The notes under the pieces were generated by a model, which saw only the letters and a list, made by a program, of their open reading frames with translations, made no database searches and was not told the origin of the DNA. From the NCBI GenBank assembly GCA_024275415.1, contig JAJRZD010000050.1, forward strand, positions 1-32,000: a DNA stretch of 32,000 nt, written 5' to 3'. The position numbers and the translations under genes were made by a program. The stretch is from an archaeon. Lineage in GTDB: Archaea; Asgardarchaeota; Thorarchaeia; Thorarchaeales; Thorarchaeaceae. Shown in pieces: positions 1-32,000 of the stretch; position 1 is the stretch's first letter, and every line of letters begins with the position of its first letter.

Positions 1-1
1 A

Positions 2-1798
2 GAGGTCTCACCCGAAATCGCAAAGTATGACGGCATGTACTATGCAGAAACTGGTTTCCACCTGAAGCCACTTTACGAGGCAGACTTCACTGAGTTTTGG
101 ACGGAGGTTGAGTGGTTCAATGAAAAGAGCGTGGCTGTGTACAATCTCGCGTATGACCTCGTCAAGGGTCTCATTCCTCACGCGACTGTTTACCAGACCA
201 TGATAATGCCTCCGACTTGGGGAATTGGTGACGAACTCTGCGCAGCCTACGAGGTCAAGGCGGACGCTTACGCGACTGGCTGCTACTATGCGGAGAACAA
301 CCCGTGGTTGCTGTACGAGTCTATCAGGCGATACAAGGCATCAATGCCCGATAAGCCCATGTTCATGACAATCTGGGGCACAATATGGGACTTCCTCAAT
401 GAGGCTGGCGATGGGCTATACTATCGATATGGTAGCTTTGAGCAGATCCGTAGGGAGAGCTGGGTGACCTATGTATCCGGTGCAGATACGATTGGCTATT
501 TTGACTGGGGACCCGAGGCAAACAACAGCTATGATTGGCGCTGGGGACATGACCGGACCGATGTGCTTGGACGGCGGTTATGGGTCTACATCAATAACAT
601 AGCAGGGCAGTTATCATGGCTACCCACTCTCAGGTCAAGACCAGAGGTGCTCGCAGTTGGCAATGGTTATCAGACAGGGGAGGCAATACCTCATGTTTCT
701 CACCTCAAACTCTTCACCGAGTACGACCTTGTGAACCAGCGCCGTTTTGCAAAAGCAGACATTGACTTATCAAACTATTCGCTCACTCTGATGACCGACC
801 CTTGGCACTATAATGCGACAGTCCAGAAGCTGGACGAGTACGTGGCTAATGGCGGAAACCTAGTCTTCCTTGGGGGCATCCACGATGACCTATCCCCCGA
901 CTCCCCGAGGGCCAGATACAGCATTGAAACGAACACGAGCGAAGTGTGGTTCTCTGAACACATCCGTTTCAATGTCACGGAGCCGAATCTCCTTGATCTC
1001 AATTTCGTTCACGATGCACCTTATCATGAAACCCTGATGCTTGAAACGGCAAACATGACGGGTGATTTCCATCCAATCGGACAAGCGTTCCGATTCGAGA
1101 ATGATGTTCCCATTGCATTGAATGCATCGTCACTTGTGCTGTACCACAACTCCTCTCGTCCGAACAGTGGATGGGTCCTGTATAGTGGCACAATACACAC
1201 ATCCACCGAGCCAAACGTCACCGCAGAGAACTATGATTTTGATAATGAGCCCACACTTCGTGCGTTCTACCGTACTATTGTTCGGGCGTTTGCAGATTTC
1301 CTGAACATCACGAACTCGATCTCCCGGAATGACACCGAGAACCTCCTGATAACGCAGGGTCTTGTCGATGAGAACATCCTGATGGCTGCAATCTGCAATT
1401 TCGACGGCTCGCCACGCTCTTTCAACTACACTGTTGACCTTGACAAATTCGATCTGCCAGACGGCACATACTACGTGCACTCGCTGGACGAGAATATGTC
1501 ACTGGGAGCATACGGGACTGTTGATTCGATCCTCACGGTGCCAATGGATATCGTCACCAATGGCACAAGACTCCTGCTGATATCACAAGACCCACCTCAT
1601 CCCGACTATGCTATCAACGTGTTTCCTAAGGTTCCTACAGCAAGTGATCTACCACCTCTCCTAACTACAACCACTACGATACCTATCTCCGATGACACCT
1701 TCAACACAGTCCTGATGGTGCTAGTGGTTGGTTCAGGTGTGTCATTGGTCACTGTGGTAATCATCAATAGGAGAAAGACGCATGGTAAGAACCTTTGA
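2..1798 (+). CDS. Membrane-anchored glycoside-hydrolase-like surface protein (GH42/beta-galactosidase-like), 5'-partial
   Basis: Frame is open from the window edge (first ATG at 35). RRESWVTYVSGADTIGYFDW resembles the end of a GH42-type TIM barrel and LDEYVANGGNLV resembles its trimerisation domain. Many N-x-S/T sequons; TTTTT linker, C-terminal TM helix and RRK tail. Confidence 0.55.
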   Translation, partial: EVSPEIAKYDGMYYAETGFHLKPLYEADFTEFWTEVEWFNEKSVAVYNLAYDLVKGLIPHATVYQTMIMPPTWGIGDELCAAYEVKADAYATGCYYAENNPWLLYESIRRYKASMPDKPMFMTIWGTIWDFLNEAGDGLYYRYGSFEQIRRESWVTYVSGADTIGYFDWGPEANNSYDWRWGHDRTDVLGRRLWVYINNIAGQLSWLPTLRSRPEVLAVGNGYQTGEAIPHVSHLKLFTEYDLVNQRRFAKADIDLSNYSLTLMTDPWHYNATVQKLDEYVANGGNLVFLGGIHDDLSPDSPRARYSIETNTSEVWFSEHIRFNVTEPNLLDLNFVHDAPYHETLMLETANMTGDFHPIGQAFRFENDVPIALNASSLVLYHNSSRPNSGWVLYSGTIHTSTEPNVTAENYDFDNEPTLRAFYRTIVRAFADFLNITNSISRNDTENLLITQGLVDENILMAAICNFDGSPRSFNYTVDLDKFDLPDGTYYVHSLDENMSLGAYGTVDSILTVPMDIVTNGTRLLLISQDPPHPDYAINVFPKVPTASDLPPLLTTTTTIPISDDTFNTVLMVLVVGSGVSLVTVVIINRRKTHGKNL

Positions 1799-1933
1799 GA
1801 ATGGTCAATCCATTGGGATTCCACACGGGTCTGGTACTCACGTACAGGGAATATCCCAATCGAATTGCTTGATCCTATGATTAAGGCAGAATAACTGTTT
1901 CAATCCCCGTAATGTGGGATCTGGATTCATAAC

Positions 1934-3238
1934 TTATCTTTTCACGCATTCAAGAATAATGAATTGAGTCCACCTGTCCGCATCAAAGGCAAGAAACCTC
2001 GGATGTTCCTGAATGTCCTCAATGGATGGCCGAGGTTCCACAATCTCAGAGATGGCAAAGCCAGCCTCTTTCAGAGCTGCACTATATTCGCTGAGAGTGC
2101 GATGGAATTGCCAGATAGGAGTGTTCAACCAATCAACCAAAGTACCACCCGAATCAAAGTATCGGTCGATCATTTTCAGGTATCGGTCCTCACCTCTTGG
2201 AGAGTCCAATGGGAACCGGATATCCACCGCGCCTATATATCCGAACACAGGATGGGGATTTGACCAGATGAACCTCCCGTCAGTCTTGAGTACGCGATGG
2301 ATCTCTCGGAACGCATTCTGGTAGTCTTGCACATCAGTTATGACCACGTTAGAGACCACCAAGTCAAATGTTTCGTTCTCGATATCATCCATCTCTGTTA
2401 TCGAACAATGGACGAACTCGCATCCGAGCTTCAACTCTTCTTCCTTCTGTCTGCAGAAATCGATGAATGTTTGTGAGTAGTCAACGCCTACAACTAAGGC
2501 GCCTTTTCGCGCGAGGTCCCGTGAGAAGTACCCGTTCCCGCATCCTGCATCAAGCACGCGAAGACCGGACACATCACCGATCAATGTCCACATTGCTGGG
2601 TCTATAACGAGTTCTCTGTTAGCATCCCGTCCTCGGTACTTGATCCAGTAGGCACTGTTCTCTTCCCACCTGCTCTGTTGGTCTTTGGGATCAACCACAG
2701 AATCCAATACCGATTGTAGTGGAGTGAAGAGCTTCAACTCCCTTCGCAATCGTAGCACACGATTCTCAATTCTCAGTGCAGCTTCCAACTCGATCTCCTC
2801 TCCTACCCGTGCACTCTCTGGAGTCCATGGCTTGACCTCTGGGTCACAGTCACCATCTGACAGCCCAACACCAACATACGAATGTTGCCAAGGATGCATG
2901 CCTTGGAACTCAGCATACAACAGGTCATAATGGTGAGTGCCGCACTCCTCGCAATGGAATTCGTAGGCATACGTTCTGTCCCAGAAGGATACAGGCTTCA
3001 AACGAGGAGGATTGCAGGTCCCGCATACGAGTTTCTGGGTGCTAGGGCACCAATAGAACCAACCAAAGTGATGCTCTCTGCTGCAATTGGCACATCGAAA
3101 GCGAGAATGCATCGAGCACCGATAGACGAACGAATCAAAGGTGTAGTCCCCTTTTCTGATGGGGTAGTCATTCTCGTATTGCTGAATCTTATTGCAGTAG
3201 AAGCAAGGCTGGTATTCTGCCGGCTCATAGAATCGCAT
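1934..3238 (-). CDS. Class I SAM-dependent methyltransferase with N-terminal Cys/His-rich (multi-zinc) domain
   Basis: Motif I VLDAGCGNG, then GVDYS, FDLVVS and VLKTDGRF. The first ~100 aa carry CFYC, CSMH, CANC, HH, CGTC and CEEC. Confidence 0.85.
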   Translation of the reverse strand: MRFYEPAEYQPCFYCNKIQQYENDYPIRKGDYTFDSFVYRCSMHSRFRCANCSREHHFGWFYWCPSTQKLVCGTCNPPRLKPVSFWDRTYAYEFHCEECGTHHYDLLYAEFQGMHPWQHSYVGVGLSDGDCDPEVKPWTPESARVGEEIELEAALRIENRVLRLRRELKLFTPLQSVLDSVVDPKDQQSRWEENSAYWIKYRGRDANRELVIDPAMWTLIGDVSGLRVLDAGCGNGYFSRDLARKGALVVGVDYSQTFIDFCRQKEEELKLGCEFVHCSITEMDDIENETFDLVVSNVVITDVQDYQNAFREIHRVLKTDGRFIWSNPHPVFGYIGAVDIRFPLDSPRGEDRYLKMIDRYFDSGGTLVDWLNTPIWQFHRTLSEYSAALKEAGFAISEIVEPRPSIEDIQEHPRFLAFDADRWTQFIILECVKR

Positions 3239-3340
3239 GCTATAATCTCATGTTCTTCATCTTTTTAATCTGACACCTATATTGTGTTGTGACACAGGAC
3301 AATTTTGTTAAGTATACTTGTTCTACACCAACACAGGATA
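3239..3340. promoter_or_regulatory. Divergent archaeal promoter region
   Basis: TTAAGTA at 3308-3314 lies ~27-33 nt upstream of ATG 3341 (+). TTAAAAAG on the minus strand (3261-3268) lies ~23-30 nt upstream of ATG 3238. Confidence 0.4.
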
Positions 3341-3916
3341 ATGTCCGAGAACATCGAACTATTGATACTCGAAGCAAAAAGCGCTGCACTCAAAGGGAAC
3401 ATGAACAGAGCCCGCGCCTTGTTTCGGAGAATCCTGAAGTTAGACCCGGAGAATCTTGACGCACTTATCTCGTTTGGCGTCCTTTTGAACTCCTCGCACC
3501 GATCTGCAGAAAAAGCGATGAAGCATCTTGCAAAAGCGGTAAGATTGGATCCCACGAACGGCATAGCATGGGCTCATCTGGGAGAGTCATTGATCCTGTT
3601 GAAGCGATACAATACGGCTGAGGAGTACATCAGACGGGCTACGAAGTTGAATCCTGAGAATGCAAGGAACTGGCATCGTCTGGGAAATGTGCTGGAAAAG
3701 AAAGGCAAGTACGAATAGGCGGCGGCGATGGTCCAGACATCACTGCAGATGGACGACACCGAGGAAACAGCGTGGCTCTCTCTTGGACGAATCTACATGA
3801 AACTCAGAGAATACGAGAAGGCGCACGATGCCTTTACTTTTGCACTCAAACTCGACCCCGATAACACGTACGCGAAAGAGTTTCTAAAAAAGGTAGGTTC
3901 ACTCCTTGGGGATTAA
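3341..3916 (+). pseudogene. TPR-repeat protein interrupted by one in-frame TAG at 3716-3718 (nonsense mutation, sequencing error or readthrough)
   Basis: ORFs 3305-3718 and 3728-3916 are in the same frame. TPR consensus continues across the stop: WHRLGNVLEKKGKYE*AAAMVQTSLQMDDTEETAWLSLG. Likely start is ATG 3341. Confidence 0.75.
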
Positions 3917-4428
3917 TGAAGAGGATTTATCTATCATATCACTATTTACTCATTTGGGAGATCCTGTTGGTAGATAGGTACGTTGACATCTCTCAATACG
4001 ACTTTGAGAAGGCACTAAAGAAGTTCAACCCCCGGCTTGTCAAGCCCGAGGGAGTCTTTGAAGCGGTCTACAAGATTCCACTGGAGAACGGGCTTTCGAT
4101 ATGGGTGTACTCCACTATCGACACTCAGACAGGGGTTTCACGTGAGAAGGGCAGTGATGCGATCAGGACAATCCTCATGTTCGATGACAGGAAAATTGTC
4201 GAAGCTGCCCCAAAGACACTCAGGACAACAAACTGGGATGACAATCTTATCGAGAAGATTGAGAGCCTTATCGAGATGACAACCGACTATCTCGATCCCA
4301 GTGGTCATCCGCTCATCAAGAAAAAGAAGAAGGACGGGAAAGGCTCATTCTATGGATGTGCTCTCTATCCCGAATGCAAATACATCTACAAAGGCGAGAA
4401 GCCACTTGGTGACCTGTTCTCAGGCTAG
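3916..4428 (+). CDS. Hypothetical protein with degenerate C-terminal topoisomerase-type zinc ribbon (zf-C4_Topoisom-like)
   Basis: C-terminus DPSGHPLIKKKKKDGKGSFYGCALYPECKY matches the FxGCxxYPxC half of the ribbon. ATG overlaps the upstream TAA (TAATG); true start may be the TTG at ~3967. Confidence 0.6.
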   Translation: MKRIYLSYHYLLIWEILLVDRYVDISQYDFEKALKKFNPRLVKPEGVFEAVYKIPLENGLSIWVYSTIDTQTGVSREKGSDAIRTILMFDDRKIVEAAPKTLRTTNWDDNLIEKIESLIEMTTDYLDPSGHPLIKKKKKDGKGSFYGCALYPECKYIYKGEKPLGDLFSG

Positions 4429-4527
4429 TCCTTACAGCACTATCACCAAGCCTTTCTTAACATACTCCTAGCGTTTGTATTTCCCAAAAGACTATATCAC
4501 CGACATACAATTGGGCTGTTCAAACCG

Positions 4528-5259
4528 GTGAGGAAAGTGAATGGAGAGATAAGAGCAGAACAACACGACTCTATTGTCACAATTACAATCTCGCGTCCTG
4601 ATAAGTTGAATAGTGTGACAGGAGAGATGCTTGACGACTTTGCCGATAAAGTGTCCAAGTTCACGAACGACCCAGATATTCTTGGCATTGTCTTTACAGG
4701 AGATGGCGAGAAGGCATTCTGTGCTGGTTTTGACCTAAGGATGATTACGAGTTTCAGCAAAGAGGAAAAGCATGACTTCTTCAAGAAGCTAGAGAATATC
4801 ATTCGAAGCATCCGGCATGCGCGACACTGCATCACGATTGCCGCAGTGAATGGCTATGCCATCGGTTTTGGAGCCATGGTGGCAAGTGCTTGTGACTTCA
4901 GGTTCTTTGCTGAGAACGCTGCATTCAGGCTTCCTGAGATTGATGTCGGTGTCTTCCCCGGCGCTGGTGCAGCCTCTAACCTCATCCACCTCGTTGGACC
5001 CGCTCGCACAAAGGACATCCTGCTTACTGGAAGGATGGTTCACGCTGATGAGTGCCAACGGATTGGTATTGCAGATAGAATCATTCCACAAGACAAGCTT
5101 ATGAGTACCGTCATAGACCATATTGATAGCCTGATCAAGAAGGATCGGGCGATTCTGTTAAGAACGAAGAGCCTTATCGATACGATGACCGGACGAACGG
5201 TAGGCGGGGCTGATGAAACTGAAGCGACGTTCCTAGACGAGTGGTTAAGCGAGCTGTAG
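4528..5259 (+). CDS. Enoyl-CoA hydratase/isomerase (crotonase) family protein
   Basis: ITISRPDKLNS, FCAGFDL, AAVNGYAIGFG, FRLPEIDVGVFPGAG and LLTGR motifs; GTG start. Confidence 0.93.
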   Translation: MRKVNGEIRAEQHDSIVTITISRPDKLNSVTGEMLDDFADKVSKFTNDPDILGIVFTGDGEKAFCAGFDLRMITSFSKEEKHDFFKKLENIIRSIRHARHCITIAAVNGYAIGFGAMVASACDFRFFAENAAFRLPEIDVGVFPGAGAASNLIHLVGPARTKDILLTGRMVHADECQRIGIADRIIPQDKLMSTVIDHIDSLIKKDRAILLRTKSLIDTMTGRTVGGADETEATFLDEWLSEL

Positions 5260-5356
5260 ATGAATTATATTAAGGGAAAGCACCCTGAAACTAGCGAGCG
5301 TCAAGAAACCCCGTAGTCAATGCCCATTAGGTAGATGAACCAAGCCACAGGGATCT

Positions 5357-6310
5357 CTATATTTGCTCCAGTTCTTTTTGCAATTTGAAGAGCTTCTTTG
5401 CCAAATCAATAAGAAGAGTCCTATCTTCGACACCTTCGACCCATTCAGTTGGTAGTGCATCCCGTCCCAATCTTGCACCTGCGATAGCCCCTGCAATGCA
5501 CGCCTTAGAATCTGTGTCACCTCCCGAATTCGCGGCTTCAAGGACGCAGTCTTTGAATGAGTACGGATGTTTGATGTTCGCATAGACGGCACCCGCAACC
5601 GCTTCCTCAGCTACCCACCCGGCTCCAAGCATAATATGAGCGTCTTTTAGGTCTTCCATCCCCAGCACAATAGGAACCCTCATTATATATTTTGCAAATT
5701 CCTCGCTGATTCGAGCACTTTTTCGAATCAATTCGACAAGTATGTCAGCTGTATTGGTGCCATCAAGAGACCTTGCCACGAGGAATGCCGTGGCGAAGGA
5801 ACCGGCAGTCGCACATGGGTGTCCGTGTGTCATCAGCGACACGTGTGACGCCATGTTTGTCAATGCATCAATAGCGTGCGGATACGCAAGCCCGATAGGA
5901 GCAGCCCTCATGGCAGTACCGCAACCTTTTGAATGGACGACGCCCGATTCAGACCAATGGATGCCTGACTTGAGATTGTTGACTCCCCTCATGCAGCTGT
6001 TTCCAGGTGAACGTGTGCTGTCAGTGTTTTCCAACCAGTTGATGAACGCCCGTGTCATGCTCTCCATTATCGATTCAGTCCCAAAATCCTCTGCACCTAA
6101 AAGCCCTCTTGCCACAGCAATTGACATCTCAGTGTCATCAGTATAAGAACCTGGACTCAAGCCTCTGAATGGATAGAATGAACGAATCCCGTCTGGGGGC
6201 CACCTCGTCCGTATCTCATCATATGACAGGGACTCAGCAGGCGCCCCTAATGCATCTCCAATCGCAAGTCCCAGTAAGCAACCTTCATAGTGTGAACGCA
6301 CATCTGACAT
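5357..6310 (-). CDS. ADP-ribosylglycohydrolase (DraG/ARH family)
   Basis: GLAIGDALGAP, YTDDTEMS, GCGTAMRAAPIG, THGHP and GGDTDSKACIAGAIAGA; metal-binding Asp motifs are intact. Confidence 0.95.
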   Translation of the reverse strand: MSDVRSHYEGCLLGLAIGDALGAPAESLSYDEIRTRWPPDGIRSFYPFRGLSPGSYTDDTEMSIAVARGLLGAEDFGTESIMESMTRAFINWLENTDSTRSPGNSCMRGVNNLKSGIHWSESGVVHSKGCGTAMRAAPIGLAYPHAIDALTNMASHVSLMTHGHPCATAGSFATAFLVARSLDGTNTADILVELIRKSARISEEFAKYIMRVPIVLGMEDLKDAHIMLGAGWVAEEAVAGAVYANIKHPYSFKDCVLEAANSGGDTDSKACIAGAIAGARLGRDALPTEWVEGVEDRTLLIDLAKKLFKLQKELEQI

Positions 6311-6335
6311 GAAACCTCTCTATACTGTCCCATGA

Positions 6336-6341
6336 TTATAA
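6336..6341 (-). promoter_or_regulatory. TATA box of the ADP-ribosylglycohydrolase gene (probably leaderless transcript)
   Basis: TTATAA ends 26 nt upstream of ATG 6310, the canonical archaeal spacing to a start site. Confidence 0.5.
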
Positions 6342-6364
6342 GTATGTATCTCAACACAACCTGT

Positions 6365-6660
6365 TCAGCTAGCAGTTCCTGATATACCCACTATTGAACT
6401 TGTCACTTCAGCAGGAGAAATCTGGAGTAAACCCCAGTATGCGGACAGGGCCCAACTAGCATAGGTCGTAACGGCGTTGATGTGACGGTCTACGACATGT
6501 CCGCACGACCTACACTGCACTACTGTCTTACTACATGGTCTACATGCCCCTTTGCGTCCCCTCTCCTCAAGGTGGAAGGTGTCATCCCACGACCTTTTGC
6601 CATAATCCCAATCCTTTCTATCATACCTGATGGCAAGATCGGTAAGGCTTTTCGCCTCCG
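6365..6660 (-). mobile_element. Decayed TnpB-like (IS200/IS605 OrfB / Cas12f-like) C-terminal fragment
   Basis: My translation of a Met-less minus frame gives ...RKDWDYGKR...EERGRKGACRPCSKTVVQCRSCGHVVDRHINAVTTYASWAL...ISPAEVTS...*. Two CxxC pairs followed by DRHINAV resemble the TnpB CxxCGxxxDRDxNAAxNI zinc-ribbon/RuvC-III motif. No start codon, RuvC-I or tnpA. Confidence 0.5.
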
Positions 6661-6680
6661 ACCAACACTCCGCCGGGGAA

Positions 6681-8815
6681 CTCTCAATCTTCTTTTCTGA
6701 AGCTTAGTCGATCCGGCCTTGATCTGTTTTATAAATTATTCATGAACAGTCTATACTTTCAATCTTCTTTTCTGAAGCTTAGTCGATTCGGCATCCTCGT
6801 CGCAACGAATTCTATTAGTTCTTCTTGGGTCTTTCAATCTTCTTTTCTGAAGCTTAGTCGATTCGGCGCCCGTGGAACAGGTCCGTGCCGGTGGGGTCCT
6901 CCACTTTCAATCTTCTTTTCTGAAGCTTAGTCGATTCGGCACTAGTGAACGCAAGAATCTCAATCGAAACCTACGAAACCTTTCAATCTTCTTTTCTGAA
7001 GCTTAGTCGATTCGGCACATATTCAAAGCAAGAGCATCATTATACTTCATAAAACTTTCAATCTTCTTTTCTGAAGCTTAGTCGATTCGGCCTTCTCTCC
7101 GCCCCACGTGGGCATCGTGAAGTTGATCCTTTCAATCTTCTTTTCTGAAGCTTAGTCGATTCGGCCTCTCCTCACAGCGAACTGCGTCGCCCCATACTAT
7201 GCCGTCTTTCAATCTTCTTTTCTGAAGCTTAGTCGATTCGGCGAATCAATCCGCACGCGGGGCATCCTACAGCCACTTACTTTCAATCTTCTTTTCTGAA
7301 GCTTAGTCGATTCGGCACAAATAGTATTTCAACACTATCACTAGAGATTTGGACTTTCAATCTTCTTTTCTGAAGCTTAGTCGATTCGGCTTTGCACAGG
7401 CAATCGGCCTTAACCATTACAACATTGTCCTTTCAATCTTCTTTTCTGAAGCTTAGTCGATTCGGCGTCCGTAAGGACGTGGAGAAACGAGACGGTTGGG
7501 AAAATGCTTTCAATCTTCTTTTCTGAAGCTTAGTCGATTCGGCACAAGGCACACATACCCAGGGGGTACTACGAGGGGCCACTTTCAATCTTCTTTTCTG
7601 AAGCTTAGTCGATTCGGCCTCATATCAGAGCGGATCTACGGTGCAGGGCTCCTGCCTTTCAATCTTCTTTTCTGAAGCTTAGTCGATTCGGCTTCTTAGT
7701 CTTCTTGAGCACTGCTAGCAAAATGACTATCTTTCAATCTTCTTTTCTGAAGCTTAGTCGATTCGGCGCTATGATACAGTTGTATATCTTTAGTGGAAAC
7801 GCATTCTTTCAATCTTCTTTTCTGAAGCTTAGTCGATTCGGCGTTTCCCGTCTTGAATAGACGTTTTGGGACTGTTCGGCTTTCAATCTTCTTTTCTGAA
7901 GCTTAGTCGATTCGGCTGTAAGAACGACGTTGAGATAACTGCTAAGTTGGTCGAACTTTCAATCTTCTTTTCTGAAGCTTAGTCGATTCGGCGCCATAGC
8001 GGTGGTCGCCTTCGACACGAGGCCTGAGTGCCCTTTCAATCTTCTTTTCTGAAGCTTAGTCGATTCGGCACAACTATGCTCTCGATTGTTGAGATTGAAG
8101 GAGGCTTCTTTCAATCTTCTTTTCTGAAGCTTAGTCGATTCGGCGGGATTCTAGGTATTACACAACCCAATGCTCCGACCGACTTTCAATCTTCTTTTCT
8201 GAAGCTTAGTCGATTCGGCTTTTTCAAAGTGAAATGGGAGATCGAATGTGATTCGCTTTCAATCTTCTTTTCTGAAGCTTAGTCGATTCGGCGTAGGAGA
8301 CTGCTGACGATCCGCAGGCGACGACTGAACCTTTCAATCTTCTTTTCTGAAGCTTAGTCGATTCGGCTTCAGAAAATGAGGTGACGGGACGGGCCCGTTT
8401 GGTGACTTTCAATCTTCTTTTCTGAAGCTTAGTCGATTCGGCTTGGCGATGATGACCACACACAATATTTATTGGCAGACTTTCAATCTTCTTTTCTGAA
8501 GCTTAGTCGATTCGGCACCGTTCATATAGACGGTGGCAAAAACAACAGTATTGTCTTTCAATCTTCTTTTCTGAAGCTTAGTCGATTCGGCTGTAGTCCG
8601 GTGCAGAGCCTGGGCGCAGGTATCCCTCGACTTTCAATCTTCTTTTCTGAAGCTTAGTCGATTCGGCTGAAGCAGGTAATCCATCTGATACACACAAAGT
8701 CAGATCTTTCAATCTTCTTTTCTGAAGCTTAGTCGATTCGGCGAACCAAAAACGTATTGGAGTAATAGCCATTACAACCTTTCAATCTTCTTTTCTGAAG
8801 CTTAGTCGATTCGGC
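6681..8815 (-). CRISPR. CRISPR array: 29 repeats (37 nt), 28 spacers (36-40 nt), no cas genes in window
   Basis: 28 identical copies of CTTTCAATCTTCTTTTCTGAAGCTTAGTCGATTCGGC (6756-8815) plus a 2-mismatch copy at 6681-6717. The reverse complement ends in ATTGAAAG. The degenerate copy at low coordinates and the AT-rich flank at high coordinates give minus orientation. Confidence 0.99.
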
Positions 8816-8920
8816 CGCGTCAAAATAGTTGTTTTAGGATATAATTCTTTACCTGTGAGGGACGAATAGCGAAAACTGTCGATTTCCACTTTTTTGTTAA
8901 GGGGTATATATACATAATCG
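8816..8920 (-). promoter_or_regulatory. CRISPR leader with TATA-like elements
   Basis: AT-rich non-coding DNA next to the last perfect repeat. Minus-strand TTATAT at 8839-8844 and GTATATATAC at 8904-8913. Confidence 0.65.
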
Positions 8921-9369
8921 CAGGAGGATAAAAGGAATGAGTGCTCAAAAAAGCAGAATCCTAGCCTAATAACACTCTGAATTCTCCAATCTCGATGGGG
9001 GACTCATATTCGATGTGATAAATCACGGAATACGCCGCTAATCTGCTAAATCCTGTTCTAACGAGTTAGTACGGTTCTTTCGTGGTTATGAACGTCGGAA
9101 CGATGTGTACTGACATTATCATGGGATATGGTTCGATTTGCATTCAGCGCCATTGGGAAGAAACTATTAGAAAATCGACAGCCTGAATGAGTTGATGACC
9201 ATTGTTACTCCCGTATTGGGAGATAGAGAGCGGGTTTGCCATTTAGAAATATTGGATAGACCGAGCGGATTGATTTAGGAATGGGTGATGGTGGCTAGCA
9301 TTGCGACCACTCGCTTTATCAAGGGATTCAGCTCCTACTTTTGACCTCTAAGACAAGGATTGATACGAA

Positions 9370-10338
9370 ATGTCCAAGAAGGCAGTCATTGCAATTGGAG
9401 GAAACTCACTTATCAAAGACAAGGAGCACAAGACAATTCCTGATCAATATGCAGCAGCGGCTGAGACCTGCAAGCATATAGCGGACATGATAGAGAATGA
9501 CTGGAATGTTGTTATCACATCAGGCAATGGGCCCCAGGTAGGGTTCATTCTACGGCGCTCCGAGCTGGCGGCACATGAGTTGCACGAGGTTCCATTGGAC
9601 TACTGTGGGGCTGACACACAGGGTGCGATAGGCTACATGATACAGAGGGCAATGTACAACGAGTTCGCAAGGAGAGGGATACAGAAGGACGTAGCCAGTA
9701 TAGTCACTCAGGTTCTTGTTGATAAGGATGACCCTGCGTTCCAGAACCCGAATAAACCGATTGGTTCGTTCATGGACGAGAAAGAGGCTAAGCGCAGGGA
9801 GAAGGAAGAGGGCTGGACTGTCAGAGAGGATTCTGGACGTGGCTGGAGGAGAGTCGTGCCTTCGCCGATCCCGAAGAGGATCATGGAGCTGGAGGCGATA
9901 AAGACCCTGAACCGGAGCGGCATCATCGTGTACGCCGTAGGTGGTGGTGGTATTCCGGTCATCAAGAACGAGAAGGGCGAGCTGGAAGGCACCGCTGCTG
10001 TCATCGACAAGGACAGGGCTTCTAGCCTACTCGCTAATGGGCTGAATGCTGATGTCCTCTTGATCTCAACGGCAGTTGAACAGGCATATCTGAACTTTGG
10101 AAAGGAGAACCAGGAACCTATTCTCAAGATGGATCACATTCAGGCGCAGAAGTACATGGAAGAAGGTCATTTCTCGGCAGGCAGTATGTTACCCAAGATA
10201 GAGGCATGTGTTGCGTTCATCAAGCGCGGCGGTAAGAAGGCTATCATCACGAACCCGGAGAACATCACACGCGCTCTGAACGGTGAAACAGGCACTACGA
10301 TTGTGGAAGGATTTGCTGTCCCACCACCGCCTCCATAG
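9370..10338 (+). CDS. arcC: Carbamate kinase
   Basis: VIAIGGNSL, SGNGPQVG, ADTQGAIGY, NPNKPIG, GWRRVVPSP, VGGGGIPV, AVIDKD and GSMLPKIEA motifs. Confidence 0.96.
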   Translation: MSKKAVIAIGGNSLIKDKEHKTIPDQYAAAAETCKHIADMIENDWNVVITSGNGPQVGFILRRSELAAHELHEVPLDYCGADTQGAIGYMIQRAMYNEFARRGIQKDVASIVTQVLVDKDDPAFQNPNKPIGSFMDEKEAKRREKEEGWTVREDSGRGWRRVVPSPIPKRIMELEAIKTLNRSGIIVYAVGGGGIPVIKNEKGELEGTAAVIDKDRASSLLANGLNADVLLISTAVEQAYLNFGKENQEPILKMDHIQAQKYMEEGHFSAGSMLPKIEACVAFIKRGGKKAIITNPENITRALNGETGTTIVEGFAVPPPPP

Positions 10339-10485
10339 AGTCAACGTTTCCATGGCTCCCCAAAGAATGTAGTCATGTTTCGAGAACGTAGTGAAGAGTA
10401 TATCTGCCAATCGATAGCCTCTCAGTAGATTTCTTGATGGGGAACGGAATATAAGATGTGCTCTTTACTAGTATGAGTGGGATAG

Positions 10486-11271
10486 ATGGATATTATGAGT
10501 AACGATTCAGGCTGGAACCACTTGGGGTATGGTTTCTTGCTTTATTGCCTCGCCTTTTTCATCCTCGCTATAGCATATGTGGTGGAATCTCTCAGGTTCC
10601 TTGGAGGTTTTTCAATTCTGGTTCTACTGGGAGGAGTCCTCTTTCTTTGGAAATCTAGTGGGAAGAATATCATAGATCTTGGGATGAAACGTGAGTCGCT
10701 CCGCATGGATAGGCTCATGCTTTTGTTCTTGATCGGGCTCTTGTTACCAATCCTCCTCGTAATATCTGAAGTGTTCGTTTTATTGGCGAATGCAGAGTCG
10801 GGGACTGTCCTTCCTTACGTCTTGGGATTGAGCATCGTGAAGATCATCCTTCTTGTTCTCATCGAGGAAACCATATTCAGAGGCTACTTTATCCAAGCGC
10901 TCATCGGTAAGACTGACCGAACGAAGGCGGTTATTGTTCCATCGATTCTCTGGGCAAGTCTTCATATCCCGAACATGGTTTCTTCTGGACTGTCGCTGCT
11001 CGCAATCTCTCTAGGCATAGGGTCTCTTACTGTCTTGGGAATCGCTCTGGGTGTGGCATTCCTTGGCAACATGCGGTGCATATGGTATCCGTTTGGGATC
11101 CATTTCGCGTACAATCTTGCATTCAGCATTATTTCCGCGCTCTTTGTCATCTCATATGGAGGTTCCGAGTTGCTCGTAGGTACTCGTCCATGGTACCCCG
11201 AATCCGGGATATTGGGTGTGTTATTGACGTTGGGCATTCTAGCCCTGACCTATCGCATCCGTGCCACATGA
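10486..11271 (+). CDS. CPBP family intramembrane glutamic endopeptidase (Rce1/Abi, type II CAAX protease-like)
   Basis: Polytopic hydrophobic protein with EETIFRG, WASLH and HFAYN motifs. Confidence 0.9.
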   Translation: MDIMSNDSGWNHLGYGFLLYCLAFFILAIAYVVESLRFLGGFSILVLLGGVLFLWKSSGKNIIDLGMKRESLRMDRLMLLFLIGLLLPILLVISEVFVLLANAESGTVLPYVLGLSIVKIILLVLIEETIFRGYFIQALIGKTDRTKAVIVPSILWASLHIPNMVSSGLSLLAISLGIGSLTVLGIALGVAFLGNMRCIWYPFGIHFAYNLAFSIISALFVISYGGSELLVGTRPWYPESGILGVLLTLGILALTYRIRAT

Positions 11272-11648
11272 TTTTGGATTTTGCCTTGTCCAACACTGAA
11301 ACACATTCGATGAATCGACTCCTCTTTATAGTTGAGTTGGAAACGGCTCAGACGAGGCACAGAACGCGAATCTCCTTAATGTGAACACACCCTATTTACC
11401 GTCATTGTAATCTGGACACCAGAATCTTGTCTTCCTAGGGACGGCACTGGGAACGACTCTGTGTGGTCAGCATCACTGTCGTCTGACCTTGTGTCATAGT
11501 ACAGTCCGGTCGTATAGAACCACCTACCAAGAGAGATCCCAGCTTTCTCACAGATGTTAGTAATCCATGAGGATAACCTCTGATAGTGCCCAGAACAACT
11601 GAATGAAGAGTCATGAAGTTTTCTTGACGGAAAATGAGTTTATGATGG

Positions 11649-11695
11649 TATAGAATTCTTTGAATTTTATAGTTTTCAAAATGGTGCTTATATAA
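11649..11695 (+). promoter_or_regulatory. Imperfect palindrome plus TATA box upstream of the ATP-grasp/transglutaminase operon
   Basis: TATAGAATTC-ttt-GAATTTTATA (11649-11671, 9 of 10 pairs) followed by TTATATAA at 11688-11695. Confidence 0.45.
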
Positions 11696-11892
11696 TTCAT
11701 CAAAGGTTATGACCTTACAAGAATCATGTATGGTTTAGCCAAACGATAACGCCACTATCAAAAGACACCACCTCCGATCAAAAAGGGAAAAGGTATCTTT
11801 TGTACTGCCTGATACTATCATCAGGACTGATTAACGGGCATCATTGTTGGCGAGACCTCATGAACCATGTACAATTGATTATGAAGGTGTTA

Positions 11893-14250
11893 ATGATTCT
11901 CAGTAACAGAAAAACACGAACGTTACTCATCCTTGCAGTTTTTATCCTCATTCTGCTTCCACTGAGTGGAGTGATTGATAGACCTGAACAAGGACGAGTT
12001 GTGTCAGTTAACAAAGCTATGACATCAGCAGTCACCACTTACGCACCCACTCGTCTTGCTGATCCTATCTATGATACAAAGACCAGCGACTTTGTCAAAC
12101 TCACTAGGAATGTGGCAAGTAATAATGCTAGTAGTGTTGATGATATCTATTTCAGGCTTGGCACGGTCAAGATCCTAGACCCGACACTGTCCAATCTTAC
12201 GACAGCGCAGAAGGACTATTGGATTTCGCAGTTACTATCCTTCCAGAGATCCAATGGCGGATTCGGCGATTGGTACCGTGACCGAAGCAGTGTGTCAGCT
12301 ACTTATATGGCATTACAAAGTCTTCAATGGTTGGGCTATTCTGGACTTAATACCACGCTCGTCCAATCATATCTGGATCGCCTGCAAAATTCGCTTACTG
12401 ATGGGTATAACTCCTATCTTCAAGACACTGACAGCGATGTGCATGCGACATACCTTGCAGTGAAATCATACCAGCTCATTGGAAAGGCTCCCAGCAATGT
12501 CACGGCTGTCGCAGCATATCTAAAGAGAGCACAGAACCCTGACGGTGGTTTTGGTCTGCAGACCAACAATGAGAAAGGAATCTACTGGACATCCAAGGCA
12601 ACTGTCACTCAGGACGCGATTCTCGGACTTGATGTCCTATCCAGCACGGCAAACGATTCTGCAGCAGCGTTGAGTTTTGTTCAAGGACTTCAACTATTAT
12701 CCAGTGGAGGTTTTACCAATGACCCGGTTACAACAACCTCTGCATCCTCTTACTCAGCTGCAGCATTAGAAACCATATATTTCCTCGGCGGCACCCCTGC
12801 GAATGCAACATCAGCTGAGGAATACATACGTTCTCTCGAGTTGCCGGACGGGAGCTTTAAGCTGAGTCCAACAAGCGTTGACGGCTCTCTTAAAGGCACA
12901 TACTTTAGCGTTTCTGCTCTCTCACAACTTGGATCAATGCCCACCAATGTCACTGCAACATTAGAATACATCCTCAATCCCGTATATACTGACGGTTATG
13001 GAGGTGCACCTGGCGAAACCCCGACACTCCGAGAGACATTCGATGCAGTCTATGCGTTGAAACTGATGGGCGAAACCCCAGTCGATCCTCAGGGAATCAT
13101 AGACTTTGTAGCATCATATCGGAATCCCGATGGCGGTTATGGTGTATCTGGTTCTTATGCCGAGAGCACGCTGCGCGCCGTAGAGATATATAATCTGCTG
13201 GGCGAACCATTCCCGAACTCATCTCAGACCATCTCATTCCTTCAAGGGTTACAGTTGCCCAGTGGAGGGTTCGTGAAGAACCCAAATGCGACGACAGCTT
13301 ACTCCGTTTCCACATTCAGGAGTGTCCGTGCACTCGATCTATTGGGGAGTCAGCCTTCTGATATCGCTGGTGCCATCTCGTTCCTGCAAGGAATCCAGAA
13401 TAGTGACGGTGGCTTTGGAGGGTTCCTTGGTGATTCGAGTGATGTGACCAGCACATACCGTACTGTCAGAGCGTTGGACATTCTAGGTTCTGCCCCAACT
13501 GACGTTAATGCGGCAATCGACTTCATCAAAAACAGCCAGAATCCTGATGGTGGGTTCAGGAGAAGTGTACTTGATACTGCGTTGCCAAAGAACGTGTCGA
13601 ACACCATCCACACATATTCTGCTATGCGGACACTATCGATACTTGGAGCGAAACCCCTCAATATTTCAGGTGTGTACAACTACATCCTCTCTGTCCACAA
13701 CTATGATAGCGGATATGCAGAACACCCCCGGTTCACATCTGATGTGTCCTATACTTTCGTTTCGTTGTACCTAGTCAACCACTTCCATGAGTTCACTGGA
13801 TTCAGTCTATCATTGGATGACGGTCTGAACACCACACGAACCCAGTACGATAACTTCACAGTGAATCTAAGCGGTGACATGGGAAACCTGTACTACAACA
13901 TCACGAACGCGAATACCACCAACAGTGCTGTTGGGACGTTGCTTACAGCAGGTTCGGTCATCATCGACACCTCTACACTGGATAACGGGACTTACATCTA
14001 TGAGATGTCCGTCGAAGACCCGACGGGAGCCCGGATTCAGATACAGATTGAGGTGCTGATTGCTAAGTCTTCATCTACGACGACCAACACTCCAACAACG
14101 ACAACAGATACAACGACAGATACGACAACAGAAACCCCTACGACACCAGGGCTCCCATTGAACCTTGACATGACTACGATCATTATGCTCAGTCTGCTGG
14201 GTCTAGTTATCGTGTCGGTTGTAGTTGCAAGACGACGCAGGTCCAGATAG
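11893..14250 (+). CDS. Cell-surface protein with ~11 prenyltransferase/squalene-oxidase-like (alpha/alpha barrel) repeats, Ig-like domain, Thr linker and C-terminal TM
   Basis: Repeated QNxDGGFG-type motifs. Signal-like N-terminus from ATG 11893 (ORF track starts at 11800). Many sequons; TM followed by RRRRSR. Confidence 0.85.
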   Translation: MILSNRKTRTLLILAVFILILLPLSGVIDRPEQGRVVSVNKAMTSAVTTYAPTRLADPIYDTKTSDFVKLTRNVASNNASSVDDIYFRLGTVKILDPTLSNLTTAQKDYWISQLLSFQRSNGGFGDWYRDRSSVSATYMALQSLQWLGYSGLNTTLVQSYLDRLQNSLTDGYNSYLQDTDSDVHATYLAVKSYQLIGKAPSNVTAVAAYLKRAQNPDGGFGLQTNNEKGIYWTSKATVTQDAILGLDVLSSTANDSAAALSFVQGLQLLSSGGFTNDPVTTTSASSYSAAALETIYFLGGTPANATSAEEYIRSLELPDGSFKLSPTSVDGSLKGTYFSVSALSQLGSMPTNVTATLEYILNPVYTDGYGGAPGETPTLRETFDAVYALKLMGETPVDPQGIIDFVASYRNPDGGYGVSGSYAESTLRAVEIYNLLGEPFPNSSQTISFLQGLQLPSGGFVKNPNATTAYSVSTFRSVRALDLLGSQPSDIAGAISFLQGIQNSDGGFGGFLGDSSDVTSTYRTVRALDILGSAPTDVNAAIDFIKNSQNPDGGFRRSVLDTALPKNVSNTIHTYSAMRTLSILGAKPLNISGVYNYILSVHNYDSGYAEHPRFTSDVSYTFVSLYLVNHFHEFTGFSLSLDDGLNTTRTQYDNFTVNLSGDMGNLYYNITNANTTNSAVGTLLTAGSVIIDTSTLDNGTYIYEMSVEDPTGARIQIQIEVLIAKSSSTTTNTPTTTTDTTTDTTTETPTTPGLPLNLDMTTIIMLSLLGLVIVSVVVARRRRSR
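14098..14133 (+). repeat. Three imperfect 12-bp tandem repeats encoding TTTD/TTTD/TTTE
   Basis: ACGACAACAGAT ACAACGACAGAT ACGACAACAGAA within the Thr-rich linker. Confidence 0.7.
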
Positions 14251-14269
14251 TTTGAGCGGAGGATGGAGA

Positions 14270-17200
14270 ATGAGAACTCGTCGAGAGAGAATAGTGGCAG
14301 TTTCCTTACTGCTCTTCTTCTTTGGGATGACTCTCATTGCCATCCCTACTTGGACCATGAGTCATTATCAGACAGGTGTGGACGACACGGCCCTGCTGGA
14401 TGTCGGGTTCAACCGCTCTGAAGTCCGCAACAACGAAACCCTGACCCAAGGGCTGCTGTCGTTCATCGATCGCTCTCAAGATAATGGCGCTCAGAAAATT
14501 CCCTCAATGGATATGGCATTCTACATTGGGATGTCGTCATTCTTTCTTGATAATCTCTCATACACACATCCAACATCACTGTTCGAGTCATGTCTGGAGT
14601 TCATACAATCTGCTAGGAATGACGATGGTGGATATGGAAACTGGGATGGTGCCAAGAGCTCTGTGGAATCGACATATCAGGCGTTACGATTGTTGTCCGT
14701 TCGTGATAATATCGGGTCGCTTACATTGGATGAGGCAAACGCCACTCTGAGATTCATGAATGATCTGAGGACTCTTGAAGAGGGCTATCTTCCACTCCCT
14801 CTCTGGGACGCACCTGATGTTTCATCTACCTACCGAGCATCCTACATCTTTGACCTTCTGAAAAAGGAATTTCCCTCCCTTCCAATCACACTCGATAATT
14901 CTTCATTGTCATTTATTGATAGCGCATATGTGCCACCTATCTTTGCCGTAGGGGCTTCGGGTTTCTCCGAGAACGTGGGAGGGAGTGCCGAACTGCTTGC
15001 GTCCCTTTATGCGTTGAGGACGTATGTGCTATTCAATGTCACAGATTCACCTTACTTTGAGCCTATGGCGAAATTCTTGGATTCACTGGTAGCAACGAAT
15101 GGTGGTGTCGCTGGGAGACCTGGAGGATTCCCAACGACTGGATTCACCACAGCAGGAATAGAGATGTACCTGCTATTCAAGACCCGGACCGTCCTTGACA
15201 TTGATAGTTTCGTTTCACCATCCTTCATCGAGAAGGCGGTCAACTATCTTCTGGCGAACAGGGCAGCAGGCTCAGGTTTCACAGCTTCAGATAGGGACAC
15301 AACACCAGAGTACAGTTCCACTTTCTTCACCTTGCGTTCATTGGTTTTGCTCAAAGCGAACGGCTACCTCCCGACTATCCCTGACCTATCTGGAGTCGTC
15401 ACTTTCCTCTTGGACGGGATTCAGCCCTCATTCGGGTTTGGAGAGTACCCCGGTGACTCTCCAGATTTAGCAACGACTGCCTATGCCCTCTTGATAAGTA
15501 GGTATCTGAACGATTCTTCAGTGATAGATCCTGGCGTCAGCCAATATATCAAAGACTCGTACAGCCAATCGAAAGGGGGCTTTGGATTCAGGCCCGGTTC
15601 GACACCAAGGGTGAAATACACATACTACGGGATTCGAGCACTCCGAAGCTTTGGTGACCCAGTTGCTAATGTACGGGAGATTGAACAATTCATCCTCGAT
15701 TCTCAGAATCCTGAAGGAGGCTTTGGTGAGCGACCCGGCTCAAGTCTGAGCTATCTGACCCATACATACTGGGCAGTGTCAAGCCTGAAGATGTTAACTG
15801 GACTCGATGGATCACCTCTTGACGCCGAGTCAATACTTAATTGGCTGTTCTATCTCAGAAAACCGGATGGCACATATTCCAACTTCGTGGGACAAAACGG
15901 AACCCTGCGGTCAACCTATCGTGCATTGCAAGTCCTTTACATGCTTGGAGGTTCACTTTCTGAGGACGACGCACTACGCTCGACCCTTGCGTTGTTACAA
16001 ACGCCATCAGGCGGTTTCCTCCCTTCGTTTGATAAGACAGTTCCCACCATGGAATCGACCTTTTACGGGACCGCAATCTCATTATTGATTAGCGAGCCCA
16101 TCAACCCTGTCCAGATCAGGGACTTTGTGTTTTCCCTCCTCAACAAAGATGGAGGCTTTGGTCTGAGACCTGGCTTCTCAAGCAGGATCCGGTCATCATT
16201 CTATGGTCTTCTCACCCTTTTATTGCTTGAAAGGAACGAAACAGTCTTGGACGTATTGGACATCAGCGAGGATCCATTCGACGTTTATTCGCCCATCATC
16301 TATCCCGCCTTCGTCCCAAAGATTGACAATAACAAGGCGTTCCATGGCAGCTATCAGCTGACCGCAACGATTCTTGAGCCGGAAACCGATTTCGTCAGGA
16401 CATGGGTCGAGGCGAAGTGGACAGATAGGTCAACCAATGAAACAACTGAGTTCACATTTGAAGGTGAGAAGAATGGTGTGTACCAGAACGAGTGGTCGTA
16501 CCTTATGGGGACATTCAATCAGGCTGGGGTCTTGCAGTTCAGGATCCTAGCAGTCGACGACAACCAGAACTCGGTGTCCACAGAGTGGTATTTCCTACAG
16601 TCCATCGAAGCTGTGGAAGGGAACGCAGCTCCTGCTGAGGACATTATCAGTGCAGCGATGCCTTGGATCACACCCTTCTTCTTCGGGGTGGCTGCTGTTG
16701 AGGGCGTAGTATCGTACGGACGAAAACGAAACGAAAAAGAGAGTGAGATACTCATGTCGATTTCTGAAAAAGACAATGACGGAATAATGAACAGTGACAC
16801 GTTGAGCGTCATTGGAATACTGATTATAATGGGAACCATCAGCTTCCTTGCACGACTGTTCTTGCAAGACACGATATTGATTGCAGCGAACTCCATCTTT
16901 CTCTTTCGGTTCTTGCTTGGAATGATGGTAGTGCTTGTAGTGAAGTATGTTATCGGTATCAAGACCTTCGGGCTCTTCGGTCCTACTGTCATCGTTGTGT
17001 CAATGATTGCGCTTGGGCCTCTCTGGGGATTGGCAGTGTTCCTCAATATCTTCGCCGTTGGATACATGCTCAGATCATTGCTCAGTCAGTTCAATCTGGC
17101 TGTTGGGTTCAGGATTGGGATTCTGATGATTCTCACGATATCGATGATTGGACTTATGGAACTGCTTGGCGAGGTGTTCCTTATCCCTGTGCTTAGTGGT

Positions 17201-18433
17201 TCCATCCTCCTCCCAATCATCATTACGCCTTGGTACATCGACCGATTCGTTACAGAGATGCAACAATCAGACCATCTCGCAGCCCTCTCAAGGTTCGTGG
17301 TGACTCTTGGCGTATCCCTGGTCGCATATATATTCATGAGCATGGACGCTCTTGTCACATTCATCGTTGTCAACCCAGAGATATGGGTTTTGCTGACAGG
17401 GGCTGTATTGTATTTTGGGAGGAGTTCCAGATACACGAAGATGGACATGCAGCGGTTTCGAAGGCTCTTTGCCAAGCATGAGGAGCCCTTGTCCATGCAA
17501 ATTCGGAACCGTGATTACATCGCCAAGTACAACTCTCACATCCTCTATCCACTAATCAACAAGTATGATATGAAAGAACAGTTCGAGAAATGGCGTGTGC
17601 CTAGTGCCGAACTACTTGCCCTTGTGAACGATGAGGAACGCCTCTCGGCATTGATGATACGGCTTAAGACCGAGGAACAGTTCAGAAAAGGCTTTGTCAT
17701 CAAGCCTGCCCGGAGCTACGGAGGAAAGGGAATTATCGTTGTAGAGGGTAGGACTGCGGAAGGCAACTTTGTGATTGGTGGGGAAATCTATGCTCCCATC
17801 GCGATAGAAACCGAGATCCGTAAGATATTGCAAGGAGAGTACCTCACGAGCCAGACACTTGGCGACAAGGACATCGTGATCATCGAAGAGAGGATCATCA
17901 ATCATCCGAAACTTGCCAAGATATCGTTCGGGCTTCCTGATGTCCGCGTGATTGTCTTTCGGGGAATCCCGGTGATGGCAATGATGCGATTGGCGACGAA
18001 GGAAAGCCAAGGAAAGGCGAACCTCAAGCAGGGTGCCATCGGTGCAGCCGTTCGCTTGTCGGATGGGGTCATCTACCGTGCTGAGATCAAAGGCACCGAG
18101 GTCGAAAGGCATCCTGATACAGGGGAGCGGATTATCGGGTTCGCATTTGAGAATTGGCAAGAGATTCTTGCTATTGCATGTTTGGCACAGAAGAGCAGCG
18201 GGTTGGGCTATGCCGGTGTTGATATTGTCATAGATGAGAACGACCGTGTACTCTTGCTTGAAATCAACAAGCGACCGGGACTAGAGATACAGAACGTCAA
18301 CCAGCATAGTCTATTGCAGCGACTGGAACTCATCGAAGAACGAGATCTGGATGCCACCGAACGGTCACCCATCAGTGCTGCCCAACTTGGTATACAACTG
18401 GCAATGGACTATTGGGAAAAGGAGGCTGTATAG
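14270..18433 (+). CDS. Fusion: N-terminal TM + ~12 prenyltransferase-like repeats + Ig-like domain + 7TM_transglut-type membrane domain + RimK-related (alpha-L-glutamate-ligase-like) ATP-grasp
   Basis: QNPEGGFG-type repeats; VVKYVIGIKTFGLFGP (7TM_transglut signature). ATP-grasp motifs IRNRDYI, FVIKPARSYGGKGI, PDVRVIV, GKANLKQGAIG, GVDIV and LLEINKRPGLEIQ. Likely start ATG 14270 after GGAGG. Confidence 0.9.
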   Translation: MRTRRERIVAVSLLLFFFGMTLIAIPTWTMSHYQTGVDDTALLDVGFNRSEVRNNETLTQGLLSFIDRSQDNGAQKIPSMDMAFYIGMSSFFLDNLSYTHPTSLFESCLEFIQSARNDDGGYGNWDGAKSSVESTYQALRLLSVRDNIGSLTLDEANATLRFMNDLRTLEEGYLPLPLWDAPDVSSTYRASYIFDLLKKEFPSLPITLDNSSLSFIDSAYVPPIFAVGASGFSENVGGSAELLASLYALRTYVLFNVTDSPYFEPMAKFLDSLVATNGGVAGRPGGFPTTGFTTAGIEMYLLFKTRTVLDIDSFVSPSFIEKAVNYLLANRAAGSGFTASDRDTTPEYSSTFFTLRSLVLLKANGYLPTIPDLSGVVTFLLDGIQPSFGFGEYPGDSPDLATTAYALLISRYLNDSSVIDPGVSQYIKDSYSQSKGGFGFRPGSTPRVKYTYYGIRALRSFGDPVANVREIEQFILDSQNPEGGFGERPGSSLSYLTHTYWAVSSLKMLTGLDGSPLDAESILNWLFYLRKPDGTYSNFVGQNGTLRSTYRALQVLYMLGGSLSEDDALRSTLALLQTPSGGFLPSFDKTVPTMESTFYGTAISLLISEPINPVQIRDFVFSLLNKDGGFGLRPGFSSRIRSSFYGLLTLLLLERNETVLDVLDISEDPFDVYSPIIYPAFVPKIDNNKAFHGSYQLTATILEPETDFVRTWVEAKWTDRSTNETTEFTFEGEKNGVYQNEWSYLMGTFNQAGVLQFRILAVDDNQNSVSTEWYFLQSIEAVEGNAAPAEDIISAAMPWITPFFFGVAAVEGVVSYGRKRNEKESEILMSISEKDNDGIMNSDTLSVIGILIIMGTISFLARLFLQDTILIAANSIFLFRFLLGMMVVLVVKYVIGIKTFGLFGPTVIVVSMIALGPLWGLAVFLNIFAVGYMLRSLLSQFNLAVGFRIGILMILTISMIGLMELLGEVFLIPVLSGSILLPIIITPWYIDRFVTEMQQSDHLAALSRFVVTLGVSLVAYIFMSMDALVTFIVVNPEIWVLLTGAVLYFGRSSRYTKMDMQRFRRLFAKHEEPLSMQIRNRDYIAKYNSHILYPLINKYDMKEQFEKWRVPSAELLALVNDEERLSALMIRLKTEEQFRKGFVIKPARSYGGKGIIVVEGRTAEGNFVIGGEIYAPIAIETEIRKILQGEYLTSQTLGDKDIVIIEERIINHPKLAKISFGLPDVRVIVFRGIPVMAMMRLATKESQGKANLKQGAIGAAVRLSDGVIYRAEIKGTEVERHPDTGERIIGFAFENWQEILAIACLAQKSSGLGYAGVDIVIDENDRVLLLEINKRPGLEIQNVNQHSLLQRLELIEERDLDATERSPISAAQLGIQLAMDYWEKEAV

Positions 18434-18434
18434 A

Positions 18435-19595
18435 ATGAAACACACTCAGAAGTCACGCCGCAACCTTAAGAAAGGAGTTGTCGTAGTCACACTCTCAGCA
18501 CTCGTCATGGCAGGGATTGTGTTGCCAGTCGTGATGATTTACTCAGCAGAGATGGAAGAAACTGTAAGAGGATTCGCAGAGTTCCAGCTCACGTACAGGT
18601 ACTATTTGAAGAACGAGGGGCCTTTGAATCTTACCTCAGTTTCAATTCGGTTGGCACTACTGAAGGACTGGGCTCCTATACAAACAGTGTCCAACTTGAC
18701 CATCATGACGCCCCCGAACCAGACAATCACAGACGAGTATGAGAACCAGTTTGCATGGTACGAGTATCAGGACTTCAACGTGAACCAGACCATAGACCTA
18801 GTGTTCAAGGCGAACCTTACCCTCAACTTCATAGACTACACCTCCGCAACACTGGACATAGCCGACTATAACGAGTCGTCCGACCTCTACAAGCTCTACA
18901 TGGCATTCAATCCGCTGGAAGACAGCACGGATCCGAACATAAGGAACGTCGCTCAATCACTTGAGGTTCCTGATGATCTGCTGGGAACTGCATTCAATAT
19001 CTACAATTTCACATCGCATTATTTGAAGTACAAGCTGTATAGCACCGTGCGAGGGGCATCATACGCTATCAGGAACGCGAATGGCGACTGTGACGAGTAC
19101 ACGACACTCTTCATCGCATTGTCAAGGGCTGTAGGTATCCCTGCTATTGGACATACTGCATGGCTTGCAGACTTTGCACCAGGCTTTGTGACCTCTGACG
19201 ATGGAGCTGTCGCACATGCTTATCCGATGTTCTATGTTGCAGGGGTTGGGATGTTACCAGCAGACCCGACTCGTGGGGCGACAAGCACTTTCGACAATTG
19301 GTTGAAGACTGACGCAAAGCGAATAACATTGACACGAGGTCCTGACAAGCCGTACAGGCTCCTTAGATACAGGTGGATACCTGTGGAGGGCATCGAAGGC
19401 CCCACCATTTTCAGCAATTACACGGTTTCTGTCCAAGACATGAGGATTGAGTACACCTCGAACCTCAGACAGGTCGTCATACTATCGCTTGCTGGGATCC
19501 CGAGCCTATTCATGGTCTATAGTGGGGTCAAGGGCTATCAGGCAAGAAAACAACGCAAACGCAAGCTGGAGTCGTTGCTCGACCCAGAGAGGTAG
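18435..19595 (+). CDS. Membrane-anchored transglutaminase-like protein with intact Cys-His-Asp triad
   Basis: GDCDEYTTLF, HAYP and ADPT motifs; TM helices at both termini. Start ATG 18435 is 1 nt after the upstream stop, with GGAGG upstream. Confidence 0.9.
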   Translation: MKHTQKSRRNLKKGVVVVTLSALVMAGIVLPVVMIYSAEMEETVRGFAEFQLTYRYYLKNEGPLNLTSVSIRLALLKDWAPIQTVSNLTIMTPPNQTITDEYENQFAWYEYQDFNVNQTIDLVFKANLTLNFIDYTSATLDIADYNESSDLYKLYMAFNPLEDSTDPNIRNVAQSLEVPDDLLGTAFNIYNFTSHYLKYKLYSTVRGASYAIRNANGDCDEYTTLFIALSRAVGIPAIGHTAWLADFAPGFVTSDDGAVAHAYPMFYVAGVGMLPADPTRGATSTFDNWLKTDAKRITLTRGPDKPYRLLRYRWIPVEGIEGPTIFSNYTVSVQDMRIEYTSNLRQVVILSLAGIPSLFMVYSGVKGYQARKQRKRKLESLLDPER

Positions 19596-19654
19596 ATATT
19601 GTCCGGATACGAAATGATTAATGTGACCCCCGTCTTTGCGTTCGGTGATGTAAG

Positions 19655-20035
19655 ATGACTCGCGAAGTGATAGCAACTGACAATGCACCAAAGGCAATCG
19701 GTCCGTACTCGCAGGGAATCAAGGCAAATGGGTTCGTGTTCTGCTCCGGTCAGATTCCCATCAATTCGGAAACCGGAGAGATGGTGACAGGTTCCATCGC
19801 AGAACAGACAAGACAATCCCTTTCTAATGTGAAAGGCGTTATCGAAGCGGCAGGATCCTCAATGGACAAGGTCGTGAAGGTCACGGTGTTCCTCAAGGAT
19901 ATGAACGACTTTGCAGAGATGAACGCTGAATATGCAAAATGGTTCACAGAGAACCCCCCCGCACGGGCTGCAGTTGAGGTCGCAAGGCTTCCCAAGGACG
20001 TTGGAGTAGAGATTGAAGCGATTGCAGTGCTTTGA
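19655..20035 (+). CDS. ridA: RidA/YjgF/UK114 family enamine/imine deaminase
   Basis: [45 protein letters not shown] and VEIEAIA. Confidence 0.96.
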
Positions 20036-20079
20036 CACCATTGGGAACATGTAGATTCATTTCGCACTGTTTGTATGAA

Positions 20080-20108
20080 AGAGAGGGAATCGATGTCATT
20101 CCCTCTCT
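20080..20108. terminator. Perfect 11-bp hairpin between convergent genes
   Basis: AGAGAGGGAAT-cgatgtc-ATTCCCTCTCT, 6 nt past the stop of the minus-strand operon. Confidence 0.55.
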
Positions 20109-20114
20109 AAACGC

Positions 20115-21941
20115 CTATTCTCTCCGTTTCCTGCACACGAGTATTACCAGCAACATGATTGCAAACCCTCCAACACCTGCCGCGACATACAACCAGAATG
20201 TGTAGTCTTCCGGCAGTGACGCACCCACCATGTTGGAGTCGTAGATGGTATCCCCGCTTGTTGTGACACGCACCTTGAAGAAGTAGGTCTTGCCACCTTG
20301 CAGTCCTGAAATCACAGTGGAGGTCGTTGACATGTCCGTGATGGTTTGATAGAGTGTCCCCAGCTCATTAGGCTGTTCTGACACATAGACCTCATAAGAC
20401 GCGAAATCGCCTTTTTCGTTATTGAACCGCGTCCACTCGATTTCTACGGACGAACCTGAGAGGATTGCCGGAGCGTTTAGGTACACGCCTATCTCGGCAA
20501 CTGTGATTCCCGACGAGTCTAATGTGACAGTGAAGATATCGTCTTGGCCTGGCTCGGTTTCGCCAATCACCTCTTCAGTAATCAATTGGCCATCAACAAC
20601 TCTATTTGCCTCCATCTTGTACTCCCCTGTTCCCGTCCCAGTCAGGTTAATTGTGTATGGCAAACCTGGCGCGAACGGAAACAGCATATGCTTTTCACCA
20701 TCGTCTTCAACTGCAATGGCTGGAAATTCGAGGCTTGGAACTCCGTCATCACCGATGGCGATAGTACGACCCAGTGGGTCTGTCACTTGGATATCTACCG
20801 GGCTGAATATCCCGAGACCCAGAAGCTTGGGAAGAAGATCCATCAATGCAGTGATGATGCTGTTGTACTCGCCTGTAGAAGGGTAGTACGACAATCTTGT
20901 GAACTGCGATTGATCATAACCAGGCCCATACGGGAATCGGTGTGTCCCTTTAAAGTTTCCATCGGCATCAATGAGAATCCAGTCATCGTATTTGGTCCAA
21001 GACTCGTTGTAAAGGACATTGTTGTCGTAGATATACAGGGTAATCGAGCCATTCGAGTTTACATCGTAATCATACACATCGACAAAATGGCTCTCGGTTG
21101 GTTCAGATACTTCCCAAACTGGAGCCATTAGCAAAATGACCTGTGGCGAGTAGAATGGTGTCCCAACCATCATTGCATCCATCAACTTCTGGACTTCTTG
21201 CGCGTTGGATATTCCGCCTTGAGGCGTAGGGATACCCAGATATATCTTGACCCAGTTTAGGAGATGGTTCGGGTTAAAGAATGCTCCGGATCCTTTCCAT
21301 AAGACGTACTCCTTGATTGCAGCTTCAGTGACATCACCGCCAGTTTGCTCGGCTATCGTCGTGTTTGGATTTGGTCGAGGGAGTGCAAATGCATAGTCTC
21401 GACCTAGGGGAACCTTGTTCGGGTCAAGGAAATAATCTCTTGATGCCTGTGCGAATCCGTTGCAGAAGCCTGCGAATTCCATATCCATCCAGTCAACAAT
21501 AAGCGAGTCGAACACACGGAATAACATGATGTCCAAGATGCTTACTTCGCAAGCGGCTTCGATGTCCGAATAGAGGAGCTGGAATATGTAGTTGCGGAGA
21601 TTTGCATTGACCTCTTCAGGCTCCATCACGAAATCGCCGAAAAACGAGCCACTATTCGTGAAGTTGAAGGTATGTCGCCAATCGAATGGCACTACCATAT
21701 CAGCAGGAAGGAACTTCTGCTTGATGTGTCCTTTCTCCCATGCTTCAGCCATTCCAACGCTCATATCACGTTTGGTAGTCAGTTGCCATGCGTCTATGAA
21801 CTCAAGCAATCGTGCTCTGATCTCCTCGGAGTCCAATGATGAGGGATGACTTACAGGCAAGGGTGCCATGAATGCCATCCACGTAATTCCAAACACGATT
21901 GCCAAACAAACAATGTACTTCGTATTCTTTTTCATGATCAT
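20115..21941 (-). CDS. Membrane-anchored surface protein: putative papain-fold (Cys-His-Asp) domain, SPVD-type beta-domain, fibronectin type III domain and C-terminal TM
   Basis: N-terminal signal/TM; GFCNGFA, SHFV and YIYDNN; FSPVDIQVTDPLGR. FN3 pattern IEWT..FASYEVY..ISGLQGGKTYFFKVRV; TM followed by RKRRE. Confidence 0.7.
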   Translation of the reverse strand: MIMKKNTKYIVCLAIVFGITWMAFMAPLPVSHPSSLDSEEIRARLLEFIDAWQLTTKRDMSVGMAEAWEKGHIKQKFLPADMVVPFDWRHTFNFTNSGSFFGDFVMEPEEVNANLRNYIFQLLYSDIEAACEVSILDIMLFRVFDSLIVDWMDMEFAGFCNGFAQASRDYFLDPNKVPLGRDYAFALPRPNPNTTIAEQTGGDVTEAAIKEYVLWKGSGAFFNPNHLLNWVKIYLGIPTPQGGISNAQEVQKLMDAMMVGTPFYSPQVILLMAPVWEVSEPTESHFVDVYDYDVNSNGSITLYIYDNNVLYNESWTKYDDWILIDADGNFKGTHRFPYGPGYDQSQFTRLSYYPSTGEYNSIITALMDLLPKLLGLGIFSPVDIQVTDPLGRTIAIGDDGVPSLEFPAIAVEDDGEKHMLFPFAPGLPYTINLTGTGTGEYKMEANRVVDGQLITEEVIGETEPGQDDIFTVTLDSSGITVAEIGVYLNAPAILSGSSVEIEWTRFNNEKGDFASYEVYVSEQPNELGTLYQTITDMSTTSTVISGLQGGKTYFFKVRVTTSGDTIYDSNMVGASLPEDYTFWLYVAAGVGGFAIMLLVILVCRKRRE

Positions 21942-21948
21942 TTCCCTC

Positions 21949-24900
21949 CTAAAATATACTTACCCTCCTTAATGTGCGCAACTCGTTTTCTTTCATTGAG
22001 AACTGTGCCATCACAGGACACAGGATGTCCGGATGTTCCGGATTCACGATAGCCCCGGTGCCACTTGCCATGCTGAAAGCAGGACTTGTGGCAATAGCCG
22101 AAGAGTTCACTATCCATTCAAAGGCATAGAGATATCCTTTGAGGGCAGTCGCTAGGATCTCTTTCCGGTCGTTCAAGTTAGAATCGCCGATGCGGATGTC
22201 TGTGATGTTCTCATGCATCTCGCCGCTGGTCCACACCACATCATAGATATGATATGCCCTGTCTTTTGTCTGGTTCTGTTCGAACACCATCAAGTTCTTT
22301 CCAGTGCCTACGATGATATCAAACCAACTGTCACCGTCTGTATTCTCGACCTGTATCGCATTGACCTTCTCTGCGGTCGTCAAGAAATTCATCTCATTGA
22401 GGGTGCTGGAAGCGTCCATCTCATAGATCACAACTCCTCCGCCAGTGCCCACAAAAATCTCGGGATACTGGTTGCCGTCATTGTCGGCCAGTGCGACACG
22501 ATATGCCGCGAACTGCGGTTTCACCGTGTCAAATGTGATGTATGTGTTGTCATGGACAGTGCCATTCGAGAACACTTCGACTGTGACCAGTCGCACCCAT
22601 CCCGTCTGTTGTGTGAGGAACCCTCCATCATAGATGTCTTCAGTTCCGACAATTACGATGTCTTGGAAGCCATCATTGTCCACATCACCTGTCTTGATGT
22701 CGTGGATGCGCGGATATCCATCTTCGAGTGTAGTATATTTGATTGTCGTTACCAGTTCATAGCTGTCATCGCCGGTGTTCTCGAAGATGTACAGATATTC
22801 ATTGACGCCAACCACTATCTCAGAGAACCCGTCCCTATCGAGATCCTTGTCCACTGTGACAATGCTCGGTTCCATGTAGACCCAATAACCGCCACCTAGA
22901 TGTGTAATGTCGAACTTCCAATACTTGAACTCTGTACTCCAGACAGGTTCGTACTGATCATTACCGACCATTTCGAAGACATAGATATTGTACCCGGCAC
23001 AAACAATGATCTCCTGCTTACCGTCTTGATCCTGGTCTCCTATGACCATGTCCTTCACATCCAGCCTGAACGGGTATACACCGCTTGAGAAATAGTTGTA
23101 GAGGAGGAAATCTGGTGAGCGCCAAGATCTCCGATAGGTGTCATTGGCGACCTGCTCGAAGGCGATGATGTTGTTGTCAAAAGAGCCAACAAACACCTCG
23201 GGCTTGCCGTCTTGGTCAACGTCACCATATTCAATCGATTGTGACCAACGTTCGAAACTCCGCCAATTTGTCCAAGAGTCAAATGCTTCGTAACCCCAGT
23301 ATCCATACGTTTGACTACGCTTGTCGACCTCTACCATGTGAATGTAGGGGTATGTAGCGACAAGGAATGTGTCATGTTGTATCGTTCCGTTGAACATATC
23401 GATCGAGTCCTCTTTTAGTGCCACAAGATCAACTACACCATCTCCCGTTAGGTCGATGAACTGTGGATAATCATATCCATGGTCAGGGTCAGTCAATGTG
23501 CCAGTGAAATCAGGCTCGAACATTGCTCTTGTTTTTGTCCATTCGGGAGCCTGCCTACTTCCGGTGTTCTTCCAGTAGGTAAACCTCCCAGTGGAACATT
23601 TGTAACCTCTGGCAGTGTAGTTCTCGCTTGCATTTGGGACTACGATGTCAAGGTCATTGTCAAGATCAAAATCCCAGAATGTCACCTTGCCGAATACGGT
23701 TTCATTCTTCTTATCTGCATTGATGGTTTCGAAGAATGATGCGTCTAAGGTGTAGTGGAATTGGATGCCATAGCTGTATCCTGTTCGTTCGAAGTAATAC
23801 AGCTGGTCAGTCGCTACTACAAGGTCCGTATCGCCGTCATTGTCATAGTCCACCATGGTGACACGCGGGACGAAGTTTCCTGTCGTAACAACAGTGGATA
23901 GGTCTGTCAAGTAGCCAACCTGCTCAGTCCAGTAGTCAACAGATGTCTGTTCGAAATACCGTACTGTGTATATATAGCCGGTATCAACGTCAATCCCCGC
24001 AGTGGTGATGATCATGTCGTCATCAGCATCGCCGTCCATATCACCAAAAGTTACTGTTGCGTAATTGTAGAGAGTACCGTTGGCAAGATCACTATGTGTT
24101 ACAAAATAGTTTGCCACATATGAAAAGACTGGGTTCTCATCGGTTCCAGTATTCCTGTAGTACAACAACTTTGCCTGTGCGCCATCGAGAATTATCGCAA
24201 CAAGGTCGTAGGCGCTGGTGCCATCAATATCAACAAGAGCATACGAAAGGAATGACGAGAATGATGGGAATTCGGTCTGGACATCAGTGTTGGTGAGAAG
24301 CGAGCCACTTTCGACCCAAGTGGGTATCATGCCCTTGCCCCACACCTGCACTATGTCCCAAATCGATGCTCCAAGAGAGAATCGCGGTTGGTCTGATTGG
24401 CTCTCCCAGTATCGGACACCATTAGCACCATATGCCATGATCTCGCCGTCGACAGTTCCGATTATGATCTTCAGGATGCCGTCCTGAGTACTAGAAGTTC
24501 TTACGTAGCCCGTGGACACTGTCAGGGCGGTATCAATTGGCCGGGCGACTGTCCCATACGCAGCATCGATATTATAGATGGCTCCTCCTTTAACTCCAAT
24601 CCTCAAGTACCTGAATTCGTCCCAACGGGCAGCTCGTAAAGCATGATCCACATCTACGGACAAGAACCCAGTCCAGCCCAAGAAAAAGTTGATGTATATA
24701 TAATTCGTGTACTGTTCAGTCAGTTGTAGAGGCTCCCATGTTTTCATGTCTCTAGAGATTGCAAGCTCCATATTCTCGATGCTAATATCATCTTCTATTA
24801 TGATAAGCAAGTCTGTTTTATCAGTTGCGTCCCCGCCGAGTTCTTCCCATTGTCCGAAGTCCACAACAGCAGTAGACACATTGTTTAGGGTTGTATATGG

Positions 24901-27798
24901 ATGGAGCATAAGCAGCTTCTTGCTCGTTTGATCGGCTATCACGAAACTATCATTTGCAGCCAGATACTCGATACCCCATGATGATGCCACTCCCACTCTT
25001 TCAAAGTAGTTGGCAACCTCGTCGTCAAATGTATCGACAAGGATTCCCTCTGGTGAGATTTTCTTGATTGTGTGTGCCGGGCCTCCTGTACCGTACAAGT
25101 ATCCTTGTGCATCGAATGCGATGAATGGCGTATCATCTGGCACAGACCATGCGTCTATGACAGTCCCGTTCTGATAGAACCTTTGAATCCTGAAGTTGTA
25201 TCTATCAGAAACATAGAGCAACCCATCAGGTCCGATCTCCAAGCCGTAAGGAGTGTTGAACTGCCCCAAGGACGAGCCGGCGCTTCCGATGTGTCGGACA
25301 AACCCTGCACTCTTGTTGAAGACAGATATACGATGGTTATAGAATTCACTAACAAAGTATAGATCACCCTGAACGACCACATCGATTGGTCCATTGAGTT
25401 CTCCGTTGCCAGTGCCTGTTCCTCCGAGAGTGGCTTGCAAATTGCCTGCGACATCAAAGAGATACAATTTATCGTTAGTTGCATCAGTCACATAGACGAT
25501 ATCATCATCTACTGCAATCCCAAACAGCCATGAGGAAGGAACGCTCCAGTTCAGGAGAAGCGTGCCGTCTGGGGAGTATTTGAGAACATATGCAGACACT
25601 CCAGTCACGTAGTAATTGCCTTCTGAATCGAACGCTATATCTAATGGTGTGCTCAAGACATTCGTATCGATAGCATGTGTGTCGACCAGTTCATATTCCT
25701 GAATAGCAAATTTCTGAACTCGATTAGTTGAGGAATCAGTAACGAGAATGCCGTCATTGGTTACACAGATGCCTATGGGGTCAACGAACTGCCCAGGGCC
25801 TGAGCCAGAACTGCCCCATTCGGATTCGAAGTTGCCACTGGGGCTGAACTTCTGCACACGATGATTGTATATGTCTGTGACGTAGATACGCCCGTCTCCA
25901 TCTACTGCAATATCGACAGGCCCGTTCATATCTCCGGGCGCGCTCCCAGTTGTCCCCCATGTCCTTATGAATGTCCCATTAGGATAGAACTGTTGAACAC
26001 GGTCATTCGTATAGTCCGCGACCAACAGGTTACCATAGGCGTCCACTGCAAGACCCGCAGGTAGGTTGAACTCGCCGGACGCAGATCCAGAGGCACCCCA
26101 TTTGTTGATGAAAGCGCCGGTGCTCTTGTTCAGAACCTGAATCCTGTTGTTGAAGTAGTCCGAAACAAATAGCAACCCATCTGGGGACACTGCCACACCA
26201 AAGGGATGATAGAATTCACCATCACCTGTCCCACTAGTACCAAAACTAGCCACAAAGATGCCTTCCGCAGTGAATTTCTGGACTCGGTCGTTCTCGTAGT
26301 CTGTGACATAGACAAATCCGTCCGTGTCTATAGCAATACCCGTGGGCATCGAGAAATTACCTGTTTCGTTCCCGGTCATTCCCCATGATTGTATCGGTTC
26401 GAAATCATCATCGTACCGCACAACTCGATTATTGAGGATATCAGTCATATAGATTGAGCCATCAAGTCCCATTGCTATGTCATACAGCATCTTTGCTTGG
26501 TCAAGCCCTGTTCCTGTGGTGAACTCCCATTCTCTCATGAATTGGAACTGTTCTGTACTATCAAAGGTCGTTTCTTGGTCGTCCCACGGACCACCCAGTG
26601 CAGATGCGCCCCCGAGATATTCGGTGTCCCATGGGGCAGGAATCGGGTCGTTCTCGTAGATCCCTTGTGCTTCCCAACCGAACACCTTTTTGTCAATCCA
26701 CTCGTCGGCTTCATAACCCGTATAGACCCCAGTAGTTTCTGAAAGTCCTCTCTCCCAGCTCTTGATGCCTTGATTGAGCTTGCGCACATCGAAGTCCTCG
26801 GTTTCACTATTGTAATCGAAGACAAATACACCTTGACCGTATGCAGAGGCGACGATTTCTCCATAGCCATCCTCATCAAGGTTCTGACTGGCAGTCACTG
26901 AGGTCACAGGTGCCCATATTGTATCACCACTGTTCCACCGTGGAACATAGAAGTTCTTCCTGCACGGGCATTCCTCGAAAAGATACACCTTGGAATCATA
27001 GCTCCCTGCGACAATCTCGACCAACGAGTCATTGTCACTGTCAACGATTGCAATAGAAGATACCCTGTCCGTGATAGTATCGCCAGAGTCCCAGACAGGC
27101 TCGAACTCTAGCCAGTGTTCATCCAGACAGTAGGGATAGGCTGAACTGTCGATGTAGTCAAACACGTATATTTTCCCATCCCAAGCGCCAGCTATTATCT
27201 CGTCATGGCTGTCATGGTCAATGTCATATGCTAAGACAGACCACACTTGTCTGTCTATATACATTCCACTATCCCAGACAAGCTCCCATGGAGATGGAGT
27301 TGAAGATGGTGTGAATGGGTCATCGGCATTTCCAATCTGTTCGAACACGTAGATACGACCATCTGCGCTTCCAGCCACGACTTCGAGCTTGCCATTATTA
27401 TTGGCGTCCATGAAATCAACATCCATGACATCACCTTGGATTACGCCGTCCCCGGCATCCCATACCGGATAATACTGACGCATCTCGTCATACCATCGGA
27501 AGATGTGAACCTCTCTGTCGTTGAGGTATCCACCAGCTGATGCCATCCATTCCTGGTCCTCAGTGACCGCAATGGCATGAGTGGAGCCTCTAACATTGTT
27601 AGGCTCCCATATCTTCTGGTACTCGTTCGTGAGGTTGAAATCGGTGTTCATCTGGTTCGTAATCGAGTCCACAAGGCCGTCGGAATGGTTTGGCGATTCT
27701 AGTGCCAGACCCTGTTCATTGAGCATGGCTGGCATAAGTGATACCAGCATCAGGGCAATGAAGCCCAATGATATCAGTTTGAGTGTCGCATGTTTCAT
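21949..27798 (-). CDS. 1949-aa secreted protein with FG-GAP/VCBS repeats and NHL-repeat propellers
   Basis: Signal peptide [21 protein letters not shown]. Many DxDxDxxxEIxxG blades; NHL units such as [25 protein letters not shown]. No C-terminal TM. Confidence 0.9.
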
Positions 27799-30700
27799 TT
27801 GGTATCACCCTCCTTCTTGGACGACTTGGTCTTCTTTCTGGATGAGGTTTCTTTCTTAGCAGTCGTCCTCTTCGAAGTAGTCTTCTTAGAGGTGGTTTTC
27901 TTAGAGGCAACTTTTTTCTTTTTCACGCCTGCATCGCCGCCACGTACGATGCCCACTACGGTTCGTAGCACCGGTGGCACAATAATACCTGCGATGAATC
28001 CGACACCACCAATGATAGCAGCAACAATCCAGAATGGATACCCCTCGGTGATTGGGACTATCGGATTCTGCCCCAGCTGCACCTCCTCAAAGTCTGAGAT
28101 GCCATCATTATCTGTGTCCGCATCTGTTGGATCAGTCCCGTAGACATTTACTTCTTCACCATCAGATAGGCCATCTCCGTCGCTGTCAGGGTTATCAAAC
28201 CCTCCGGGAGCTCCTGTCCAGTGCCATATGCCCCGTGAGTCATTTCCGATGGGCAATGGGGCCATCCATGTCTTCTCGAAGTAGAATTCCTCGCCATCTG
28301 AGAGACCATCGCCATCGAAGTCGTACTCGAATCCGTCTGCGATACCATTACCGTTCTCGTCCCATTCTAGGGGGTCGGTGCCGTACACTAACTCGAGACC
28401 GTCCGGCAGGTAGTCATTATCTGTATCGCTGTCATTCACATCAGTCGGGTATAATGGCCAGTATGACCCATTGTCCTGAGAAAGTAAATACCCTGGTGGG
28501 GTTGTCGCACTCGGAGGTGTTGTATGCGCAGTCACGCCTTCCCAAGATTCCAAGTTGTCAGGAATCTCATCGCCATCCGTGTCATTTGACATCGGATCCG
28601 TATGCGTGACATAGATTTCATTGTAGTCATTGATGTTATCATCATCGCTGTCCGGATCATTCGGATACGTGCCGTACTGGAGTTCAAGTCCATCGTCAAG
28701 CCCGTCTGAATCTGTATCATTCTTGACAGGACATGAGCCATATCGCAAGACGATAGTAAGCGCCTCATACGGATAAGTGATGATACTGATGTTCTCGAGT
28801 ATCATCTCTTGCCCATCCAACAGCGTGTCACCGTCAGTGTCGTTGTTGAGCGGGTCTAGTGGGATGGGGTCATGACCCGGCCATCCCAGTCCAAGGTATA
28901 TCTCCTGCGAATCGGTAAGGCCATCAGCGTCAGTATCAACTGTGATTGGTGAGGTATTATAGTCAAGAACCTCGTCACCATCTCCAAGAGGCAATGTCAT
29001 GGAACCATTCTCGTTTGGATAGTCTAAAGAGTCATGGTCAGTATCCCAATCCAGAGGATCTGTGTTGTATACGAGGAGTTCCTCACCATCTCCTAAACGG
29101 TCTTCGTCAGTGTCCCACAGACGCGGGTCAGTGTGCGAAGTGAAGACCTCATAACCGTCGATTAACCCGTCACCGTCAGTGTCGGGTAGTAGTGGATCAG
29201 TGAGATAAATGAGTATCTCTTCGCCATCTGTAAGCCCATCCGCATCAGAATCACGTACAAGTGGGTTGCAGTAGAAGAAGAACAGCTCCTCACCATCAGA
29301 GAGACCGTCCATGTCTGTGTCGTTGCTGACCGGATTAGTACCGTAGAGGTAGTATTCATCCCCATCGAGCACCATGTCATTGTCACTGTCAGGATTTCGT
29401 GGATCTGTAGGCAGCATCCAGTCCTCGTAGTCTGGCAGGTGGTCGTTGTCAGTGTCCGGGTTCTGAGCATCAGTCCCTGAACCACCAGGACCTATCTGTT
29501 CATACCCGTCCTTGAGCCCATCTGAGTCTTGGTCTCCATTTGTGGGATCCCATTGTGGATCACGAGCAAGCTCATTCCCATCAGTGAGGTAGAGTGCTAC
29601 AGCACCCCATGCGGTGTCATTGTCGGTGTCGGGGTTGCAGGGATTCGTCTTTACCAGCTTGACCTCTGGATAACCCTCGGCATCAGGAATCTCTGCTATC
29701 TGACCCTTCACCTCAGTGCCATCATGGAGATCCCAGATATAGTCGTCAGTAGGATAGAAGGGATCGTTCCAGTCACCTGAGAAGAGCCATGCTACGCTGT
29801 CATCGTCCGTATCAGCGTCGAGTGGGTGTGTCCATCTGAAATTGACATACTGGTAGAGTTCCACTTCGGTTTCATTCATGTACTCGACGCCATTACTCCA
29901 CTCCTCACCGTCCAATAGACCATCGTTATCGGTATCCGGATTGAGTGGATCAGTATGGTCGTCGTAGGTGACACCCCCAATCTCGACTGATCCCACTGCA
30001 CCGTAGGTTCCCTTAGTTAGTGACACATCATAGGCGGTATTCACCTCGTACCAATCATAGAGCATATCGCCATCAGTATCGATGAGGAAGGGCGAGGTGT
30101 GGTATACCTTGCACTCTTCATAGTCTGTGAGGTTGTCACGATCGGTATCGTTCAAGAGGGGATTTGTCTTAAAAATCTCATATTCTTCTTGATCTGTAAG
30201 AAGGTCACCGTCCGTATCTACTTTCCAAGGAGCTGTGTTGAGTTCCAGTTCCAATTTATCGTTGAGCCCATCACCGTCAGTATCAGCATTGTTTGGGTCA
30301 AGGAATGTGGATGAATCAGCAAGGGCGAACTCTGGAAGCGTGCCATAGAGGAGGGACATCCTGTTCTCGAAGTCGTCAGGCAATCCGTCCGCATCCGAAT
30401 CTGTTAGGTCTGCCGCCTCATCGCCATATGTGTCCGAGCCCCACGATGCGGAGAGATCCATGGTTGTCGTCCATGGACCACCAAAGTGCGTGCCGAACGA
30501 CGTGAAGAAGAGATCCACTCCGAAGTAGAGCGAGCAATAGAGCGTGATATAGATCCCGATAGTCGAAGTAGAGATATCACTCAGGGTACGTATGATTACA
30601 GGGTCGGGGTCATCTGCTAAAGCCATTAGGGCCGACCCTGAGAGGATTCCGGATCGCTGTTCGAACCTGAGTCCCACTTTAAACGTTCCTTGAAACACAC

Positions 30701-32000
30701 AAATGAGGATACGTATGCTAAGGGTCACACCAACTATGATATCCAAAAGAAGAGTCGATAAGGCTGGTAGTCCTTGCCCTTGATACTTCTTGCTAATCTC
30801 GAAGACCAGCGATAAGGTAAGAGTAATTGACACTGAGAGCAGTTCAGAGAACCACTCCAATATCGTACTTATGACACCACCAGGTCCAGGCGCGAGGAAT
30901 GCAGAGATACTCAGGCTGAAGTCAGCATCAAGCTCGAAACGAAGTCCCCACTCACGCACATCTATGAAGCCCCGTTCAGTGTTGGATGCATCAATAGGTG
31001 GGAATGCAAGTTGCATCCATGCATGACCGAAGAAGTCAATGGTGAACTGTGCCATGAGTCCTTGTACCCAGTCATTTCCTGTCGGTAGGAAGGCACAGAT
31101 ACCCATTTCAATGTCCATAACCGGAATTACATCAATGAACCTGCGGAGTTCGGTAAATCCTGCACGGACATCACCAAAGTCTGCAATGTCCACACCGCCA
31201 AGAACCGCTTCGTTCATGAAAGTTTCAAAGGCAGTCTTGTCAATCTCAAAGTCTGGAAGAAGCTTGATACGCAGAACCGCACCAAAGCTAGCGAAATTAG
31301 AACCGAGGTTCAGTGGAGTTCCGAGTCTAAAGAGAAAGACGGGAATAAGGCCTGCAAGGTCTGTCTGAACTGGGGTATTGATAATCTGGTTGAAGAAGTC
31401 CCCGATGTAGTCATCTACATCATACCACGAGTCTAGGATAAGCTGATCGATGAGTGACCAGAGCTCAAACATCTGTCGGGGGAGGAGTTCTGGCATCCAA
31501 GTGGCGAAATCGTGGTTGGTGACATTGAAACCTTGGTCGGTGAACCAATTCTGAAGTTCATCGCGAGCGTCCTCTATGACGCCCTGCATGTAATTGTTTA
31601 GTTCTTCAGCAGCATCAACGTGAATGCTCAAATCTTGGAATCCTAGGTCTATCAGGGAATACAGAACAGTGTCAATAAGCCATCCAAGAGGCCCACCAAC
31701 GCCGCTTGTGGGAGCCATCTCTCGTAGACCGATGTAGTCTTCTCCTTGAGATGGGATCCCCAACCGCATTATAGGTTCAAGCTCCTCTCCTTGGTCATTG
31801 TATTGCTTTTCCTCAACGACCCATGACTCGGTGAGTGCAGGATCAGTAATTGGATCAGGAACATGCTCCCCGGTATAGACTTCGGGCATGACACCCTTTG
31901 CAAAGTACTCGTTGATGTTATCAGCAAAATCACGAAGAACGTCTTCTCTGAGGTTCTCGCCAGTTCGGGACCATTTTGGTCTGTCCGAAAGCGACATTGT
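27795..32000 (-). CDS. Large surface protein with ~26 TSP3-like Ca-binding repeats, C-terminal TM and Lys-rich tail; probably 5'-partial
   Basis: Repeated DPxxxDTDxDGLxDGxE units (about 26 by my count), [23 protein letters not shown] and KKTTS-repeat tail. Frame is open to the window edge and the ATG at 31997 has no signal peptide. ATGA overlap with the next gene. Confidence 0.85.

What the first reader, a model, noticed from the sequence alone, without database searches (positions are those of the whole stretch)
11893..19595. Candidate transmembrane peptide-ligation and surface cross-linking system: barrel-7TM-ATP-grasp fusion with an active transglutaminase
Seen: three tightly spaced co-directional genes (gaps 19 and 1 nt). 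The middle protein joins sequon-rich alpha/alpha barrels, a 7TM_transglut-type domain and a RimK-related ATP-grasp; I see no sequons in the ATP-grasp part, consistent with outside/inside topology. Known: in bacteria this ATP-grasp (TIGR02291-type) and 7TM_transglut are usually separate genes, the 7TM is fused to an inactive transglutaminase, and a peptidase is linked. Here ligase and 7TM are fused, barrels replace the inactive transglutaminase, and a separate enzyme keeps Cys-His-Asp. Inference: a cytoplasmic ligase makes a (glutamyl) peptide, the 7TM exports or relays it, and the extracellular transglutaminase attaches or cross-links it on surface proteins, giving a covalent coat in an archaeon.
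Basis: partly seen in the sequence, partly recalled or inferred. Interest (0 to 1): 0.85.

Follow-up and report, generated by a model that had tools for sequence, protein, structure and literature searches.

The report
Asgard trans-membrane peptide-ligase and transglutaminase operon
Three tightly linked genes, conserved as a unit in scattered Asgard archaea, join a cytoplasmic RimK-like amino-acid ligase through a membrane domain to extracellular helical barrels and an intact transglutaminase-fold enzyme; this is an undescribed archaeal version of the poorly understood bacterial Rlo envelope system.

Summary
A (11893-14250), B (14270-18433) and C (18435-19595) are co-directional, with gaps of 19 and 1 nt. 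Pfam confirms that A is a double alpha/alpha toroid, B is toroids + 7TM_transglut + ATP-grasp, and C is a transglutaminase core with Cys219-His261-Asp277.

The same A-B-C trio, with unrelated flanks, occurs in eight other Asgard loci (labelled Thor-, Odin- and Heimdallarchaeota). It is patchy: 17 of 400 genomes of the phylum, none of six same-genus genomes. A Micrarchaeota locus carries an unfused version.

The system is a variant of the bacterial RloB/RloC system, whose biochemistry is unknown. The 7TM-ligase fusion is not unique: all 8 archaeal loci sampled and 4 bacterial loci have it.

RloA-type secreted peptidases sit in 58 of 68 unfused bacterial loci and in none of 19 fused loci. Fused loci carry an intact transglutaminase or an external subtilase, or nothing.

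No product, export or activity is shown.

The scan had noted a similar fusion in another genome. I class this as a new variant of a known kind.

The parts
11893..14250 (+). Gene A, 785 aa: N-terminal signal/anchor, two non-catalytic alpha/alpha toroids (about 12097-13767), a beta-rich part, a Thr-rich stalk, a C-terminal TM (14152-14238) and a basic tail. It has 17 sequons and no Cys.
   Evidence: Pfam PF00432 E 2e-54; toroid hits; TM segments and sequons; no DxDD, DDxxD, CGEQ or Cys; paralogue of the N-terminal part of B, 24% identity over 577 aa, E 8e-26.
14270..18433 (+). Gene B, 1387 aa: anchor, double toroid, spacer, 9 membrane segments and an ATP-grasp ligase in one frame.
   Evidence: Orthologues of 1347-1431 aa in other Asgard genomes.
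14285..14362 (+). B N-terminal membrane anchor (residues 6-31), preceded by MRTRRER on the cytoplasmic side.
   Evidence: Hydropathy.
14450..16310 (+). B extracellular double alpha/alpha toroid (about residues 60-680), carrying all 10 sequons of B together with the spacer.
   Evidence: PF00432; sequons.
16643..16705 (+). B extra TM helix after the barrels (residues 792-812), followed by a Lys/Arg-rich cytoplasmic loop.
   Evidence: Hydropathy.
16793..17425 (+). B conserved membrane core (residues 842-1052, PF14402). It has 8 segments, two of them broken helices. Conserved intramembrane motifs are TFGxFxP (16964-16984), Arg in GFRIG (17105-17119), ITPW (17222-17233) and NPE (17372-17386).
   Evidence: Pfam; AlphaFold2 pLDDT 93.3; invariant columns; coordinates.
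17489..18400 (+). B cytoplasmic ATP-grasp ligase (residues 1074-1377). It keeps the ATP-binding Lys (FVIKP, 17693-17707) and the Mg ligands Asp (GVDIVID, 18215-18235) and Glu/Asn (LLEINKRPG, 18254-18280).
   Evidence: PF14397 and TIGR02291; invariant columns; profile match to RimK E 1.5e-14; fold matches to ArgX/LysX, RimK, Ddl and CphA.
18435..19595 (+). Gene C, 386 aa: N-terminal TM (18465-18557), a beta-rich sequon-bearing domain, a transglutaminase core (18951-19268), a C-terminal TM (19473-19529) and a conserved cytoplasmic tail motif KLExLLxP (19563-19586).
   Evidence: PF01841; TM segments; family alignments.
19089..19265 (+). Catalytic triad codons of C: Cys219 (19089-19091), His261 (19215-19217) and Asp277 (19263-19265).
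   Evidence: Invariant in 41 clusters; codons checked.

Best explanation
The three genes form one conserved envelope module of Asgard archaea. It is an archaeal variant of the bacterial RloB/RloC system (7TM_transglut membrane protein plus RimK-like ATP-grasp ligase).

Shown:
- B is one chain with two extracellular, non-catalytic alpha/alpha toroids, nine membrane segments, and a catalytically intact cytoplasmic ligase predicted to pack on the membrane core.
- A is a paralogous, membrane-anchored double-toroid glycoprotein.
- C is a membrane-tethered extracellular transglutaminase-fold enzyme with an invariant Cys-His-Asp triad.

Inferred mechanism:
1. The ligase spends ATP in the cytoplasm to build or extend a short amino-acid chain, probably acidic as in RimK, on an acceptor.
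2. The fused membrane core passes or presents that chain at the outer face.
3. Outside, where there is no ATP, C attacks the amide bonds through an acyl-enzyme and trims or releases the product. This is the job done by the secreted retropepsin RloA in bacteria and by an external subtilase in Bathyarchaeota fusions.
4. The toroids of A and B hold the substrate or frame the site.

I rate cleavage or trimming by C as somewhat more likely than cross-linking.
For: Module:
- The same A-B-C order and tight spacing occur in nine Asgard loci whose flanks differ.
- A Micrarchaeota locus has a toroid protein, a 7TM-ATP-grasp protein and a transglutaminase-like gene in the same order, with the toroid not fused.

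Family:
- PF14402 and PF14397 score over their cut-offs, and the RloB and TIGR02291 models match.
- The C family aligns with the outside module of bacterial transglutaminase-7TM proteins (hhalign 98.2%, E 5e-14, 253 columns).

Topology:
- Lys/Arg-rich loops all lie on one side.
- Sequons: 72 in 4791 outside residues against 3 in 1860 ligase residues.

Competence:
- The ligase Lys, Asp, Glu and Asn are invariant in 42 sequences.
- The nearest solved relatives are RimK, cyanophycin synthetase, TTLL and ArgX/LysX, all of which extend carboxylates of peptides or proteins.
- The triad of C is invariant in 41 clusters.

Coupling: the AlphaFold2 model of the core plus ligase has pLDDT 92.3 and pTM 0.88.

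Peptidase role outside:
- RloA-like genes occur in 58 of 68 unfused bacterial loci whose transglutaminase module has lost the triad, and in 0 of 19 fused loci.
- No PF05618 was found in this genome, which is 92.9% complete.
- Henriciella-type triple fusions keep Cys-His-Asp and lack RloA.
- Bathyarchaeota fusions place an S8 peptidase after an extra TM, so outside the cell.

Literature:
- Loss of rloB or rloC rescues the defects of mutants lacking the three secreted RloA proteases (PMC11957051).
- Prokaryotic transglutaminase-like domains in ATP-grasp operons have been predicted to be peptidases that reverse ligated tags (PMC3495828).
Against: - No product, acceptor or export step is shown for any member of the family.
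- The membrane core has no significant match to a solved transporter (best Foldseek E 1.0). It shows only a weak likeness to RnfA/E and NqrD/E (Z 7.2, below the level trusted for helical bundles).
- Haloarchaeal 7TM-ligase proteins have no evident outside partner, so an outside enzyme is not obligatory.
- The complementary pattern of peptidases rests on related genomes, and a single RloA query was used.
- A Cys-His-Asp acyl-enzyme can transfer as well as hydrolyse, so sequence alone cannot separate trimming from cross-linking.
- The Pseudomonas genetics also fit a signalling model.
- TIGR02291 scores below its curated cut-off.
Confidence: 0.35

Rival explanations
1. The ligase makes a (glutamyl) peptide, the membrane domain exports it, and C acts as a true transglutaminase. 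C attaches or cross-links the peptide on surface proteins such as A and B, giving a covalent coat. The logic is that a bond made inside with ATP is spent outside, as with D-Ala-D-Ala and transpeptidases.
For: - Architecture, topology and intact catalytic residues are as in the best explanation.
- C is tethered at the outer face next to two sequon-rich surface proteins encoded in the same operon.
- Transglutaminases have been postulated as the outside cross-linkers of archaeal pseudomurein (PMC10117817).
- The strong conservation of C (at least 49% identity across Thor-, Odin- and Heimdall-labelled genomes) shows selection on an active enzyme.
Against: - In the other variants the outside position is held by a retropepsin or a subtilase. 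A retropepsin forms no acyl-enzyme, so the shared activity is more likely hydrolysis.
- A transglutaminase needs Gln as acyl donor, while the nearest characterised ligase, RimK, makes alpha-linked poly-Glu.
- The Micrarchaeota counterpart has Ser in place of the catalytic Cys.
- The module is patchy and missing from all six same-genus genomes, which is odd for a basic wall component.
- No isopeptide or coat data exist.
Confidence: 0.2
2. Outside-in signalling. The toroids (in bacteria the dead transglutaminase module) bind an extracellular ligand. The polytopic domain transmits this, and the ATP-grasp is a cytoplasmic output that modifies a cytoplasmic target, as RimK modifies ribosomal protein S6. 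C, like RloA in bacteria, makes or destroys the ligand outside.
For: - The outside modules vary (dead transglutaminase, toroids, PKD, none) on a constant core-plus-ligase, as in receptors.
- No transporter-like fold was found for the core.
- The ligase is predicted to pack rigidly on the core.
- Inactive transglutaminase-like domains are thought to bind peptides (PMC3495828).
- The rloA/rloBC epistasis fits over-activation of a receptor as well as it fits a toxic exported product (PMC11957051).
- C has a conserved cytoplasmic tail motif that could meet the ligase.
Against: - The core has broken helices and conserved intramembrane Gly, Pro, Arg and Glu residues, which is more typical of a conduit than of a signal relay.
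- Short haloarchaeal forms have no sensor domain.
- No cytoplasmic target gene is linked to the module.
Confidence: 0.2
3. Glycan or lipid-carrier modification. The ATP-grasp (Pfam name 'sugar-transfer associated') amidates an acidic sugar on an isoprenoid-linked glycan with an amino acid at the inner face. The toroids bind the isoprenoid-linked or glycan product outside. C acts as an amidase or transamidase on it.
For: - PF14397 is the best Pfam match.
- Toroids of this superfamily bind isoprenoids in the enzymes that define the family.
- All three proteins are sequon-rich surface proteins.
Against: - No glycosyltransferase, flippase or sugar-nucleotide gene is linked in any of the nine loci.
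- The nearest solved relatives of the ligase act on peptides and proteins.
- The toroids lack all catalytic and metal-binding motifs.
Confidence: 0.1

Closest known systems
rloABC operon of Pseudomonas aeruginosa: RloB (inactive transglutaminase + 7TM), RloC (ATP-grasp), RloA (secreted retropepsin); PMC11957051
   Same: - Same membrane-domain family (PF14402; the RloB model matches B over residues 882-1066).
- Same ATP-grasp family (PF14397/TIGR02291).
- Same order, membrane part then ligase.
- A transglutaminase-fold module outside.
- Envelope-related role.
   Different: - Here the membrane domain and ligase are fused.
- The outside module on the membrane protein is a double toroid.
- The transglutaminase is a separate gene and keeps Cys-His-Asp.
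- There is a second toroid protein.
- No RloA-type peptidase is found in the locus or the genome.
- In a tree of the ligase domain, the fused forms are separated from 68 unfused RloC by a branch with 100/100 support.
- The biochemistry of Rlo itself is unknown.
RimK/RimB (poly-alpha-L-glutamate ligase and its aspartic peptidase)
   Same: - Nearest solved relative of the ligase by profile (E 1.5e-14) and by fold.
- Shares the logic of a ligase paired with an enzyme that cuts its product.
   Different: - RimK is soluble and acts on ribosomal protein S6.
- TIGR00768 scores 25.6 bits against a cut-off of 143.
- RimK has no membrane domain and no outside components.
Bacterial triple fusions: transglutaminase-7TM-ATP-grasp (Henriciella and others), with a periplasmic TPR partner
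   Same: - Fused core and ligase, with an outside transglutaminase module that keeps Cys-His-Asp.
- No RloA, and an outside helical-repeat partner.
- Same side of the ligase tree.
   Different: - The transglutaminase is fused N-terminally rather than encoded separately.
- The helical partner is TPR, not toroid.
- These fusions are bacterial and also uncharacterised.
PgsBCA/CapBCA poly-gamma-glutamate synthesis with CapD anchoring
   Same: The concept of a membrane-coupled amide ligase making an acidic polymer that an outside transferase attaches to the wall (my own knowledge of the system).
   Different: - The ligase fold differs (my own knowledge).
- The 7TM core shows no profile similarity to CapC/PgsC (hhalign probability 0.06%).
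- Only weak hints exist: AFDB rank 14, E 0.6, TM 0.41, and 1 of 32 members at Pfam E 0.69.
ATP-grasp + alpha-E + transglutaminase-like peptide-tagging operons (Iyer et al. 2009, as cited in PMC3495828)
   Same: Pairs an ATP-grasp peptide ligase with a transglutaminase-like domain that is predicted to act as a peptidase reversing the tag.
   Different: - That system is cytoplasmic and has no 7TM or toroids.
- The Iyer 2009 paper itself was not available to read.

Membership tests
Rlo-type system (RloB/RloC) | 7TM_transglut membrane domain (PF14402) | tested here: met
   76.5 bits against a cut-off of 25, residues 882-1066. AFDB cluster hits to family members from E 3e-7.
Rlo-type system (RloB/RloC) | TIGR02291/PF14397 ATP-grasp ligase next to the membrane protein | tested here: met
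   PF14397 scores 187 bits against a cut-off of 31.4. TIGR02291 scores 223.5 bits, below its equivalog cut-off of 314.2. Here the ligase is fused rather than adjacent.
Rlo-type system (RloB/RloC) | Inactive transglutaminase module fused N-terminally to the 7TM (full-length RloB, NF052267) | tested here: not met
   NF052267 scores 47.3 bits against a cut-off of 900 and covers only the 7TM part. The N-terminal part of B is a double toroid.
Rlo-type system (RloB/RloC) | Secreted retropepsin RloA (PF05618) in the operon | tested here: not met
   No PF05618 match in the own genome, which is 92.9% complete. No RloA-like hit in any of 19 fused loci, against 58 of 68 unfused bacterial loci.
RimK family alpha-L-glutamate ligases | ATP-grasp fold with the ATP-binding Lys and the Asp/Glu/Asn Mg ligands | tested here: met
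   Invariant K, D, E and N columns. Aligned to the RimK motifs. Fold matches.
RimK family alpha-L-glutamate ligases | Family model TIGR00768 over its cut-off | tested here: not met
   25.6 bits against a cut-off of 143.4.
RimK family alpha-L-glutamate ligases | Glutamate as the added residue | not testable with these tools
   Needs an enzyme assay.
Transglutaminase-like superfamily, catalytically competent members | PF01841 core with a Cys-His-Asp triad | tested here: met
   41.3 bits against a cut-off of 23. C219, H261 and D277 are invariant in 41 clusters.
Transglutaminase-like superfamily, catalytically competent members | Transamidase (cross-linking) rather than hydrolase activity | not testable with these tools
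   Sequence does not separate the two. No solved relative by sequence.
Prenyltransferase / terpene cyclase enzymes | Alpha/alpha toroid repeats (PF00432) | tested here: met
   A E 2e-54, B E 3e-37.
Prenyltransferase / terpene cyclase enzymes | Catalytic motifs (DxDD, DDxxD, Zn-binding Cys) or the thioester CGEQ of TED domains | tested here: not met
   None present. A has no Cys, and the B ectodomain has one.
PgsC/CapC membrane component of poly-gamma-glutamate synthetase | Sequence-profile homology of the membrane core to PF14102/CapC | tested here: not met
   hhalign probability 0.2% against CapC alone and 0.06% against a 15-sequence CapC/PgsC profile of low diversity. 1 of 32 members matches at Pfam E 0.69.
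PgsC/CapC membrane component of poly-gamma-glutamate synthetase | Shared fold | tested here: inconclusive
   A CapC-named AFDB entry is the first hit outside the family: E 0.6, TM 0.41, rmsd 7.4. This is no better than the RnfE/NqrD hits.

The most novel reading that the evidence does not exclude
Asgard archaea that carry this operon build a covalently cross-linked protein layer by a two-compartment route. The membrane-fused ATP-grasp makes an activated peptide donor inside the cell. The extracellular Cys-His-Asp transglutaminase then spends that bond to join the toroid glycoproteins A and B (or other surface proteins) into a wall. This would be an archaeal, protein-based counterpart of D-Ala-D-Ala synthesis followed by transpeptidation. 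It would also reveal what the whole Rlo family does.
Probability: 0.15. Interest if true: 0.85.

Novelty: new variant of a known kind. Interest (0 to 1): 0.6.

Why it matters
The Rlo system matters for envelope integrity, antibiotic tolerance and biofilm formation in Pseudomonas, yet nobody knows what RloB and RloC make.

The archaeal variants add comparative constraints:
- The ligase and membrane core form one unit.
- An outside amide-bond enzyme of any catalytic class (aspartic, serine or cysteine) goes with it.
- Where the transglutaminase module keeps its triad, the separate peptidase is missing.

That narrows the mechanism and gives testable enzymes.

For Asgard archaea, whose surface biology is almost unknown and bears on models of eukaryote origins, this is a conserved, probably glycosylated, three-protein surface machine with two intact enzymes. 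The ectodomains and the ligase domain could be expressed and assayed directly.

Tried and rejected
- Complex prediction of B (residues 785-1387, as P0002:800-1402) with full-length C gave no verdict (score 0.10, mark 0.32). It is neither support nor evidence against binding.
- PgsC/CapC kinship of the membrane core: profile comparisons were negative and the hints were weak.
- Fold search of the membrane core alone: no PDB match with E <= 0.001. The RnfA/E and NqrD/E likeness (Z 7.2) is below what can be trusted for helical bundles.
- Single-sequence searches of the ligase and of C against solved structures found nothing. The C-family profile also found nothing significant.
- Iyer et al. 2009 (PMC3268129), the paper that defined these domains, is not held, so I could not check whether it already lists the toroid fusion. 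Makarova et al. 2015 on archaeal membrane proteins does not mention these domains. A search for Asgard + transglutaminase + ATP-grasp found only an unrelated pseudomurein paper.
- Flanking genes (amino-acid kinase, Rce1-like protease, RidA, fn3 protein) are not conserved next to the trio elsewhere, so I left them out of the module.
- The sigma-70 promoter and terminator scan gave no more sites than shuffles and does not apply to archaea.
- I considered the thioester (TED) idea for the toroids and rejected it: no CGEQ, and almost no Cys.

Full report
**Observation**

The + strand between 11800 and 19595 holds three long frames.
- GGAGG motifs lie at 14258 and 18421, just before the starts of B and C. 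The gaps are 19 and 1 nt.
- Pfam gives for A the prenyltransferase-type alpha/alpha toroid (E 2e-54).
- Pfam gives for B the toroid (3e-37), 7TM_transglut (3e-21, residues 882-1066) and ATPgrasp_ST (5.5e-55, residues 1079-1356).
- Pfam gives for C Transglut_core (2e-10, residues 173-278).
- NCBIfam adds TIGR02291 (223.5 bits, under its cut-off of 314). It also adds the RloB model, which matches only over its 7TM part.

**Topology**

- B starts with MRTRRER and a hydrophobic anchor.
- After the barrels comes one helix (792-812), then a Lys/Arg-rich loop, then eight more membrane segments, then the ligase.
- All Lys/Arg-rich loops fall on the ligase side, and the loops on the other side are very short.
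- All 10 sequons of B lie before residue 723.
- In six orthologues there are 72 sequons in 4791 outside residues against 3 in 1860 ligase residues.
- A has a signal/anchor, 17 sequons, no Cys, a Thr-rich stalk and a C-terminal anchor with a basic tail.
- C has a TM at each end and 8 sequons.

**Is the trio a unit?**

- A search of 40 relatives found the core-plus-ligase in three genomes. In all three the same A-B-C order is kept, with other neighbours (PEP-utilising enzyme, PLP enzyme, ClpB).
- A scan of one genome per species added loci labelled Thorarchaeota and Heimdallarchaeota.
- Look-ups starting from C-family proteins gave three more trios, in genomes labelled Odin- and Heimdallarchaeota.
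- That makes nine Asgard loci. None shares the window's flanking genes.
- In 400 genomes of the phylum, 17 have the protein (6 of 90 high-quality genomes), spread over five families. None of six same-genus genomes has it. The module is therefore conserved but patchy.
- A Micrarchaeota locus has a toroid protein, then a 7TM-ATP-grasp protein without barrels, then a transglutaminase-like gene whose catalytic Cys is Ser.
- A and the N-terminal part of B are paralogues (24% identity over 577 aa, E 8e-26). B therefore looks like a toroid gene fused onto a 7TM-ligase gene.

**The wider family**

A profile-free search of 1.8 billion representatives, using the core plus ligase as query, found 1882 relatives. 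Sampled architectures were:
- toroid-7TM-ligase (about eight clusters of 1350-1430 aa);
- 7TM-ligase alone (520-580 aa);
- transglutaminase-7TM-ligase (about 800-830 aa), one of them with added TPR repeats;
- 7TM-ligase-subtilase;
- ligase-MATCAP without a membrane part.

Among 80 genomic loci:
- All 8 archaeal loci and 4 bacterial loci are fused.
- 68 bacterial loci have separate rloB and rloC genes.
- The unfused bacterial RloB proteins have lost the triad. The four bacterial triple fusions (Henriciella and a Pseudomonadota genome) keep Cys-His-Asp.
- In a maximum-likelihood tree of the ligase domain, all fused forms lie apart from the 68 unfused ones across a branch with 100/100 support. 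The Asgard forms are a 100/100 clade (midpoint root only).

**The enzymes**

- The ligase keeps the ATP-binding Lys, the Gly-rich loop and the Asp/Glu/Asn Mg ligands in all 42 aligned sequences.
- Its nearest solved relatives by profile are RimK (1.5e-14), cyanophycin synthetase (6e-9) and TTLL polyglutamylases. By fold they are ArgX/LysX, RimK, Ddl and CphA. Apart from Ddl, these add amino acids to carboxylates of peptides or proteins.
- The core-plus-ligase model is confident (pLDDT 92.3, pTM 0.88). The core alone also models well (pLDDT 93.3).
- The core has broken helices and conserved Gly, Pro, Arg and Glu inside the membrane. It has no significant solved relative. The RnfA/E-NqrD/E likeness is weak.
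- C belongs to a tight family of 41 clusters, all at least 49% identical to it. Every cluster that carries a source name bears an Asgard label except one labelled Methanobacteriota. After these, identity drops to 26%.
- Cys219, His261 and Asp277 are invariant in that family.
- The C family aligns with the outside module of the bacterial transglutaminase-7TM proteins from the first TM through the core (hhalign 98.2%, E 5e-14). C is therefore the split-off counterpart of that module.
- The toroids have none of the catalytic motifs of prenyltransferases, cyclases or thioester domains. I read them as binding modules.

**What is known**

- The bacterial operon was named rloABC in 2025. Its products are RloA (a secreted retropepsin-like protease), RloB (inactive transglutaminase + 7TM) and RloC (cytoplasmic ATP-grasp).
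- Mutants lacking the three RloA proteases fail under hypo-osmotic stress and have biofilm, antibiotic and shape defects. Deleting rloB or rloC rescues them. The biochemical activities are unknown (PMC11957051).
- Transposon hits in the same genes affect vesicle production in Shewanella (PMC12096838), and they appeared in a suppressor screen linked to exopolysaccharide levels in P. aeruginosa flagellar mutants (PMC7314104).
- Zhang and Aravind wrote that transglutaminase-like domains in prokaryotic ATP-grasp operons are predicted peptidases that reverse ligated tags (PMC3495828).
- Transglutaminases have been postulated as cross-linkers of pseudomurein (PMC10117817).
- I found no paper on the toroid fusion or on the Asgard trio. 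The founding paper on these domains was not readable here.

**Mechanism**

The most telling comparative result is who sits outside.
- An RloA-like gene is present in 58 of 68 unfused bacterial loci and in none of 19 fused loci. This genome has no PF05618 match.
- The fused forms instead have one of three arrangements:
  - a transglutaminase with an intact triad (Asgard, Henriciella type);
  - a subtilase placed outside by an extra TM after the ligase (Bathyarchaeota);
  - no evident partner (haloarchaea).
- Helical-repeat partners are also outside: toroids in archaea, and TPR with a TM or signal in the Henriciella type.
- An aspartic, a serine and a cysteine enzyme in the same position suggests that the shared outside activity is cleavage of an amide bond.
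- I therefore favour this route: ligation inside, hand-over by the core, and trimming or release outside by C, with the toroids as holders (confidence 0.35).
- A signalling reading, with an outside sensor and an inside ligase output, fits the Pseudomonas epistasis equally well. It also fits the lack of a transporter-like fold (0.2).
- A glycan-amidation reading has little support because no sugar genes are linked (0.1).

**Limits**

- No product, acceptor, export step or activity is shown.
- The peptidase pattern rests on related genomes and on one RloA query.
- The complex prediction gave no verdict.

**Verdict**

- This is a new variant of a known but mechanistically unsolved kind of system, conserved in Asgard archaea.
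- It has clear enzyme assays that would decide between the readings.

Noticed in passing
window 19563-19586 (C residues 377-384) and the C family (alignment A8): After its C-terminal TM, C carries a conserved cytoplasmic tail motif, roughly K-L-E-x-L-L-S/N/D-P, in nearly all 41 family clusters. It could dock on the cytoplasmic ligase of B or be its acceptor.
   Followed up: partly
L023:5004-7859 (Bathyarchaeota) and P0027: A single protein joins the 7TM core, the ATP-grasp, an extra TM helix and an S8 subtilase, which places the peptidase outside the cell. A PmbA/TldD-type peptidase gene and an Ig/cadherin-domain gene lie just upstream.
   Followed up: partly
L047:5999-10325, L053, L039 (Henriciella and a Pseudomonadota genome); P0053: Bacterial triple fusions of transglutaminase, 7TM and ATP-grasp keep Cys-His-Asp. 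They are followed, with overlapping start, by a TPR protein with an N-terminal TM or signal. In P0053 the TPR part is fused on after an extra TM.
   Followed up: partly
L012:8584-9666 (Micrarchaeota): The transglutaminase-like partner has Ser at the position of the catalytic Cys, while His and Asp are kept.
   Followed up: no
P0075 and similar 785-800 aa proteins: The same ATP-grasp family is fused to a MATCAP-type (tyrosine carboxypeptidase-like) domain without any membrane part. This is another ligase-plus-peptidase pairing.
   Followed up: no
window 10486-11271 (+): An Rce1-like CPBP intramembrane protease gene lies 620 nt upstream of A on the same strand. It is not found next to the trio in other loci.
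   Followed up: yes
window 20115-27798 (-): Large surface-protein genes lie just downstream on the other strand: a 608-aa fn3-domain protein and a 1949-aa NHL/FG-GAP repeat protein. The region is rich in envelope proteins.
   Followed up: no
G105:C102:3750-5369 and G112:C445:1893-3506 (same phylum): Two Asgard genomes carry core-plus-ligase frames of only 568 and 546 aa (57% and 37% identity). Barrel-less forms may therefore also exist in the phylum, unless the contigs are cut.
   Followed up: no
window 11881-11895: An in-frame ATG four codons upstream (ATGAAGGTGTTAATG) is an alternative start for A. It does not change the reading.
   Followed up: no
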